Of a stretch of DNA of 64,000 nucleotides, positions 1 through 64,000 are shown piece by piece. A program made the position numbers and the translations under genes. Where the stretch lies: NCBI GenBank assembly GCA_902826885.1, contig CADEGL010000008.1, forward strand, positions 10,819 to 74,818, in the 5' to 3' direction. This DNA comes from an uncultured Alphaproteobacteria bacterium (lineage in GTDB: Bacteria > Pseudomonadota > Alphaproteobacteria > CADEGL01). Under the pieces are notes generated by a model. That model was not told the origin of the DNA. It saw only the letters and a list, made by a program, of their open reading frames with translations, and did not search any database. Each line of letters begins with the position of its first letter. Within the stretch, counting starts at the first letter, position 1.

Positions 1-698
1 CCAGCCAAATGCGCCTAGCCTATGTACGTACGGGCAACGCCGAGGTCGACTACACGAGTCGTACGGGCCTGCAAGGGCTGCGAAAAGCCCTGCAAGATCG
101 CACGTCCGTGGAACTCGGCGACTCCCTGGAAGTCGATATCGCAAGGGACGAACTGGCGTTTTTTCCGATCCTGTACTGGCCCTTGGGCCGCGCGCCCTTG
201 ACCTTAACGCCGGACACGATCTCTCGTGTGTACGCGTACATTCGTAATGGTGGCATGATTCTGTTCGACACGCAAAATCAAGGCGGCATCGGGGCATCCA
301 CCCCAGACGCCAGCGTGCCCGGGCTCCAGCGCTTCCTGAGCCGGCTGAATCTGGCCCCCTTGGTCCCCATACCGGCGGACCATGTGCTGGCCCGCTCCTT
401 CTATCTGCTGTCGGAGTTCCCTGGCCGCTGGAATGCCGGCACGGTCTATGTCGAAGCCAAGGGCGACGGCAAGGATGACGAGGCTGTTTCCTCCATCATT
501 CTGGGTGGCAACGACTGGGCCGCGGCCTGGGCCGTCGGCGACCAGGGCCAGCCGCTGTTCCCCGTGGTGCCCGGCGGCGAGCGGCAGCGCGAGATGGCCT
601 ACCGCTTCGGCGTCAACGTCGTGATGTACGCATTGACCGGCAACTACAAGTCGGACCAAGTCCACCTGCGCTTCATCCTGGAGCGCCTGGGACAATGA
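1..698 (+). CDS. C-terminal part of a DUF4159-like protein from a BatA/MoxR-type ('aerotolerance'-like) operon; the 5' end lies outside the window
   Basis: The frame is open to the window edge. C-terminal motifs include ...GGNDWAAAWAV... and ...ALTGNYKSDQVHL.... The stop overlaps the next start as ATGA (695-698). Confidence 0.55.
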   Translation, partial: SQMRLAYVRTGNAEVDYTSRTGLQGLRKALQDRTSVELGDSLEVDIARDELAFFPILYWPLGRAPLTLTPDTISRVYAYIRNGGMILFDTQNQGGIGASTPDASVPGLQRFLSRLNLAPLVPIPADHVLARSFYLLSEFPGRWNAGTVYVEAKGDGKDDEAVSSIILGGNDWAAAWAVGDQGQPLFPVVPGGERQREMAYRFGVNVVMYALTGNYKSDQVHLRFILERLGQ

Positions 699-2773
699 AC
701 GCCAACGTCGCCAACATCGTCTGGTCGCCATTGGTTCCGTGGGAATTCCTGACCGCGCTCGGCATCCTGGCGGCCTTGATCCTTGTCTACGGCGCGTTTC
801 GGCGGGCGCGGGGTGTGATCTGGCGCGCGCTTTCCATCGCCATTCTTCTAGCGGCGCTGTTCAACCCCTCCCTCGTCTATGAAGAGCGCGAACCGCAGAG
901 CGACATCGCCGTGATCGTGGTGGATGATTCGCCGAGCCAGCAGATCGGCGACCGACGACAGAAGCGGGACGCGGCCCTGGCATCCATCGAACGGCGGCTC
1001 AGGAGCGAGCCGAACCTGGAGATGCGCGTCATTCATGCCGGCGCCGCCGCGCGCGACGGTGCCGATGATCCCGGCACCCGCTTGTTCGAAGCGGTCAGCC
1101 GCGCCTTGGGCGACGTGCCGCGCGAGCGTCTGGCGGGCGTGATTTTGCTGACGGACGGCCAGGTGCACGACGCCGACACGGCGGAATCTCTCGGGCTCAA
1201 GGCGCCCGTCCACGCGCTTCTGACCGGCGCGCGGAATGAAGCGGACCGCCGGCTGGTGGTCCAGGCCGGCTCGCCCTACGCTATCGTCGGCAAACCAATC
1301 GAGATCAAGTTCCGCGTCGAGGACGCGCCCGGCGCCAAGGGTACCGCACGCGTCACCATCCGCCGCGATGGCAACCCCGCGCGGACCGTGACCGTGCCGG
1401 TCAACGGCGAGGGCAAAGCGGAGATCACGCTCAACCGTGCGGGTCCCACGGTCCTCGAGATCGAAGCCGAACCAGGCCCCGACGAATTGACCCTCGACAA
1501 CAACCGCGCCGTCCTCACGCTCAATGGCGTGCGCGACCGCCTCAAGGTTCTCTTGGTTTCGGGCGAGCCCCATCCCGGCGAGCGGACGTGGCGCACCTTT
1601 CTGAAGTCCGACCCCTCGGTCGACCTCGTGCACTTCACTATCCTTCGGCCGCCGGAGAAGCAGGACAACACGCCATTGAACGAGCTGGCGCTGATCACAT
1701 TCCCCGTGCGTGAGCTATTCGAGGTGAAACTGAACCAGTTCGACCTGGTCATCTTCGACCGCTATCGCCGGCGCGGCGTGCTGCCCGTCAGCTACTACGC
1801 CAACATTGCCGAGTATGTGCGCAAGGGCGGTGGATTGCTGCTCGCGGCGGGCCCGCCCGATGCGACGTCGTTGAGCGCGTTCCAAACGCCTCTGGGCGAG
1901 GTATTGCCGGCGCAACCGACTGGACAAGTGATCGAGACCGGCTACCGGCCTGCTTTGACCACGTCGGGCAAACGGCACCCGGTGACCGCCGAATTATCGG
2001 GCGCTCCCGAAGGTGGCGAGAAATGGGGCCGCTGGTTCCGGCAGATCGAGGCCACGGCCAAGGGCGGCACGGTTCTGATGGAAGGGCCCGGCAAGCGCCC
2101 GCTGCTCATCCTGGCACGAGAGGGCGAAGGGCGCGTGGCCGTTCTTTTGTCCGACCAGATCTGGCTATGGGCGCGCGGCTTTGAGGGCGGAGGGCCCGAG
2201 GCCGAATTGTTGCGGCGCATCTCGCATTGGCTGATGAAGGAGCCCGAGCTGGAGGAAAACGATCTGCGCGCCTCGGTGCGGGGCAACCGGCTCGAGGTGG
2301 TGCGGCGGTCCCTTGAGACCGGCAAGAAGAGTGTGACCGTGATTGCGCCCAGCGGAAAGGAAACGACACTGGACCTGACCGAAGAGGCCGCGGGCCGCGC
2401 CATCGGCAGCATGCCGATCGAGGGGCCCGGCCTCTATCGCGTGAAGGACAAGAACAAGATCGCCTTCGCCGCCGCGGGCGCGCCCAATCCCCTGGAAAGT
2501 TCGGACGTGCGGACGACCGACGCGAAACTGGCGCCCATTGCCCAAGCGACGGGCGGTGGCATCTTCTGGTTGGCCGACGGGCAGCCCGAGATCCGCCGCC
2601 AAGCCGCCGGCCGGCCTATGAAAGGTGCGGCAAACGATTCCTGGCTGGGACTTCAAGCCAACGAGAGCTTCGTCGTGATGGGCACACGGCGCGTGCCCCT
2701 CGCGCCCGCTTTCGCAGTCCTGGCCCTGGTGCTCCTCCCCCTGGCCTTCGGCTGGTGGCGCGAAGGCCGCTGA
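695..2773 (+). CDS. Large membrane-anchored protein (N-terminal double TM, C-terminal TM anchor), terminal gene of the BatA/DUF4159-type operon
   Basis: 692 aa. Hydrophobic helices at the N terminus (LVPWEFLTALGILAALILVYGAF) and C terminus (LAPAFAVLALVLLPLAFGWW). Translationally coupled to the upstream gene. Confidence 0.6.
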   Translation: MNANVANIVWSPLVPWEFLTALGILAALILVYGAFRRARGVIWRALSIAILLAALFNPSLVYEEREPQSDIAVIVVDDSPSQQIGDRRQKRDAALASIERRLRSEPNLEMRVIHAGAAARDGADDPGTRLFEAVSRALGDVPRERLAGVILLTDGQVHDADTAESLGLKAPVHALLTGARNEADRRLVVQAGSPYAIVGKPIEIKFRVEDAPGAKGTARVTIRRDGNPARTVTVPVNGEGKAEITLNRAGPTVLEIEAEPGPDELTLDNNRAVLTLNGVRDRLKVLLVSGEPHPGERTWRTFLKSDPSVDLVHFTILRPPEKQDNTPLNELALITFPVRELFEVKLNQFDLVIFDRYRRRGVLPVSYYANIAEYVRKGGGLLLAAGPPDATSLSAFQTPLGEVLPAQPTGQVIETGYRPALTTSGKRHPVTAELSGAPEGGEKWGRWFRQIEATAKGGTVLMEGPGKRPLLILAREGEGRVAVLLSDQIWLWARGFEGGGPEAELLRRISHWLMKEPELEENDLRASVRGNRLEVVRRSLETGKKSVTVIAPSGKETTLDLTEEAAGRAIGSMPIEGPGLYRVKDKNKIAFAAAGAPNPLESSDVRTTDAKLAPIAQATGGGIFWLADGQPEIRRQAAGRPMKGAANDSWLGLQANESFVVMGTRRVPLAPAFAVLALVLLPLAFGWWREGR

Positions 2774-2806
2774 CGCCTGCCAGTGGAAGACATGGACGCT
2801 CGAGTC

Positions 2807-2828
2807 AGCCCGCTCATGAAGAGCGGGT
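2807..2828 (+). terminator. Weak hairpin downstream of the membrane-protein gene
   Basis: agcccgctc-atgaa-gagcgggt gives a 7-8 bp stem. There is no U-run. Confidence 0.25.
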
Positions 2829-3136
2829 GTCGGGTCTATGTGTGAGCGGAAGCTCGCCCTCTACAAACTCAGGGTAGAGAGCCTTCTTAAATCCTCCTGC
2901 CCACCCCTCGTTGGGGACGGGAGTTAACAAAGATACACGCCCTGCCCCTTTTCTTCTTTCCATCCCTCCCCTTGAGGAAGGGGCAGGAAGAGGGTTTTAC
3001 CTCATGCGACGCCACCCCGAGCACCCCGAGGACTTTTGTTTCAAGTGATGAAGCATGAGGCACAAGATCTGGAGGGCCACCGCTCTCCGGCAGATTCGGA
3101 AGTGGATGTCAGCCGCCGCCGCCATCCATGCGCGCA

Positions 3137-3168
3137 AAAGAAAACCGGCCCTCCTTGCGGAGGGCCGG
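3137..3168 (-). terminator. Rho-independent terminator of the porin gene
   Basis: On the minus strand, ccggccctcc-gcaa-ggagggccgg (10-bp GC stem) is followed by TTTTCTTTT, directly downstream of the porin stop (3197). Confidence 0.6.
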
Positions 3169-3196
3169 CTCAGTCTCAAGTCCGTAGATTAGGCTA

Positions 3197-4609
3197 TTAG
3201 AAGTTGTACTGCATGCCGAGCTGCAGACGCTGGGCGGTGCCAGCCGTGTTGCCGCCGGGTGCCAACGCGTTACCCGCGCCGTTCGGCGTGTTGTGCGACG
3301 CCGCAACCTGACGCCAGCCCATCATGTATTCCAACCCGATGGAGACCTTGGAAACCGGGTTCCAGATCAGGTTGATGTGCGTCGTGACGATCTGGTCGGT
3401 CTGACCGTTCGCCGCCGAGCCGAGCAACGCAACCGGGATGTCCATGGTCTGCGCGCCGCCGATGATGTTGGAGCGCAGGTTGTCAGCCCAGTAGTGCGTG
3501 AACGAACCCCAGCCACCGAGCGCCGAGACCGGCGTGATGGTGTTGGCCGTCGCGGTCGGAGCCGCACCGGGGGTCGCACCGGTCACGTAGTAGTCTTCGG
3601 TCGAACCGTTCAGGTAGCGGCCGAGACCCTTACCGTAGTTGACAACGGCACCGATGGTGTCCTTGCCCCACAGCTTGACCGTGACACCGGCGTGACCGCC
3701 GCCGCCCCAGGTGTTGTCGTCGAAGTTGTTACCGCTGTTGTAGTTGAAGTTACGAGCAACGCCGGAGACGTTGATCGCACCCCAAGACGGGCGGTAGCGC
3801 AGAGCCACGACGAAGTCGGGCATCTGGTCGATACCGTTGACGTTCTGGGTCAGAGCGGCGTTCGTACCGGCAGCAACAGCGTTGTTCTGTTCCGGGTTTT
3901 CGATCGCGAAATCGGCCGACAAAGCATCCATGACGGAAGCCGTGTAGCGGATCTGCGTCTGACGGACGAATTCCTGACCGGCGGCGCCGTAGAAGTCCAC
4001 CGTGTCAAAGAACGTGTCCTGGTCCATGAAGGTCGACCAAGTCTGGCCGGCGAGGACCGGGCCCAACTGGCCATACGCATGACGGACGCGGAAGCTGTCC
4101 GAGTTCGACACGCGCTGGTTGCCGGCGGGACCGAAGAAGTCACCTTCAATGCGGGTCCGCAGGGAGCCCCAGTCCGTCGGCGTGCGCGAGTCGAAGCGCA
4201 GGCGAGACTGACGGGAATGCATGCGGAAGTCGCCGCCCTGGCTGTTGGCCGCGCTGCTCTTCAGCGGGATGGCCGTGACAGCGAACGAGTCGCCAATCGC
4301 GGTGCTCGGCGCGTTCATCGTGAAGAACGAGTCGGCCTTCACGTAACCGCTGAAGCTGATCGACGTGTCCGAACCGGGAAGCTTCCACGAGCCCGGGAAC
4401 TCGCCGCCCGTGACGGCCTGCGCGGGAGCCACCTGCTCCTTCTGGGCCTTCGTGGTCGACTGAGTCTCAAGCTGGTTCAGGCGGTTCTGAAGGGCATCGA
4501 TCTGCGCCTTCAGGTCCGCGTTGTCATCCGCAGCGAACGCGGGGCCAGCAAGCAGAGCAACTGCCGCGCCGGAACCGAGCAGTGCGGTCTTAAAAGTGGT
4601 GTTAATCAT
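3197..4609 (-). CDS. Outer-membrane porin with N-terminal signal peptide and coiled-coil segment (alphaproteobacterial porin type)
   Basis: The ATG at 4609 is preceded by the RBS GGAGAGGAGG. Signal peptide ...ALLAGPAFA. Coiled coil LKAQIDALQNRLNQLETQ. A long alternating beta-strand region ends in C-terminal ...QYNF (terminal Phe). Confidence 0.8.
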   Translation of the reverse strand: MINTTFKTALLGSGAAVALLAGPAFAADDNADLKAQIDALQNRLNQLETQSTTKAQKEQVAPAQAVTGGEFPGSWKLPGSDTSISFSGYVKADSFFTMNAPSTAIGDSFAVTAIPLKSSAANSQGGDFRMHSRQSRLRFDSRTPTDWGSLRTRIEGDFFGPAGNQRVSNSDSFRVRHAYGQLGPVLAGQTWSTFMDQDTFFDTVDFYGAAGQEFVRQTQIRYTASVMDALSADFAIENPEQNNAVAAGTNAALTQNVNGIDQMPDFVVALRYRPSWGAINVSGVARNFNYNSGNNFDDNTWGGGGHAGVTVKLWGKDTIGAVVNYGKGLGRYLNGSTEDYYVTGATPGAAPTATANTITPVSALGGWGSFTHYWADNLRSNIIGGAQTMDIPVALLGSAANGQTDQIVTTHINLIWNPVSKVSIGLEYMMGWRQVAASHNTPNGAGNALAPGGNTAGTAQRLQLGMQYNF

Positions 4610-5086
4610 CGAACCTCCTCTCCAAGAACGCATCGAAGTCCCTGACACGGTTAGCAATCGAAGCGTCTCGACGGCACTCGGCCTTTGTTTTTGGTACCGA
4701 GATTGGAGCTTTTTTGAGCCATTGGCGGCCAAACAGCAAGGCCGGAATATGGCGATTGTAACATTCTTTGGATGCCTGTGGCGCTTTCGCCACATGAGCC
4801 TAGGCCGCGTTTAGGGCCGGGCTCGGTCTCGCTGGATTCGCATTTTACAGGATTTCCGCCGGGCGCGAAGGGTTATGAATTTCGCAAAAAATAGTAGTGA
4901 GTCGTTTTGGCAACACAATTTCTAGTGGTTCACTTTGATTCAATGGCGAAACTTGGAACGATGTCGGCTTTCCTGCATGATCCGGCGCGCCGACGTGGCA
5001 GACCTATAATGGATTTTTATTCCTATTTTATCCAAGCCACAGTCGCGCCGTCCCTGACCCAACCGGACAAGACCTATATCTCGACT

Positions 5087-6175
5087 ATGGCCGATCCGCT
5101 TTCGCGAAATTTGACCAATGCCCTGGCCGTGGCGGCCCGCCATCATCACGAGGGGCGGCTGCGCGAGGCAGAGGTTATTTATAAAGACATTCTCCGAGAG
5201 ACTCCTGACCATGGCGAGGCGCTCCATCTTCTTGGCTTGGTCGCCTATCAAAGCGGGCGCCCCGACCAGGCCATCGCGCTGATCGGGAAGGCGCTTCTCG
5301 CGGACGACACCAACGCGGCCTATCACGACAATATCGGACTGGCCTACCGGGCGACGGGCAAGATCGAAGACGCCGTGAAGCACGCGCGGCGCGCGGCCGC
5401 GCTCGACCGCACCAATCCCGGCACGCAATTCAACTTGGCTTGCGCGCTCGACGCCGCCGGCCGCACCGACGAAGCGGTCAGTGCTTATCAACGCGCCCTC
5501 GCAGTCGTGCCGAACCACGCGGAAGCGCACAATGGCATCGCCAACGCCTTCATGCGCCTGGGGCGGACCGAGCAAGCCATCGGTCATTACAGGCGCGCGC
5601 TTTCCATCCGCGCCGGCTATGGCGAGGCGCATCACAACCTGGCCGGGGCACTCGCCCTACAGGGACGGCTTGACGAAGCCGCCAATCACTACCGCGCCGC
5701 GCTGGCAGCCGACCCGGCCGCCTCCGACACACAAACCGCGCTTGGCGCCATCCTCGTGCGTCTCGGCAAGATCGACGACGCGATCGCCGTTCTGGAGAAA
5801 GCCCATGCGGCCACGCCGGCCGACGCCGATGCCTTGTTTTTCCTGTCCGACGCGCTGCGCCGGAGCGGCCGCGCCGCGGAGGCGGTGATCCATTACCGCA
5901 AGCTGGCATCACTGCGCCCCGATCTGGTCGAGGCGCGCTGCAACCTGGGTAATCTTTTGTTGGAGACCGGCGAGATCGCGGAAGCGCGCGCCGCCTATGA
6001 CGCGGCGCTCGCGCGCCGGCCCTCGTTGGCCAATGCATTGGTGGGCATCGGCCGTTGCGAGGAGGCCGAGGGCCGCGGGGAATCAGCCGCCGATTGGTAC
6101 CGCAAGGCCCTCGAAGCGGCGCCCGGACACAAGCTGGCCAGCCAGTTGTTGACCGCCCTGGCCCCTCGCCATTAA
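5087..6175 (+). CDS. Tetratricopeptide-repeat (TPR) protein
   Basis: About 9 TPR units (e.g. AEAHNGIANAFMRLGRTEQAIGHYRRAL). The ORF-track start at 4907 is TTG and runs through an AT-rich stretch (ttttattcctatttta), so the ATG at 5087, in the same frame, is preferred. Confidence 0.65.
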   Translation: MADPLSRNLTNALAVAARHHHEGRLREAEVIYKDILRETPDHGEALHLLGLVAYQSGRPDQAIALIGKALLADDTNAAYHDNIGLAYRATGKIEDAVKHARRAAALDRTNPGTQFNLACALDAAGRTDEAVSAYQRALAVVPNHAEAHNGIANAFMRLGRTEQAIGHYRRALSIRAGYGEAHHNLAGALALQGRLDEAANHYRAALAADPAASDTQTALGAILVRLGKIDDAIAVLEKAHAATPADADALFFLSDALRRSGRAAEAVIHYRKLASLRPDLVEARCNLGNLLLETGEIAEARAAYDAALARRPSLANALVGIGRCEEAEGRGESAADWYRKALEAAPGHKLASQLLTALAPRH

Positions 6176-6223
6176 CTCCGCGCGCACCATGTTAGGCTGC
6201 GACCGACGGAAGGCGGGCAACCC

Positions 6224-8419
6224 GTGAACACGACTCCAAGCGCGACCGGAGCGGATGCCGACGCGATTTTCTCGGACGCGCTGGCGCACCATCAAGCCGG
6301 CCGGTTGCGTGAGGCCCAGGCGGGTTACCGCTCGGCGCTGCAAGCCAAGGCTGATCATGCGCCATCGCTTCACTATCTCGGCCTTCTGGCCCATCAAGTG
6401 GGCCAGAACGACCTGGCCGTCTCCCTGATCAGCCGTGCCGTGGCCGCCGATCGGGGCAACGCGCTTTACGCCTACAATCTGGGCGAAGCTTACCGGGCAC
6501 TGGAGAAATTCGAACAAGCCGTTGCGAACTATCGCCAGGCGCTGGCGCTCGATCCTGAACTGGCGGACGCTCATTTCGCGCTCGGCAACGCGCTGTACGA
6601 ACAGAAGCGGGTCGAGGAAGCCATCGCCGCCTACCGGCGCGCGGTCGAACTGACGCCCGACGACCCCGAGGCCTGGAGCAATCTCGGCAATGCTTTGATG
6701 GACCGGAAGGCCCAGGACGAGGCCGGCGAGTGCTACCGCCGCGCGATCAAGGCCGATCCGTCCTATCTGCCGGCCTACATCAACCTGGGCACTGTTTTGA
6801 TCGGCGCCAAGCGGCACGACGAGGCCGTCGCGCTGTTCCGCGGCGTACTCGCGCGCGACGAGCAAGTGCCGGAAGGTCATTACAACCTTGGCAATGCGCT
6901 GTTCGCCCTGCACAAGATCGACGAAGCCGTCGCCAGCTATCAGCGCGCGCTGAGTCTTCGTCCGGGCTTTGCCGAAGCTCATAACGCATTGGGCTTGGCG
7001 TTGCAGAAGCGCAACGATCCCTCTTCGGCAACCGAATCCTTCCTCAAGGCAATCGCGCTCAAGAAAGACTATGTCGAGGCGCACACCAACTTGGGTAGCG
7101 CTCTGGTCGACCTGCGCCGGTTCGACGACGCATTGGGTGCTTTGAACGAAGCGCTGCGTATCAACCCGAGCCACGCCGAGGCGCACAACCAGATCGCTAG
7201 TACCCTGTCCCTTATCGGTCGGATCGACGAGGCCATCGCCAGTGCCCGGCGCGCGCTCGACGCCAAACCAGACTTCGCGGAAGCGCACTACATGATGGGC
7301 GTCCTGGTCGAACAGCAGGGAAAGTTCGACGAGGCCGTGGAATGGCAGCGCAAGGCGCTGGCCCTGGATCCGACGCTGTCGGAAGCCCATTACCATATGA
7401 CATTGAGCGGCCGCGCGACGAAGGAAGGTACTGGCACGGCCGAAATGGAGCGATTGCTCGAAACGGGAAACCTGGACGGCCGCCAGCGCGCGAATTTGCA
7501 TTTCGCGCTGGGGAACGCGGCCGACCATGCGAGCGACTATGAGCGGGCGTTCGAACATTTCCGCGCGGCGAACGATCTTAAGAAAGCCGAAGCGTCGTTC
7601 GACGAAGGCGGCGTGGCTCCCTATGTCGATGCGTTGATCGACGCCTTCGATGCCGACTATTTCGCCGCGCGCCAGAATATCGGCAGCCACTCCGAGCTGC
7701 CCGTCTTCGTGCTGGGCATGCCGCGCTCGGGCACCACGCTGGCCGAGCAGATCATCGCCAGCCATCCGCGCGCGTTCGGCGCCGGCGAGCTGGAGCATAT
7801 GGGCCAACTCACCTCGAGCCTGCCCGAGTTGCTACAGACGCCGGTGCCCTATCCCAAGGCCGCCGAACTGATCGACGCCACCAACGCCAAACGCGTCGCG
7901 GACCATTATCTGACCGCCCTGCGCGAGCGGGCACCCAAGGCCGACCGCATCGTCGACAAGATGCCGCTCAATTTCCTGCGCGTGGGCCTGATCGCGGCGC
8001 TCCTGCCCAATGCCCGCATCATCCACACGCGCCGCGACCCCATGGACACTTGCGTGTCTTGTTACTTTCAGCATTTCGCGCGCGGCTTCCACTTTTCGTA
8101 CGACCTGGCCAATCTCGGCCTCTACTACCGCGAGTACGAGCGCCTAATGGCGCATTGGCACAAGGTTCTGCCCGGCCGCATCCTCGACGTGCAGTACGAA
8201 ACGCTGATTGCGGATCAAGAGGCCGGCATCCGCGAGATTATCGGCTTCTGCGGATTGGACTGGGATTCGCGCTGTCTCGCGTTTCACGAAACCGACCGGC
8301 AGGTACGGACGGCCAGCTTCTGGCAGGTGCGCCAACCGCTTTACGCCTCTTCGGTCGGCCGTTGGCGTCACTACGAAAAACATCTGGGACCGCTGAAGGC
8401 GGCGTTGGGCCGGACATGA
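6224..8419 (+). CDS. TPR-repeat protein fused to a C-terminal sulfotransferase-family domain
   Basis: The N-terminal ~400 aa are TPR units. The C-terminal region has a P-loop-like PAPS-binding 5'-PSB motif (VFVLGMPRSGTT) and IIHTRRDPMDTCVSCYF (3'-PB-like). GTG start. Confidence 0.85.
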   Translation: MNTTPSATGADADAIFSDALAHHQAGRLREAQAGYRSALQAKADHAPSLHYLGLLAHQVGQNDLAVSLISRAVAADRGNALYAYNLGEAYRALEKFEQAVANYRQALALDPELADAHFALGNALYEQKRVEEAIAAYRRAVELTPDDPEAWSNLGNALMDRKAQDEAGECYRRAIKADPSYLPAYINLGTVLIGAKRHDEAVALFRGVLARDEQVPEGHYNLGNALFALHKIDEAVASYQRALSLRPGFAEAHNALGLALQKRNDPSSATESFLKAIALKKDYVEAHTNLGSALVDLRRFDDALGALNEALRINPSHAEAHNQIASTLSLIGRIDEAIASARRALDAKPDFAEAHYMMGVLVEQQGKFDEAVEWQRKALALDPTLSEAHYHMTLSGRATKEGTGTAEMERLLETGNLDGRQRANLHFALGNAADHASDYERAFEHFRAANDLKKAEASFDEGGVAPYVDALIDAFDADYFAARQNIGSHSELPVFVLGMPRSGTTLAEQIIASHPRAFGAGELEHMGQLTSSLPELLQTPVPYPKAAELIDATNAKRVADHYLTALRERAPKADRIVDKMPLNFLRVGLIAALLPNARIIHTRRDPMDTCVSCYFQHFARGFHFSYDLANLGLYYREYERLMAHWHKVLPGRILDVQYETLIADQEAGIREIIGFCGLDWDSRCLAFHETDRQVRTASFWQVRQPLYASSVGRWRHYEKHLGPLKAALGRT

Positions 8420-9189
8420 TCGCGCGCGCCGCCACCATTTTTCTGGCCGCCCTCGCGCTTGCCGCCTGCGCGGGCGACGGAAAGCCGAAAAGCGATCCGC
8501 CCATGACGTTGAGCTACCGCTCGAACGCCGCGGCGGGAGCAGCGGGCACTTTCGAGAACTACCAGCAGGTGGTGCAGAAAACCGCCCCGTCCTATGTGCG
8601 CGTCAAGATCACGGACCCGAACGCCGGCAAGGACGCCTCGACGGATACCGTCAATGGTGCCAGCGGCGTGATCGTCGATCCGTCGGGCCTGGTGGTGACC
8701 GCCGCGCATATCGCGCTCGATACGAAGCTGGCCGTCCAGGTTGTGACGTTTGATGGCCAGTATCATAAAGGGACCATCCTGCGGGTGGATCGCAACCGCG
8801 AGTTGGCGTTGATCCGCATCGCGCCCTTTCTCGGCATCCAGGCGGCGCCGCTCGCGGATTCCGCCAAGCTGACCGTGGGCGAACCGGTGTTCGCCATCGG
8901 CACGCCCGACAACAAGCCCGGCGTCGTCTCGCTCGGCCAAGTGGTCGAGACCAAGCGCACGGAACGGCTGGAATATAACGGCTTCGGCTTCAACGACGCG
9001 GTCAAGCTGCGGATCGAGGTCGACCCCGGCAACTCCGGAGGTCCTGTGTATGACAGGCAGGGCCGCCTGATCGGCATCATCGCGGCCTTCGTGCTGGGCG
9101 ACACGGACTCGGCGAAGAACTACAAGCTCTCTTACTTGGCCTATGCGGTGCCGTCGAACGCCATCCGCGCCTACATGGGCAACCGCTGA
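8416..9189 (+). CDS. Trypsin-like (S1-type) serine protease domain lipoprotein
   Basis: The ATG overlaps the upstream stop (ATGA). Lipobox LAACAG. Catalytic-triad contexts VVTAAHIA (His) and DPGNSGGPVYD (Ser). Confidence 0.8.
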   Translation: MIARAATIFLAALALAACAGDGKPKSDPPMTLSYRSNAAAGAAGTFENYQQVVQKTAPSYVRVKITDPNAGKDASTDTVNGASGVIVDPSGLVVTAAHIALDTKLAVQVVTFDGQYHKGTILRVDRNRELALIRIAPFLGIQAAPLADSAKLTVGEPVFAIGTPDNKPGVVSLGQVVETKRTERLEYNGFGFNDAVKLRIEVDPGNSGGPVYDRQGRLIGIIAAFVLGDTDSAKNYKLSYLAYAVPSNAIRAYMGNR

Positions 9190-9195
9190 CACCGC

Positions 9196-10701
9196 TCAGA
9201 ACGCGTAGACCAGCCGGATCTCGGTCAGATACCAGGCGCGGTTGAACGTCGTCGCCGGATTCGGGAAATTCGACACCGCGGTTTGAAGAAATTGACGTGC
9301 GCCCCTGCCGGCCCATGCCACGCTTTGCGCACCGGACAAAGAAATCTTTTCGGTAATCGCCCATTGGGCGACGAAATCGAATTCGTTCAGGGCATGACTC
9401 GCGGTGCCGCCGAACTGCCCCGGCTCATCGTAGAAGATGCTGTAGAACAGCGCGCTGAGCGTCAGATCGCGCCTGGGATTGGCCGACACACCGATCTGGT
9501 GTGCGTTCTCGTTGCTGTTGAACAGAAAAGCCTGGCCGGCGATCTGGCCGAGGAACCACGAGCCGTAACCGCGCCCGAACGAATAGAACAGCGGGTCGAA
9601 TGACTGCTTCACGCCGTCGTTCGGGTTGCTGTCGCCGCTGAAATGGCTGTAGCGGTAGAAGACATGCGGCGCCCAGGGCGCGGCGGAAAACGTCCAACCG
9701 GGTTCGGCATACCAGCCATCGGCGCGCACCTTGTCGCCGGTGTGGTTGTTGTATTGATAAGCATACTCCCCGTAGAGGGAGAAGTCGGGCAGCGACGGAA
9801 TCATGCTGCCGCCGATGCGGGCCGACAGCACGCCCAGTCCATTTCGGTCGGAGCTGGAACTGATCTGCGAGGGACCTCCCGGGCAATTGCGGGTGGAAAA
9901 ACACCCCTCGCTTTCGCCGTCATAGACATACATCGCCATCAAGCCCGCATAGCGCGCGCGGTCGGCATAAGCGAAGCGCCCTTCGCCGTCGGCTTTCGAT
10001 TCGAACCACTCCACATTCCCACCGACGAAATCCGTGCGCGGAAAGTCGAGCCCGTTCATGAGAGTCTGATCCGTGACCGAGCGCAGGAGGAACAGATCGC
10101 CGCGCACGGGCTCCGTGTTGAACTTCACCACGCCCAACCCGTCGAACGCCGAACGGGGCGCCATGAAGTTTGCGCCGCGAGCACCCGCGTTATAAGTGCC
10201 GTCTCCGATCAGGAACGCGTCCCCGACCTGGAACGACTGCCGCCCCGCGCGGATGTCGAGGGCGTTGCCGCCGAGCCCGCCCAGCAGATCGCCCGAACGC
10301 CAGCCGACGAAGGCGTCTTCGAGCGCGATATGGCTGGGATTACCCCACGTGCTACTGACCAAGCCGGCATCGCCGTCGCCGCGCGTCGTGGCGCCTACCG
10401 CGCTGACGCCACCATAGAATTCGCCCGCGCTCGACGAAACGAGGGATGCCTTCAACGCCGGGATGATGAAGCCTTCGAACCAGAGCGGGTCCTTCGAGAT
10501 GGGTTCGTGACTGCCGGGCTGGTAGGTGCCCGCGCCGAACTGCGCGCCCGGGCTGGCGAAGAACCCCATGCCGCCCGCGAAAGCGGCATCTAATGCGAAA
10601 CCTTGCCCTTCATAGAAACGCCAATCGGCGCGCGCTTCACGTTCCGTGACGGCGGCGCAGAGAACGGCAAGGACGGAAAGCAGGCGAAGAAAGCGGCGCA
10701 T
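9196..10701 (-). CDS. Outer-membrane beta-barrel protein, paralog 1 (porin/alginate-export-like, family uncertain)
   Basis: Signal peptide MRRFLRLLSVLAVLCAAVTEREARA. Mature N-terminus DWRFYEGQGFALDAAF... C-terminal ...VYAF. About 50% identical to the neighbouring gene. Confidence 0.75.
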   Translation of the reverse strand: MRRFLRLLSVLAVLCAAVTEREARADWRFYEGQGFALDAAFAGGMGFFASPGAQFGAGTYQPGSHEPISKDPLWFEGFIIPALKASLVSSSAGEFYGGVSAVGATTRGDGDAGLVSSTWGNPSHIALEDAFVGWRSGDLLGGLGGNALDIRAGRQSFQVGDAFLIGDGTYNAGARGANFMAPRSAFDGLGVVKFNTEPVRGDLFLLRSVTDQTLMNGLDFPRTDFVGGNVEWFESKADGEGRFAYADRARYAGLMAMYVYDGESEGCFSTRNCPGGPSQISSSSDRNGLGVLSARIGGSMIPSLPDFSLYGEYAYQYNNHTGDKVRADGWYAEPGWTFSAAPWAPHVFYRYSHFSGDSNPNDGVKQSFDPLFYSFGRGYGSWFLGQIAGQAFLFNSNENAHQIGVSANPRRDLTLSALFYSIFYDEPGQFGGTASHALNEFDFVAQWAITEKISLSGAQSVAWAGRGARQFLQTAVSNFPNPATTFNRAWYLTEIRLVYAF

Positions 10702-10891
10702 GAAAGCGAGCGAAGGACCCTGCGTTGAAGACCACGATCGCGCGTAGGCATCTCGGTAGGAAGGCTTCAACAGAGCATAGGAAGGCCACCGGAAGACGAA
10801 GCGGGCATCTAACGCGTTCGATCATCTCACGGAAACAGCTATTTACAGGGATCGAGCACGCCCCGCCCTTACCAGCCTTTCCTAGATCCGT

Positions 10892-12403
10892 TCAGAACGT
10901 ATAGGTCAGCGTGATCTCGGTGACCGTCCACGGGCGGTCGAAGGCCGTGGGCGGATTGGAGAAACCCGATGTTGCGCCCTGGAGGAACTGGCGGGCGCCC
11001 TTGCCCGACCAGGCGATGCCCACCGCGCCCGTGAGCGACAGGCTTTTCGTGACCGCCCATTGGGCAATGAAATCCAACTCATCCATCATATGGCTAGCCG
11101 TGCCGCCGAACTGGCCCGGCTGGGCATAGAAGAAACTGTAGAACAGCGCGTTCAGCGTAACCGATTCGACGGGATTGGCCGTGATGCCGAGTTGGTGCGC
11201 GTTCTGGTTGCTGTTGAAGGTGAAGTACTGGCCCGCGATCTCGCCCATCTGCCAGGTGCCGTACCCGCGTCCGGTCGTAAAGAAAAGCGGATCGAACGAT
11301 TGCTTGGTGTCGTCGTTCGGATTGGGGTCGCCGCTGAAATGGCTATAGCGGTAGAAAACGCGCGGTGTCCACGGCGCCGCCGAGAAACTCCAACCAGGCT
11401 CGACATACCAAGCGTTCGCGCGCACGTGATTGCCGTCCCGGCCATTATATTCGTAGGCGTATTCGCCATACAGCGAGAGGTCGGGCAGCGCGGGGATCAT
11501 GGCGCCGCCCATGCGCGCCGCGATCACCGCCAGCCCCTTGCGGTCCGAACTGGAAGAGATTTCGGCCGGCCCCGCGGCGCAGGAAACGGTCGAAAAGCAT
11601 CCCGCGCTATCCGCATCGTAAGCGAACAGGCCCATGAGGCCCGCATAGCGCGCGCGGTCCGTGTAGGCAAAGCGGCCTTCTCCGTCCGGCTTCGATTCGA
11701 ACCATTCGACGTTCAGCCCGGCGAAGTCCGTACGCGGCTGATCAAGCCCGTCCAACAGCGTCTGATTGGTCGTGGAGCGAAGCAGGAACAGATCGCCGCG
11801 CACGGGATCGGTATTGATACTGGCCACGCCCAGCCCATCGAAGGCGACGCGCGGGCTCAGGTAATAGGCCGCGCGCGCGCCCCCGTCGAATGTGCCGTCG
11901 CCCACGAGAAACGCGTCACCCACCTGGAACGGCTGACGCCCCGCACGCAGATCCAGCGCGCTGTTGGGCAGGCCGCCGATCACCGCGCCCGACTTCCAGC
12001 CGACATAAGCGTTCTCGACCGCGATGTGCTCCGGATTGCCGAAGGTAAGACTGTTGAGGTTCGCATCGCCGTCGCCGCGCGTCATGGCGCCCACCGCGCT
12101 GACCGCGCCATAGAATTCGCCGGCATTGGCCGAGACGAACGATGCTTTCAATGCCGGTGTAATGAAGCCTTCGAACCAGACCGGATTGTTGGCGATCGGC
12201 CGGTCGTTGTTTTGCGTATAGGTGCCCGCGCCGAACTGCGCGTTGGGGCTGGCGAAGAAACCGGTGCCCGCCGCGATCCCCGCGTCCAGCGCGAAGCCGC
12301 CCTGCTCATAGAAGCGCCAGTCGGCCCGCGCCGTTTCGGACGCGGCGGTCAGGATGGCGGCGAGGGTGAACGCCGCGGCAAGCGGAGAGAGGCGAAGACG
12401 CAT
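10892..12403 (-). CDS. Outer-membrane beta-barrel protein, paralog 2
   Basis: Signal peptide ...TAASETARA. Mature N-terminus DWRFYEQGGFALDAGI... C-terminal ...TYTF. Collinear with paralog 1. Confidence 0.8.
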   Translation of the reverse strand: MRLRLSPLAAAFTLAAILTAASETARADWRFYEQGGFALDAGIAAGTGFFASPNAQFGAGTYTQNNDRPIANNPVWFEGFITPALKASFVSANAGEFYGAVSAVGAMTRGDGDANLNSLTFGNPEHIAVENAYVGWKSGAVIGGLPNSALDLRAGRQPFQVGDAFLVGDGTFDGGARAAYYLSPRVAFDGLGVASINTDPVRGDLFLLRSTTNQTLLDGLDQPRTDFAGLNVEWFESKPDGEGRFAYTDRARYAGLMGLFAYDADSAGCFSTVSCAAGPAEISSSSDRKGLAVIAARMGGAMIPALPDLSLYGEYAYEYNGRDGNHVRANAWYVEPGWSFSAAPWTPRVFYRYSHFSGDPNPNDDTKQSFDPLFFTTGRGYGTWQMGEIAGQYFTFNSNQNAHQLGITANPVESVTLNALFYSFFYAQPGQFGGTASHMMDELDFIAQWAVTKSLSLTGAVGIAWSGKGARQFLQGATSGFSNPPTAFDRPWTVTEITLTYTF

Positions 12404-12421
12404 GACGCGCGGCTTCTCGCC

Positions 12422-13357
12422 CTAGACCGGCGACTTGGCCGGCGCGTCCCAATAGGGGCTGGGCCCGAACCGGTCGGCCAGAAAATCCACGAACACGCGC
12501 ACCTTGGCCGTCAGGTGCCGGCTATGCGGATAGACGGCGTAAACCGATGCGCGGTTGGGCAGATAGTCGCGCAGCACCTCCTTCAGCCGTCCGGCCTGCA
12601 CGTCGGGACCGACGATGAAGGACGGCAGCACCGCGACACCCAATCCGGCCAAGAGCGCCTGGCGGATCGCATCGCCGTTGTTCGCACGCAGATTACCGTG
12701 CACCGAAACCGAGCGCGTGCCTTCGCCGTCGATGAACTGCCATTGGTCGGTGTCGGACACATACGCGTAGCTGAGGCAGTTGTGCGCGGCCAAGTCGTCA
12801 GGCGTGCGCGGCTCGCCATGCTTGGCGAAATAAGCCGGCGCGCCACAAAGTATGCGCCGGTCGGGCGCCAAGCGCCGCGCGATCAGGCTGGAATCGGTCA
12901 GCCGCGCGATACGGATCGCGACATCGAAACCCTCATCGATCAAGTCCACGAAACGGTCGTTCATGGTCATATCCACGCGCACCTCGGGATGGCGTGCGAG
13001 GAAATCGGGGATCGCCGGCGCGATATGCAGATGGCCGAAGGTCATCGGCGCGTTGACCCGCAAGGTGCCGCGCGGTTCGGACTGCAGGTGCGTGACCGCC
13101 AGCTCCGCCTCCTGCGCCTCGGCCACCACGCGCGCGCAGCGGTCATAGAAGGCGGCGCCCGTTTCCGTGAGGCTCAGGCGGCGGGTGGTCCGATTCAAAA
13201 GCCGCGCGCCCAGCCGATCCTCCAGGCGCGTGATCTGCTTCGAAACGGCGGATTTCGACATGCCCAGTTCGGCCGCGGCGGCCGTGAAACTGCGCGCCTC
13301 CACCACTTTGGCAAACACCGCCATGCCGGCCAGGCTGTCCAACGGCGCCAAGGTCAT
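12422..13357 (-). CDS. LysR-family transcriptional regulator
   Basis: N-terminal HTH (FAKVVEARSFTAAAAELGMSKSAVSKQITRLE) with a LysR substrate-binding fold. Divergent from wrbA. Confidence 0.9.
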   Translation of the reverse strand: MTLAPLDSLAGMAVFAKVVEARSFTAAAAELGMSKSAVSKQITRLEDRLGARLLNRTTRRLSLTETGAAFYDRCARVVAEAQEAELAVTHLQSEPRGTLRVNAPMTFGHLHIAPAIPDFLARHPEVRVDMTMNDRFVDLIDEGFDVAIRIARLTDSSLIARRLAPDRRILCGAPAYFAKHGEPRTPDDLAAHNCLSYAYVSDTDQWQFIDGEGTRSVSVHGNLRANNGDAIRQALLAGLGVAVLPSFIVGPDVQAGRLKEVLRDYLPNRASVYAVYPHSRHLTAKVRVFVDFLADRFGPSPYWDAPAKSPV

Positions 13358-13487
13358 TAGCTATCCTTTGGAAACAATACTTCTCCATCTAACGCATTTT
13401 TTCGCCAAACGGGAACACCTATCTATCCGGTGAATACGAACCGCCGCGGCGGATTCCCCACAGCCCAGTCCATTCAAGGAGACGGTC

Positions 13488-14090
13488 ATGGCCAAGATTC
13501 TGGTCCTTTACTACAGCATGTACGGTCATATCGAGGCGATGGCGGAGGCCGTAGCCGAGGGCGCCAAAGGCGTGGCTGGCGTCGAAGTCACCGTAAAACG
13601 CGTGCCCGAATTGGTGCCCACCGAGGTGCTGGAAAAAGCCGGCGCGAAGGCGGATCAGAAAGCCCCGCTGGCCACGGTGGCGGAATTGGCGGAATACGAT
13701 GCCATCATTTTCGGCACGCCGACCCGTTTCGGAAACATGGCCGCGCAGATGCGCAACTTCCTCGACCAGACCGGCGGCTTGTGGGCCAAGGGTGCCCTGA
13801 TCGGCAAGGTCGGCAGCGTCTTTGCCTCGACAGCAACCCAGCATGGCGGACAGGAAACGACGATCACGTCGTTCCACAGCACGCTGCTGCATCACGGCAT
13901 GGTCATCGTGGGCGTGCCTTACAATTGCGCGGGGTTGACCAAAATGGATGAGGTCACGGGCGGCAGCCCTTACGGCGCGACCACGCTGGCAGGCCCCGAT
14001 GGCAAGCGCCTGCCCAGCGAGAACGAGCTGGAGATCGCGCGCTTCCAAGGCAAACACGTGGCCGAACTGGCCAAGAAGCTGACGGCATGA
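13488..14090 (+). CDS. wrbA: NAD(P)H:quinone oxidoreductase WrbA (flavodoxin-like)
   Basis: [26 protein letters not shown]..., [18 protein letters not shown], and a strong RBS AAGGAGA. Confidence 0.92.
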
Positions 14091-14268
14091 TGGGCCTAGT
14101 GTCGGTTCTGGCTATCTCATGCTTTCGAGAGGCTCGGTACCGGGCGAAGGTTTAAGTGCCAAGGATGGTCGGAGCTTCCTCATCCACGTGGCGGGCGGCG
14201 GCGGAAAGCCGCAAGATGGTGTCGCCGCCCACGCACCCGGCGGCTCATGAAGAATGGGAGAGAACGAT

Positions 14269-14739
14269 ATGACCGAAAAGGTCGACCGCTCCAAATTGAT
14301 CATTCCCGCCGTAGCGCCCCTCTACGAAGGGCTTAGCTGCATCGCCTACCCGTTGATGCGCGTCGTCGTCGGCGGCTTCCTCGTTCCGCATGGCATGCAA
14401 AAGCTGTTCGGCGCGTTCGGCGGTGGCGGCATCGAAGGCACCACGGCCGGCTTCGCCAAGATGGGGCTGGAACCCGCGCCGCTCTTAGCCGTTCTAGCAG
14501 GCGGCACGGAATTTTTCGGCGGTATCCTGATCCTGCTGGGGCTGTTCACGCGCGTGGCCGCGGCAGGCGCCGTGATCCTACTGCTCGTCGCCGCGATCCA
14601 TGTTCACTACGCCAACGGCTTTTTCGCCGGCAAGGGCGGCTACGAGTTCGCGCTCCTGTGGGCGGTGATGGCGTTCTACGTCTTCGTGCGCGGCGGCGGG
14701 CACTGCTCGATCGACCGTAAGATCGGCAAGGAGTTCTGA
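14269..14739 (+). CDS. DoxX-family membrane protein
   Basis: RBS GGGAGAG 6 nt upstream. Four TM helices. DoxX-like GGFLVPHGMQKLFG. Confidence 0.8.
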   Translation: MTEKVDRSKLIIPAVAPLYEGLSCIAYPLMRVVVGGFLVPHGMQKLFGAFGGGGIEGTTAGFAKMGLEPAPLLAVLAGGTEFFGGILILLGLFTRVAAAGAVILLLVAAIHVHYANGFFAGKGGYEFALLWAVMAFYVFVRGGGHCSIDRKIGKEF

Positions 14740-14771
14740 ATGGCGTCGCGGCGGCGCGTGAGAATCATGGC

Positions 14772-15554
14772 ATGACCAAGTGGCCCAGCATTTTCGTCGG
14801 CCACGGCAGTCCGGGCATGATCCTGGAGCGCGCCGCCGCGCGCGATTTTCTGAGCAGCCTCGGCAACCAACTCGGCAAGCCCAAGGCCATTCTGGTCGCG
14901 ACCGCCCATTGGGAGACCGGCGCACCCGCCATAGGCGCCGCCGATAAGCCGGAGACGATCCACGATTTCTTCGGCTTCCCGCAGGAACTCTACCGCATCG
15001 TGTACGCGGCATCCGGGGCGCCCGAAATTGCCACGCGCGCGCAGGCGCTTCTGAACGGCGCGGGCTTCGACGCGACGCTCGACCACGCACGCGGGCTCGA
15101 CCATGGCGCCTGGTCGCCGCTTTATCTCATGTATCCCGGCGCGGATGTGCCGGTGTTGCAAATATCGCTGCAATCCCATCGCGGGACCGGTTATCACCTC
15201 TCCATCGGCCGCGCGCTCGAACCCCTGCGCGAGGAAGGCGTGCTGGTGATGGGCAGCGGCGCCATCACGCACAATCTGCGCGACTTCGGACGATATGATC
15301 TCAACGACCCGCCCGTCACCTATGCCGCCGAGTTCGATTCGTGGGTGCGCGACGCTGTCACGCGCGGCGATGCCGATGCCGTGGTGGATTATCGCCAGCG
15401 CGCGCCCCATGCCACGCGCAACCAGCCCAGCGAAGAGCATTTCCTGCCCTTGCTGGTCGCCATGGGGGCCGGCGGCGAAGGTGCGAAGGCACGCACGCTG
15501 CACGCGGGCTTTACCTATGGATTCCTGTCCATGGCGTCCTACGCGTTCGACTAG
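14772..15554 (+). CDS. Class III extradiol ring-cleavage dioxygenase (LigB/YgiD/DODA type)
   Basis: SIFVGHGSPGMILE, HWETGAP, VLVMGSGAITHNLRDF. Confidence 0.85.
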   Translation: MTKWPSIFVGHGSPGMILERAAARDFLSSLGNQLGKPKAILVATAHWETGAPAIGAADKPETIHDFFGFPQELYRIVYAASGAPEIATRAQALLNGAGFDATLDHARGLDHGAWSPLYLMYPGADVPVLQISLQSHRGTGYHLSIGRALEPLREEGVLVMGSGAITHNLRDFGRYDLNDPPVTYAAEFDSWVRDAVTRGDADAVVDYRQRAPHATRNQPSEEHFLPLLVAMGAGGEGAKARTLHAGFTYGFLSMASYAFD

Positions 15555-15648
15555 TTTCGGCTTCGGCCGATAGCCCTGCGAAAACCGCATACCCCGACCC
15601 GCCGCGGCACGCCTTGCGCGCGAAGGAGCGCGCGCGTGTAATCCGGCG

Positions 15649-17172
15649 GTGACCGCCACCGCCCCTTCCCTGGCCCAGGAGTCCGCCGCGCCAACGGGCA
15701 TCGCGAAGGCTCTTCAGGTCACCACCGGCGTTTTCTGCACGCATCTCTATCTACTGGCCATGTCGGGCGCGAGCATGGCGCTGCCTCACATGCAGGGTGC
15801 GTTTTCCGCCGGGCCCGACCAGATCGCCTGGGTCGTAACGGCCTTCATCGTCACGGTCGCCATGACGAACGCCTGCGCCGGCTGGCTGACCGACCATCTG
15901 GGCCGCCGCAGACTGCTGTTGATCTGCGTCGTCGGCTTCACCCTGTCCTCGGTCCTGGTCGGCCTGACCGAAAGCCTCGAGGCCGCGGTGCTGGCGCGCG
16001 TGCTGCAAGGCATGTTCTGCGCGCCCTTGGCGCCGCTCGGCCAAGCCATCGCGGTGGACGCGTGGCCACGCAACCGGCAGGCCATGGCCACCTCGGTCTG
16101 GAGCATGGGTGCCTTGTGGGGCTCCTTCATCGCGCCGCTCGCGGGCGGCTATCTGGCCGAGAATCTGAGCTGGCAGTGGGTTTTCTACATGCCCGTGCCG
16201 ATCGGAATCCTCACCTTCGTCACCGGTTGGCTGTCCGTGCATGACAGGACCGAGCGCGGCCACAGCTATCTGGACTGGCTCGGCTTCTCCACCCTCGTGC
16301 TGTCGATCGGCTCATTGATGTATGGGCTCTCGCGCGGCGAGCGGCTGGACTGGTTCGCATCCGGCGAGATCATCGCCGCCGCCTGCATCGCGGTCTTGGC
16401 CTCCTATGTCTTCGTCGCCCGCATGATGATGGCGCGGCGTCCCTTCATTCCCATGAGCCTGTTCAAGGACCGGAACTATACGGTCGCACTGCTCTTCATC
16501 TTCATCTACGGCAACTACAACTATCTGCCGATCTTCGTGCTGCCCATCATTCTGACCAGCGTGATGGGGCTGACGCTGCCCGTGGTCGGTGCGCTGATCG
16601 CCGTACGCAGCTTCGGCTCCTTCGCCAGCATGCTGATCGTGGCACCGCTCTCGGACCGGGTGAACATGCGCGTCTGGCTGATCGCCGGCTTCCTCGCCTT
16701 GATGGTGCCGTTCTGGATGATGGCGCGCTGGGGCATCGATCCGTCGTGGAGCGCGATCGTCATCGCCATGTTCCTGCACGGCTTCGGTTCCAGCATGCCT
16801 TATATCGGCATCAGCGCGGCGGCGTTCTCGACCTTGCCGGTCGAACTTCGCAGCCAGGGCATGAGCCTGTTGCATCTGACCAACAACATGGGCGTCGCCA
16901 TCGGCACCACGGCCATATTCGCGCTTCTGGCGCGCGAAATGCAGACCAGCTATTCCGCGCTGGCGCAGTTCGTGAGCCCCTACAACGAGGCTATGCAGGC
17001 CGGAAGTGCGCGCGGCACGGTCCACTTGCACGATGCCCACGGCCTGGCTTCGCTCGGCGCCGAGGTGAGCCGTCAGGCCACCATGGTGGCTTTCAACTCG
17101 ACGCTTCAGATCGCTGCGTATCTCGGACTTATCATCCTGCCGCTTCTATTTTTTGCCCGCGTGCGGCATTAA
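15649..17172 (+). CDS. MFS transporter, DHA2 (EmrB/QacA-like, 14-TMS) family
   Basis: About 14 predicted TM helices. MFS motif region TDHLGRRRLLLICVVGF. GTG start. Confidence 0.8.
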   Translation: MTATAPSLAQESAAPTGIAKALQVTTGVFCTHLYLLAMSGASMALPHMQGAFSAGPDQIAWVVTAFIVTVAMTNACAGWLTDHLGRRRLLLICVVGFTLSSVLVGLTESLEAAVLARVLQGMFCAPLAPLGQAIAVDAWPRNRQAMATSVWSMGALWGSFIAPLAGGYLAENLSWQWVFYMPVPIGILTFVTGWLSVHDRTERGHSYLDWLGFSTLVLSIGSLMYGLSRGERLDWFASGEIIAAACIAVLASYVFVARMMMARRPFIPMSLFKDRNYTVALLFIFIYGNYNYLPIFVLPIILTSVMGLTLPVVGALIAVRSFGSFASMLIVAPLSDRVNMRVWLIAGFLALMVPFWMMARWGIDPSWSAIVIAMFLHGFGSSMPYIGISAAAFSTLPVELRSQGMSLLHLTNNMGVAIGTTAIFALLAREMQTSYSALAQFVSPYNEAMQAGSARGTVHLHDAHGLASLGAEVSRQATMVAFNSTLQIAAYLGLIILPLLFFARVRH

Positions 17173-17182
17173 CGCGGCCGCC

Positions 17183-18142
17183 TCAGCCCTTCACCCAGTC
17201 CTTGTTCGCGCGCAGCGCCTTGATGATGGCGACCAGATTCTTGTCCCGTGCGCGCGACAGCTCCGTATAGGACTTGCCTTCGGCCATCCGCTCGCACGCC
17301 TCGATCACCTTCGTCTTCATTTCCGGCGTCAGCTTGGGCGAAAGCAATTTGCTCCACACGCTGGCCTTCTCCATGTCGAAATGCTGGAAGAAGCCGCGCA
17401 TGCCACCTTCGCCGCCCGCCATGTGCATGTGGACGAACGACCCCATCATGGCCCAGCGCAGGCCGGGCCCCTGGCGGATCGCCGCATTGATCTGCTCGGG
17501 TGTCGCGATGCCGTCCTGCACCATATGCAGCGCCTCGTGCCACATGGCCTGTTGCAGCCGGTTGGCGATATGGCCCGGCGCCTCCTTGAGCATCTTGATC
17601 GCGTAGTGGCCGTTGCGGTTGTAGAAGTCGCAGGCCCAATCGACCGCCCACTCCGCCGTATTCTTGCCGCCGCACACCTCGACCAAGGGCACGATGTGGG
17701 GCGGATTGAACGGATGGCCGATCACCGTGCGCTCCGGATGGATGCTCTCCTTCTGGATATCGCTCATGATGAAGCCGGAGGTCGAGGACGAGATCACGAT
17801 GTCCTTCGGCGCGGCTTCTTCGATTTGCGGTAAGAGCTTGACCTTGATCTCCAGCTTCTCGGGCGCGCTTTCCTGGATGAAGTCGGCGTCCTTCACCGCG
17901 TCGCCGATCGAGGTGCCGAATTTAAGGCGCGCGCGAGACGCGCCAGGTGCCAAGCCCAGTTCCTCCAGGAACGGCCACGCCTGGTCTAAAAGCCGGTGCA
18001 GCTTGGCCTCGGCCTTGGGGTCGGGGTCCTGGACCGAGACGTCGAAGCCCTTAGCCAGGAAATGCGCGGCCCAGCCGCCGCCCATCAGTCCCGTGCCCAC
18101 GCAGGCCACGCGGCGCACTTTGTCGGGTGTCGGTCGAGCCAT
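17183..18142 (-). CDS. L-carnitine dehydrogenase family protein (3-hydroxyacyl-CoA dehydrogenase fold)
   Basis: VACVGTGLMGGGWA (Rossmann fold), DADFIQESAPE, HPERTVIGHPFNPPHIVPLVEV, GPGLRW. Confidence 0.85.
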   Translation of the reverse strand: MARPTPDKVRRVACVGTGLMGGGWAAHFLAKGFDVSVQDPDPKAEAKLHRLLDQAWPFLEELGLAPGASRARLKFGTSIGDAVKDADFIQESAPEKLEIKVKLLPQIEEAAPKDIVISSSTSGFIMSDIQKESIHPERTVIGHPFNPPHIVPLVEVCGGKNTAEWAVDWACDFYNRNGHYAIKMLKEAPGHIANRLQQAMWHEALHMVQDGIATPEQINAAIRQGPGLRWAMMGSFVHMHMAGGEGGMRGFFQHFDMEKASVWSKLLSPKLTPEMKTKVIEACERMAEGKSYTELSRARDKNLVAIIKALRANKDWVKG

Positions 18143-18159
18143 CGTTCGTTCCCTTTCTT

Positions 18160-19311
18160 TCAGCCCGTCTTCAGATCCGGCGGCGGGGTGCGGGCAACCG
18201 CGTCGCGGTGGGCCTCGTCGGCCAAGGCGTCGATATTCTCCTGACGCTGGGCGGCGGCGGCCTCGTCATAGAGGAACGGCAGGAAGCAGAAGCGCCGCCC
18301 GCGCGTGATCGGCCACACTTCGTGCAGGACCGAGCAGGAGAACACCACGGCGCCGCCCGTGGTCGCGCGATACATGCGCGTGTCGTACTCGGGAAAGCGC
18401 AAGTCGCCGCCCTCGTATTCCTCGGCGTTCAGATTGATGGTGACGGCGAAGCGGCGGTGCGCTGTGCCCTTGGTCGTATCGTCGCGGTGGGCGCGGAAAT
18501 AGCCGCCGGTCCGCGAGTCGTAGCAGGCCACGATGTGCCGCTCGATGCGCGTCGCGGCGAACTGGAACACCTTGCGCACCTCGGGCACCAGGCGGCGCGC
18601 GATCTTGGCGTTGATGGTTTCCTGCAACGCCATGTCGCGGATGGGGCAGTCGGCTCGGCGCTTGAAGCCGTGGTCGATGGTCGAGACGGTCTTACCGCTG
18701 GCGGGGTCCGTGCGCATGAAGCCGCTGTCCTCGCCGCCCTCCTTCTCGTACAGGGCGATCAGCTCGCGGCAGAACTCTTTTTCGAACACGTTGGGCACGG
18801 CCAGGACCGGCGCGCCCGGGCCGGCCATGGAGCGATCGTCGGACGCCGGTTGCGCGTCGACAACGGCCAGAAGCTCCGCCGCATGGCGCTCCGGCTCGCC
18901 GATCTTCAGCATGGCCAACACGCGCAAGGTGCGGTCCAACACCAGCGAGAACGGACGATAGGCACCCGCCTTTTCGCAGGCGCCATAGAGCATGCTGAGC
19001 TGCCTCCGGTAGTCCAGGAACAGCCGTGCGCCCGGTCTGCGCTCGGCCAGACGGCCGTCCTTCACATCGGCGGGATCGCAGGTGACGACGAACAGCGAGG
19101 CACGGACGTCATTGTACGCGCGCTCGCAGGAAATCATCTCGGCCGCCATGGCGCGCAGCCGATCGTCCTTGGCCGAGCCCAGGAAGGTCAGAACGACGTA
19201 ACGGCCGCCCGCGATGTTGAAATGGAAATCCTGCCGCTCGGCCGTCGGCGCGACGAACCACGGCACCGGATCGCCGGGGCTGAAGGTCCGGGGCTTCTTC
19301 TGCTGCGCCAT
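18160..19311 (-). CDS. Fe(II)/2-oxoglutarate-dependent oxygenase (prolyl-4-hydroxylase-like) with N-terminal Cys-less redoxin-like domain
   Basis: C-terminal AHRDDTTKG...NLNAEEYEGGDLRFPE...VLHEVWPITRGRR (HxD...H...R). The N-terminal PVPWFVAPTAERQDFHFNIAGGRYVVLTFLGS resembles a peroxiredoxin/thioredoxin fold without the catalytic Cys. Confidence 0.7.
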   Translation of the reverse strand: MAQQKKPRTFSPGDPVPWFVAPTAERQDFHFNIAGGRYVVLTFLGSAKDDRLRAMAAEMISCERAYNDVRASLFVVTCDPADVKDGRLAERRPGARLFLDYRRQLSMLYGACEKAGAYRPFSLVLDRTLRVLAMLKIGEPERHAAELLAVVDAQPASDDRSMAGPGAPVLAVPNVFEKEFCRELIALYEKEGGEDSGFMRTDPASGKTVSTIDHGFKRRADCPIRDMALQETINAKIARRLVPEVRKVFQFAATRIERHIVACYDSRTGGYFRAHRDDTTKGTAHRRFAVTINLNAEEYEGGDLRFPEYDTRMYRATTGGAVVFSCSVLHEVWPITRGRRFCFLPFLYDEAAAAQRQENIDALADEAHRDAVARTPPPDLKTG

Positions 19312-19360
19312 GCTCTGTTCGCGGCCGCGCGCGGATGCCGGTCCACGCGCGGCGCGCCGC

Positions 19361-20296
19361 CTAGAACGAGACCTTGTCGCCGCCCTTCAAGCCCAGCATC
19401 TGCCGTGCTTCGTCCGGCGTCGCGACCGAGAGCGACAAATCCTCGATGATGCGGCGGATCTTGGCGACCTGGGCCGCGTTCGATTCCGTCATCTGGCCCT
19501 TGCCCAGATACAGGCTATCTTCCATGCCCACGCGCACGCTGCCGCCCATGATCGCGTTCATGGTGCAGAAGGCCATCTGGTGACGCCCCGCCGCGAGGAC
19601 GGAGAAGTAGAAATCCTCGCCGAACAAGCGGTCGGCCGTGCGCCGCATGAAGACCAGATTGTCGTAATCCGGGCCGATGCCGCCCAGGATGCCAAAGATG
19701 CCCTGGATCAGGAACGGCGGCTTCACGAACCCGCGGTCGACCAGATAGGCCAGGCTGTAAAGATGGCCGACGTCGTAGCACTCGAACTCGAACTTGGTGC
19801 CGTGGCCGTCGCCCAGTTCCTTACAAATGCGTTCCATGTCGTGGAACGTGTTCTTGACCACGAAGTCCTTCGTGCTCTCGAGATACTTCTTCTCCCAGTC
19901 GTGCTTCCAATCCTTGAAGCGGTCGGCCGCTTGGAACAGGCCGAAATTCATCGAGCCCATGTTGAACGAAGTCATCTCGGGCGAGGCCGCCTTGGGTGCG
20001 GCCAGGCGTTCGTCGAGCGTCATGCCCATGCCGCCGCCCGTGGTGATGTTCACCACCGCGTTGCAGTTCTGCTTGATGCGCGGCAGGAACTCCATGAACA
20101 CGCCCGGGTCCGGCGTCGGCTTGCCGTTCTTGGGATCGCGCGCGTGCAGATGGATGATGGCTGCGCCCGCTTCCGCCGCCGCGATGGACGCCTCGGCTAC
20201 CTCGGTCGGGGTGATCGGCAGGTGCTTCGACATGGTCGGCGTGTGCACGGAGCCCGTGACCGCGCAGGTGATGATGACTTTATCGGTTTTCTTCAC
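19361..20296 (-). CDS. BKACE-family beta-keto acid cleavage enzyme (DUF849; 3-keto-5-aminohexanoate / dehydrocarnitine cleavage enzyme type)
   Basis: VIITCAVTGSVHTPTMSKHLPITPTEVAEASIAAAEAGAAIIHLHARD, and the TIM-barrel BKACE signature. Confidence 0.88.
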   Translation of the reverse strand: MKKTDKVIITCAVTGSVHTPTMSKHLPITPTEVAEASIAAAEAGAAIIHLHARDPKNGKPTPDPGVFMEFLPRIKQNCNAVVNITTGGGMGMTLDERLAAPKAASPEMTSFNMGSMNFGLFQAADRFKDWKHDWEKKYLESTKDFVVKNTFHDMERICKELGDGHGTKFEFECYDVGHLYSLAYLVDRGFVKPPFLIQGIFGILGGIGPDYDNLVFMRRTADRLFGEDFYFSVLAAGRHQMAFCTMNAIMGGSVRVGMEDSLYLGKGQMTESNAAQVAKIRRIIEDLSLSVATPDEARQMLGLKGGDKVSF

Positions 20297-20386
20297 GAAC
20301 CCCTCCCAGATTGATCCCCGAGGCCGTTCGAGCCGGCCGTTCGCGCGGAGTATGGCGCGCTGGGAAGGGGGTGGTCCAGGGGCGCG

Positions 20387-20614
20387 CTAGCCCCTGCTAT
20401 CCTTGATGCATTGGGCGACGTATTTTTCCCACTCGAAGCTCTTCAGCCCCTTGTCCGTCGCCGCGTCCTCGCAATCCGCGACGGTCCGGTCGCTGACCGT
20501 GACCGCCTGTGGATCGGCCTGCCATGGCGCGGCGTGGGATAAGGCCGTGAGCGCCAGGATCGCGCCTGATACCAAGGCCGTGCCAAGGACAGTGGATCGA
20601 ATCGGAGTTCTCAT
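20387..20614 (-). CDS. PsiF-repeat small secreted protein
   Basis: Signal peptide ...ALTALSHA. Motif C-x(5)-A-x(3)-LK-x-FE-x-EKY-x(3)-C-IK matches the PsiF repeat. Confidence 0.65.
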   Translation of the reverse strand: MRTPIRSTVLGTALVSGAILALTALSHAAPWQADPQAVTVSDRTVADCEDAATDKGLKSFEWEKYVAQCIKDSRG

Positions 20615-20821
20615 TTAATTGCTGCCCTTCGCGCAAGATTTGATGAACTTCTCGCGCTCGAAACCTTTGAGTTTCTTCGCATCCGCCGTGTCGGTGCATT
20701 CTTGAATGCGGCGGTCGCTGACCGACGTCGCGTACGGGTCCACGTGCCATGGCATGGCCTGCGCAGCCGTGGCCAGGGTCAGGCCCGGAACGATGGCAGC
20801 GAAAAACAGGGCCAGCTTCAT
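20615..20821 (-). CDS. PsiF-repeat small secreted protein (tandem paralog)
   Basis: Signal peptide MKLALFFAAIVPGLTLATAAQA. ...CTDTADAKKLKGFEREKFIKSCAK. The TAA stop abuts the ATG of the downstream paralog. Confidence 0.6.
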   Translation of the reverse strand: MKLALFFAAIVPGLTLATAAQAMPWHVDPYATSVSDRRIQECTDTADAKKLKGFEREKFIKSCAKGSN

Positions 20822-20952
20822 GACCATCCGCTCACACGCGTTATGACCCGCCGATTCTCGCAAGCGCCCCTTGGTATCGCAAGGCCCGCGAACCTAGGCA
20901 AATCCCCGCATGGGCGCTGGAGCGGCACGGCGCATTCCGCCATCATGCGGCC

Positions 20953-22635
20953 ATGATCGAATATGATTTCCTCGTCATCGGCGGCGGATCGGCGGGCGCC
21001 ACCATGGCTGGCCGTCTGTCCGAATCGGGCAGCAGCACCGTCCTCCTGGTCGAAGCAGGACCGGACACGCCGCCGGGCGGAGAGCCCAAGAGCGTCTTGG
21101 ATTCCTATCCCGGCGTGGCCTACTTCGACCCGCGCTATCACTGGTCGAAGCTGCGCGTGTTCCTGGAGCAGGGCAGCGCCATCCCGCGCCGCTTCGAGCA
21201 AGCCAAGATCATGGGTGGCGGCTCCAGCATCAACGGCACCTTCGCCATCCGCGGCCTGCCCGCCGATTACGACACATGGGCGGCGCTGGGCGCGAGCGGC
21301 TGGTCCTTCGCCGACTGCCTACCCTTCTTCAAGAAACTGGAACGCGATCTCGATTTCGACGGACCCGTGCACGGCAAGGGTGGGCCGATTCCCATCCGGC
21401 GCGTGAAGTTCGAGGACTGGCCCGGCTTTTCGCGCGCGGTCGGTGACGGGCTGAGCGGGCGCGGCGTGCCCTTCCGCCCCGATCACAACGGCACGGCGGA
21501 GGACGGATGGTTCTCCATGCCGATCAACAACGAGAACGACCATCGCGTCTCGACGGCGATGGCCTATCTGGATGCGACGGCGCGCAAGCGCCCCAATCTG
21601 CGAATCTTCGCCGAGACCATGCTGGAGCAGCTCACCTTCGACGGGAAACGCTGCACGGGCGCCGTCCTGATCCGCCCCAACGGACGCGAGACAGTGGCCG
21701 CGCGCCGGGTCATCATCTGCGCGGGCGCGCTCCATTCACCCGCCATCCTCCTGCGCGCGGGCATCGGGCCCGCTGCGGAAATCCATCAGCACGGCATTTC
21801 CGTACTGCACGAACTGCCGGGCGTCGGACGCAATCTGATGGAGCATCCGACCGTGGCCTTGGGGGCGCATTTGCGCCGCGCGGCGCGTCAGCCGCGCGGT
21901 ATGGGCCGCCACATCATGCTGGGCTGGCGCTATTCCTCCGGCCTCGAGGGCTGCACGCCCGGCGACATGCACGTCCTGGCCATCAACCGCGCGGGCTGGC
22001 ATCCGCTGGGCCGACGCCTGGGCTCTCTGATCTGCGCGTGCAACATCTCCTACTCGCGCGGCTCGGTGAGCTTGCGCTCCCGCGCGGCGGAGGACGAGCC
22101 TGCCGTTCATTTCAACTTCTTCTCCGACCGCCGCGACTTGGCGCGGCTGGTTCAGGGGATGAAGCGGATGTACACCGTGATGACCACACCGCAGGTGCAG
22201 GCTTCGGTCACCGAAATCTTCCCCACCAGCTATACCGAGAGAGCGCGCGACATCGCCATCGTCTCCGCGGGCAACTGGCTGCGCACGGCCATGGGCGCGG
22301 CACTGATCGATTCAGGCGACGCGGGACGCCGTTATATGGTTCACCGCAAGATCAGCCCGGACATCGACATCCACGCGTTAGTGCGCAACGACAAGGCATT
22401 GGAGCAATGGGTGCGCGAAAAAGCCTATGGCGGCTGGCATGCCAGCGGCACCTGCCGCATGGGCGCCGACGGCGACCCCATGGCCGTGCTGGACTCGTCG
22501 TGCCGGGTCCGCGGAATCGAGAATCTGCGCGTGGTCGACGCCTCCGCCATGCCGTCCATCCCGGCCGCCAATACCAACATCACCACCATCATGATGGCCG
22601 AGAAAGTGGCCACCATGATCCGCGCGGGCGAATGA
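20953..22635 (+). CDS. GMC-family FAD-dependent oxidoreductase (choline dehydrogenase-like)
   Basis: YDFLVIGGGSAGATMAGRLSE (FAD-binding GxGxxG), and a C-terminal GMC catalytic region ...GTCRMG... Confidence 0.9.
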   Translation: MIEYDFLVIGGGSAGATMAGRLSESGSSTVLLVEAGPDTPPGGEPKSVLDSYPGVAYFDPRYHWSKLRVFLEQGSAIPRRFEQAKIMGGGSSINGTFAIRGLPADYDTWAALGASGWSFADCLPFFKKLERDLDFDGPVHGKGGPIPIRRVKFEDWPGFSRAVGDGLSGRGVPFRPDHNGTAEDGWFSMPINNENDHRVSTAMAYLDATARKRPNLRIFAETMLEQLTFDGKRCTGAVLIRPNGRETVAARRVIICAGALHSPAILLRAGIGPAAEIHQHGISVLHELPGVGRNLMEHPTVALGAHLRRAARQPRGMGRHIMLGWRYSSGLEGCTPGDMHVLAINRAGWHPLGRRLGSLICACNISYSRGSVSLRSRAAEDEPAVHFNFFSDRRDLARLVQGMKRMYTVMTTPQVQASVTEIFPTSYTERARDIAIVSAGNWLRTAMGAALIDSGDAGRRYMVHRKISPDIDIHALVRNDKALEQWVREKAYGGWHASGTCRMGADGDPMAVLDSSCRVRGIENLRVVDASAMPSIPAANTNITTIMMAEKVATMIRAGE

Positions 22636-22639
22636 TCCC

Positions 22640-23650
22640 ATGAGGCGCCGCACCTTCCTGGCCGTCATCGCCGTGGCGCTAATGGCGGCCACCGCGATCG
22701 CGCTGGCGCCCGACTGGCGGAAAACCTTCGATCCGCTTCCGTCCTGGAACGAAGGAACCGCGAAGCACGGCATCATCAATTTCGTGCGGCGCGCCGTGAC
22801 CGAGGGTGGGCCAGACTACATCCCGCCCGACAAGCGCATCGCCACCTTCGACAACGACGGCACGCTGTGGGTAGAGCAGCCGGTCTATCCCGAGGCCGTG
22901 TTCGTCTTCGACCGCATGAAGGCGCTGGCGCCGCAACACCCGGAATGGGCAGATGTCGAGCCCTTCAAATCGGCGCTCGCGGGCGATTATGACGCCGTCG
23001 CCCGGCAAGGCGACGCGGCCTTCCAGACGCTGGCCGTCGCCGTCGGATCTGGCCTGAGCGACGCCGCCTTTGAGCAGACGATCGTCCAGTGGCTCGAGAC
23101 CGCCCGTCATCCGCGCTTCGACCGGCCCTACACGGAGCTGGCCTACCAGCCCATGCTGGAGCTCTTGTCCTATCTACGCGACAACGGCTTCAAGACCTTC
23201 ATCGTCTCCGGCGGCGGCATCGAATTCCTGCGCGCCTTCGCCGAGAAGACATACGGCATTCCGCCCGAGCAGGTGATCGGCTCGACCGTCGCCCTGTCGT
23301 TCCGGATGGACGGCGGCGTGCCGGCTCTCCTGCGTCTCGATCGCGCGACCGCGATGGACGTGGGACCAGTAAAGGCCCAGCGCATCGGAATCGTGATCGG
23401 CCGCCGCCCGGTCTTCGCGGCGGGCAACTCGGACGGCGACCTCGAGATGCTGCAATGGACGACCATGACCAGCGGCCCGCGCTTCGGCATGCTGGTGCAT
23501 CACACCGACGCCGACCGCGAATATGCCTATGACCGCGCCTCCGCCATCGGCCATCTGGCGGAGGCGCTGGATCAGGCGCCGGAGCGCGGCTGGATCGTGG
23601 TCGACATGAAACGCGACTGGCGCACGGTCTTCGGGTTCGAGAACAACTAG
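22640..23650 (+). CDS. Secreted HAD-superfamily hydrolase (phosphatase-like)
   Basis: Signal peptide. HAD motif I FDNDGTLW. ...GNSDGDLEML (motif IV). Confidence 0.75.
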   Translation: MRRRTFLAVIAVALMAATAIALAPDWRKTFDPLPSWNEGTAKHGIINFVRRAVTEGGPDYIPPDKRIATFDNDGTLWVEQPVYPEAVFVFDRMKALAPQHPEWADVEPFKSALAGDYDAVARQGDAAFQTLAVAVGSGLSDAAFEQTIVQWLETARHPRFDRPYTELAYQPMLELLSYLRDNGFKTFIVSGGGIEFLRAFAEKTYGIPPEQVIGSTVALSFRMDGGVPALLRLDRATAMDVGPVKAQRIGIVIGRRPVFAAGNSDGDLEMLQWTTMTSGPRFGMLVHHTDADREYAYDRASAIGHLAEALDQAPERGWIVVDMKRDWRTVFGFENN

Positions 23651-24420
23651 GGCTTCTTGGCCATCCGCGCCTCGGCGGGGCAGCCGGGCGAGCGCTTACG
23701 TGCGATGTATTCGTCGATGATCTCGGTATAGCGGTCGCGGCCGAAGCTGGCGTAATGCCCGCCATGAACTGCGGTCACGGGTACCTTTCGCAGCCGCTCG
23801 ACGCTGATCAGGAACTGGTCTTCGACCGTGTGATAGAGGATCAGCTTGCCGATGCCGTTGGCGCCGTTATGGACGACGTCGCCCGAAAATAGGATGCCGG
23901 TCTTTTCTTCATAGAGCGCGATCGAGCCCGGCGAATGGCCGGGGATGTGCAGCACCTCGAAGGCGCGGTCGCCGAGATCGACCACGTCGCCTTCGATCAG
24001 CGTGCGCGTCGCGGGCGCGGCCTTCACCTCGTAGTCGGCGGCCGAAAAGCCGACCGGCTTTTCGCCCTCGAACATCTCGTCGACGACATACGGATCGGCC
24101 ACGGTGTTGAGGCGCGTCGGGCGGGCCATGATTTCGGCCTCGGCGGCGTGGATATGGCGGTGACCGAATTCGAAATGGCCGCCCACATGGTCGCAATGGC
24201 TGTGGCTGCCCACGGCCAGGACGGTGCGCTCATTCAGTTCGGGGATGGAATCGAGAAGACTGACCAGGCCAAAGCCCGTGTCCACCAGCATGTCGCGGTC
24301 GCGCCCGCGCACATGCCAGATGTTGCAGCGGTAATCGGGCTTGATTCGCGCTTCCCAGAATAGGGTGACGCCATCGCCCACCGATCGGGATTGGAACCAG
24401 CCGTCCGCGTAAGAGCCCAT
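23647..24420 (-). CDS. MBL-fold metallo-hydrolase
   Basis: HSHCDHVGGH metal-binding motif. Confidence 0.85.
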   Translation of the reverse strand: MGSYADGWFQSRSVGDGVTLFWEARIKPDYRCNIWHVRGRDRDMLVDTGFGLVSLLDSIPELNERTVLAVGSHSHCDHVGGHFEFGHRHIHAAEAEIMARPTRLNTVADPYVVDEMFEGEKPVGFSAADYEVKAAPATRTLIEGDVVDLGDRAFEVLHIPGHSPGSIALYEEKTGILFSGDVVHNGANGIGKLILYHTVEDQFLISVERLRKVPVTAVHGGHYASFGRDRYTEIIDEYIARKRSPGCPAEARMAKKP

Positions 24421-24471
24421 CGCTGCCCTCCGTTTTACCGGAGGGCAGGATAGGGCGTCAGGACGCTGCGG

Positions 24472-25293
24472 TCACTCGCCCTTGAAGTTGGGCACGCGGT
24501 CGTCGAACCAGGCGTTGGTGCCCTCGATCGAGTCCTTGGAGAACGAGGCCTTGAGGTAATACTCGCTCTCGAACATCAGCACCTCGTCCAAGGGCGCTTC
24601 GGTTGCTTTGTCGATCATCTCCTTGTGGAAGCGGACGGAGATGGGCGCGCGGCTGGCGATGACGTCGGCCATTTTCTTAGCTTCCTCGCGCTCCTTGCCA
24701 ACCGGCGTCACGCGATTCACGAGGCCGATGCGGTGCGCTTCGACCGCCGGCCACCATTCGCCGAGATAGGCGATCTCACGCGCGCGCGCGATACCCACCT
24801 TCTGGGCCAGCATCTTGGTCGTGCCGTTCGTCATGGTGATGCTGAGCGTCACCTCGGGGCAGCCGAACTGCGCGTTCATCGACGCCACGACGAGATCGCA
24901 GCCGATGCAGATCTCCGTACCGCCGCCGACGCACCAGCCCTGCACAGCCGCGATCACCGGGAACGGCACCTGGCGGATCAGGCGCGTCACGCGCTGGGCC
25001 ACCTGCTGCCAAGCAAAGAGCTGCTCCTTCGAGACCGAACCGTCGGCGATGCCCTGCGAATGCTCGCGAATCTCTGTCACATCATGGCCGGCCAGGAACG
25101 ACGAGCCGTTGGCGGCAATGATCAGGCAGCGGATGTTCTTGTCCTTGCCCAGCGCCTCGATGGCGTCGCCGGCCTCTTCCCACATCACCATGGTGAAGGC
25201 GTTGGACTTCTTGGGCCGGTTGAAGATCACCCAGGCCACATGGCCTTCCTTCTTGGTGATGATCAGGCCGCTCTTGGAGGCTGTCTCGCTCAT
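24472..25293 (-). CDS. Enoyl-CoA hydratase/isomerase (crotonase) family protein
   Basis: VAWVIFNRPKKSNAF, IIAANGSSFLAGHDV, ...AAVQGWCVGGG... Confidence 0.9.
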   Translation of the reverse strand: MSETASKSGLIITKKEGHVAWVIFNRPKKSNAFTMVMWEEAGDAIEALGKDKNIRCLIIAANGSSFLAGHDVTEIREHSQGIADGSVSKEQLFAWQQVAQRVTRLIRQVPFPVIAAVQGWCVGGGTEICIGCDLVVASMNAQFGCPEVTLSITMTNGTTKMLAQKVGIARAREIAYLGEWWPAVEAHRIGLVNRVTPVGKEREEAKKMADVIASRAPISVRFHKEMIDKATEAPLDEVLMFESEYYLKASFSKDSIEGTNAWFDDRVPNFKGE

Positions 25294-25321
25294 GGCACTC
25301 TCGTTGTTCGGGTGAAAACCG

Positions 25322-26941
25322 TCATCGCTTCAGCTTGACGCCCGCCTTCTCACGGTCCCAGGTCGTGGGCGTGAGGCCGCGTTCGCGCAGCGGGAACTTC
25401 TGGATCTTGCCGGTCGGCGTCTTGGGCAGGGCGTCGATCATGTCGACGTAGCGCGGGATCATGAAATAGGCCATGCGCGGCTCGAGGAAGCGGATCAGCT
25501 CCACCGGGTCGACCGTCATGCCCTGCTTGGGCACGATCACGGCCATGACCTCCTGCTCGGTATGCACGGATTCCGCCGGGATCACCGCGCATTCCAGAAT
25601 GGCCGGATGCTTGACGATCTCCTGCTCCACCTCCATCGACGAGATGTTTTCGCCGCGGCGGCGGATGGCGTCCTTGGTGCGGTCGACGAAGTAGTAATTC
25701 CCATCCTCGTCGCGCATCAGCATGTCGCCCGTGTGATACCAGAGGTTCCGCCACGACTTGACCGTCCAGTCGGGGTGGTTCCAGTAGCCGAGCGTCATGT
25801 CCCACGGGTTCTTGGTGCGCACGCACATCTCGCCCGGCATGTTGGGCGGAACCTCCTCGTCGTTCTCGTCGACGAGGCGGACCTCGTAGCGGTCGAGGAG
25901 CGGGCGTCCGCAGGTGCGGTTGTTGACCAAATCGAAGCCCGAGCGCATGGGACAATTCTGCTCGGTGCCGCCATAGGTGGTCGAGACGCGCACGCCGAAG
26001 CGCGTCTTGAAATCCTCGACCTCGGGCAACAGCGGCACGACGATGATGCGGTCCATCGTATTGTCCGCGTCGTTCGGCAGCGGCGCCTGGCGGTAGAGGA
26101 AATTGGCCATGGCACCCAAGAGGAACGAGATCGTGGCCTTGTATTTGCGCACGTCGTTCCAGAATTCGGTCAGCGAGAAGGTGCCGGTCAAGACCGCCGT
26201 GCATTCGGCGATCATGCAGGCATAGACCACGGCCCACTGACCCGCGATGTGGAACATGGGCAAGGGCGCGTAATAGATGTCGTCCGGCTCCATCTCCAGA
26301 AGCTCGACCGCCACCACCGCGTACTCATACGCATGGGCGTGGCAGTTCATGGAGCCCTTGGACGGTCCAGTCGTGCCCGAGGTGTACATGACGCCCATGA
26401 TGTCGCGGTAAGTCGGGCCGGGTTCTTTCAGCGCCGATTCGTCTGCGTCGAACAGTTTCTCGAAGCGCAGCTCTTCCAGGCGGCCGGAAAGGCTCGCGGG
26501 TAGGCCCGGCTCCTTACCGCTGGTATCTTTGCTGTAGAGGACGAGGCGCTTCAGGTCCTTCAGGTCGCCCTGCACGAATTCGATGCGGTCGAGATACTGC
26601 CGGTCCACGATCATCGTGCGGGCCAGCGAGTCGTTCACGATGTGAGCGAAGACCGTGCCCTTGGCGTGATTGTTCACCGGCACCTCGATGGCGCCGATCT
26701 TGGCCAGCGCGCACCAGGCCAGGATGTAGTCGATCGTGTCGGGCAGCATGATCAGCACGGTGTCGCCGTGCTTGATGCCTTGCTTGAGGAAGCCGCGCGC
26801 CAGCGCGTTCGAGCGCTCGTCCATCTCGCGGTAGGAATAGGCCCGCTCCGCCGTGACGATCCACGGCTTGTCGCCAAGCTTGTCGGCGCGCCGTTTCAGC
26901 ACCTCCTTCAAGGTGCGTTCTTTCCGCGGCTCCAGGGCCAT
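25322..26941 (-). CDS. AMP-dependent synthetase/ligase (acyl-CoA ligase)
   Basis: YTSGTTGPSKG (AMP-binding motif), ...PKTPTGKIQKF. Confidence 0.9.
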   Translation of the reverse strand: MALEPRKERTLKEVLKRRADKLGDKPWIVTAERAYSYREMDERSNALARGFLKQGIKHGDTVLIMLPDTIDYILAWCALAKIGAIEVPVNNHAKGTVFAHIVNDSLARTMIVDRQYLDRIEFVQGDLKDLKRLVLYSKDTSGKEPGLPASLSGRLEELRFEKLFDADESALKEPGPTYRDIMGVMYTSGTTGPSKGSMNCHAHAYEYAVVAVELLEMEPDDIYYAPLPMFHIAGQWAVVYACMIAECTAVLTGTFSLTEFWNDVRKYKATISFLLGAMANFLYRQAPLPNDADNTMDRIIVVPLLPEVEDFKTRFGVRVSTTYGGTEQNCPMRSGFDLVNNRTCGRPLLDRYEVRLVDENDEEVPPNMPGEMCVRTKNPWDMTLGYWNHPDWTVKSWRNLWYHTGDMLMRDEDGNYYFVDRTKDAIRRRGENISSMEVEQEIVKHPAILECAVIPAESVHTEQEVMAVIVPKQGMTVDPVELIRFLEPRMAYFMIPRYVDMIDALPKTPTGKIQKFPLRERGLTPTTWDREKAGVKLKR

Positions 26942-27066
26942 CGATTCCTCCCAACCCCCGGGTCGAGAAACCGACCGGTGAGTCCGTTCCGATGTTATGG
27001 GCGAGATTTTAGCCGATCAAGTGCCCTCGGCGAACGCCGCCCAATCGCTTGGCGGGCGCCTGAGCC

Positions 27067-28341
27067 TCAGGCCAGCTTGGCCGGTTTCGGCCCGCCGGTG
27101 GCCCAGTCCAGGAGTTCGACCGTGTGAACTACGGGCAAATCCAAACCGCCCGCGATCTGGACCATGCAGCCGATATTGCCCGCGGCCACGACGCCGGCAC
27201 CCGTGCGCGTCAGATTGGCGGTCTTTCGGGCACGGAGCCGCTCGGCGATCTCGGGCTGGAGCAGGTTGTAGGTCCCGGCCGAACCGCAGCAGAGATGGGC
27301 TTCCGCCGGCTCGCGCACCTCGAACCCCGCCTCTTTCAACAACCGCTTGGGCTCATCCTTGATCCGCTGGCCGTGCTGCAGCGAGCAAGCCGAATGATAG
27401 GCCACCGTCAGCGCTTCCGGTGCCTTCGCGCCCGCCAGGCCCAACGCGGCCATCACCTCGGTCACGTCCTTGGCCAGCGAGGACACGGCACCCGCTTTGC
27501 CGGCCCAGGCCGGGTCGGCGCGCAGAAGATAACCATAGTCCTTCACCATCGTGCCGCAGCCCGAGGCGTTGACGACGATGGCATCGAGGCCGCCCCGTTC
27601 TTTCTCCGCCATCCAGGCCGTGACATTGGCCTTGATGGAGGTATCGGCGTCCTTGCCCAGATGATGGGCCAGCGCGCCGCAGCATCCCGCGCCGGACGCT
27701 ACCACCACCTCGCAGCCGTGGCGTGTGAGAAGCCGGATCGTCGCCGCGTTGATCTCGGGCGCCAGCGGCTGCTGCACGCAGCCGGCCAGCAACGCCACGC
27801 GCATGCGACGTTTACCTTGTGCCGGATAGACCTGGGGCGAAAGCGGTGCGGCCAGCGGACGCTCGGGCAAAAGCTTTTCCATGGCGCCCAACTTGCCCGG
27901 CAGCAGCTTGGCCAAGGGCCGCACGAGCAGGCCAAGCCGCGCGACCGCCGCGAAGCGCGCCGGATAAGGCAGCACCGCCGCCAGCAGCGCACGCAGCGTC
28001 CGCTCGATAAACGGACGGCGATAGGTCTTCTCGATATGGACGCGCGCCTGATCGACCAGGTGCATGTAGTTCACGCCCGACGGACAGGTAGTCATGCAGG
28101 AGAGGCACGACAGGCAGCGGTCGACATGGCGCACCACACGCTCGGTCGCTTGCTTGCCGCCCTCCAGCATGTCCTTGATCAGGTAGATGCGCCCGCGCGG
28201 GCTGTCCAACTCGTCGCCCAGCAGCACATAGGTCGGGCAGGTCGCCGTGCAGAAGCCGCAATGGACGCATTTACGCAGAATCGTGTTGGCTTCGGCCAGA
28301 TCCGGATCGCGCAGTTGCTCGGCGGTGAAGGACGTTTGCAT
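27067..28341 (-). CDS. glcF: Glycolate oxidase iron-sulfur subunit GlcF
   Basis: Two CxxCxxCxxxCP ferredoxin motifs (CVHCGFCTATCP, CLSCLSCMTTCP) and CCG domains (HLCCGSAG). The ATG lies 3 nt from the glcE stop. Confidence 0.9.
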   Translation of the reverse strand: MQTSFTAEQLRDPDLAEANTILRKCVHCGFCTATCPTYVLLGDELDSPRGRIYLIKDMLEGGKQATERVVRHVDRCLSCLSCMTTCPSGVNYMHLVDQARVHIEKTYRRPFIERTLRALLAAVLPYPARFAAVARLGLLVRPLAKLLPGKLGAMEKLLPERPLAAPLSPQVYPAQGKRRMRVALLAGCVQQPLAPEINAATIRLLTRHGCEVVVASGAGCCGALAHHLGKDADTSIKANVTAWMAEKERGGLDAIVVNASGCGTMVKDYGYLLRADPAWAGKAGAVSSLAKDVTEVMAALGLAGAKAPEALTVAYHSACSLQHGQRIKDEPKRLLKEAGFEVREPAEAHLCCGSAGTYNLLQPEIAERLRARKTANLTRTGAGVVAAGNIGCMVQIAGGLDLPVVHTVELLDWATGGPKPAKLA

Positions 28342-28343
28342 CG

Positions 28344-29561
28344 CTACACGCCCTCGTACATGCGGCCGGGATTGAACAGGCCGAGCGGATCGAAGCCGGC
28401 CTTCACGCGCTTGGACAAGGCGAACAGGCCGGGCGCACCCGGATCGAAGGGTGCCACGGTCCGCCGCGTTTCTTCCGATGCGCGCACCAGGACCGCATGG
28501 CCGCCGGCTTTGGCCGTCGCCGCGCGCACGATGGCGGCGCCCGCGCCGGAAGGCGCGCCGTTCAGTTCTAACCAGATACGCCCGCCGCCCCAGTCGAAGA
28601 AATAGGAACCGCCGAGGCCATCGGTGATCGCGCGCGCGGTGGCCGCCCCCGCCGTGGGCGGCACGGACAGCCGCCAGAGCGGATGTTCCAGATCGTGGGT
28701 GAACGGCTCGGCGTTCGCGAGCGCGCGCCAGGCCAGTTTCGAATCGGGCGGTGACAAACGCTCTGCCGCGCCGTGAGGCCGCAGCAGCGCGCGTAAGCCT
28801 TCGACCCTCGCTTCGACGGAAGGCTGCGGCCCCTCCAGCCGCAGCAGCGTGGCCGCGCCGTCCGACTGATAGACGACACTGGCTGCGATCCCGTCCGGCA
28901 GATGCGCGGCAGCCGAAACCTCGAAGGCGCTGCCCATCGCATCCGCCATGGCGCGCATCGCGGCCTCGTCGGACAGGCGCGAGAGGGCCAGCGTGGCCTC
29001 CGTCTCCGCCACCGGCAGGACCTTGACCGTCATCTCGGTGAGGAGCGCGAGCGTGCCGTAGGAGCCTGCCAGCAGCTTGCATAGATCGTAGCCGGTCACG
29101 TTCTTGACCACCTGGCCGCCGGCCTTGAAGGTTTCGCCGCGCCCGTTGACCGCGCGGAAGCCGAGAAAATGATCGCGCGCCGCCCCTGCCGAGATGCGGC
29201 GCGAACCCGCGAGATTGGTCGCGACCACGCCTGCGAGCGTCTGCCGCCCAGCCGCACCGCCATAGAGAGGCGCATAATCGGGCGGCTCGAAGGCCAGGCG
29301 TTGGCCCTTCTGCGCCACCAGCCGCTCGATCTCGGCCAAGGGCGTCGCGGCGCCAGCCGTCAATACCAGCTCTTCCGGCTCGTATGTCTTCACGCCTGCA
29401 AGACGCGAAAGGTCGAGCGGCGCATCGGCCGCAACAGGACGCCCCAGGCCGCGCTTGGTGCCCGCGCCGCGCACCTCGAGCGTCTGCTTCTCCGCAATGG
29501 CGGCGCGGACGATTTCGCGGAGTTCGTTTTCATCCGCCGGACGGAGCGCGTTGCCGGACAT
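28344..29561 (-). CDS. glcE: Glycolate oxidase FAD-binding subunit GlcE
   Basis: FAD_binding_4-type N-terminal domain. Operon position between glcD and glcF. The stop abuts the glcF start. Confidence 0.85.
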   Translation of the reverse strand: MSGNALRPADENELREIVRAAIAEKQTLEVRGAGTKRGLGRPVAADAPLDLSRLAGVKTYEPEELVLTAGAATPLAEIERLVAQKGQRLAFEPPDYAPLYGGAAGRQTLAGVVATNLAGSRRISAGAARDHFLGFRAVNGRGETFKAGGQVVKNVTGYDLCKLLAGSYGTLALLTEMTVKVLPVAETEATLALSRLSDEAAMRAMADAMGSAFEVSAAAHLPDGIAASVVYQSDGAATLLRLEGPQPSVEARVEGLRALLRPHGAAERLSPPDSKLAWRALANAEPFTHDLEHPLWRLSVPPTAGAATARAITDGLGGSYFFDWGGGRIWLELNGAPSGAGAAIVRAATAKAGGHAVLVRASEETRRTVAPFDPGAPGLFALSKRVKAGFDPLGLFNPGRMYEGV

Positions 29562-31049
29562 TCAGAAGCGCGGCAAATGCGAGAAGCGTAACTGCCCGGC
29601 ATGGACATGCATCTTGCCGAGCTCCGCGCAGCGGTGAAGCTGGGGGAAAACCTTGCCGGGATTGAGCAGCCCTTCCGGATCGAAGGCGCATTTCACGCGC
29701 TGCTGCTGCTTGAGATCGTCCTCGTCGAACATCGTGCCCATCAGATCGCGCTTCTCGACGCCCACGCCATGCTCGCCGGTCAGCACCCCGCCGACCTCGA
29801 CGCACAGTTTCAGGATATCACCGCCGAACGCCTCGGCTTTCTCCAGCTCGCCCGGCGTGTTGGCGTCGAACAGGATCAAGGGATGCAGATTGCCGTCGCC
29901 CGCGTGGAAGACATTGGCCACGCGCAAACCATATTGGCGCGATAGCTCCGTCATGCGGGTCAGCACCTCCGGCAGGCGCTTCCGGGGAATCGTGCCGTCC
30001 ATGCAGATATAGTCGGGCGAGATGCGTCCCACCGCCGGGAACGCGGCCTTGCGCCCGGCCCAGAAGCGCAGCCGCTCTTCCTCGCTGGTGCTCACACGCA
30101 CCTCGACCGCGCCGCAATCGCGCGCGATGGCTTCCACCCGCTCGACCAGGTAATCGACCTCGGCCTCGGGCCCGTCCAACTCAACAATCAGGATGGCTTC
30201 GACGTCCAAGGGATAGCCGGCGTGGACGAAATCCTCGGTCGCCTTGATCGCAGGGCGGTCCATCATTTCCATGCCGCCCGGGATGACGCCGGCCGCGATC
30301 ACCGCAGCCACGCAATCGCCACCCGCTTCGCTCGACGAGAAGCCCAGCAGCAGGGCGCGCGCCACGGGCGGCTTTTGCAGGATGCGCACCGTCACCTCGG
30401 TGATGACGCCGAGAAGGCCTTCGGAGCCGGTCATGATGCCGAGCAGGTCGTAGCCGTCGGCGTCCAGATGCTTGCCGCCGATACGCAGGATTTCGCCGTC
30501 GAGCGTGACGAATTCGAGCCCCAGCAGATTGTTGGTGGTGACGCCGTACTTCAAGCAATGCACGCCGCCCGAATTCTCCGCCACGTTGCCGCCGATGGTG
30601 CAGGCGATCTGGCTCGACGGATCGGGCGCGTAATAGAAGCCCGCATGTTCGACGGCCTGGGTGATGGCCAGGTTGGTGACGCCCGGCTGCACCACGGTGC
30701 AGCGGTTGGCAAAGTCGATATCGAGAATTTTCTTGAACTTGCCGAGGCCGAGGATGACGCCGTCCTCGATCGGCAAGGCACCGCCGGAAAGCCCGGTGCC
30801 CGCGCCGCGCGGCACGACCTTCACCCCAAGTTCCTTGCAGATCTTGAGAACCGCGGCGACCTGCGCCGTATCCTCGGGCAAAACCACGGCCAAAGGCAGG
30901 GCCTTATAGGCCGTCAGCCCGTCGCAATCGTAGGTGCGGATCGCGTCCAGGTCGGCGATCACCCCCTCGCCCGGCACGGCGTCGCGCAGCCGCGCCACCA
31001 GCGCCGCTTTACGCGCCATCACGGCTTGATCGGGAGGGGGCATCAGCAT
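29562..31049 (-). CDS. glcD: Glycolate oxidase subunit GlcD (FAD-linked oxidase)
   Basis: VVPRGAGTGLSGGALP, plus an FAD-oxidase C-terminal domain. Confidence 0.9.
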   Translation of the reverse strand: MLMPPPDQAVMARKAALVARLRDAVPGEGVIADLDAIRTYDCDGLTAYKALPLAVVLPEDTAQVAAVLKICKELGVKVVPRGAGTGLSGGALPIEDGVILGLGKFKKILDIDFANRCTVVQPGVTNLAITQAVEHAGFYYAPDPSSQIACTIGGNVAENSGGVHCLKYGVTTNNLLGLEFVTLDGEILRIGGKHLDADGYDLLGIMTGSEGLLGVITEVTVRILQKPPVARALLLGFSSSEAGGDCVAAVIAAGVIPGGMEMMDRPAIKATEDFVHAGYPLDVEAILIVELDGPEAEVDYLVERVEAIARDCGAVEVRVSTSEEERLRFWAGRKAAFPAVGRISPDYICMDGTIPRKRLPEVLTRMTELSRQYGLRVANVFHAGDGNLHPLILFDANTPGELEKAEAFGGDILKLCVEVGGVLTGEHGVGVEKRDLMGTMFDEDDLKQQQRVKCAFDPEGLLNPGKVFPQLHRCAELGKMHVHAGQLRFSHLPRF

Positions 31050-31112
31050 GGCGGGATTGTCCGGCCCGTCGCGCGTTCCGTCAATCGAGGCCTGAGCAAC
31101 GCATGGACGGAG

Positions 31113-32051
31113 CTAGTCAATCTGTTTGTGGCTGACGATGTGTTTCAGGCTCGCGATGAAGTTCTCGATCACGGCCGAATGGTCTTTTGCGCGCCAGATC
31201 ATGGCCAAGTTCGTGGCGGTCGAACGTTGCGTCAACTCGACATACGCCACCCCCGGAACGTGCTTAGGGATAGACGCAACGCTCACCAGGCTGACGCCGG
31301 CGCCTTCAGCGACGAGATTGGCGATCAACGTGACGTCCAAAACATCCATTGCGACAAACGGCGCGAACTTGGCTTCTTCAAAGAGGCGGGCAAGCTGCCG
31401 ATGGAAGCCGCTCCAAACGATCAAAGGGGGTAGGATGAAACGCTCCCCTTTCAGCAAAGACAGATCGATCCGGCGCCGGCGTGCCAATCTGTGACCGGCG
31501 GGCAGCAAGGCGACGAGCCGTTTTGACGGCAATTCAAGCTGTCGCAACTCCCGCGTCTCCCGCTCCAAGGGCGCGCTTACAAAAGCCACGTCCAAGGTGT
31601 GATCGATCACGGCGCGGACGAGCTCGGCCGACAGTTCCAGCCGGAGATCGACGGCGACATCGGGGTTCCGGCGCGTGAAATCCGCCACCACGCGCGGCAA
31701 TAGACCGTGATGATAGTCGTAGCTGAAACCGACCGTGATGCGTCCAGCGCTTCCGACAGCGGCTTCTTTGGCGCGCATCGCGCCCAGTTCGAGATGATAA
31801 AGAGCGATCCTAGCCTCCCGAAGGAAGGCCCGCCCCGCGGGCGTGAGTTCGGAGCGACGCTTGCCACGCGAGACAAGTTCCGTACCGAGTTCGCTTTCCA
31901 ATCCTTTGATCTGGAGAGTGAGAGCCGGCTGACTGAGGTTCAGCCGTTGCGCGGCGCGTCCAAAGTGCAGCTCCTCCGAAAGCGCGATAAACGACCGCAG
32001 GCGATCGAGCCGCGCCTGGCGAAGGGGTTTGCTCGCCTTCGTGCCAATCAT
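31113..32051 (-). CDS. LysR-family transcriptional regulator (upstream of glcDEF, divergent from TauD-like gene)
   Basis: HTH FIALSEELHFGRAAQRLNLSQPALTLQIKGLE. Confidence 0.9.
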   Translation of the reverse strand: MIGTKASKPLRQARLDRLRSFIALSEELHFGRAAQRLNLSQPALTLQIKGLESELGTELVSRGKRRSELTPAGRAFLREARIALYHLELGAMRAKEAAVGSAGRITVGFSYDYHHGLLPRVVADFTRRNPDVAVDLRLELSAELVRAVIDHTLDVAFVSAPLERETRELRQLELPSKRLVALLPAGHRLARRRRIDLSLLKGERFILPPLIVWSGFHRQLARLFEEAKFAPFVAMDVLDVTLIANLVAEGAGVSLVSVASIPKHVPGVAYVELTQRSTATNLAMIWRAKDHSAVIENFIASLKHIVSHKQID

Positions 32052-32166
32052 AACAATAATAAATCATAATGATTTTAAGGTTAAAATAGACAATCGTTCC
32101 AGCGCGACCTCACTCTAGGGCCATATTGGGGCGATGCCCTCCGAACATGCACTTCCGGAGACGACC

Positions 32167-33207
32167 ATGCAGAAGACCGACTTGTTCGACCTTTCGCCCG
32201 TGCCGGGCGCCACCTTTGGCGGCGTAGTGCGGTTCAAGGGAGGCGTGGGCGCGCGCGCGGCGACCGAGGCTCTGGAGAAGAACCCGCAGTCTTTGCTCGA
32301 CGCGATCTACGCCTCGGGCGGTTTTCTTCTCATCCCCGGCATGGACGAGATCCTCGACGACCCCAAGCTGATGGTGCGCTTGTCGCAACTGTTCGGGCGA
32401 GAGGTCGAGAACAACCTGACGACCTATTCGGCCGAGAACCGCACGCTCTTCAACGTTCATGAAGAGGTGCCGGAGATCATCATCGTCACCAACGCGCCGC
32501 CCATCAACGATCAGCCGATGACGCGGCCCGAGCCGCCGCTGACCGCGGACGGCAAGTTCCCGACGCGCTTTCCCCATCGCCGCGGCTGGCACACGGACCA
32601 GAGCTTCCGCCGCCCGCCGCCGGATTTCTCCCTGTTCATCGCGGTGCAGCCCACGCCCAAGGGCCAGGGCCAGACGCTTTACGCCGATGCGACCGCCGCC
32701 TACGAGACGTTGCCCGACCATTTGAAGAAGAAGATCGAAGGCTTGGAAGGGCTGCACGCCCTGCCCGGTAACGGCCGCGGCGAGAAGGCCGTGCTGGCGG
32801 GTCAGGCGCCAAAGCCCCTTCTGCCTCACCAGCATTCGCAGAAGCATCCGATCGTGCGTACCCATCCCGTCACCGGAAAGCGCATGCTCTATATCTGCGA
32901 AAGCGGCCAAATGGATTGGGTGGACGGACCCATCGTCGGCATGGAGCCGGGGCCGGGCGGCGAAGGCGGAAAGCTGATCTATGAGCTGATGACCCACATC
33001 ACCCAGGATCGCTACACCTATGTCAGCGACTGGACCAAGGGCGAACTCGTGATCTACGACAACCGCAGCGTCCTGCACGCACCGAGCTGGTACGAGGCAC
33101 ACAAGTATATCCGCATCATGTGGCGCACGACGGTGATGGGAAATCCCGGTCCGGAATACGCGGGCGAGCAGCCGAGCTGGATTCCCCGCACGGCGGCGGC
33201 TGAGTAG
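32167..33207 (+). CDS. TauD/TfdA-family Fe(II)/2OG-dependent dioxygenase
   Basis: RBS GGAGA. WHTDQSF (HxD) motif. ...HAPSWYEAHKYIRIMWRTTV... Confidence 0.85.
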   Translation: MQKTDLFDLSPVPGATFGGVVRFKGGVGARAATEALEKNPQSLLDAIYASGGFLLIPGMDEILDDPKLMVRLSQLFGREVENNLTTYSAENRTLFNVHEEVPEIIIVTNAPPINDQPMTRPEPPLTADGKFPTRFPHRRGWHTDQSFRRPPPDFSLFIAVQPTPKGQGQTLYADATAAYETLPDHLKKKIEGLEGLHALPGNGRGEKAVLAGQAPKPLLPHQHSQKHPIVRTHPVTGKRMLYICESGQMDWVDGPIVGMEPGPGGEGGKLIYELMTHITQDRYTYVSDWTKGELVIYDNRSVLHAPSWYEAHKYIRIMWRTTVMGNPGPEYAGEQPSWIPRTAAAE

Positions 33208-33210
33208 ACC

Positions 33211-34029
33211 TCAGCCGGGCGACGGCGCGCTCAACTCCGCGCTATCGCTCTTGCAGACGCCGACCGAGCGCTGCCAGCAGCGCCGGCCGTCGGTCCATGT
33301 CGCGCCCACCAACACCGCGCCCTCCAGATTGGCGCCATCCAACTTCGCCCCTTTCAGGTTGGCGTTAACCAGATCGGCCTTGCGTAAATCGGCGCCGCTC
33401 AAATCCGCGCCCGACAAGTCGGCATTCACCAGCTTCGCGTCCTGAAGCACGGCATCATTCAGCTTGGCGCCCTGCAGCTGCGCGTCGTTCAAGTTCGCCG
33501 CCGTCAGATCGGCCTTCACGAAATTCGCACCCTTCAGCCGCGCACGCTCTAAGATGGCGCTGGCCAGATCCGCGCCCATAAAGGACGCACCCTCAAAATT
33601 CGAATCATCGAAATGGGAATTTCGAAGCTGCGCGCTGTCCAGGTTCGCGCCCGCGGCGTTGGTGCGCAGGAACACCGCACGCGATAGGTCGGCGCGGGCG
33701 AACCGGGCACCGGTCATCGTGGCGTCGGATGCCGAGATGTGCATGGCCTTGGCATCCTCCGCGCGGACGCCGCTCAAATCCGCGTAGAAGAAGGTCGCCG
33801 CGTAAAGCTTGGCCCCGGTCAGATCGGCCTTCGCCGCGCGGGTCCGGATCAGCATGGCCTCGCGCAAGTCGGCGCCGCTCAATCTGGCGCCGGATAGATC
33901 GGCGTCGCTCTTGTCGCATTTACGCCAATCGACCTTAGGCGCCGCCGCGTCGCCGCACGCCGCGTGCGCGGGCACGGCTGGACAGATGGCCAACCAAAGC
34001 ACGACCCCTGCGGATATCCGAGGGCGCAT
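33211..34029 (-). CDS. Secreted pentapeptide-repeat protein
   Basis: Signal peptide MRPRISAGVVLWLAICPAVPAHA, then about 40 tandem pentapeptide units (ADLSG/ANLKG/AKLDG...). Confidence 0.8.
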   Translation of the reverse strand: MRPRISAGVVLWLAICPAVPAHAACGDAAAPKVDWRKCDKSDADLSGARLSGADLREAMLIRTRAAKADLTGAKLYAATFFYADLSGVRAEDAKAMHISASDATMTGARFARADLSRAVFLRTNAAGANLDSAQLRNSHFDDSNFEGASFMGADLASAILERARLKGANFVKADLTAANLNDAQLQGAKLNDAVLQDAKLVNADLSGADLSGADLRKADLVNANLKGAKLDGANLEGAVLVGATWTDGRRCWQRSVGVCKSDSAELSAPSPG

Positions 34030-34174
34030 GCGAGGATGATACGTTCGCTCTGGGGCTTTTTCCAATCGCGGCCGAATTTGCCGTTGTCGGATTCCCGAGA
34101 TTGGGCTGAAATCCGTACGGTCGAACAGATATCGAGAGGATGAGATCGAGATGACTGCGCCACGAGGATCGAAG

Positions 34175-34651
34175 ATGGTAGCCGGCGCGCTCGCGCTCCT
34201 TCTTACCCTTTCATTACTGCCAGGTTGCGACTCGGTCGAGAAGGAAACCGGCCTCAGCAAAGACACTCAGATCGGCGGCATCAGCGGAGCGGCCGTGGGC
34301 GGCGTGATCGCGGGTCTGGCGGGCGCCAGCCCGGCCTGGATCGCGGGCAGCATCATCCTGGGCGGTATCACCGGCGGCGTGATCGGCGACTATCTGGGCA
34401 AGGAAGACGCCGAGAAGCACGCCAAGACCAATCTGGAGGCGCTCGACAAGCTGGGCCCGGGCAAGACCGCGAGCTGGAAGGACAGCAGTTCGGGCAATTA
34501 CGGCAGTACGACCGTCAACAGCGAGACCAAGAACGCCGACGGCTCGACCTGCAAGACCTTCACGGAAACCATTCATGCTGGCGGTAAGACCACAACCGAG
34601 CATGGCAAGGCCTGCAAGGCTCCCGGCGGCTCGTGGAACGTCGAGCGGTGA
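34175..34651 (+). CDS. Glycine-zipper lipoprotein (17-kDa surface-antigen / SlyB-like)
   Basis: RBS GAGGA. Lipobox LLPGC. Glycine zipper GGISGAAVGGVIAGLAGASPAWIAGSIILGGITGGVIG. Confidence 0.7.
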   Translation: MVAGALALLLTLSLLPGCDSVEKETGLSKDTQIGGISGAAVGGVIAGLAGASPAWIAGSIILGGITGGVIGDYLGKEDAEKHAKTNLEALDKLGPGKTASWKDSSSGNYGSTTVNSETKNADGSTCKTFTETIHAGGKTTTEHGKACKAPGGSWNVER

Positions 34652-34691
34652 TCGCGCCCACGGCCTCGGACGGAGCGGCGGCGCGCCATTC

Positions 34692-35906
34692 TCAGCCTCC
34701 CGCGGCCGGCCGCGCGCCGAACAGGACCGGCGCGTAAAGGATCGCAAACAGCGCGAAGCCGCCAGCCCACAGGACGCCCGCGGCCGACACCGCGAGAACG
34801 TAATCCAGGCCGAGATAGGGCGCCGCGACGCGCAGCGCCGCGCCCGTCCAGATCAGGACATAGATAGATGCCGTTCCCGCGCCCGCGATCAGTTCCCGCC
34901 CGCTATGTCCCAAGCTCGCACGCGTCATCACCGCCATCGTGAGCAGGCCGATCGCGCCCGCCGTCAAGGCATGCAGGGCGGTGGTCGGATCGGCCCATGC
35001 CGGCGCCAACGCCGCGAGCCCCATCAGTAGGAACGCCACGGGCAGCCAAAGATAGGCGACATGCAGGACGACCAGCAGCGGCTCGGCTAACGTCGCCCAG
35101 CCGCGCCAGCGGGCCAGCCGGATGGCGTGCAAGACACCCGCCGCGGCGAACGCCGATCCTGTGACGACGCCATCGGGGACGAAGATCCATGCCAGGACCG
35201 TCAACCCCGTCCACGCCAGCACGGCCTTGTCATACCGGCCGAACGGCGCGGGCAGACGCTCCGCGTGCCGCTTCTTCAGCCAGTTGACGGTGAAAGAAGG
35301 GATGATCCGGCCGCCCACCAAGGCCATCAGCATGACCGCCACGCCAAGGCCCAGGCGCAGGCCAACCCCGGATAGGGACGGCAGGACGGCCTCGGCATGC
35401 CACAGGACGTTGCCGGCCGCGAACAGACTGACAAGCACGCAGACCGGAAGGTTCCGCCAGTTCTTGCCCGTCAGCACTTCGCGCCAGACGAAAGCGGCCA
35501 ATACGATCAGGAACAAGGCATCCGCCGCGGGGGGCCATGCGGAATCCGGATCGTATTGGCCGCCGCACAGCATGGCGACGCGTCCGGCCAGCCATAGGGC
35601 CACGAAAAAGACCAATGGCCGCCCCGCGATGGGCAACCGGCCGGTCCAGTTGGGGATCGCCGTCATCAAGAAGCCGGCGAGAACGGCGCTCAGATAGCCG
35701 TACAGCATCTCATGCGCGTGCCAGCCGAGCGGGTTTCCCGCATGACCGAGCGAAACGCCGTACCCGAACGCCGCGATCCAAGCAGGAACCGCGCCCGCCG
35801 CGAACAACGCCGCGAGGAAAAAGAATGGCCGGTACCCGTGGCTGAGCACCGCCAGGCGTGCGCCGTTTCGCGATCTCTTGCCATCCGGGCTCATCGCACC
35901 GGCCAT
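34692..35906 (-). CDS. nnrS: NnrS-family membrane protein (NO-response, heme/copper)
   Basis: LSHGYRPFFFLAALFA, multi-pass membrane protein of about 400 aa. Adjacent to nsrR. Confidence 0.88.
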   Translation of the reverse strand: MAGAMSPDGKRSRNGARLAVLSHGYRPFFFLAALFAAGAVPAWIAAFGYGVSLGHAGNPLGWHAHEMLYGYLSAVLAGFLMTAIPNWTGRLPIAGRPLVFFVALWLAGRVAMLCGGQYDPDSAWPPAADALFLIVLAAFVWREVLTGKNWRNLPVCVLVSLFAAGNVLWHAEAVLPSLSGVGLRLGLGVAVMLMALVGGRIIPSFTVNWLKKRHAERLPAPFGRYDKAVLAWTGLTVLAWIFVPDGVVTGSAFAAAGVLHAIRLARWRGWATLAEPLLVVLHVAYLWLPVAFLLMGLAALAPAWADPTTALHALTAGAIGLLTMAVMTRASLGHSGRELIAGAGTASIYVLIWTGAALRVAAPYLGLDYVLAVSAAGVLWAGGFALFAILYAPVLFGARPAAGG

Positions 35907-35957
35907 CCTTCCTCGGCGGAGCGCGCACGCCGCTCCGCCGGACTCTTTACCGCGAAA

Positions 35958-36395
35958 CTAACGCGCGGCCGCCACGATGATGCCTATCGCCATCGTGCCC
36001 AAGGCGATGGCGATCGGTAAGACGGCCACCTGCGCCAGCGCGTCCTTGCCGCCCATGTGGCCGGTATAGGTGTCGATTTCGCCGCGCAGGAATTCCGTGA
36101 ACGTCGACTTCTCAACCCAGGACGGCATCCGGCACAGGCGCATGAGCACAAGCGGCAAGGCGAAATACACCGCGAAGAAGACCGTGGCGACGGCGAGAAC
36201 CAACGCCCCCTCCAGATGGAGGCCGAAGACAAGCCAATAGGTCAGCATGAAAACGAACCAGCCCGACATGCTCACGACGAAGACTCCGGGATGCAGATGC
36301 CGGAAGACGGGCAAATTATGCCCAGCCCCGCCAGAGAGGCGATTCATGGCGTTCCGGGCGGCCGTCGATGTCGTGGCGGTCATCGCATCTTCCAT
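35958..36395 (-). CDS. Small integral membrane protein (3-4 TM), hypothetical; start may be at an internal Met (36383 or 36347)
   Basis: Hydrophobic helices. Lies between nnrS and the NsrR operators. The first ATG abuts operator 1. Confidence 0.55.
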   Translation of the reverse strand: MEDAMTATTSTAARNAMNRLSGGAGHNLPVFRHLHPGVFVVSMSGWFVFMLTYWLVFGLHLEGALVLAVATVFFAVYFALPLVLMRLCRMPSWVEKSTFTEFLRGEIDTYTGHMGGKDALAQVAVLPIAIALGTMAIGIIVAAAR

Positions 36396-36418
36396 AAGTG
36401 GTATTTAAAATACCAATT
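36396..36418. promoter_or_regulatory. NsrR-type operator 1 (11-1-11 palindrome)
   Basis: AAGTGGTATTT-A-AAATACCAATT, 10/11 symmetric. Core ATTTnAAAT as in the NsrR consensus AAGATGCATTTnAAATGCATCTT. Confidence 0.5.
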
Positions 36419-36444
36419 ATGACGGTATTGCCCCGGCGCGAAAA

Positions 36445-36467
36445 AAGCAATATTCAAAATACATCTT
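36445..36467. promoter_or_regulatory. NsrR-type operator 2
   Basis: AAGCAATATTC-A-AAATACATCTT. The right half matches the NsrR half-site at 10/11. It sits 12 nt upstream of the nsrR start codon. Confidence 0.5.
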
Positions 36468-36479
36468 TTTGAGGATTTC

Positions 36480-36950
36480 ATGCAGCTCACCTACCATACG
36501 GATTACGCGCTTCGCCTGTTGATGTATCTCGCGCTCGCGGGTAACCGGCGCGCGACGGTGGAGGATGTCGCTACGTCGTTCGGCATCTCCCGGAACCATA
36601 TGATGAAGGTGGCGCATCGGCTGGGGCGGGCCGGCTATGTCGAGACGATCCGGGGGCGAAGTGGCGGCCTTCGCCTAAAGCGCGACGCGGGGAACATCCG
36701 TGTCGGCGCCGTCGTGCGCGACATGGAGGAAGGCTGGCAGATCGTGGAATGTTTCGATTCCGCGCGGAACACATGCGTGATCGCGGGACCCTGCCGGTTG
36801 AAGGGCGTCTTCAAGGAAGCCCTGGCCGCCTATCTGGCGGTGCTCGACCGCTATACGCTCGCCGACCTCATGGCCAATACCGGCCAACTCGGCCGGCGGC
36901 TCGGGCTCGGTTCCGCGCCCGTCCCAAAGGCCGCCGCGCCGGCATTCTGA
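36480..36950 (+). CDS. nsrR: Rrf2-family NO-sensing repressor NsrR
   Basis: MQLTYHTDYALRLLMYLA..., and three cluster-ligand Cys in ECFDSARNTCVIAGPC. RBS GAGGA. Confidence 0.88.
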   Translation: MQLTYHTDYALRLLMYLALAGNRRATVEDVATSFGISRNHMMKVAHRLGRAGYVETIRGRSGGLRLKRDAGNIRVGAVVRDMEEGWQIVECFDSARNTCVIAGPCRLKGVFKEALAAYLAVLDRYTLADLMANTGQLGRRLGLGSAPVPKAAAPAF

Positions 36951-36980
36951 TCGGGGCGCGCAACGGCCACGATCTTCGCC

Positions 36981-37325
36981 TTACTGCCGGTTCGGCAATT
37001 GCCGGTAGGTGCCCGACGCCTTGACGCCGTCGGCACCCTGCACGGTCACGTCGATGCGCTTGGCCTTGAGGTCGGTGCAGCTTCCCGCTTGGCGGATATC
37101 CGCCTCGCGTGCCTTGTCGGTGTCGGTGACGTAGCGGATTTTGATCGGCGCGCCCTCGCCGTGGCAGACGCGATAGAACAACGGTGGAAATCCGTCGCCC
37201 AAGAGAATGGCCGGATTGTTCGGCGTGGCGACCCAAGTGCCGGTTTGCGAATCGGCGGCTTGCGCGGCCGCGTGGCCCCAAGCCAGCGCGAGACCCAAGG
37301 CAAGAAACACGGACCGGTGGATCAT
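36981..37325 (-). CDS. Small secreted hypothetical protein
   Basis: RBS GGGGAGA. Signal peptide MIHRSVFLALGLALAWGHAAAQA. Two Cys. Confidence 0.55.
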   Translation of the reverse strand: MIHRSVFLALGLALAWGHAAAQAADSQTGTWVATPNNPAILLGDGFPPLFYRVCHGEGAPIKIRYVTDTDKAREADIRQAGSCTDLKAKRIDVTVQGADGVKASGTYRQLPNRQ

Positions 37326-37383
37326 GCGGCATCTCCCCGAGGCGAAGCCGCGATTGTGCGAACCGCCCCACGCCGTGGGCAAC

Positions 37384-37414
37384 AAAAAAAGCCGCGCCCC
37401 GGATGGGGCGCGGC
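37384..37414 (-). terminator. Rho-independent terminator downstream of rpmJ
   Basis: On the minus strand, gccgcgcccc-atcc-ggggcgcggc (10-bp stem) is followed by TTTTTTT. Confidence 0.65.
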
Positions 37415-37457
37415 CTCTATTCCATTCGAACGCGGCGCGAAGGCCGCGGCGGCGGCT

Positions 37458-37583
37458 TCAGCCCTGGCGGGCCTTGAAGCGCGGGTTCTTCTTGTTGATG
37501 ACGTAGACGCGGCCGTGGCGGCGCACCACCCGGCAGTTCTTGTCGCGCTTCTTCATCGTCTTCAACGAATTCAGGACCTTCAT
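37458..37583 (-). CDS. rpmJ: 50S ribosomal protein L36 (Cys-less alphaproteobacterial type)
   Basis: Translated by hand: [41 protein letters not shown] (41 aa). RBS GAGGA. It is below the ORF-track size cutoff. Confidence 0.85.
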
Positions 37584-37760
37584 GGCGCAATCCTCGTTCC
37601 CGGCCCGACCGTTTCGGGCCCGCGCGTCAAAAACGCGATCATCGGAAGGCGCGGACCATAGGGGCGGCCCGAAAGCTTGTCAACCGCGGAGCGGCCAGGT
37701 CCGATAAACATAACCTATTGATCTATAAAATATATTTCCCGATTAACGCAACCGGCCGGA

Positions 37761-38378
37761 TCAGAAATGGTAACGGTAACCAAGGGTCAGGAAGTTCGAG
37801 CCGTCCCCCGCCCCATCGATCAGCCCGAAAATACCGCTGCGGTGCTCCAGCCGAAAGAAGACCTGGTTCCATGGGTTGCTGGGCAGGGCGAAGGTGAACT
37901 CCAGGTCAGCCTGGTTCAGCACCTTGGTGGTGATGCCTTTGTCGGCTTCGATCGGCGGAATGATGTTCGTGTAGCTGGGCCCAAGGCCGAAGGCGAAGGT
38001 GGTTACGATCCACTTGTTCCAAGGGAAGTCATGCCAGCGCGCGACGGCCGCGAGCGACCATTCGTTGTAATCCTCCTGCCCCCAGTGAAACGCGTATTGG
38101 CCTTCGATCTCGAAGCCCAGCGCGCCATGGCCGATGCGGCCAAGTTCCCGATCGATGGTGAGGGCCACCATGCGGTCGCCCGAATCGCGCGTGTTCCACG
38201 GCGAGGTGATGATGCGGCTGACATATTGTTCGGTGCCGAAGCCGCCGGACAAAGCAACGGCGTTGGGGCGGTCATGGGCCGTCGACCATCTCCACGTCAG
38301 CCAGTCGCCCTCTTCCGGTTCTTCCGCCGCGAGCGGCACGGGGCATGCGAGCGAAACGGCGAGCGCCGCCACCGCCAT
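37761..38378 (-). CDS. Small outer-membrane beta-barrel protein (PagL/OmpW-like; possible lipid A deacylase)
   Basis: Signal peptide MAVAALAVSLACPVPLAA. Alternating amphipathic strands. HRSGIFG (HxS-like). Ends ...GYRYHF. Confidence 0.5.
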   Translation of the reverse strand: MAVAALAVSLACPVPLAAEEPEEGDWLTWRWSTAHDRPNAVALSGGFGTEQYVSRIITSPWNTRDSGDRMVALTIDRELGRIGHGALGFEIEGQYAFHWGQEDYNEWSLAAVARWHDFPWNKWIVTTFAFGLGPSYTNIIPPIEADKGITTKVLNQADLEFTFALPSNPWNQVFFRLEHRSGIFGLIDGAGDGSNFLTLGYRYHF

Positions 38379-38498
38379 GCGGACCGAGCGCCGCGAAGAT
38401 CCGTTTTCCGATCGTCCCCGATTCATACAATCCCCGCTCCGGACACGCCGGAGTAAGCCACTTAACGGGGCGCCGGGATCAAAGTTCCCGGATGTCCG

Positions 38499-38882
38499 CT
38501 ATCCCCGCTTGATTTTCTCGACCGTCCGCAACGCCCCCAGGCCGAGCATTCCCGCCATGAGCTCCCAGAGTCCCGAGTCCAAGGACGGCGGCGGAGGCAC
38601 GGAAATTCCGTTCCAGGCCGCGATCCAAGTGCCGAGCGGTACCAGAAGATACTGATAGGCGAGCGCCGCCGCGCAGCACCAACCGATGGCGGGGCGCCAG
38701 CCGGCGACGAAGAGCGAGGCGTTCTTGGCCTCCTCGGCGTTCACCTCCATCTGCTTCAGATCGGCCGCGGCCAGTTGCGCCAGCGTTTCGCGCAGGGCGC
38801 GCTCGCGTGTGGCGGGGTCGGGCAACACGGCACCCAATACGCGGTCGAGGATGGGCACCAGGGCGGCGATCAGCGCGGGCAT
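38499..38882 (-). CDS. Phage holin (3-TM, GTA-release-type family)
   Basis: The N-terminus MPALIAALVPILDRV... and FVAGWRPAIGWCCAAALAYQYLLVPL resemble the Holin_3TM family. The ATG directly follows the endolysin TAG stop. Confidence 0.65.
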   Translation of the reverse strand: MPALIAALVPILDRVLGAVLPDPATRERALRETLAQLAAADLKQMEVNAEEAKNASLFVAGWRPAIGWCCAAALAYQYLLVPLGTWIAAWNGISVPPPPSLDSGLWELMAGMLGLGALRTVEKIKRG

Positions 38883-39359
38883 CTAGGTCTCCTTATAAGC
38901 GGACAAGAATTTCTCGACCGTGCCCTTGCCACCCGCGTTGTAATGGCGGACCCAATAGGCGGCGAGGCCGGACGCATCGTCCGCGCGCGGCAAGGGCAAC
39001 GGGCACATCCAGTATTTGAGCCGCGCGATGGCGCAGCCGAGGCGGTCATTATCGTAAAGCTGCTCGCCGGGCGTACGGTTGGGCAGCAACAAGCCGTTCA
39101 CGCGGCCGAGCAGCCCTGTGCGCCGCGGCAGATAGCGTCGATAGACGTCGTGGAACGTCGCGGGTTCGATCTGGAACAGCCCGCGCGCGGGACCGCCGCC
39201 GATTTGCCGCCGGTGGACCAGCCTGCTTTCGACCAGCGCCGTGCCGAGCATGAGGTTGGACGCCGCGCGCGAATAGAGGTCGAGCAGGCGCAGGACGGGG
39301 TCGATGACCTCCGCCCGGAAATCGTCGGGATTCATGGTTTGGAAATCGTCTCCAGACAC
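38883..39359 (-). CDS. Phage endolysin (lytic-transglycosylase-like)
   Basis: LGTALVESRL...GLFQIEPATF resembles the SLT catalytic E-S...GLMQ motif. GTG start. Adjacent to the holin. Confidence 0.6.
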   Translation of the reverse strand: MSGDDFQTMNPDDFRAEVIDPVLRLLDLYSRAASNLMLGTALVESRLVHRRQIGGGPARGLFQIEPATFHDVYRRYLPRRTGLLGRVNGLLLPNRTPGEQLYDNDRLGCAIARLKYWMCPLPLPRADDASGLAAYWVRHYNAGGKGTVEKFLSAYKET

Positions 39360-39605
39360 GCGGTCTTGCCGCGCAAATAGCGTTCGAGGATCTCGGCAGC
39401 CTTCACCACGCGCTCGGGCGCAGCACCGCGCGGCGCCATTTCGACGGCGCGCTCGAGCGCGAAGGCGCGGCGGCCTTCCGCCACCGCCTCCTTGGTGAGG
39501 CAGTCCAGGTATTCGCTCATGATGCGAGGAGCTTTCGTCTAAAGAGAGTATCGGTGCGCGACTCTCAAAATTTCCCCTCCCTCGTCGGGGAAGGGTGAAG
39601 TCGGG

Positions 39606-39863
39606 CTACGAGCCGGCCTTGAAGCGCAGCGCGGCGCGCAGGCCTTCCCACAGGAGATAGGCCAAGCCGGACAGCGCCATGCCCATGGCGGCCAGGCGCG
39701 TCTTGCGCGCCAGTTCCTCGCCGCCCATGCGCGTACGGCGCAGGAAGGCGAAGTCGCGCTGAAGGTCGAGGACGGAATCCGGCGCGTTCGCATCGAGTCC
39801 GAGCGTGGTCAGGGTCTCGCGCACCGTCTCGCGCACGATGCGGCGGATGTCGGCTTCGGTCAT
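39606..39863 (-). CDS. Small phage-associated protein with C-terminal TM helix (lysis-accessory or spanin-like)
   Basis: MTEADIRRIVRETV...LAAMGMALSGLAYLLW. It sits between the tail fiber and lysis genes. Confidence 0.4.
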   Translation of the reverse strand: MTEADIRRIVRETVRETLTTLGLDANAPDSVLDLQRDFAFLRRTRMGGEELARKTRLAAMGMALSGLAYLLWEGLRAALRFKAGS

Positions 39864-39873
39864 GACAAAGCTT

Positions 39874-41322
39874 TCAGGCGTCGCGGCCGCGCGGATCGCG
39901 CCAGCCCAGCGTCGCGATGCGGCATGCCACGTCGGCGCCGGAGCGCCGGCGGATCTGCGCGCTGGTATTGGTCCAGATGGCGGCGTTGCCGTGACAGGCG
40001 GTGGCCGTGCCGCCGGTCGATTCGCCGATCTGCGCCAGGGGCCCGGCCGTGCTGCTGGGCGCCTCGTCGTTGATGTCGGGATCGCTGAGATAAAGCCCCG
40101 TGTCGCCGACATAGGCCGACACCATGGCCTTCACCCGCAGGCCCGTGGGCACGGTCATCGTCGCCAGCACGGCGCTGGAACCGGAATTGTTGGTGTCGAC
40201 GTCAAGCGGCGGGTCCTTCCACCAGAACTCGTCGCCGCGCTGGACGAACGTCAACAGATTGCCCGAACCGTCGTTACGCACGGCGCCCAGGCGGCGCTTC
40301 TGCGTATAACCGGACGGCATCGTCGGCGCGGTGGCGCTGGCCGAGAACAGCACATCGACGACCTGCGTCGTCGGATTTCGGATGGCGTAGAGGTGATACC
40401 AGGTGGCGTTGGCCTCCGAGCCCGTGTCGAGTCCGCCCTGGTTGGTACCCGCGGCCCAGGCGGCATCCAGCCGTTTGGTGAGCGAAGCAGCGAGCACGAT
40501 GTTGGCCGCGTTGCCGTCGTCGCGGCAAGCGCCCGCCGCCACGTCGATATCGTTGTTGGCGTCCGAGCCGTTGTTGGACAGCATGAACCCGTCGATCTGC
40601 CCGCGCGGCAGAGGAATCTCCGCCCAGCCGGGATCAGTGCCGTCTGACAGCAGCACCCGTCCCACCGCGCCGACCGCCAGGCGCTGCGGCGCGCTGATAC
40701 CGCGTAGCACCAGGTCGCCGCGCGTGGTCAACACGTTCTTGAGCGCGCCGAGCGTGGCCAGCGCCGTGTCGGCATCCACATCGTCCAGCAGCGTGTTGAT
40801 GAAGGACGAGACAGGCCCCAGATCGGCGCTGGTGCCCGCAGCCGCAATGGCGCGGCCATTGGCGTCGAAGGCCAGGAACTTGGAGGCGCGCTCGACCGAG
40901 GACGGCAGATCGGCACTGAGAGATGTCGCATCGGTGGTCGGGAACTTGACGCTGCGCGCCAGCACTTCCTCGACCTCCTGCACCAGCATCACGGCGCGGT
41001 CGTGCGCCTCCTCGACCGAACCCGATGGGAACGGATCGTTGGGCGTCAGATCCACGCCTTGGGTGCGCGGCAGCACCCGGCGAATCGTCCACTGGACCGA
41101 CGCGGTGGGCGCCACCAGCGCCGTGACCGTGCCGGTTCCCCCGCCGCCGCCCGCGACCGTGTAGTGCGTTTCCAGCACCTTCGGCGTTTCCACGCCGGTC
41201 GCGACCGCGCGCTCGATCACCTGCAGGTCGGCGGCTTCGAAGAAGTTGAACGGCACGGCGAAGGACACGGTGGCGCCGTTGCCGGCATAGGTTGTCTTGC
41301 TGGTCGTGGAAGAGACAGTCAT
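39874..41322 (-). CDS. Phage tail fiber/host-recognition protein
   Basis: RBS GAGGAA. 482 aa rich in Gly/Thr/Ser/Asn. Low-complexity runs (GGGGGTGTVT) and a beta-rich C-terminus. It occupies the position of T7 gp17. Confidence 0.55.
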   Translation of the reverse strand: MTVSSTTSKTTYAGNGATVSFAVPFNFFEAADLQVIERAVATGVETPKVLETHYTVAGGGGGTGTVTALVAPTASVQWTIRRVLPRTQGVDLTPNDPFPSGSVEEAHDRAVMLVQEVEEVLARSVKFPTTDATSLSADLPSSVERASKFLAFDANGRAIAAAGTSADLGPVSSFINTLLDDVDADTALATLGALKNVLTTRGDLVLRGISAPQRLAVGAVGRVLLSDGTDPGWAEIPLPRGQIDGFMLSNNGSDANNDIDVAAGACRDDGNAANIVLAASLTKRLDAAWAAGTNQGGLDTGSEANATWYHLYAIRNPTTQVVDVLFSASATAPTMPSGYTQKRRLGAVRNDGSGNLLTFVQRGDEFWWKDPPLDVDTNNSGSSAVLATMTVPTGLRVKAMVSAYVGDTGLYLSDPDINDEAPSSTAGPLAQIGESTGGTATACHGNAAIWTNTSAQIRRRSGADVACRIATLGWRDPRGRDA

Positions 41323-41352
41323 GGGTTCCTCGTCGAATGGGGGCGCGTTTAA

Positions 41353-41805
41353 CTATTTTTTCCAATGAGCGGCTGCTCTTGACGCGCCGCCCAGAAGCGT
41401 GGAGCCCGCTTCCATGAAGCTCGACTGCATCGCCGCGCGGCCGCGCGTGCGCTGGCCGCCCGCGTCAGCCAAGCGGCCCCAGGATTCGAGCTCACCCCGG
41501 CGGCGCAGCGAGAGCGCGTCCATCTCGGCATCCGAAGCCGTGTCGCCCAGGACGTCGATGGGCGTGCCCTCCAAGGTCACGCCGGCATTGGCGTAACCGG
41601 CGCGCCGGGCGCCCAACGCGCGTTGTGCCTGCTCCCGCGACCGCGCCTCGTCGAAGGCGGCCTGGTCGCGCGCGGCCGCGGCATAGCCCTCGGAAATCGA
41701 GGCGTTGTACTTCGCCATCTTATTGGCCGAGACGCCCTGGGAGATTTGGTTCGCCGCGGTCAGCGCCGTACCCGCGATCATCGCGGCGATTTCGATTCCA
41801 CTCAT
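41353..41805 (-). CDS. T7 gp14-like internal virion protein B homolog
   Basis: The N-terminus MSGIEIAAMIAGTALTAANQISQGVSANKMAKYNAS parallels T7 gp14 (...AAAIPIAISGAQAISGQNAQAKMIAAQTAAG). The ATG overlaps the upstream stop (ATGA). Confidence 0.5.
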   Translation of the reverse strand: MSGIEIAAMIAGTALTAANQISQGVSANKMAKYNASISEGYAAAARDQAAFDEARSREQAQRALGARRAGYANAGVTLEGTPIDVLGDTASDAEMDALSLRRRGELESWGRLADAGGQRTRGRAAMQSSFMEAGSTLLGGASRAAAHWKK

Positions 41806-42245
41806 CTTGTCCTCGCATACAGCCAATAATCTCCTCCGCCGTGCAGCCCATAACGGCGCATCAGCCCTTCGCGCTCGAAACCCAGCGCGCGCAGGAATCG
41901 CGCGCCCGCATCATGGTCCGCGTGACAGCTGGCCTGGATACGGCGCAGGCCTTGCGCGCTCTCCAAATCGGCCAAGCCCCGCATGGCGGCGCGAAACAGA
42001 GCGATGGGGCGGTCCAGCGCCTCGAGCGAGAACACGGCCCAGGCCTCGCCCACGCCCGGCCATAGCGGCCGCACGCCCGCGCAGCCCGCGACGCGCCCGT
42101 CGATCAGGCCGGTGAAGGCACAACCGCGCACGGCATAAGGGTCCAATCGGTCGGCCAGCCAATCGCGGTAAAGCGCCAGCTCCGCCTGCGCCGGCTGCGG
42201 CGCGACACGGCGCAGATGGCGCGGTTCGAACGGAACGATTCGCAT
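41802..42245 (-). CDS. GNAT-fold-like protein in phage structural module (gp13 position)
   Basis: ...GLIDGRVAGCAGV...RFLRALGFEREGLMRRYG... has GNAT-like C-terminal motifs. The start is 1 nt after the gp12-like stop. Confidence 0.45.
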   Translation of the reverse strand: MRIVPFEPRHLRRVAPQPAQAELALYRDWLADRLDPYAVRGCAFTGLIDGRVAGCAGVRPLWPGVGEAWAVFSLEALDRPIALFRAAMRGLADLESAQGLRRIQASCHADHDAGARFLRALGFEREGLMRRYGLHGGGDYWLYARTR

Positions 42246-42246
42246 C

Positions 42247-44277
42247 TCAGCGCTCGTAGGTCGCAAGGCGCGGCATCACGGCCAGAAGCGTGAGCGGCAG
42301 CGGCTGGCTCTGGCGGATGATAATGGTGGCGTCCGCGCCATAGCCGCCGTCGAAGGCCACATACTTGTCACCCGTGAACAAGGGTGGCGCCCGGTCCATG
42401 GCATCTCCGCCGGCGCGGAACAGGATTTCGTCGAGATGCGCTTCGTCCGGGCCGATGCGGCCGCCCAGCGTATCCATGAAACGCAGCGTTACGCCCGCGA
42501 TGCGCTTGACCTGCCCTTGCGCCGTGCCGGCCATCGCGCCCGCTTCGGGGCGCAGGGTCTCGATATCCGTCGGATAGCCGAGCCCCACATGGACTTTGGA
42601 GGCGGGCCGTTGCAGCGCGATGGCGCCGCCCGTCACCACGGCATCCGGATGGGCCGCGCCGTCGGCCAGGACGGAGACGGTCTCGCCTTCCAGATGGCCA
42701 AGGCCGGACACACTTTCCACCGGCGCGCCGTCATAGGTCAGGCCGCAATCGACGAAGAAGGCGTCTGCCTGCACATGATCGCGGGAAAACACTTCTTCCA
42801 TGAACTCGATCGTGCGATGGGTTGCGCCCGCGACGGTGCGCTTCACCGAAAGCCAGAGCTGGTCGTGCCCGCCATCAGGCGACGGGATGACGGAAAGCGA
42901 TTCGACAACCGCCGGCCCGCCCGCGAACGATCCGCCCAGCATATGCCGGTGCCAGCCGATGACCTCCTGCTCGCGCTCGTAGGTCATGCCGAGCAAGACA
43001 CCGTCTTCGCGCACGCACCACAGCACCGGGTCGGGCTCCTGCGCATATTCGACCGCGACAATGCCGGGCCGCGCGATATGCTCGGCCAGAAGGGTCAGAT
43101 CGGGCGCCACGTATTTGTCGCGCTCGAAGGAATAGGCCAGCTCGCGCACCTGGCGGCCTGAGCGGGTGACGAACAGCGTGGCGTCGCCCGCCTCGCGCGG
43201 CGCGAGATCCGCGCAGCCATGGGCGCGATGCCGCCGCGTTTGGACCGTGGTGGGGGTGAGCGGCTGATCCAGCGTGGTCGCGCGTAAGATCCACAAGCCG
43301 CCGACCGTACCGATCTGCAGCACCTGGCCGGGGTTGAGCCAGCGGATGACGTTGACCTGGTTGGCGGCCAGCGTGAAGGCGATGCCGCTGTCGTCCGCCA
43401 CGACGCCGTCCGCGCCGCTCGGCGCCATGGTTTCGAAATCGCCCGATTTGGACGACCACACGGTCTGCGGCTGATGCGTCGAACCGGCCCACCAGAGACG
43501 TTCCTCGAAGAACGTCACCGCGGCGGGATAACCTGTGGTTACGGACCACGCACCCAATCGCCAAACGGCGACAGCGGAGGTGCTGCCGAAGGCCGACTTC
43601 ACATCGGCCGTCACCTGCGTTCCCGAGGTGTAGGCCGTGATCTTGGCGTTGCCCCAGGTCGAGCCGTGCTTGATGCGCACCAAGCGCCCCACGTCCGAGG
43701 CCGCGAACGGACTGTGGCCCGAGGCCGTGATCGTGATGCCAGCGCCTGTGGTGGCCGAGGGCGCCAGCGTTTTTCCTGCGTCCGTGTTCTCGTCGAGATA
43801 CGGCCCATCGAGAAAGTCGATGAGAGACAGGGACCACGACGTATGCGAGCTGCGCGTCAGCTTGCGCGGCGCATGGGACGGGTGGGCAATGTAGAGCGTA
43901 TCGGCCGACTGCGCGAATTTCAGTGCTGGCAGGTCGGCTTCGAGATACGGCGTCGCGATCTCGACCGCCGTGCCCGGTGGCGATTCGATTCGCCCCTCTT
44001 CCATGTAGAACCGGACATACTGATCGCCGAACTCCAGCACATAGGCCTGGGTAGTCGAGAACTCGAACGGCGCCAGGCGCACCGCTTTGGCATCGGTTTT
44101 GACCGGCGCGACAAATCTTGTGCCCGAGCGGCGCGCGATCGGCCCCTGCAAACGGACGATGCCGTTCAGAATCGTCTTGGCCGCGACCGCGTAAGGGCCT
44201 AGATCGACGCGCCCCTGCAGCAAGGGCGAAATCTCGCCGCGCGCGAAAGACGCCTGGATGGGATTGGCCTTGGGCAT
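42247..44277 (-). CDS. T7 gp12-like tail tubular protein B homolog (or other large tail/baseplate protein)
   Basis: RBS AGGAA. The N-terminus PKANPIQASFARGEISPLLQGRVDL resembles gp12 (ALISQSIKNLKGGISQQPDILRYPDQ). 676 aa. It is in a cluster containing a gp11-like gene. Confidence 0.5.
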   Translation of the reverse strand: MPKANPIQASFARGEISPLLQGRVDLGPYAVAAKTILNGIVRLQGPIARRSGTRFVAPVKTDAKAVRLAPFEFSTTQAYVLEFGDQYVRFYMEEGRIESPPGTAVEIATPYLEADLPALKFAQSADTLYIAHPSHAPRKLTRSSHTSWSLSLIDFLDGPYLDENTDAGKTLAPSATTGAGITITASGHSPFAASDVGRLVRIKHGSTWGNAKITAYTSGTQVTADVKSAFGSTSAVAVWRLGAWSVTTGYPAAVTFFEERLWWAGSTHQPQTVWSSKSGDFETMAPSGADGVVADDSGIAFTLAANQVNVIRWLNPGQVLQIGTVGGLWILRATTLDQPLTPTTVQTRRHRAHGCADLAPREAGDATLFVTRSGRQVRELAYSFERDKYVAPDLTLLAEHIARPGIVAVEYAQEPDPVLWCVREDGVLLGMTYEREQEVIGWHRHMLGGSFAGGPAVVESLSVIPSPDGGHDQLWLSVKRTVAGATHRTIEFMEEVFSRDHVQADAFFVDCGLTYDGAPVESVSGLGHLEGETVSVLADGAAHPDAVVTGGAIALQRPASKVHVGLGYPTDIETLRPEAGAMAGTAQGQVKRIAGVTLRFMDTLGGRIGPDEAHLDEILFRAGGDAMDRAPPLFTGDKYVAFDGGYGADATIIIRQSQPLPLTLLAVMPRLATYER

Positions 44278-44342
44278 GGGAGTTTCCTACAAAAGCACAT
44301 GAAAAAGCCGCGCGGGCTTATGCGGCGCGGCGGGAGGAGCGG

Positions 44343-44753
44343 ATGGATATTCGGAATTACGAAAGTCGGGACAGGACCGCCGTGATCGCCCTATGGCAGG
44401 CGTGCGGCCTGGTTGTGCCGGGCAAGAACGACCCCGAAGCCGATATCGACTTCGCGGTTGCCAGCCAGGATGCGGAAGTTCTCGTCGGCGTGGTCGACGG
44501 CAAAATCGCCGCGACCGCGATGGTTGGCCACGACGGGCACCGGGGCTGGCTCTACTACGTCGCCGTCGCGCCCTCGCGCCAGAAATCCGGCTTGGGCCGG
44601 GAGATGGTCGAGGCCGCCGAAGAATGGCTGCGCCAACGCGGCGCGCCCAAGGCCCAGCTCATGATCCGCGAAACGAATACGCAAGTGGAGGCGTTCTACG
44701 CGAGGCTGGGCTACGCGACGATACCGCGCATCGTGATGCAGAAGGCGCTATAG
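44343..44753 (+). CDS. GNAT-family N-acetyltransferase
   Basis: RBS GGGAGGAG. Acetyl-CoA motif VAVAPSRQKSGLGREMVEAAEEW. It lies opposite to the flanking phage genes. Confidence 0.85.
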   Translation: MDIRNYESRDRTAVIALWQACGLVVPGKNDPEADIDFAVASQDAEVLVGVVDGKIAATAMVGHDGHRGWLYYVAVAPSRQKSGLGREMVEAAEEWLRQRGAPKAQLMIRETNTQVEAFYARLGYATIPRIVMQKAL

Positions 44754-44769
44754 GCACTATAATACCGCC

Positions 44770-45198
44770 ATGCGAAAGCCGGACCCTCTATGGCAGAGAA
44801 TCGCATTCGTCGTCGGGATCGGGCTGTTTGCCGGTGTGATGAAGTTCATAGCCCGGGATGCATCCGATTGGATTGCTTTCGGTGCACCGGCCTGGGACGC
44901 CGCGCTCGCGATATTCCTGTTCTGGATGCAGCTGGCGCCGGTCGTCGCGGCCGGCATTTGGATCAACGAGCGGCTTAAGTCGGGCCAAACGACCCAGAAG
45001 CAGGTGGACCGATTCTGCAGAATTCTTTTGCCCGCCGTATTAGTCCCCCTCGCTTATGACTTCTTCCACTCCTTCAAGATGTCCGCCGACATGCAGGCAA
45101 TATTTTTAGCCGCGATCTGCGTGTGGGCGTTGTTTGCGTTGTGGGTGACGGGTCAGTTCACCGCGAAAAGCCCTGCTCCGCCCGGCGCGGAAAGGTAG
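44770..45198 (+). CDS. Hypothetical 4-TM membrane protein (lower-GC, likely horizontally acquired)
   Basis: Four hydrophobic helices. Local GC about 55-57% with A/T-rich codons (ttt, tta, ata), atypical for the window. Confidence 0.45.
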   Translation: MRKPDPLWQRIAFVVGIGLFAGVMKFIARDASDWIAFGAPAWDAALAIFLFWMQLAPVVAAGIWINERLKSGQTTQKQVDRFCRILLPAVLVPLAYDFFHSFKMSADMQAIFLAAICVWALFALWVTGQFTAKSPAPPGAER

Positions 45199-45205
45199 AG
45201 CACAC

Positions 45206-46288
45206 TCACTTTCCGGACCGTACCTTCTCGACCTCGTCGCGAGCGCTTTGGTAAGCCTCGATCGCGTCGTGAATATTTACGCCCTTCCACGCCAGCTTCA
45301 GGGCAGGCGGTGCGAGCGCAACCAACTTATCGATGCCAAACGCCTTGTCCTCAGCTGAATCTAGAAGCACGTCTCCTATCACTTTCTTTATGACGTACAG
45401 GCTCAGTTCCCGATCAGCCTGCGCCAGCTGTTCTTGCGACTTAACATCATTCGGATCGACATCGAGCGCCTTCTTGGCGGCCCAGTAATCCTTTCCGATG
45501 TTTTCCGGTGTCCTCGCCTCTCGTGGTTCGCCAACGTTCTGAACGTCCTTGTACCGATCACGATCGGCCGCGATGACTGCGGCATCCGGAAAGCCGAACG
45601 CTTGGCCCGCGCGTTTGATGTCCAGCGCGGACTGCGCGCGCACCCTGGGGGCGGGTTTTGGGCCGGCCTCATGGCGCCAGCCTTCACGCGCGCGTTGTTC
45701 GAATGCCTCGCGATCCGCCGGCACGCCATCGGGCGCTCCGAAGCCGTTCCCCATGGGCATTTTCGGCATGATCTCGACCGTAAATCGATCCATCGCCGCG
45801 GCCGGATCGGCTTCCAGGCCGAAGGCGTGGGCGCGATGCGCCTCCAGCGCGGCTTGCCGTAGGATTTCGTTTCGCGGGTGGCCGTCGCTGGCGCGGGCCA
45901 ATCGGCCAAGCTCCTCTATGCGCGCCTGATAGGCTTCCTGAAGCGCCGCACGCTCGCGTACATCATTCTCCCGCTCGAAGGCGGCGGCATGGGTGTCGGC
46001 GAGAGACGTGAAATCACGCAGGAACAACGCGCGGCCGGTTCGGTCGTCGGCCAACCCGTCGGCGAGTTGCCGGCCGATGGCTTCGACCTCGTCGCGGAAC
46101 CGGCCGGGCGCCGCGGCCCAATCCGTGGCTTGGCCGAAACGTGCCTGCAAATTGCCGAGCGTCCGCGCGGCGCTTGCCGAGGTTTGCAGCAGGCGTCCGT
46201 ACCGGCGCCGCGCTTCCGTGTCGTCGAGCAAAGCCGGCGCGCTGGGTGCGGCTTGCACGATATCCTCGGGCACAATGATGGTGGACAT
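45206..46288 (-). CDS. Phage hypothetical protein (scaffold/internal-protein-like, helical, charged)
   Basis: Strong RBS GAGGAGAAAAG. It follows the gp11-like gene. The 3' third has lower GC. Confidence 0.5.
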   Translation of the reverse strand: MSTIIVPEDIVQAAPSAPALLDDTEARRRYGRLLQTSASAARTLGNLQARFGQATDWAAAPGRFRDEVEAIGRQLADGLADDRTGRALFLRDFTSLADTHAAAFERENDVRERAALQEAYQARIEELGRLARASDGHPRNEILRQAALEAHRAHAFGLEADPAAAMDRFTVEIMPKMPMGNGFGAPDGVPADREAFEQRAREGWRHEAGPKPAPRVRAQSALDIKRAGQAFGFPDAAVIAADRDRYKDVQNVGEPREARTPENIGKDYWAAKKALDVDPNDVKSQEQLAQADRELSLYVIKKVIGDVLLDSAEDKAFGIDKLVALAPPALKLAWKGVNIHDAIEAYQSARDEVEKVRSGK

Positions 46289-46297
46289 CTTTTCTCC

Positions 46298-46867
46298 TCA
46301 CAACCGCGCCAGCAGCCATTCCTCGGCGGTCAGCACATCCGGCGTTCCTTCCTGCGCGTCCGCCGTCCGCGCCTCCGCGAGCTTGCGTTCATAGAGGAGC
46401 CGCATGGCTTCCCCCATGGACGAACTTTGCTTCAGCGGCTCGGCCAGCTCCGCCGCGAGCCGCGCGGCAAGCGCTTCGCGAAACAGGGCCGGGAATTCGT
46501 TGGGGTCGGTGACACGCCGCAGATAGAGCACGCGCAGGGGCGCGCCGGCGTCGGTCAGGATGCGGCGGCCCTCGACCTTCCATTCAGCTTCCGTGTCCTC
46601 GAGACGCAGAACACGCAGGCAATAGTCGGGCGACGTCGGCAGCGGATAGGCGTTGGCGTAGCCCCAGACGGGCGAGGCCGCGTCGGCCGCGAGTTCGGCG
46701 CGCGCCAGCGCGAAGTTCCAGGGATGCGCCTGGATCACCGAATCGCGCAGCTCGTCGAAGACGGCGTGGGCCAGGCGCGCGGGCTTGGCGCCCTCGGATA
46801 AAGACGTGATGGTCGCCTCGCCGAGCTTGATCAGCGCGGCGTTGACGATGCCGACGGTGGAGGCCAT
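46298..46867 (-). CDS. T7 gp11-like tail tubular protein A homolog
   Basis: RBS AGGAG. The N-terminus VNAALIKLGEATITSLSEGAKPARLAHAVFDELRDSVIQAHPWNF parallels T7 gp11 ([46 protein letters not shown]). Confidence 0.7.
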   Translation of the reverse strand: MASTVGIVNAALIKLGEATITSLSEGAKPARLAHAVFDELRDSVIQAHPWNFALARAELAADAASPVWGYANAYPLPTSPDYCLRVLRLEDTEAEWKVEGRRILTDAGAPLRVLYLRRVTDPNEFPALFREALAARLAAELAEPLKQSSSMGEAMRLLYERKLAEARTADAQEGTPDVLTAEEWLLARL

Positions 46868-46929
46868 CGGTCGCTCCTATGGTTTTTGGGAATAAAAGAC
46901 GTGCGGAGGCGGTAAAGGCGCGGGCGCGG

Positions 46930-47160
46930 TCAGACGCGCTCGCGGCAATAGGCCTGGATTTCTTCGGCCGAGAACGCGAGGCCGTCCGGCCCCTCGACGC
47001 GCAGCACCGTGCCGCCGCGCGCAAGCGTACGGCAGGCGAAGAACAATGCACCGTCGAGATTCGGAAAACGAACCGTCTCGGCCCCGGCGTTGCCCAACCG
47101 CGCGAATTGCTCCGGCGCGGCGCCGGAATATTGGACGAAGAAACGCCAGGCTTCGGTCAC
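46930..47160 (-). CDS. Small hypothetical protein in phage module
   Basis: 76-aa ORF collinear with flanking phage genes. No recognisable motif. Confidence 0.3.
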   Translation of the reverse strand: MTEAWRFFVQYSGAAPEQFARLGNAGAETVRFPNLDGALFFACRTLARGGTVLRVEGPDGLAFSAEEIQAYCRERV

Positions 47161-47360
47161 ACCCTGCTCACCCCGCGGTTGAAATCCGCATGTGCCGTGC
47201 CTGAGCGACGGAGCGCATCGGTGGGGCTTGCCGGCTGGACGCCGGTTTGGTTGGCCGTCTTAGTGGCAAACTTATCCGCAAAATCCGGGCCACGTGCCGG
47301 GCGGATTCCCAGAGAAAAGCGCGGAAATCCGCCCGACATCAAGGGAACGGGACGGCGCGC

Positions 47361-47867
47361 CTAGTTCCCGGGCATCACCACCTCGATGTCGAGGCTGATG
47401 GTGCCGCCGGTGGAACCGACCGTGTTGCCGGTCAGCGCCAGGTCGTACCAAAGGTTCGGATCGGACGAGAGGCCGGCATCCTGCCAGACCTTCTTCTCGA
47501 CGTTGGCGACGTCGCGGGCCTCGAAGCCGATCTGCACACCGGCCGTATCGGCCGAGGCCAGCGAGACAGCGGAGGCATAGGCGTCGGCGTCCACCACGGC
47601 GCCGCCGTCCACAGCCGTGCGGTAAAGGCCGAGATCGTAGCTGGTACCGCCGGTGACCGCGTCGTGAAACTTGCGCACGCCTTTCACCAGCCAGGACGAA
47701 TGAACCCGTGCCATGCGGTAGACCGACCCGTCATTGTCCGAGGCACCCTGCTCCACCGTCGCGCGCAGGCATTTCACCTTGCCGCCCGCGATCTGGAGGT
47801 CGTTGAGCACCTGGGGGCTCGCGTCGGCGTTGGCGACCGACGCGCTTTTCGTATTGACCACTGCCAT
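47361..47867 (-). CDS. Phage structural protein (possible decoration/minor capsid protein)
   Basis: RBS GGGAG. 168 aa, beta-rich. Immediately downstream of the capsid-like gene. Confidence 0.45.
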   Translation of the reverse strand: MAVVNTKSASVANADASPQVLNDLQIAGGKVKCLRATVEQGASDNDGSVYRMARVHSSWLVKGVRKFHDAVTGGTSYDLGLYRTAVDGGAVVDADAYASAVSLASADTAGVQIGFEARDVANVEKKVWQDAGLSSDPNLWYDLALTGNTVGSTGGTISLDIEVVMPGN

Positions 47868-47973
47868 TGGAAAAACTCCCGATGAGGATGAAGGAAATCC
47901 GGCGCGGCGGAGCCGTGGCGGCGGGTGGTCCCGCCTTCGTCCACCGACGATGCGGCGGCCGCGCCGGAAAGGG

Positions 47974-48837
47974 TCAGGCTTCGGTGCAGAGGATCTCGAC
48001 CACGGATTTTTCCTGCATCCGGACGGCCCCGATCGACATGCTGAAATAGACCTGCATGGCGTAGGACTTGTCCGGCCGGTCGGAGATGTTGGCCTTCACG
48101 TCCTTGCCGATGGCAAGCAGCAGGCCCGATTTGCGCCAGGCGATGCAGCGCCGGTTGCCCGACGAAGTGCCGAGACGCTGGGTGCGGACGAACTTGAAGC
48201 CCAGGAACGTATCGATCTCGCCCCGCGCCAAGGCCTTGACCGTGTTGTAGTCGGCGCTCTTGACCTCCGTCGTGTTCAACAGATTGGTCACCTGTTTGGC
48301 CGAACAGGCCACATAGCGCGGCTCGTCCGGGTCGTTCTCCTCGGCATCGAGCAGCTCCTTGGCCGAGAGAAGCTTGGCCAAGGTCATGCCCGAGGCGGAC
48401 GCGCCCACCTGCATGCCGGAATCGAACGGCGTCGCGACTGAGCCTGTCTCTCCGGTGTAGGCGGTGGCAAAGGACGCAGCGATCAAAACATCGTCGATCG
48501 CCCGGCCCATGGCCGCGGCCGCGCCCTCCTGATAGGGCGAGGTGAACTCGTTCAAGGTGCGGACCTTGTCCTGGTCGTCGACCAGGTCGGCCCATTCGTA
48601 GTCGACCAAGGTGACGCGGCGCCGCGCGTGCGGCGTGTCGATCTGCGGCGTGTCCGCGTGGCGCACGAGGCGCGGCACGGCGGCGGTGATGCCGATCTGG
48701 TCGAAATAGGCGTTCTTGGCGTGGACGCCCGTCTCCACCCGCACCGCATCGCGCAGCCGGCTACCCTTCTGTTGGACGAGCAGCTCGACGCCCGAGCGGT
48801 ACTGCTGGACGAACGAAGTCGTGATTTGGGTGCTCAT
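47974..48837 (-). CDS. Putative phage major capsid protein (HK97-fold-like)
   Basis: RBS GGAGGG. 287 aa. First gene of the collinear structural block. The call rests on position and composition only. Confidence 0.45.
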   Translation of the reverse strand: MSTQITTSFVQQYRSGVELLVQQKGSRLRDAVRVETGVHAKNAYFDQIGITAAVPRLVRHADTPQIDTPHARRRVTLVDYEWADLVDDQDKVRTLNEFTSPYQEGAAAAMGRAIDDVLIAASFATAYTGETGSVATPFDSGMQVGASASGMTLAKLLSAKELLDAEENDPDEPRYVACSAKQVTNLLNTTEVKSADYNTVKALARGEIDTFLGFKFVRTQRLGTSSGNRRCIAWRKSGLLLAIGKDVKANISDRPDKSYAMQVYFSMSIGAVRMQEKSVVEILCTEA

Positions 48838-49141
48838 GTGAGCCCTCCGTCAGTTGCCGTTGGTTTTTCGGACTGGCGAAGAGGTTGCCCGCACATAAAA
48901 TTCGCGGACCTTTTCTTGCGCGCTGACGCGGCGCCGCTCGCGGCCTGCTTTCAGGCGGTCACCAGGGCCTCACGGTTGTCCCAGGGAAACTCGTCAGTGT
49001 TTCGGATCTTTGCGGACGTAGAAGCGGACTCTTTTTCCACCTCACCCGCTCGCACCCTCCCCTTCGGCGGAGAGAGTCGGGGCGAAATGGTCTATCCACG
49101 CGCACGCGACTCGCGCGGGGTGAACAGCGTAAGATGATGGC

Positions 49142-49966
49142 ATGGACACCGAGAAAAAGGTCGCCGCGCACTACACGCACGGCGCATTGGAACAGACCAT
49201 CCTCGACACGCTGCGCGCGGCGGGGAAGGACGTGGATCGGCTCACCGCCACCGACCTGTCTTCGGTGGACGAGTTCCATCTGGGCTGGCGCGACGCCACC
49301 ATCGCCTTCGCCAAGGACCTACGGCTCGCGACGGGTGCGCGCGTGCTCGATATCGGTTCGGGTGTCGGCGGGCCCGCGCGTTATTTCGCGGAGGCGCGCG
49401 GCTGTCGCGTCACCGGCATCGACCTGACGCCTGAGTTCGTCCAAGTCGCCAATGCGCTGACGCGCCGCTGCGGCCTGGCCGACAAGGCCGAGTTCCGCGA
49501 GGCCAACGCAGCCGGCCTGATGTTCGAGGACGCCGTATTCGACACCACGACCATGATCCATGTCGGCATGAACATCCCCGATAAGGCCGCCGTGTTCACC
49601 GAGGTGCGCCGCGTGCTGAAACCGGGCGGTAAGTTCGGCGTCTACGACGTCATGCGCGCGAAGGACGGCGAGGTTCCCTACCCGATGCCCTGGGCACGCA
49701 CGACGGAAACCAGCTTCCTGGAAACGCCCGCCGCCTATCAGCGGCTTCTGGCCCATGCCGGCTTCGAGATCGAATCCGAAACCGATCGCAGTGCTTTCGT
49801 GAAAGACCTGGCGCAAAAGCGCCGCGCGGAGGCCGCCAAGTCCGGCGCGCCCGCGCTGGGCCTCCATATCCTTGGGGCGGATATGAAGGAGCGGCTGGCC
49901 AACGTGACGGGCGCGCTAGAGAGCGGCCTGATCGCGCCGATCCAGATGATCGCGCGGGCAATTTGA
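49142..49966 (+). CDS. Class I SAM-dependent methyltransferase
   Basis: VLDIGSGVGGPARYFA (motif I), ...LKPGGKFGVYD... Confidence 0.85.
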   Translation: MDTEKKVAAHYTHGALEQTILDTLRAAGKDVDRLTATDLSSVDEFHLGWRDATIAFAKDLRLATGARVLDIGSGVGGPARYFAEARGCRVTGIDLTPEFVQVANALTRRCGLADKAEFREANAAGLMFEDAVFDTTTMIHVGMNIPDKAAVFTEVRRVLKPGGKFGVYDVMRAKDGEVPYPMPWARTTETSFLETPAAYQRLLAHAGFEIESETDRSAFVKDLAQKRRAEAAKSGAPALGLHILGADMKERLANVTGALESGLIAPIQMIARAI

Positions 49967-50032
49967 TCCGACGCAAGACTTGCGGCCTCGCCCATCGCTA
50001 AGCTCTCCTCCCACAAGAACGGGAGACGCGAC

Positions 50033-50665
50033 ATGGCGAATGAAAATGATCCGCAAAGCGGCACGGTGCGCGTGTGGGACCGCTTCGTGCGTGTGTTCCA
50101 CTGGGCCCTCGTCGCCGCCTTCATCGCGGCTTATTTTTTGAGCGAGGACGAGACACTGACGCTTCACACCTGGGCGGGCTACACGGTGGCGACGCTCGTC
50201 CTGGCGCGCATCGTCTGGGGCCTGATCGGCCCGCGCTATGCGCGCTTCACGGATTTCGTCTACCGCCCTTCCGAGGCGCTGACCTACCTGAAGAACCTTT
50301 TCTTATTTCGCGCGGACCGCTATCTGGGGCACAGCCCGGCTGGCGGGCTGATGGTGGTCGCCCTTCTGGTCAGCCTCCTGCTAACCACGTTCTCCGGCAT
50401 GGCGTATTACGGCACGCGCAGCGAGACGGACGGGATCGCCACTTTCGTCTCGCGCGACGTGATCGGCTTAGAGCCGGTGCCGCCTGCCCTCTACAAAGGC
50501 GAGATGCGCGACCGGGGCAACCACGACGTGAAGGAGCTGCACGAAACCTTCGTCAACATCACGATCATCCTGATCTTCGCCCATATCGCGGGTGTCGTGC
50601 TGGCCAGCCTCGCGCACCGCGAAAACCTGGTTCGGTCGATGATCACGGGCGGTAAGCGACGTTAG
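50033..50665 (+). CDS. Cytochrome b561-family (prokaryotic b-type cytochrome) membrane protein
   Basis: RVFHWALVAAFIAAYF (His ligand context). Four TM helices. ...LIFAHIAGVVLASLAH. Confidence 0.8.
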   Translation: MANENDPQSGTVRVWDRFVRVFHWALVAAFIAAYFLSEDETLTLHTWAGYTVATLVLARIVWGLIGPRYARFTDFVYRPSEALTYLKNLFLFRADRYLGHSPAGGLMVVALLVSLLLTTFSGMAYYGTRSETDGIATFVSRDVIGLEPVPPALYKGEMRDRGNHDVKELHETFVNITIILIFAHIAGVVLASLAHRENLVRSMITGGKRR

Positions 50666-51459
50666 ACGGCCGGCCGGCCCGCGGGCGGCGTATGGGCCTT
50701 GAGACCGCGCTGAACCAGCTTGTTCCAGGCATCCTCGGCATCGTCGGCGAAGGTGAACAGATCGAGGTCCGCGCGCTCGATCATCCCTTCCTCGATCAGC
50801 GTCTCGAAATTGACCACGCGGGTCCAATAGCGGCGGTCAAACAGCACCACCGGCAAGGACTCTTCGATCTTGCCGGTCTGGCGGAGCGTCATCAGCTCGA
50901 ACAGCTCGTCCAATGTGCCAAAGCCGCCCGGAAAGACGACCAGCGCGTTGGCGCGCATCGCCAGGTGCATCTTGCGCATGGCGAAATAGTGGAAGTTGAA
51001 GGTCAGGTCCGGCGTCTGGAACGCGTTGGGCTCCTGCTCGCGCGGCAGGCGGATGTTGAAACCGATTGACGGCGCGCCGGCATCGGACGCGCCGCGGTTG
51101 GCGGCCTCCATGATGCCGCCGCCCCCACCCGTGGCGATCACGTTGTCGCGCACGCCATGCTCCGTCGCGTGCAAGGCGCCGCCGCGCTCCGACGCGATCC
51201 GGCCGAAACGGCGCGCCTCGTCGTACCAGCGCGCCCAATTGACATGGGCCGCTTGCTTTCCCTCTTCCGCTGGCCGGGCGCGGGCGCTGCCGAACACCAC
51301 GATGGTCGAACGCACACCCCAAGCGCGCAGGTGCTCCTCCGCCTTGGCGTATTCCAGGAGGAAGCGCACGCCGCGCATGCTGTCGCCTAGGAGAAAATCT
51401 TGATCGAGCGCAGCCAGGCGATAGGCCGCGGCGTCGCGCTGGCGACGGTTGTCGGTCAT
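50662..51459 (-). CDS. LOG-family protein (cytokinin riboside 5'-monophosphate phosphoribohydrolase-like, Rossmann fold)
   Basis: VVFGSARA..., GGGGGIMEAANRGA, VVFPGGFGTLDELFE (PGGxGTxxE). Confidence 0.85.
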   Translation of the reverse strand: MTDNRRQRDAAAYRLAALDQDFLLGDSMRGVRFLLEYAKAEEHLRAWGVRSTIVVFGSARARPAEEGKQAAHVNWARWYDEARRFGRIASERGGALHATEHGVRDNVIATGGGGGIMEAANRGASDAGAPSIGFNIRLPREQEPNAFQTPDLTFNFHYFAMRKMHLAMRANALVVFPGGFGTLDELFELMTLRQTGKIEESLPVVLFDRRYWTRVVNFETLIEEGMIERADLDLFTFADDAEDAWNKLVQRGLKAHTPPAGRPAV

Positions 51460-51472
51460 GTGCGCGGCGGAG

Positions 51473-52048
51473 TCAGCGCGGCTCGGTCCAACTTTCCGCG
51501 AAGGCCAGGGCGCAGGTACTGAACGGCCGCCCATCGCGCTCCCGCTTCCAGGCGTGGCCCGAGGCCGAGACGCCATTATGCGTAAGCGTCGCGCGCGCGG
51601 CCGGGATCAGCACGGTCGAAAGCCCATAAGCACGGCCACCGGCGCCGGGCTGGGTATGGATCAAGAGGGGATCGCCCATTTGATGCCAGGCCAGCGCGAT
51701 CTGCTCGCCGTCGGCGGACACGGTTTCGGTCCAGGTTTCGTTCGGGTCACCCACTTTGCCGAAGTTTGCCTCGACCACCGCAATCGTCTCGTCCTTCAGC
51801 TCCGCATTGAGCATGCCCTGGACGGTCCGCTGCAGCCAGCGCGTGAGCTTCAGGTTGTCGGAGTAGATGCGCCAGCCTTTACCGGTCAGCTCGCTTTTGA
51901 GGTAGAGCACATGGCCCGGACCGGCCGGCGACAGGAAAACGCGCCAGTAGCTGGCTTCCGTCGTGTTTGGGCCGCCGTCCGTCTCGCTCAAGCGGATGAA
52001 CGGATTCTCGCCGGTGACGACGACGCGGTTGGGATCGACCGTACTCAT
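51473..52048 (-). CDS. Hypothetical protein (operon partner of sensor kinase and LOG)
   Basis: 191 aa with no recognisable motif. Spacers of 13 and 39 nt to its neighbours on the same strand. Confidence 0.5.
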   Translation of the reverse strand: MSTVDPNRVVVTGENPFIRLSETDGGPNTTEASYWRVFLSPAGPGHVLYLKSELTGKGWRIYSDNLKLTRWLQRTVQGMLNAELKDETIAVVEANFGKVGDPNETWTETVSADGEQIALAWHQMGDPLLIHTQPGAGGRAYGLSTVLIPAARATLTHNGVSASGHAWKRERDGRPFSTCALAFAESWTEPR

Positions 52049-52087
52049 GGGAAACCTCGATTTCGGTGGGCGCGACGGAACGCCAGC

Positions 52088-54223
52088 TTACGCCGGGGCC
52101 GAGCGCTTGCCCACCACCTCAGCCACGCGTTCCTTCGGCAAGCGCACGGTCACCGTGGTACCCCGGCCGACCGCGCTTTCCACCTGCATCGAGCCGCCAT
52201 GCAATGCGATCAAGTGCTTGCTGATCGACAGGCCGAGGCCCGTGCCGCCATATTTGCGCGCATGGCTGGGATCGGCCTGCCAGAACGGCTCGGCCACGCG
52301 GCCGAGATCCTCGGCGGCGATGCCTACGCCCGTATCCGCCACGCGCAACGCCATTGTCCCATCCGGCTCCGGCGCGGCCGACAGGGTCACGCGCCCGCCC
52401 GCGGGCGTGAACTTCACCGCATTGGACAAGAGGTTCAGCAGAACCTGCTTGAGAGCGCGCGCATCCGCCTTCACGGGCGGCAGCGTGGCGGCCACCTGGT
52501 CGCTGAGGTGCACGCCGGCCATGTTCGCGCGCGTCGAGGTGATGGTGAGGCACGACTGCGCCAGCTCGGATAGGACCACCGGCTCTTCGACCAGCTCGTA
52601 ACGGCCGGCCTCGATCTTCGACATGTCGAGGATGTCGTTGATGAGATTGAGCAGATGCTGGCCGCTGTCGTGGATCATCTTGCCATACTCGGGCACCGGT
52701 GCCTCGAGATCGGGCTGATCGCGAATGATCTCCGACAGGCCCAGAATGGCATGCAGCGGCGTGCGCAACTCGTGGCTCATATTGGCCAGGAACAGCGACT
52801 TGGTGCGATTGGAAGCCTCCGCCGCGTCCCGCGCCTCCGAGAGCATTTCCTGTTGCCGCTTGAGCTCGGTGATATCCGTGGCGACGCGAATGAGGCCGCC
52901 GTCCGGTGTCCGCCGCTCCGAGATCTGCATCCACCGGTCGCCGATCTGCTGCATGTCCACCGGCTCGCCCGGATGGCGGAACTGCCGCAAGCGGGTTTGA
53001 ATAAACGTCTCGGGGTCGAGACCGGGCGGCAGGCGGATCTGTCCGGTCTCCGTCCACGCCCGCAGGATCTTTTCGTACGGCACGCCCGGCTGATTCAGAC
53101 TCGACGTCTCTGGATAAATCTCGCGGTGGCTCGTGTTGCACATGACGAAGCGTTCGTCCGCGTCGTAAAGCACGATCGCTTCCGACATGCCTTCGATGGC
53201 TTCGTAAAGCCGCGCCTGCGAATCCTGCGCGCGCTGCGCCACCGACAGGTTTCGAATCAGCACGTAGACCAGCGCCGTCACGAGCGCCAGGATCGCCGTG
53301 ATAACCATGGCGCGATAGCCCGTGTCCCGCCGCCAGTTGGTCAGCGCCACGTCGAGGCGGATGCCGATGGCGACCACGATGGGCACGTCCGGCACGCTGC
53401 GATAGGACATGATCCGGTCGACCCCGTCGACGGGGGAGGGCGCGATGAATGTCCCCGCCGGCGTGTTGTCCAGCGCCTCGCCGATGGTTTTCGCCTTGTA
53501 GCCCTGGGCGTACAGCTCCGGCAGCGCGGGCTCGCGCACCAAAAGCTGGCGCTCCCCGTTGAAGATCCACACCGTGCCGCCCTCGCCGATGTCGAGCGAT
53601 TTGTAGAATTCGCTGAAATAGGCCGGGTCGACGATCGCCACCGCGACGCCGCCGAACGAGCCGTCCGGACGGTCTATGCGGCGGCTGACGGGGATGATCC
53701 AGTTTCCGGTCCGGACGCTTTGCACCGGCACGCCGATATGGAGATCCTTGGAGGGATTATCCCGATGGAAGGTGAAATAAGGCCGGTCGGAAAAGTTGCT
53801 CCGCCCGTCGGTTGGACTGATCGATTCCGCAAGAAGATTACCGTTCGAATCGATCAGGGCGATGTTGCGCACCTGGGGCAGCAATTCGTCCTTCGCCACC
53901 AGCGTGCGGCGCCACGCCGCGCCGTGCGCGGTTTGCGCGGGCCCCAAGGTTTCCGCGTCAAACACCATGTCCGCCAATGCCATATCGACGGCCTGGAACG
54001 CGCCGCCGGCATGTTCCTGCAGCGCGCTGACCAAGTTCTGGGCGTTCCGCTCGGCCTGATCGATGGCGCGCTTGTGGGTGCGCATGACCGTCGCCGCGCT
54101 ACCGACCACCACGATCGCGATAAAGACCGCGCCCAGGATGATGATGTTGCGGCGCAGCCGGCCCAGGGCGGTGGCCGACCTAACCGGTGACTGGCGCACG
54201 CTCTTTCCCGGACGAATCCGCAT
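52088..54223 (-). CDS. Sensor histidine kinase with periplasmic dCache-type sensor, PAS, HisKA and HATPase domains
   Basis: N-terminal TM helix followed by a periplasmic region of about 280 aa, then a second TM. PAS (LYEAIEGMSEAIVLYD...). H-box FLANMSHELRTPLHAI. G-boxes VADTGVGI and GGTGLGLSI. Confidence 0.88.
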   Translation of the reverse strand: MRIRPGKSVRQSPVRSATALGRLRRNIIILGAVFIAIVVVGSAATVMRTHKRAIDQAERNAQNLVSALQEHAGGAFQAVDMALADMVFDAETLGPAQTAHGAAWRRTLVAKDELLPQVRNIALIDSNGNLLAESISPTDGRSNFSDRPYFTFHRDNPSKDLHIGVPVQSVRTGNWIIPVSRRIDRPDGSFGGVAVAIVDPAYFSEFYKSLDIGEGGTVWIFNGERQLLVREPALPELYAQGYKAKTIGEALDNTPAGTFIAPSPVDGVDRIMSYRSVPDVPIVVAIGIRLDVALTNWRRDTGYRAMVITAILALVTALVYVLIRNLSVAQRAQDSQARLYEAIEGMSEAIVLYDADERFVMCNTSHREIYPETSSLNQPGVPYEKILRAWTETGQIRLPPGLDPETFIQTRLRQFRHPGEPVDMQQIGDRWMQISERRTPDGGLIRVATDITELKRQQEMLSEARDAAEASNRTKSLFLANMSHELRTPLHAILGLSEIIRDQPDLEAPVPEYGKMIHDSGQHLLNLINDILDMSKIEAGRYELVEEPVVLSELAQSCLTITSTRANMAGVHLSDQVAATLPPVKADARALKQVLLNLLSNAVKFTPAGGRVTLSAAPEPDGTMALRVADTGVGIAAEDLGRVAEPFWQADPSHARKYGGTGLGLSISKHLIALHGGSMQVESAVGRGTTVTVRLPKERVAEVVGKRSAPA

Positions 54224-54283
54224 AGTGGGATAATGTTAGAGGAGAAGGGTTTGCCGCGCCAGGAACGCCACGCCCAACCCGCC

Positions 54284-56047
54284 TTAGGCACCAGGAGGCA
54301 CGTCCAACGGTGCCGTCTCCGGCGGCTTTTCGGCCAGAACCGGTTCGTCGGTCGCGCGCGGCAGGGGCATTTGGACCGAAATATAGTCCCGGCCATAGAA
54401 CTGCCGGTGCTCGACATGCAAGGCCAACCCCCGGATCGCTTCCAAATGCTCGTCCGCGCTGGTGTCGGTCAGAAGATTCTGCGCCAGGTTCGGGCCGACG
54501 AACTCGGCCTCCGCGAGGCCGCTTGCCCGCTTGAGGACCAGACGCACGGCGTGCCCCGGCCCGGTCTGCCCGGCGATATAGGCAAAGGTTTCATCCGTCG
54601 CGATGGCCAGGCGGCCGGTCGCGATTTTGCTCCACCCCGCCCGCGCACAGAAGGCGAGGACGGCGGCGCGCAGTTTTTCGACACCCGCCTTGTCCGTGGA
54701 CAAGTCGATCTTGACCGCGCGCCCCTTGCCCGCCTGCAGCAAACCCATCAGCACGATGGCGACGATGCCGCCGGAGGTGGTGCCGCTGCCGAACATGGTG
54801 GTGAACCAGGCCGGCATCTCGGCGTTGAACAGCCACTTGTTCTGCATCGCCACGCCGATCCAGAAGCTGATCGTGACGACAAAGCCGGTCGCGAAATCGG
54901 GCCGCCCCTCGTTCACGAGACGCAGGCCATGGCTGAACAAAAGGGCCAAGAGCACCGCGATATAGGCGCCGACCACGGGGTTCGGAATCGCCATCAGGAC
55001 GGCGGCCAGCTTGGGCGAGAAGGCGATCAGGATCAGAAACGCGCCGCCGAAATAGGCGACCTGCCGGGCCGCGATGCCGGTGATTTCAGCCACCGCCACG
55101 CTGGTCGAATAGACGGTGTTCGGCACCGTGCCGGCCATGCCGGACAGAAGATTGCCCACGCTGTCTGCGTTGATGGAGCCTTGCACGGCGCGGAAATCGA
55201 TCGGCTTCTGCTTGCGCAACGCGACGCGCTGGACGGCGGTCGCGTCGGCATAGGTCTCGATACCGCCCACGAGCGTCACGATGGCGAAGGCCGGCAAGAG
55301 CGTCCAGAAATCGGTGCCGAAACTCAAATCCAGGCCCGGCCACGCGGCGCTCGGCAGGCCGACCCACGGCGCGGCCGCGATGGCCTGGAGTGAGATCAAC
55401 CCCTCGGCATAGGCGACTGCGCAACCGAGGCCGACGCCGATCAGGGGCGCCCACAGCCGCAAGCGGGGGCCCGCGAAGATGATGATGACGATGATCGAGA
55501 CGAAGGTCGCCGCCGCCGAGGATTGATGCGGTGTGGTCGAGTTCACGCTGGCCGGCAGCTTCGCGATCAGGTCGATCGCGATCGGCATGATGCTGACCGC
55601 GATCAGCATGACCACCGTGCCTCCCACGGCGGGGGTGATGATTTGGCGCAGCCGTCCGAGGCTCATGGAGAAGGCGAATTGCACGAAGCCGGACACCGCC
55701 ACGAGCGTGGCCATCAGCGCCAGGCCGCCCGCCGCGATCGCGTCCAGCGACACCGGCACATAGGCGCTGTTCGAGCCCATGAACAGCACGAAGCCACAGC
55801 CGAAAATCCCGACGCGCGAGGCCTGGAGGAGCGTGACGAGGCCGCACACGATCAGCGCTGCGAAGATGAGCCAGCTGGCCTCGCTTTCCAGGCCCGCCGC
55901 GCGCGTGATGACAAGGGGCGCCAGCACGATGCCGGCGAGGATGAGGGCGACGATCTGGCCGCCGACCAACGCCGCGACCGGCAAGGGCGCCTTTTCGGTC
56001 GCGTCATAGCGCAGATTGACGACGCTGGATTCGGCCTCTGCGCTCAT
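54284..56047 (-). CDS. NCS2/xanthine-uracil-permease-like (or SulP-like) transporter with ~130-aa C-terminal cytoplasmic extension
   Basis: About 12-14 TM helices (GGQIVALILAGIVLAPLV...). The C-terminal soluble domain (KIDLSTDKAGVEKLRAAVLAFCARAGW...) is possibly STAS- or GHKL-like. Confidence 0.6.
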   Translation of the reverse strand: MSAEAESSVVNLRYDATEKAPLPVAALVGGQIVALILAGIVLAPLVITRAAGLESEASWLIFAALIVCGLVTLLQASRVGIFGCGFVLFMGSNSAYVPVSLDAIAAGGLALMATLVAVSGFVQFAFSMSLGRLRQIITPAVGGTVVMLIAVSIMPIAIDLIAKLPASVNSTTPHQSSAAATFVSIIVIIIFAGPRLRLWAPLIGVGLGCAVAYAEGLISLQAIAAAPWVGLPSAAWPGLDLSFGTDFWTLLPAFAIVTLVGGIETYADATAVQRVALRKQKPIDFRAVQGSINADSVGNLLSGMAGTVPNTVYSTSVAVAEITGIAARQVAYFGGAFLILIAFSPKLAAVLMAIPNPVVGAYIAVLLALLFSHGLRLVNEGRPDFATGFVVTISFWIGVAMQNKWLFNAEMPAWFTTMFGSGTTSGGIVAIVLMGLLQAGKGRAVKIDLSTDKAGVEKLRAAVLAFCARAGWSKIATGRLAIATDETFAYIAGQTGPGHAVRLVLKRASGLAEAEFVGPNLAQNLLTDTSADEHLEAIRGLALHVEHRQFYGRDYISVQMPLPRATDEPVLAEKPPETAPLDVPPGA

Positions 56048-56105
56048 GGTGGTCTCGAAAGGGCTTGCGGAAAAATATCGGGCGGGCCGACCTTGTAGCG
56101 CGGTT

Positions 56106-57131
56106 TCAGCCCGTTGCCCAGATGCGCCCGAGGACGCGCACCAGATTCTCCCCCAGCACGGCGCGGATATCCGCCTCGTGCCAGCCGCGCGCGACCAGCG
56201 CCCGTGTCAGGTTGACCAGCTCGGCCGGCGAGCCGCAGTCGGACAGATAGCGCGTCTTCACGTCGTTGCCGAAGGCGGCGGCATACGTGTTCACGTTGCC
56301 GGCATAGCGCTTCATGGTGCGCTCGATGATGTGGTTCACCTTGGCCAGGTCGCTCACGATCGGAAAGTCGGTGCCCAGCGACGCATGCGCGATGCCCACC
56401 AGCCCCACGATATGCTCCAGGTGCCGGATGAAATCCGACAGGTTGGGCCGGCGCGACGCATCGCCGTTCCAGCACATGGGGCCATAAACGCTGGCGCCGA
56501 TCAGTCCGCCCGTCCCCGCCACCGCCTTGATGACGGCATCGCTCTTGTTGCGCGGCACGTCGCGCACGGCTTTGGCGTTGGCGTGGGTGATCAAGACCGG
56601 CTTGTCGGATGCCGCCACGGCATCGAGACAGGTGCGCTCGGCCACGTGGCTCAGATCGACGGCGATGCCCAGGCGATTCATCTCGCGGACGGCCTGCCTG
56701 CCGAACGCGCTCAGGCCGTTGTCCAAGGGTTCCAAGCATCCACTGCCGATGAAGTTGCGCTCATTATATGTGAGCTGCATCACCCGCACGCCGAGCCGCC
56801 GGAACAGAGTCAGCCGCTCCAGCCGGTCGGCGATGGGCCGCATGTTCTGCCAGCCCATGATCAGGCCGACCTTGCCCTGCGCCTTGGCCGCCGCGATGTC
56901 CTTGGTCTCCAGGACCAGGCGCCACGGGCTATCCCGCTCGTCGAGCCGCGCGCACCAAGTTGCCATGTTGTCGCAGCAGAGTTCGAAATCGCCGGTCACG
57001 TCCGCGACCGTGATGTTGATGGCCGCCACGTTGCCCGCGATCAGGTTACCGGCATAGCCGTCGGAGCCGAAGCCGAGCCCGTCGACGATCAAGGCGTCGC
57101 GGTGGATCTCCTCGGGCGTCCGCGCCGCCAT
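56106..57131 (-). CDS. Membrane dipeptidase (peptidase family M19)
   Basis: ALIVDGLGFGSDG..., DLSHVAERT..., HANAKAV. The ATG overlaps the upstream stop (ATGA). Confidence 0.85.
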   Translation of the reverse strand: MAARTPEEIHRDALIVDGLGFGSDGYAGNLIAGNVAAINITVADVTGDFELCCDNMATWCARLDERDSPWRLVLETKDIAAAKAQGKVGLIMGWQNMRPIADRLERLTLFRRLGVRVMQLTYNERNFIGSGCLEPLDNGLSAFGRQAVREMNRLGIAVDLSHVAERTCLDAVAASDKPVLITHANAKAVRDVPRNKSDAVIKAVAGTGGLIGASVYGPMCWNGDASRRPNLSDFIRHLEHIVGLVGIAHASLGTDFPIVSDLAKVNHIIERTMKRYAGNVNTYAAAFGNDVKTRYLSDCGSPAELVNLTRALVARGWHEADIRAVLGENLVRVLGRIWATG

Positions 57132-58141
57132 CAGGCGAAGTGGGGCATGACGCGGGTGGCGAATAGTTCGAGCGAACGCATCACGTCGCGGTGCGAGGCA
57201 CCGAAATTCATGTTGAGCATCAAATTGTCGATGCCCAGCGTCTCGTACCGCTCCAGCATCTCGATACAGCGGTCGGGCGTGCCGATGATGATGTTGTTGG
57301 CGATCTCCTCCTCCGTCACCGGAATATCGAGGAGCTTGATCTTGCCGCGATGGACTTCGCCGGGCGTGTTGAAGACGTTGGCGAACTGACGCTGCTTGGT
57401 CAGGCCAAAACCCACCTTCTCCTTCACGTCGGCCTCGCTCGCACCGACATAGGCGTTGCGCAGCATGGACATGCGCACGGGTTTCGCCGGATTCTTGGCC
57501 TTGGCCGCCGTGAAGGCGTCGGCCTGCATCTTGGCCGCGGCAAAGGGATCGCGCAGCGGCGTGGTCATCACCGGATAGCCGTTCTCGACCGCCCAGGAGA
57601 TGCTGGCCTCGTGCATGGCCGCGATCCAGATGGGCGGACACGGCTTCTGCACCGGCCGCGGCGTGATCGTGAGCGATTCGAACTTGTAGAACTTGCTGTC
57701 CCAGGAGACCTCTTCCTCGGTCAAGAGCTTGATCAGAAGCCGCAGGGAATCGTCGAAACGCTCGCGCGCCTCTTCCATGGGCACGCCGAAACGGTCGAAC
57801 TCGTAGCGGAAGGCGCCGCGCCCGACGCCGACCTGGATGCGCCCATCGGTCAGGCAGTCGGTCTGGGTGATCTCGCCCGCCAGCATCCGCATGTCGTGGA
57901 GCGGCAGGACCATCACCGCCGTGATGATCGGGATGCGCTTGGTGACCGAGGCCACCCGTACCGCCGTCAGCAGCGGATTAGGATGGACCAGCGTATTAAG
58001 AAAGTGATGCTCGGGAATGGCGAAGGCGGTGAAGCCCAGCTCCTCCGCGAACTTGGCCTCCTCCAGCATCTCCTGGTACAGGCGCTGGACCGGATAGCTC
58101 GTATCCGGCCAATAGCACGGAAGATAGAAACCGAAATCCAT
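57131..58141 (-). CDS. LLM-class flavin-dependent oxidoreductase (luciferase-like monooxygenase)
   Basis: MDFGFYLP..., AFAIPEHHF, a TIM-barrel LLM signature. Confidence 0.88.
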   Translation of the reverse strand: MDFGFYLPCYWPDTSYPVQRLYQEMLEEAKFAEELGFTAFAIPEHHFLNTLVHPNPLLTAVRVASVTKRIPIITAVMVLPLHDMRMLAGEITQTDCLTDGRIQVGVGRGAFRYEFDRFGVPMEEARERFDDSLRLLIKLLTEEEVSWDSKFYKFESLTITPRPVQKPCPPIWIAAMHEASISWAVENGYPVMTTPLRDPFAAAKMQADAFTAAKAKNPAKPVRMSMLRNAYVGASEADVKEKVGFGLTKQRQFANVFNTPGEVHRGKIKLLDIPVTEEEIANNIIIGTPDRCIEMLERYETLGIDNLMLNMNFGASHRDVMRSLELFATRVMPHFA

Positions 58142-58232
58142 CGCATTCCCCCTTCGCGAGGGCGCCAGCGTTGCACCGCGCGCGTTAGGATGTCTAATAT
58201 AAATAACGCGCCTTATTATTAATGATATTGAT

Positions 58233-59147
58233 ATGAATCAAAACTTCGACTGCAGCACACGCGACCTGCGCGCTTTCCTGGCCGTGGCGGAGGAGTTGCA
58301 TTTCGGCATGGCGGCGCGACGCATGGGAATCGCGCAGCCGCCCTTGAGCCAGCTCATCAAGCGCCTGGAGGAGAAGGTCGGCTGTCCGCTTTTCGTGCGG
58401 GACACGCGGAAGGTTCAATTGACGGAAGCGGGACGCGTCATGCTAGCCGGCGTCAAACACGCGCTCGACGGCATCGGCAAGACCGCGAGCGACGCCCACC
58501 GCGCGAGCCGCGGCGAGATGGGCACGTTGAGCGTGGGATTTCCCACGATCCTAGCCGTCACCCTGCTTCCGCAGATCGTGCGGGATTTCCGCAAAGCGAA
58601 CCCAGGGATCACGCTTCAACTGCTGGAGCTATCCAGCGTGGATCAGGTGGGGCGCCTGCGCGCCGGTTTTCTCGATCTGGCCTTCGTCAACGAACCGCCT
58701 AGCGATCCTGACCTCGAGACGGTTCCCGTCCTGGTCGAACCGTTCGTTTTGATTCTGCCCGCTGGCCACCGGCTGGCGCGCAGCAAGGAACCGGTCTCGA
58801 TCAAATCTGTCGCCGACGAGCCGTTCATCTTCTTCTCGCGGCCATCCGGCATCGCGATCCACGACCGCTTCATGGCCCTGTGCAAGACCGCCAGCTTCAC
58901 GCCTCACGTCGTACAGGAAAGCCATACGTGGAGCACGATCGTCGGCCTCGTCAGCTCGGGCCTGGGCGTTTCGGTCGCGCCCCTGTGCGTCAGCCAGTTG
59001 AGTCTCCGCGGCGTCGTCTATCGGCCGATCCGCCCGGCATCCTTCACGACCGTTACCGCCATGATGTGGCGGAAGAATGATCGCCGCCCGGCGCTGCAAC
59101 GATTCGCCGAGGCCGTGGCCCGGCGTAGGGTGCCGGCTCGCGCCTGA
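58233..59147 (+). CDS. LysR-family transcriptional regulator
   Basis: HTH FLAVAEELHFGMAARRMGIAQPPLSQLIKRLE. Divergent from the LLM/dipeptidase operon. Confidence 0.9.
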   Translation: MNQNFDCSTRDLRAFLAVAEELHFGMAARRMGIAQPPLSQLIKRLEEKVGCPLFVRDTRKVQLTEAGRVMLAGVKHALDGIGKTASDAHRASRGEMGTLSVGFPTILAVTLLPQIVRDFRKANPGITLQLLELSSVDQVGRLRAGFLDLAFVNEPPSDPDLETVPVLVEPFVLILPAGHRLARSKEPVSIKSVADEPFIFFSRPSGIAIHDRFMALCKTASFTPHVVQESHTWSTIVGLVSSGLGVSVAPLCVSQLSLRGVVYRPIRPASFTTVTAMMWRKNDRRPALQRFAEAVARRRVPARA

Positions 59148-59154
59148 AAGGCTC

Positions 59155-60102
59155 TTACAGGCTCGTCACCCCGCCGCCCACTCCGTGCCGCTTAAACACC
59201 TGCAACAGGTCGGCCAAGAGCGCGTCGCGCTTTTCCTGGATCTCCGCCATGCCGCGCCCACCCATCTGGCCTTCGCACTCCGCGATCAGCCGCATGCCCA
59301 GCTCCTCCGGCGACGTCCCTTCCGCCGCATCGGCAATGGCCTTGGGGAAATGCTTCACGAAGCCGCGCATGCCGGTCGGCCCGCCTGCCAGGTGATAGGT
59401 CATGAAGGTGCCCATGAAGGCCCAGCGCATACCGATGGAATGGACCAGCGCGTCGTCGATCTCCTTGGTGCCGGCGACACCCGTGGCGAAGCAATGCACG
59501 GCCTCCTTCCACAAGGCGGCCTGAAGCCGGTTGCCGATGAAGCCTTCGATCTCGCGCTCCAGCTTCAAGGGCTGCATGGAGATGGCGCGGTAGAACGCCA
59601 TGGTCGCGTCGACCGTCTGCGCCGTCGTGTTGGGCCCCGCCACCACTTCGACCAGCGGCATCAGATAGACCGGATGGAACGGATGCCCGACCAGGAACCG
59701 CTCCGGAATTTTGCATTTGGTTTGAAGCAGCGAGGGCACGAAGCGCGAGGTGGAGGACGAGATGATCGCGGTCTTGTGGACGATCGCGCCCAACGCGCCG
59801 AACAGGTCGATCTTCAGATCTTCGCGCTCGGGCGCGCATTCCTGGATGAAGTCGGCATCGGCAAGGGCGCCGAGATCAGTCGCGAAGCGCAATGCGCCCG
59901 GCTTCTTCGCGGCGTCGCCATAGGCCTTCGCCAGCAGAGGCCGCGCCCGCTCGACCGCGGCGCGCAAGCCGGCCTCGGCCGCCGGGTTCGAGTCTTGCGC
60001 GATGACATCGTAGCCATGGGCCAAACAACGCGCGGCCCAGCCGGAGCCGATCAGCCCCGCGCCGATGATCCCGATGGTTTTGATGGTTCCGGACACTGAC
60101 AT
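59155..60102 (-). CDS. L-carnitine dehydrogenase family protein (paralog of 17183-18142)
   Basis: IGIIGAGLIGSGWA, DADFIQECAPE, HPERFLVGHPFHPVYLMPLVEV, GMRWAFMG. Confidence 0.85.
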   Translation of the reverse strand: MSVSGTIKTIGIIGAGLIGSGWAARCLAHGYDVIAQDSNPAAEAGLRAAVERARPLLAKAYGDAAKKPGALRFATDLGALADADFIQECAPEREDLKIDLFGALGAIVHKTAIISSSTSRFVPSLLQTKCKIPERFLVGHPFHPVYLMPLVEVVAGPNTTAQTVDATMAFYRAISMQPLKLEREIEGFIGNRLQAALWKEAVHCFATGVAGTKEIDDALVHSIGMRWAFMGTFMTYHLAGGPTGMRGFVKHFPKAIADAAEGTSPEELGMRLIAECEGQMGGRGMAEIQEKRDALLADLLQVFKRHGVGGGVTSL

Positions 60103-60229
60103 CCCCCGCTCTGGATGAAATCCAAGGGGGAAAGCTTAGCGTCGATACGTGGCAGCCCCTAGCGCGGTTGACGGATGGCCTCCGAGGCCCGATATCTCGG
60201 GAACGCCCGACCCAAGGACACACTTATAT

Positions 60230-60910
60230 ATGAGCGAAGACCAGACCATGCCGCTTCAGGCGGTCGTCATTCCCGTGACACCGCTGCAGCAGAATTGCTC
60301 CCTCTTCTGGTGCACCAAGACCATGAAGGGCGCCTTCGTCGATCCGGGCGGGGAGATGGACAAGCTCCTGGCCGCGGCGAAGGACGAGAACGTTACGATC
60401 GAGCGCATCCTGGTGACGCACGGCCATTCCGACCATGCCGGCAACGTGGCCGCCATCGCGCGCGATTTGGGCGTGCCGGTGGAAGGACCGCACGAGGACG
60501 ATCTGTTCTGGATCGAGCGCATCCCGGATTCGGGTAAGCGCTATGGCATCGACCGGGCGGAGTCGTTCATTCCCGACCGCTGGCTGAAGAACGGCGATAC
60601 GGTGACGGTCGGCGCGCTGACGCTCGGCGTCCACCACTGCCCCGGCCACACGCCGGGCCATGTCGTGTTCCACCATCCGGAATCGAAGCTGGCTTTCGTC
60701 GGCGACGTGCTGTTCCAAGGCTCGATCGGCCGCTGCGACCTGCCGCGCGGCAATCAGCGCGACCTGCTGGTCTCGATCCGCGACCGGCTGTGGCCGCTCG
60801 GCTCCGACGTCACCTTCGTACCCGGCCACGGCCCGCTGTCCACCTTCGGCCACGAGCGGCGCAACAATCCGTTCGTCGCCGACCAAGTGCTGGCGCGGAT
60901 GGCGCTTTAA
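60230..60910 (+). CDS. MBL-fold hydrolase (hydroxyacylglutathione hydrolase GloB-like)
   Basis: THGHSDHAGN, HCPGHTPGH, ...VPGHGP... Confidence 0.85.
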   Translation: MSEDQTMPLQAVVIPVTPLQQNCSLFWCTKTMKGAFVDPGGEMDKLLAAAKDENVTIERILVTHGHSDHAGNVAAIARDLGVPVEGPHEDDLFWIERIPDSGKRYGIDRAESFIPDRWLKNGDTVTVGALTLGVHHCPGHTPGHVVFHHPESKLAFVGDVLFQGSIGRCDLPRGNQRDLLVSIRDRLWPLGSDVTFVPGHGPLSTFGHERRNNPFVADQVLARMAL

Positions 60911-60920
60911 CCGCGCAGGG

Positions 60921-62006
60921 CTATTTCACGTCGTGAAGCGGCGTGCCCAGGATAGGCAGTATTTCCAGGTTAGCGCCGTAGATTCGCCCTTGCGCCGCGG
61001 TCAAGGGACAGGCCGCCTTTGAAAAGCGCCGAGCCTTCTCCAGCAGCGGAAGGAAATTGCGCTCGACCTTGGACACGAACGCGTCGTATTCGTCCGCTTC
61101 GATAACTCGGTCCTTGCGCCAACCGGGCCAATCCGCGCCCCGTTGACGCGCCTTCGCGAACGCAGCCTTCATCTCCGTGACGGCCGCGTCGACCTCGCCG
61201 ATCTGAGCCGCATTCCAGGCCCAACCCAAGCGTGGCGCCAGGAATGCCAAGGGCTCCTTCTCGATGAAATCGTCGGTGTAAGCCTCGCGCCACCCTTCCA
61301 TGTGCATCCGAAAGTAGTCGGGATGGTCTCGGCAAGCGGGGGCGTAACCGCCGTCGCGCCAAACGAGGAATGTCTTGGGCGTGACGAAACACGCGCCGCA
61401 CTCTCCATAGTTGTAGAGATTGCCCATATCGGCGGCGAGCAGGAACAAAACCTTGTCGCTACCTGGCACGAAGCCAGCATTCGTGATGTTGCCGTAGCGC
61501 TTCGGCGTGATGTCCTTAGGTTTGTCGCCCAAGCGGATAATTCGCACGCCGTCGGCAACGATCAACGAGCCACCAGCCGCCACATCGATAAAAAGCGTCG
61601 CCACGCCGTCGCCGAAAACATCGTGCCCCGTCGGGACGATGAAGCTGATTCCACCGACGGAGAGCCCATAGACGAACACCGCGGCGGGGTCGGCGCTTTC
61701 ACGGTTTTGGATATGGTGAATCTCCAGAAAACTCGTGCCCGTTTCCGCCGCGCCCCAGGTGGTTACGAGATACGTCGGGCCGCTGGCGTTCCGAAAGAGG
61801 AGGTATTCCTTCAAGAAGCGCGGCGCCCGCGGTGCATAGAGCTTATTCAGCATTCGCGGCAGCCAATCCGGCTCCTTGCCGGCCGGATAGACCATAGGGC
61901 CGGGGGCCTTGTCATAGGCCCGGTTTCGAAACGGGTTTTCGTCGTCGGCAACGGCCGGCGTCGCCGCTGCCACAAGCAAGGCGAAGACCCAAACCAACGC
62001 TCTCAT
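60921..62006 (-). CDS. Secreted hypothetical protein with conserved Cys pairs (paralog A)
   Basis: Signal peptide MRALVWVFALLVAAATPAVA. CGACF, APACRD, CPLT. About 45% identical to 62149-63228. Confidence 0.6.
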   Translation of the reverse strand: MRALVWVFALLVAAATPAVADDENPFRNRAYDKAPGPMVYPAGKEPDWLPRMLNKLYAPRAPRFLKEYLLFRNASGPTYLVTTWGAAETGTSFLEIHHIQNRESADPAAVFVYGLSVGGISFIVPTGHDVFGDGVATLFIDVAAGGSLIVADGVRIIRLGDKPKDITPKRYGNITNAGFVPGSDKVLFLLAADMGNLYNYGECGACFVTPKTFLVWRDGGYAPACRDHPDYFRMHMEGWREAYTDDFIEKEPLAFLAPRLGWAWNAAQIGEVDAAVTEMKAAFAKARQRGADWPGWRKDRVIEADEYDAFVSKVERNFLPLLEKARRFSKAACPLTAAQGRIYGANLEILPILGTPLHDVK

Positions 62007-62028
62007 CGAAATCCCCGGTTTGGCGTGG

Positions 62029-62144
62029 TTGCTCAGTTCCGACGTCACCTTCGTGCGTGGCCATGGTCCGCCATCCACCTTCGGGCACGAGCGGTGCAGC
62101 AACCCATTCGTGGCCGGCGCGGTACTGGCGCGCATAGCGCTCTA
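62029..62144 (+). pseudogene. Relic of the 3' end of the MBL hydrolase gene, duplicated together with the paralog gene
   Basis: Aligned by eye, about 80% nucleotide identity to 60796-60910. It translates to ...SDVTFVRGHGPPSTFGHERCSNPFVAGAVLARIAL*, versus ...SDVTFVPGHGPLSTFGHERRNNPFVADQVLARMAL*. Confidence 0.6.
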
Positions 62145-62148
62145 GGCA

Positions 62149-63228
62149 TTAAGGCACATCGCGAGACGGCGACGGCGGTATCATCTGGAAAGGCTTTGAA
62201 GACCCCGAGAGCGCGCGCCCCGTCGTCAGCGGACATTGCGATTTTGCGTGACGCTGCGCTTCCTGCAGCAGGGGAAGAAACTCTTTTTCGTAGTTTGCAA
62301 GTTCTGCTTTGTATTCAGCGGAAGTCGGGGGAATCCGACCCTCCCAGATCGGCCAATTCGTTCTGCGCCGCCGCGCCTCGGCGATCGTGTCACGATAGAC
62401 CCGCATCGCCGTGGGAATGTCGCCGGCTTGGATCGCGTCCCAGATTCCACCCATCCGCCTAACCATAAAATTTTGAAGGCTGTAAGGCTCCTCGCCATCG
62501 CTTCGTTGCCAAAAGGATTTCATGGAGGCCCGATAGAACTCGGCATTGTCGCGGCAGGCCGGCGCGTAATGGCCATTACGCCATGCCAAGAGCATCTCTG
62601 GCATGATGTAACAGACCCCGCACGTGTCGTATGAAAACTTCTTATCAAGATCCTTGGTCAGCAAGATGAGCGTCTTGCCGTCGTTCGGAAAGGCGACTCG
62701 CGCCACATTGCCGAACTGCCCGGGCGTAATGTTCTTCGGCACATCGCCCAAGCGGATGATGAGAACGGTTTGATCGTCATCCGAAGAGCCACCGGGTGAG
62801 GCCAGCACGAACAGCACTGGGACCCCATCGCCAAAGATGTCATGCCCGGTCGGGACGACAACCCACACGATGTCGCCCCCATATCCCTCCAAATACTTCG
62901 CGCTCGGATTGCCGACTTTATTCTTCTCGATGCGGTGAATTTCTATGACGCTGTCGAAGTCATCTCCGTACCATTTCGTCACCAAATAGCTCGGGCCGCT
63001 ATCACCACGGAAAAGATAGTGCCGGTATAAACTGCGAGACATCCTTGCAGACTGAAGCTTATCCAGCATTGCTGGAAGCCATGCTGGCTCCTCTTCCGCG
63101 CGATACACCATGGGGCCGGGCAGTTCTTCGTATTCCCGGTTCCAATTGTTGTAATCGGTAAGATCGAAGGCAGCCGCGGGCGCCACCATGGCGGCCAGGA
63201 AGGCGAAAACCAGAAATACCGCTCTCAT
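62149..63228 (-). CDS. Secreted hypothetical protein with conserved Cys pairs (paralog B, lower GC)
   Basis: Signal peptide MRAVFLVFAFLAAMVAPAAA. CGVCY, APACRD, CPLT. The 5' leader ccggggatttccATG is duplicated from paralog A. Confidence 0.6.
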   Translation of the reverse strand: MRAVFLVFAFLAAMVAPAAAFDLTDYNNWNREYEELPGPMVYRAEEEPAWLPAMLDKLQSARMSRSLYRHYLFRGDSGPSYLVTKWYGDDFDSVIEIHRIEKNKVGNPSAKYLEGYGGDIVWVVVPTGHDIFGDGVPVLFVLASPGGSSDDDQTVLIIRLGDVPKNITPGQFGNVARVAFPNDGKTLILLTKDLDKKFSYDTCGVCYIMPEMLLAWRNGHYAPACRDNAEFYRASMKSFWQRSDGEEPYSLQNFMVRRMGGIWDAIQAGDIPTAMRVYRDTIAEARRRRTNWPIWEGRIPPTSAEYKAELANYEKEFLPLLQEAQRHAKSQCPLTTGRALSGSSKPFQMIPPSPSRDVP

Positions 63229-63351
63229 GGAAATCCCCGGACGCCATGTTCGGCCTTAACGTCCGAAGATTTTGGGGCGAGCCCAAGGCCCGCGACAATG
63301 GCGGGACAAAAAAAATTCCTTCCATGATTTCGCCACGATCCTGAGTTGGAC

Positions 63352-64000
63352 CTACCGGAACGCCTCGATGTGCTCCTTCTCATTTCCGTATGGCCCTTTG
63401 ATCCTCGCTTGGATCAGGGCATCCCGAAGCATCGCGCCATATCCCGCACGTTCGAGAGCTCGGATCGCGGCGATGGATTGAGGTCCGACGATCTGTCCCG
63501 CTTGATAGGTCTGCAACCCCAGCCGGGCCGCCTCGCCGTCTTTGCCGAGTTCCGTGATGACAGCACCGAGCGCCTTGCCGACCCTCTGCGCGCCGCCGGT
63601 TCGCCCTTCACGGAAGAGAACGTCCGCGACGGCCGCCGCGGTGTTCCAATCGCCAATCTCGTTCAGAGCCTCCATCCCTCCGGCCTCCTTCAGCGCGCCA
63701 TTGAGATAGCTGCGATACACGGCAGCCACCTGCGCATGGCCGAGGTCTTTTGGATCGTTCGGCAAGCCGGCTAACGCGCGATCCTCTTTTTTCAGATCGC
63801 GAAGCGTGCTCGACATAATACCCGCGAAAGCGCTGCTATCCGGGTTCTTCTTCATACCGCCCTCGGCCGCGAAGATACGGCCATAAACGTGGCGTTCGGT
63901 GTCCGTCACGCCAGGCAGGCGTGCAACAACATCGTTGAATCGTACCCAATGATCTCGTACGCCCGGTACATCCTTCTTTCCGGCAGGCGGCTCCGAAACC
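63352..64000 (-). CDS. Hypothetical protein, 5'-truncated by window end (weak resemblance to GH108/peptidoglycan-binding N-terminal motif)
   Basis: The frame stays open to position 64000, so the GTG at 63909 is not necessarily the start. ...EGGMKKNPDSSAFAGI... is loosely similar to EGGYVNDPDDPGGxTxxGI. Confidence 0.4.
   Translation of the reverse strand, partial: VSEPPAGKKDVPGVRDHWVRFNDVVARLPGVTDTERHVYGRIFAAEGGMKKNPDSSAFAGIMSSTLRDLKKEDRALAGLPNDPKDLGHAQVAAVYRSYLNGALKEAGGMEALNEIGDWNTAAAVADVLFREGRTGGAQRVGKALGAVITELGKDGEAARLGLQTYQAGQIVGPQSIAAIRALERAGYGAMLRDALIQARIKGPYGNEKEHIEAFR

Follow-up and report, generated by a model that had tools for sequence, protein, structure and literature searches.

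An MBL gene relic between two diverged secreted-protein genes of an uncultured alphaproteobacterium: a possible footprint of incomplete allele replacement

Related systems and the layout of the locus

In naturally transformable bacteria, homology-facilitated illegitimate recombination was reportedly described by de Vries & Wackernagel in 2002, by Prudhomme et al. in 2002 and by Meier & Wackernagel in 2003. The process in these bacteria is also covered in PMC3240628. For the V. cholerae T6SS effector-immunity arrays and for Rhs/CDI C-terminal displacement, recombination of this kind was proposed as the source of arrays of orphan genes, and it provides a precedent for the displacement of a module with retention of the downstream gene (PMC5361080).

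The locus analyzed here lies in a window, by which we mean the whole 64,000-nucleotide stretch of DNA from an uncultured Alphaproteobacteria bacterium that was studied, and consists of two colinear units arranged head to tail in direct orientation. Each unit contains the last 120 nt of an MBL-hydrolase gene, a spacer of 3-10 nt and, on the minus strand, a gene whose product is a secreted protein with four cysteines, A in the unit that holds the intact MBL gene and B in the unit that holds only a relic of it (Table 1). The locus resembles the orphan arrays in that the upstream gene joins a constant N-terminal part to unrelated alternative C-terminal modules, the downstream secreted-protein gene occurs in deeply diverged, exchanged allele classes, the incoming module would lie upstream with the resident downstream gene retained and shifted, and the event would be marked by a stranded 3' gene fragment. 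However, the stranded fragment derives here from a housekeeping neighbor, the MBL gene, and not from an effector, C-terminal type and downstream gene show no co-variation, the distant members of the A family sit in non-phage contexts, and searches near the locus with secretion-system, toxin-domain and defense models, PADLOC included, gave no match. A specific effector-immunity pairing was rejected on the lack of co-variation between allele class and GH108 C-terminal type, and a defense-system assignment on the lack of a PADLOC match.

The likeness to homology-facilitated illegitimate recombination, as judged from the end product, would lie in a foreign segment with one putatively homologous side and one putatively non-homologous joint, in the loss of recipient DNA between anchor and joint (here, the type I GH108 C-terminus) and possibly in a short GC-rich microhomology at the joint. 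An ordinary tandem segmental duplication with subfunctionalized paralogs would also yield two colinear head-to-tail units with genes of the same family, but neither A nor B has the other as its closest relative, and divergence and lineage affinity are discordant between parts of the unit. As in the 3'-end duplications at phage or island att sites, the 3' end of a gene is directly repeated while the gene itself stays intact, and the island next to it is of phage origin, with Bbp19, phrog_3742 and a GH108 endolysin-like gene. In contrast to such duplications, only one 1.1-kb gene, A, lies between the repeats; this single gene, the lack of an integrase and the lack of a second MBL fragment in any relative examined led us to reject an att-site origin. 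The ~7-kb island of lineage L019, which is bounded by alanine racemase, yielded no integrase domain, and a literature search on Bbp19 returned nothing relevant.

A repeat search of the window placed the direct repeat of 120 nt at 60790-60909 and 62025-62144, with 79% identity, the first copy being the last 120 nt of the MBL gene (60791-60910), and weaker colinear patches of 71-78% run through both minus-strand genes with a start-to-start spacing of 1216-1235 nt. An earlier sequence-only reading of this DNA had proposed such a tandem two-unit layout, an identity of about 80% between the relic and the MBL end, and a lower GC content of copy B; our measurements bear out all three, the identity being 78-79% and the GC content 0.564 in B against 0.612 in A. 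A blastn search of the window with the MBL 3' end recovered the relic with E=1.3e-24, and the relic lies within a spacer of 142 nt between B and A. The order B-relic-A-MBL is reproduced in the Logan assembly L007 (ERR3089240) with 99.97% identity over 3384 nt; L007 was called an independent assembly, but it may share source reads with the window. The intact MBL gene matches Pfam Lactamase_B (PF00753) with E=4e-32 and 112 bits (cutoff, 22.7), and is not called a GloB equivalog, its score of 87 bits against the hydroxyacylglutathione hydrolase model TIGR03413 being below the cutoff of 200.8. Its orthologs share 93-98% of its amino acids, at dS of 0.25-0.41.

Table 1. Features of the locus, with positions in the window
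Feature	Position	Strand	Basis
MBL-fold hydrolase gene, intact, 226 aa, GloB-like	60230..60910	+	Pfam Lactamase_B
Gene A, secreted protein of an unnamed family, 361 aa, allele class 3	60921..62006	-	Orthologs
Junction	62007..62025	.	Upstream regions of eight orthologs, sequence read directly
Relic, last 39 codons and stop of the MBL gene	62026..62145	+	Comparison with MBL 3' ends
Gene B, intact, 359 aa, family of A, allele class 5	62149..63228	-	Family comparison
Intergenic leader ahead of B, type II	63229..63351	-	Comparison with L004
GH108-like (muramidase-like) gene, C-terminal ORF, type II module	63352..64000	-	Pfam

Divergence of the relic, the two genes and their flanks

The relic is in frame and ends in TAG where the MBL gene has TAA. 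Its identity is 78-79% to the resident MBL 3' end and 76-82% to eight orthologous MBL 3' ends, as against 81-96% among functional MBL 3' ends themselves. Its differences are distributed 4/6/16 over the three codon positions, with 16 of the 26 at the third position (binomial P=0.003), and comparison with functional MBL 3' ends gave dN of 0.12-0.16 and dS of 0.40-0.87, the range of dS among the orthologs being 0.10-1.01. The relic has therefore diverged in the manner of a coding sequence, and it has also decayed: 13 changes are unique to it, and seven amino-acid changes, including PGHG to RGHG, affect residues that are invariant in nine functional MBLs. Because of these seven replacements, the relic is regarded as a decaying pseudogene fragment of the MBL gene, which would have been brought in together with B. 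The 16 differences at third positions also exceed the at most 9 that are expected for an in-situ copy that was neutral at once (P=0.02), although for a relic of only 120 nt the codon-position and dN/dS arguments are of modest power (P about 0.003-0.02).

The difference in divergence between the relic and the two genes, which had been seen from the letters of the sequence, proved to be real. For the relic, differences affect 12.5% of codon positions 1+2 and 40% of third positions, as against about 40% and 60% for A and B, and its dS of 0.74 compares with a saturated value of about 1.8 for A and B, meaning that even the neutral divergence is unequal along the unit. In our interpretation, the relic appears conserved for the sole reason that the MBL gene evolves slowly and that the fragment was severed comparatively recently.

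The A and B proteins are 40-42% identical (tblastn of A against B, E=6e-78); the earlier estimate was about 45%. Gene A occupies, relative to the MBL gene, the position of the single-copy gene in all relatives, and its orthologs are 84, 65, 64, 61 and 54% identical to it. B is 39-43% identical to every A ortholog and 40% identical to A itself, and is thus no closer to A. The A orthologs group together to the exclusion of B with 71% bootstrap support, B being basal to all of them, and B was sister to A, or to A together with P0002, in 0 of 300 bootstraps; the tree was built by neighbor joining only and rooted with nine distant family members as outgroups, and long-branch attraction could exaggerate the basal position of B. 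Between A and B, dS has reached saturation at about 1.8, with dN/dS about 0.3 (NG86), and this saturation is not due to selection on the protein, since such selection cannot saturate synonymous sites. Taken as sequence comparisons, these results indicate that B is not a recent copy of A and that the two genes are of separate ancestry. Among 5.8 billion proteins, B found a 100% match to itself only, the next best being 42%, and allele class 5 has no other known member. B retains all family-invariant residues. B is lower in GC at codon positions 1 and 3 (GC3 of 0.67, against 0.75 in A), and the sliding GC profile falls to 0.54-0.56 over 62450-63350, in surroundings of about 0.64.

The region between the relic and A contains the junction. 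About 16 nt of the native leader of A (CCGGGGATTTCG before the ATG) are kept and joined directly to the relic; the similarity of the A upstream region to L006 stops about 16 nt before the ATG, and the MBL similarity of the relic ends at 62026. A CCGG microhomology in common with MBL positions 60782-60785 is possible at the junction, short and ambiguous as it is. The leader CCGGGGATTTC[CG]ATGAGAGCG is present in both copies, as had been pointed out, but its core, CCGGG[GA][AG]T, also lies upstream of 8/8 orthologs examined; the leader is therefore an ancestral feature and no mark of a duplication.

On the other side of B, the type II leader is common to B and lineage L004 only, the upstream sequence of the other lineages being unrelated, and it has no Rfam match. 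This leader and the first 60 nt of B, encoding the signal peptide, are 87-93% identical to L004. The GH108-like ORF that follows leaves the end of the window and is 284 aa long in L007; it matches Pfam GH108 weakly (E=0.022). Against the C-terminal 217 aa of the L004 protein its amino-acid identity is 81%, whereas BLAST gave no similarity between it and the type I C-termini of eight other lineages. A common N-terminal module of about 190 aa stands in front of either C-terminus, type I (GH108+PG_binding_3) or type II; conservation of this module across all lineages is 73-85%, and it could act as an anchor. While L006 is the lineage nearest to A and its MBL side (84-92%), the B side matches only L004 (81-93%), and the flanks thus present themselves, on these similarities, as a mosaic of lineage affinities.

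Each of the other lineages examined, nine of them with distinct proteins, has one family gene and one MBL 3' end, which answers the question of copy number raised with the first reading of the locus; the closest relative, L006, whose protein is 84% identical to A, is likewise single-copy. Comparison of L004 with L013 shows an exchange of the cassette in other lineages: the identity of their flanks is 91% across 2.9 kb to the left and 89% from the MBL stop onward, with dS of 0.10-0.23 in the flanking genes, whereas the cassette gene has 57% amino-acid identity and dS of 1.05. Allele class 2 occurs behind type II in L004 and behind type I in L018, and type II precedes class 2 in L004 and class 5 in B. 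No single-copy B-type allele or type II leader was found elsewhere in protein searches, GTDB genomes or IMG/VR, nor in JGI metagenome contigs searched with protein patterns and an exact 25-mer of the leader; the GTDB genome search returned only two A-type loci. The donor of B is thus unsampled.

Possible origins of the second copy

Based on these comparisons, the second copy seems to have been acquired by recombination, as an allele of ancient divergence from a secreted-protein gene that is prone to swapping. We consider it probable that a foreign allele, with its MBL tail, was inserted by homology-facilitated illegitimate recombination and that the resident gene was shifted downstream. The A-family gene would be a swap-prone cassette, bounded by conserved sequence on both sides (the N-terminal part of the phage-derived GH108-like gene and the MBL 3' end), of which related lineages would hold anciently diverged allele classes. 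The incoming DNA, from a related lineage, would have carried the type II GH108 C-terminus, the leader, allele B and about 120 nt of its own MBL gene. Homologous recombination may have taken place on the GH108 side and an illegitimate join at the other end, about 19 nt upstream of the start codon of the resident A, the type I GH108 C-terminus and intergenic region of the recipient being lost between anchor and joint. A would then have been displaced downstream instead of replaced, and the 120-nt MBL fragment left stranded between B and A. Formerly held similar by purifying selection on a working enzyme, this fragment would have decayed only after the event, by roughly 0.09-0.11 changes per site. 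Such a mechanism is what we infer from the end product; that B rather than A was the newcomer is tentatively suggested by one feature, the lower GC of B. B and A may be co-transcribed with the upstream operon.

The sequence-only reading had favored an in-situ tandem duplication of the MBL 3' end together with the gene, after which evolution in copy B would have been accelerated or diversifying. Direct colinear units with a period of about 1.22-1.235 kb, a leader motif in both copies and the intactness of both A and B would agree with it, but the saturated dS of about 1.8, which positive selection cannot raise, and the dN/dS of about 0.3 speak against such evolution, and B joins A in none of the 300 bootstraps. 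A duplicate that became the sister of A after the split from P0002 should moreover be clearly nearer to A than to P0003, whereas the observed identities are 40% and 42%, respectively; the 5' flank of B has a different lineage affinity, the closest relative lacks a second copy, and the relic is as distant from the resident MBL gene (78%) as from eight foreign ones (76-82%). We therefore regard an in-situ origin as very unlikely. A duplication could instead be ancient, dating from a common ancestor, and have involved the complete unit of MBL and A-family gene, both MBL copies remaining functional for long before the second was mostly deleted here and B was lost elsewhere. This would account for the coding-type divergence of the relic and the basal position of B; direct repeats would ease the loss of one unit, and a tandem pair of family members, 33% identical, does exist in the distant genome L022. 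It would, however, need a loss in every other sampled lineage, with the A type always kept, and a deletion stopping exactly about 19 nt before the ATG of A. In all relatives, the GH108 gene precedes A, and neither the close similarity of the B leader and signal peptide to the A-clade gene of L004 nor the cassette exchange between L004 and L013 would be explained. An ancient duplication thus seems unlikely to us.

Another possibility would be that the similarity of the relic is maintained by a present regulatory function on A or B, as promoter, terminator or RNA, or through gene conversion with the resident MBL gene. The relic does sit in the B-A spacer, a possible site of promotion or processing for A, and is closer to its counterpart than A and B are to each other. 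However, a promoter and terminator scan and an Rfam search of the relic gave no promoter-like, terminator-like or Rfam signal, the codon periodicity of its differences is unexpected for a DNA or RNA element, residues invariant in working enzymes have been hit, and its dS falls inside the range of the MBL orthologs. As for gene conversion, the relic is no closer to the resident than to foreign MBL genes, and the longest run identical with the resident is about 17 nt. Both selection on the relic, which had been put forward as an alternative, and gene conversion are in our opinion highly improbable. The source being a metagenome-assembled genome, an assembler might also have joined two co-existing strains, one bearing A and the other B, through their common MBL 3' end, the kind of repeat that can mislead assemblers. 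A chimera of this type is hardly credible: at 79% identity the relic and the resident share no k-mer longer than about 17 nt, the relic is truncated at a non-homologous junction and carries pseudogene-type changes, and a second assembler returns the B-relic-A-MBL structure.

If the insertion of a foreign allele is accepted, the locus is an ordinary kind of bacterial genome mosaic, a case of ordinary genome plasticity. A conserved relic next to diverged paralogs need not mean that the relic is under selection or that the paralogs evolve rapidly; such a pattern can be the footprint of a half-completed allele replacement, in which the stranded fragment dates the event and points to a close relative as the donor. 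In uncultured Alphaproteobacteria, this delimits a recombination hot spot of about 2 kb, from a phage-derived muramidase-like gene to a housekeeping gene. We also entertain the idea, possible but doubtful, that the A-family locus is hypervariable, its deep allelic lineages being older than the divergence of the hosts and kept by frequency-dependent selection. In that case, a muramidase-like protein of phage origin would have its variable C-terminus exchanged along with the cassette or beside it, the B-relic-A array would mark the beginning of an 'orphan array', and the periplasmic CxxC family would be engaged in an antagonistic interaction, for instance by inhibiting or partnering the muramidase, or as a target of phages or competitors. 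A system of that type would not have been described before.

An unnamed family of secreted four-cysteine proteins

Our analyses define an unnamed family of secreted four-cysteine proteins, comprising about 12 close and 115 distant cluster representatives without a Pfam family. A and B have no match in Pfam, NCBIfam, PHROGs, PADLOC, PDB sequences or known folds, and their first description as secreted cysteine-containing proteins without an assigned function stands after profile searches of Pfam, as had been recommended, and of NCBIfam. The AF2 model of A (pLDDT 79) displays a signal peptide, a beta-rich domain and a helical TPR-like domain. Judging from this model, members of the family are apparently exported by Sec to the periplasm and combine a beta domain that partly resembles a propeller with a TPR-like helical domain; the likeliest role, on a loose reading of these features, would be that of a binding partner in the cell envelope.

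The conserved cysteines comprise a CxxC motif and two further residues. C203, C206, C225 and C333 (A numbering) are invariant in 10 close family members, in agreement with the four conserved cysteines noticed at the outset. Broad family alignments contain no conserved stretch of 7-10 residues. In a wider alignment of 39 members, C225 shows no variation, and at least 90% of the members keep C206 and C333.

Two units at a locus with a single family gene in relatives

The right end of the window carries two units in tandem, each with a minus-strand gene for a secreted four-cysteine protein, gene A or gene B. A tandem arrangement of this kind had been described by the sequence-only reading, and our searches bear it out with minor corrections to coordinates and percentages. 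A repeat search of the window returned a 120-nt direct repeat at 79% identity, together with weaker colinear patches at a constant spacing of ~1.22 kb that run through both A and B. The relic, a stranded copy of the 3' end of an MBL-fold hydrolase gene, was matched by blastn (E=1.3e-24), and A matched B by tblastn (E=6e-78), with 40-42% identity. The lower GC content of B was likewise confirmed (0.564, against 0.612 in A; GC3 0.67 against 0.75).

Features at the right end of the window
Feature	Position	Strand	Length	Remark
3-hydroxyacyl-CoA dehydrogenase (3HCDH)	59155-60102	minus
MBL-fold hydrolase gene (resident MBL)	60230-60910	plus
Gene A	60921-62006	minus	361 aa
Joint between A and relic			19 nt
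Relic	62026-62145		120 nt	in-frame copy, last 39 codons and stop of an MBL gene
Gene B	62149-63228	minus	359 aa
Intergenic leader upstream of B	63229-63351	minus	123 nt
GH108-like gene, C-terminal ORF	63352-64000			runs past window end

The stop codons of MBL and A converge at a distance of 10 nt (60908-60923), with no terminator-like structure between them, and the spacing is similarly tight in relatives where the two genes abut. The relic and B are 3 nt apart.

Every other recovered locus carries one family copy (nine distinct orthologous proteins); L006, with 84% protein identity to A, is among them. Two family genes with two MBL 3' ends were found only in the window and in L007, a second assembly from Logan (ERR3089240) that may derive from the same reads. 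The order common to relatives is Phage_Bbp19, a 278-aa phrog_3742 protein, the GH108-like gene, the A-family gene, the convergent MBL gene and 3HCDH. The phage-related genes among these belong to an island of ~7 kb that lies between alanine racemase and MBL (L019 3700-11083) and whose synteny is conserved across lineages. In L019 it contains Bbp19, the phrog_3742/protease-like 278-aa protein, the GH108 endolysin-like gene, a 600-aa protein on the opposite strand and several small ORFs. No integrase was found in the island, which resembles a prophage module that has been domesticated or has decayed.

Ancestry of gene B and of the MBL relic

Sequence comparison indicates that B is not a recent copy of A. 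Against A and against each of the orthologs alike, B shows 39-43% identity; since it is no closer to A (40%) than to the ortholog P0003 (42%), a split of B from A later than that of the ortholog P0002 is disfavored. In a neighbor-joining tree with nine distant outgroups, the A orthologs formed a clade without B in 71% of the bootstraps, and B joined A or A plus P0002 in 0 of 300. Between A and B, dN is 0.57 and dS is ~1.8 (saturated), and the dN/dS of ~0.3 resembles that of the family in general (0.2-0.3), with no overall sign of positive selection. Selection at the protein level is unable to saturate synonymous sites. The proposal of accelerated or diversifying evolution after duplication is contradicted by these values and by the tree; the earlier interpretation is supported only in part.

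The C-terminus of the MBL protein is nearly invariant among nine functional copies, and between lineages the final 120 nt of the gene show 81-96% identity. Identity of the relic to the resident MBL is 78%, and to the copies of all other lineages 76-82%; the relic thus has no special tie to the resident gene. The 26 differences between relic and resident fall 4, 6 and 16 times on codon positions 1, 2 and 3 (P=0.003). The 13 changes unique to the relic are distributed 3/4/6, and seven replacements affect residues invariant elsewhere, such as PGHG to RGHG. Its dS to the functional copies (0.40-0.87) lies inside the ortholog range (0.10-1.01), and its dN (0.12-0.16) is ~0.1 above the ortholog mean of 0.04. 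The relic thus diverged inside a working MBL gene and then decayed, by roughly 0.1 change per site since it was cut off. An immediately neutral in-situ copy predicts at most ~9 third-position differences, compared with the 16 observed (P=0.02), a result that we regard as suggestive rather than strong, as the relic is only 120 nt long. Selection on the relic as a regulatory element, which had been offered as an alternative, and gene conversion with MBL are both contradicted by the codon periodicity, the equidistance to the MBL genes and the absence of signals in the relic.

Mosaic flanks and the origin of the arrangement

The flanks of the two genes resemble different lineages. Across the leader of 123 nt and the signal-peptide codons of B (leader plus first 60 nt of B; window 63229-63351, minus; L004 5838-6060), identity to the related locus L004 is 87-93%, compared with ~79-85% in neighboring coding DNA. 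For the mature part of B, identity to the protein of L004 is only ~40%. The C-terminal GH108-like module that precedes B (type II) shares 81% amino-acid identity with L004 and bears no relation to the type I module (GH108+PG_binding_3), which eight other lineages carry. The nearest counterparts of A, its spacer and MBL are those of L006. Within the leader, a T8 run precedes a hairpin, CCCGCcattgtcGCGGG. The leader matches no Rfam family, and may represent either a conserved 5' UTR or promoter element or the tract of a recent exchange. The GH108-like gene combines a constant N-terminal module of ~190 aa with one of two unrelated C-terminal modules (L007 1-1344; L002 4667-5935; L004 4653-5837), of which type II matches GH108 only weakly. 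In the window lineage, the gene is divided between two ORFs (L007 1-396, 490-1344), and in L013 it is split as well.

An allele replacement that stopped half way is the simplest account. The incoming DNA would have brought B together with its leader, the type II C-terminus and the final ~120 nt of the MBL gene of the donor. One end would have recombined within the conserved part of GH108, and the other would have formed an illegitimate joint ~19 nt upstream of A, thereby deleting the resident type I C-terminus, moving A downstream and stranding the MBL fragment. Only the lower GC of B favors B, rather than A, as the newcomer. In-situ duplication followed by fast evolution is contradicted by the equidistance of B from the orthologs, the saturated dS, the coding-type divergence of the relic and the mosaic flanks. 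An ancient duplication of the full MBL+gene unit with late truncation would account for the relic, but it requires loss in all other lineages and leaves the L004-like leader unexplained. The non-homologous junction and the pseudogene-type changes make an assembly chimera unlikely, as does L007, which has the same structure at 99.97% identity.

Halted allele replacement is a known kind of event, namely mosaic allele capture leaving a stranded gene fragment. The account follows the scenario of homology-facilitated illegitimate recombination that has been put forward for Rhs C-terminal displacement and for the orphan immunity arrays of T6SS clusters in V. cholerae (PMC5361080; PMC3240628). The likeness lies in the mode of array formation, not in membership: allele class and GH108 C-terminal type do not vary together, no delivery system was picked up by secretion-system or defence models, and distant family members reside between Peptidase_M32 and the SURF1/cox operon.

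Cassette exchange and the wider protein family

Two moderately interesting by-products are a recombination hot spot with deep allele classes and an unnamed periplasmic four-cysteine family. Cassette swapping is general at this locus. In the same genome pairs, MBL has a dS of 0.23-0.41, and Bbp19, 3HCDH and the 278-aa and 600-aa genes have 0.1-0.6; the A-family gene reaches 0.9-1.5 when different allele classes are compared. Five classes are recognizable, the fifth being B alone. An alignment of L004 with L013 shows 91% identity across the 2.9 kb that end at the GH108 N/C boundary, and 89% once the MBL stop is reached; between these flanks, no alignment is possible for the GH108 C-terminus, and identity in the A-family gene is 67% (57% at the amino-acid level, dS 1.05). 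The breakpoints are sharp (L004 4988-7083; L013 2890-4930), and this ~2-kb segment is a cassette with a history unlike that of its flanks. Other small genes are also inserted at the hot spot. In L018 (2604-3083), a gene whose 159-aa product has a signal-peptide-like N-terminus lies between GH108 and the A-family gene; in L004 (7086-7289) and L005 (6721-6924), a ChaB-family gene separates the A-family gene from MBL.

No Pfam, NCBIfam, PHROG or PADLOC model matched A or B. Among 5.8 billion proteins, A has only ~10 relatives (84, 65, 64, 61, 54...% identity), all from uncultured Alphaproteobacteria, and B has nothing closer than 42%. A profile search of 1.8 billion representatives returned 115 distant members; the 10 representatives with a cluster look-up were unnamed or 'hypothetical protein', and a Pfam scan of another 10 gave no significant family. 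The proteins have a Sec-type signal peptide ending in AxA, a CxxC motif and two more conserved cysteines. All four cysteines are kept without exception in the close family and for the most part in the wide one. Besides the signal peptide, the AF2 model (pLDDT 79) shows a beta-rich domain and a C-terminal domain that is helical. Distant members (L021 8001-9059; L022 8001-10120) are flanked by a Peptidase_M32 gene and the SURF1/cytochrome c oxidase operon, a context that is not phage. In L022, they form a tandem pair only 33% identical to each other, and divergent tandem pairs thus recur in the wider family.
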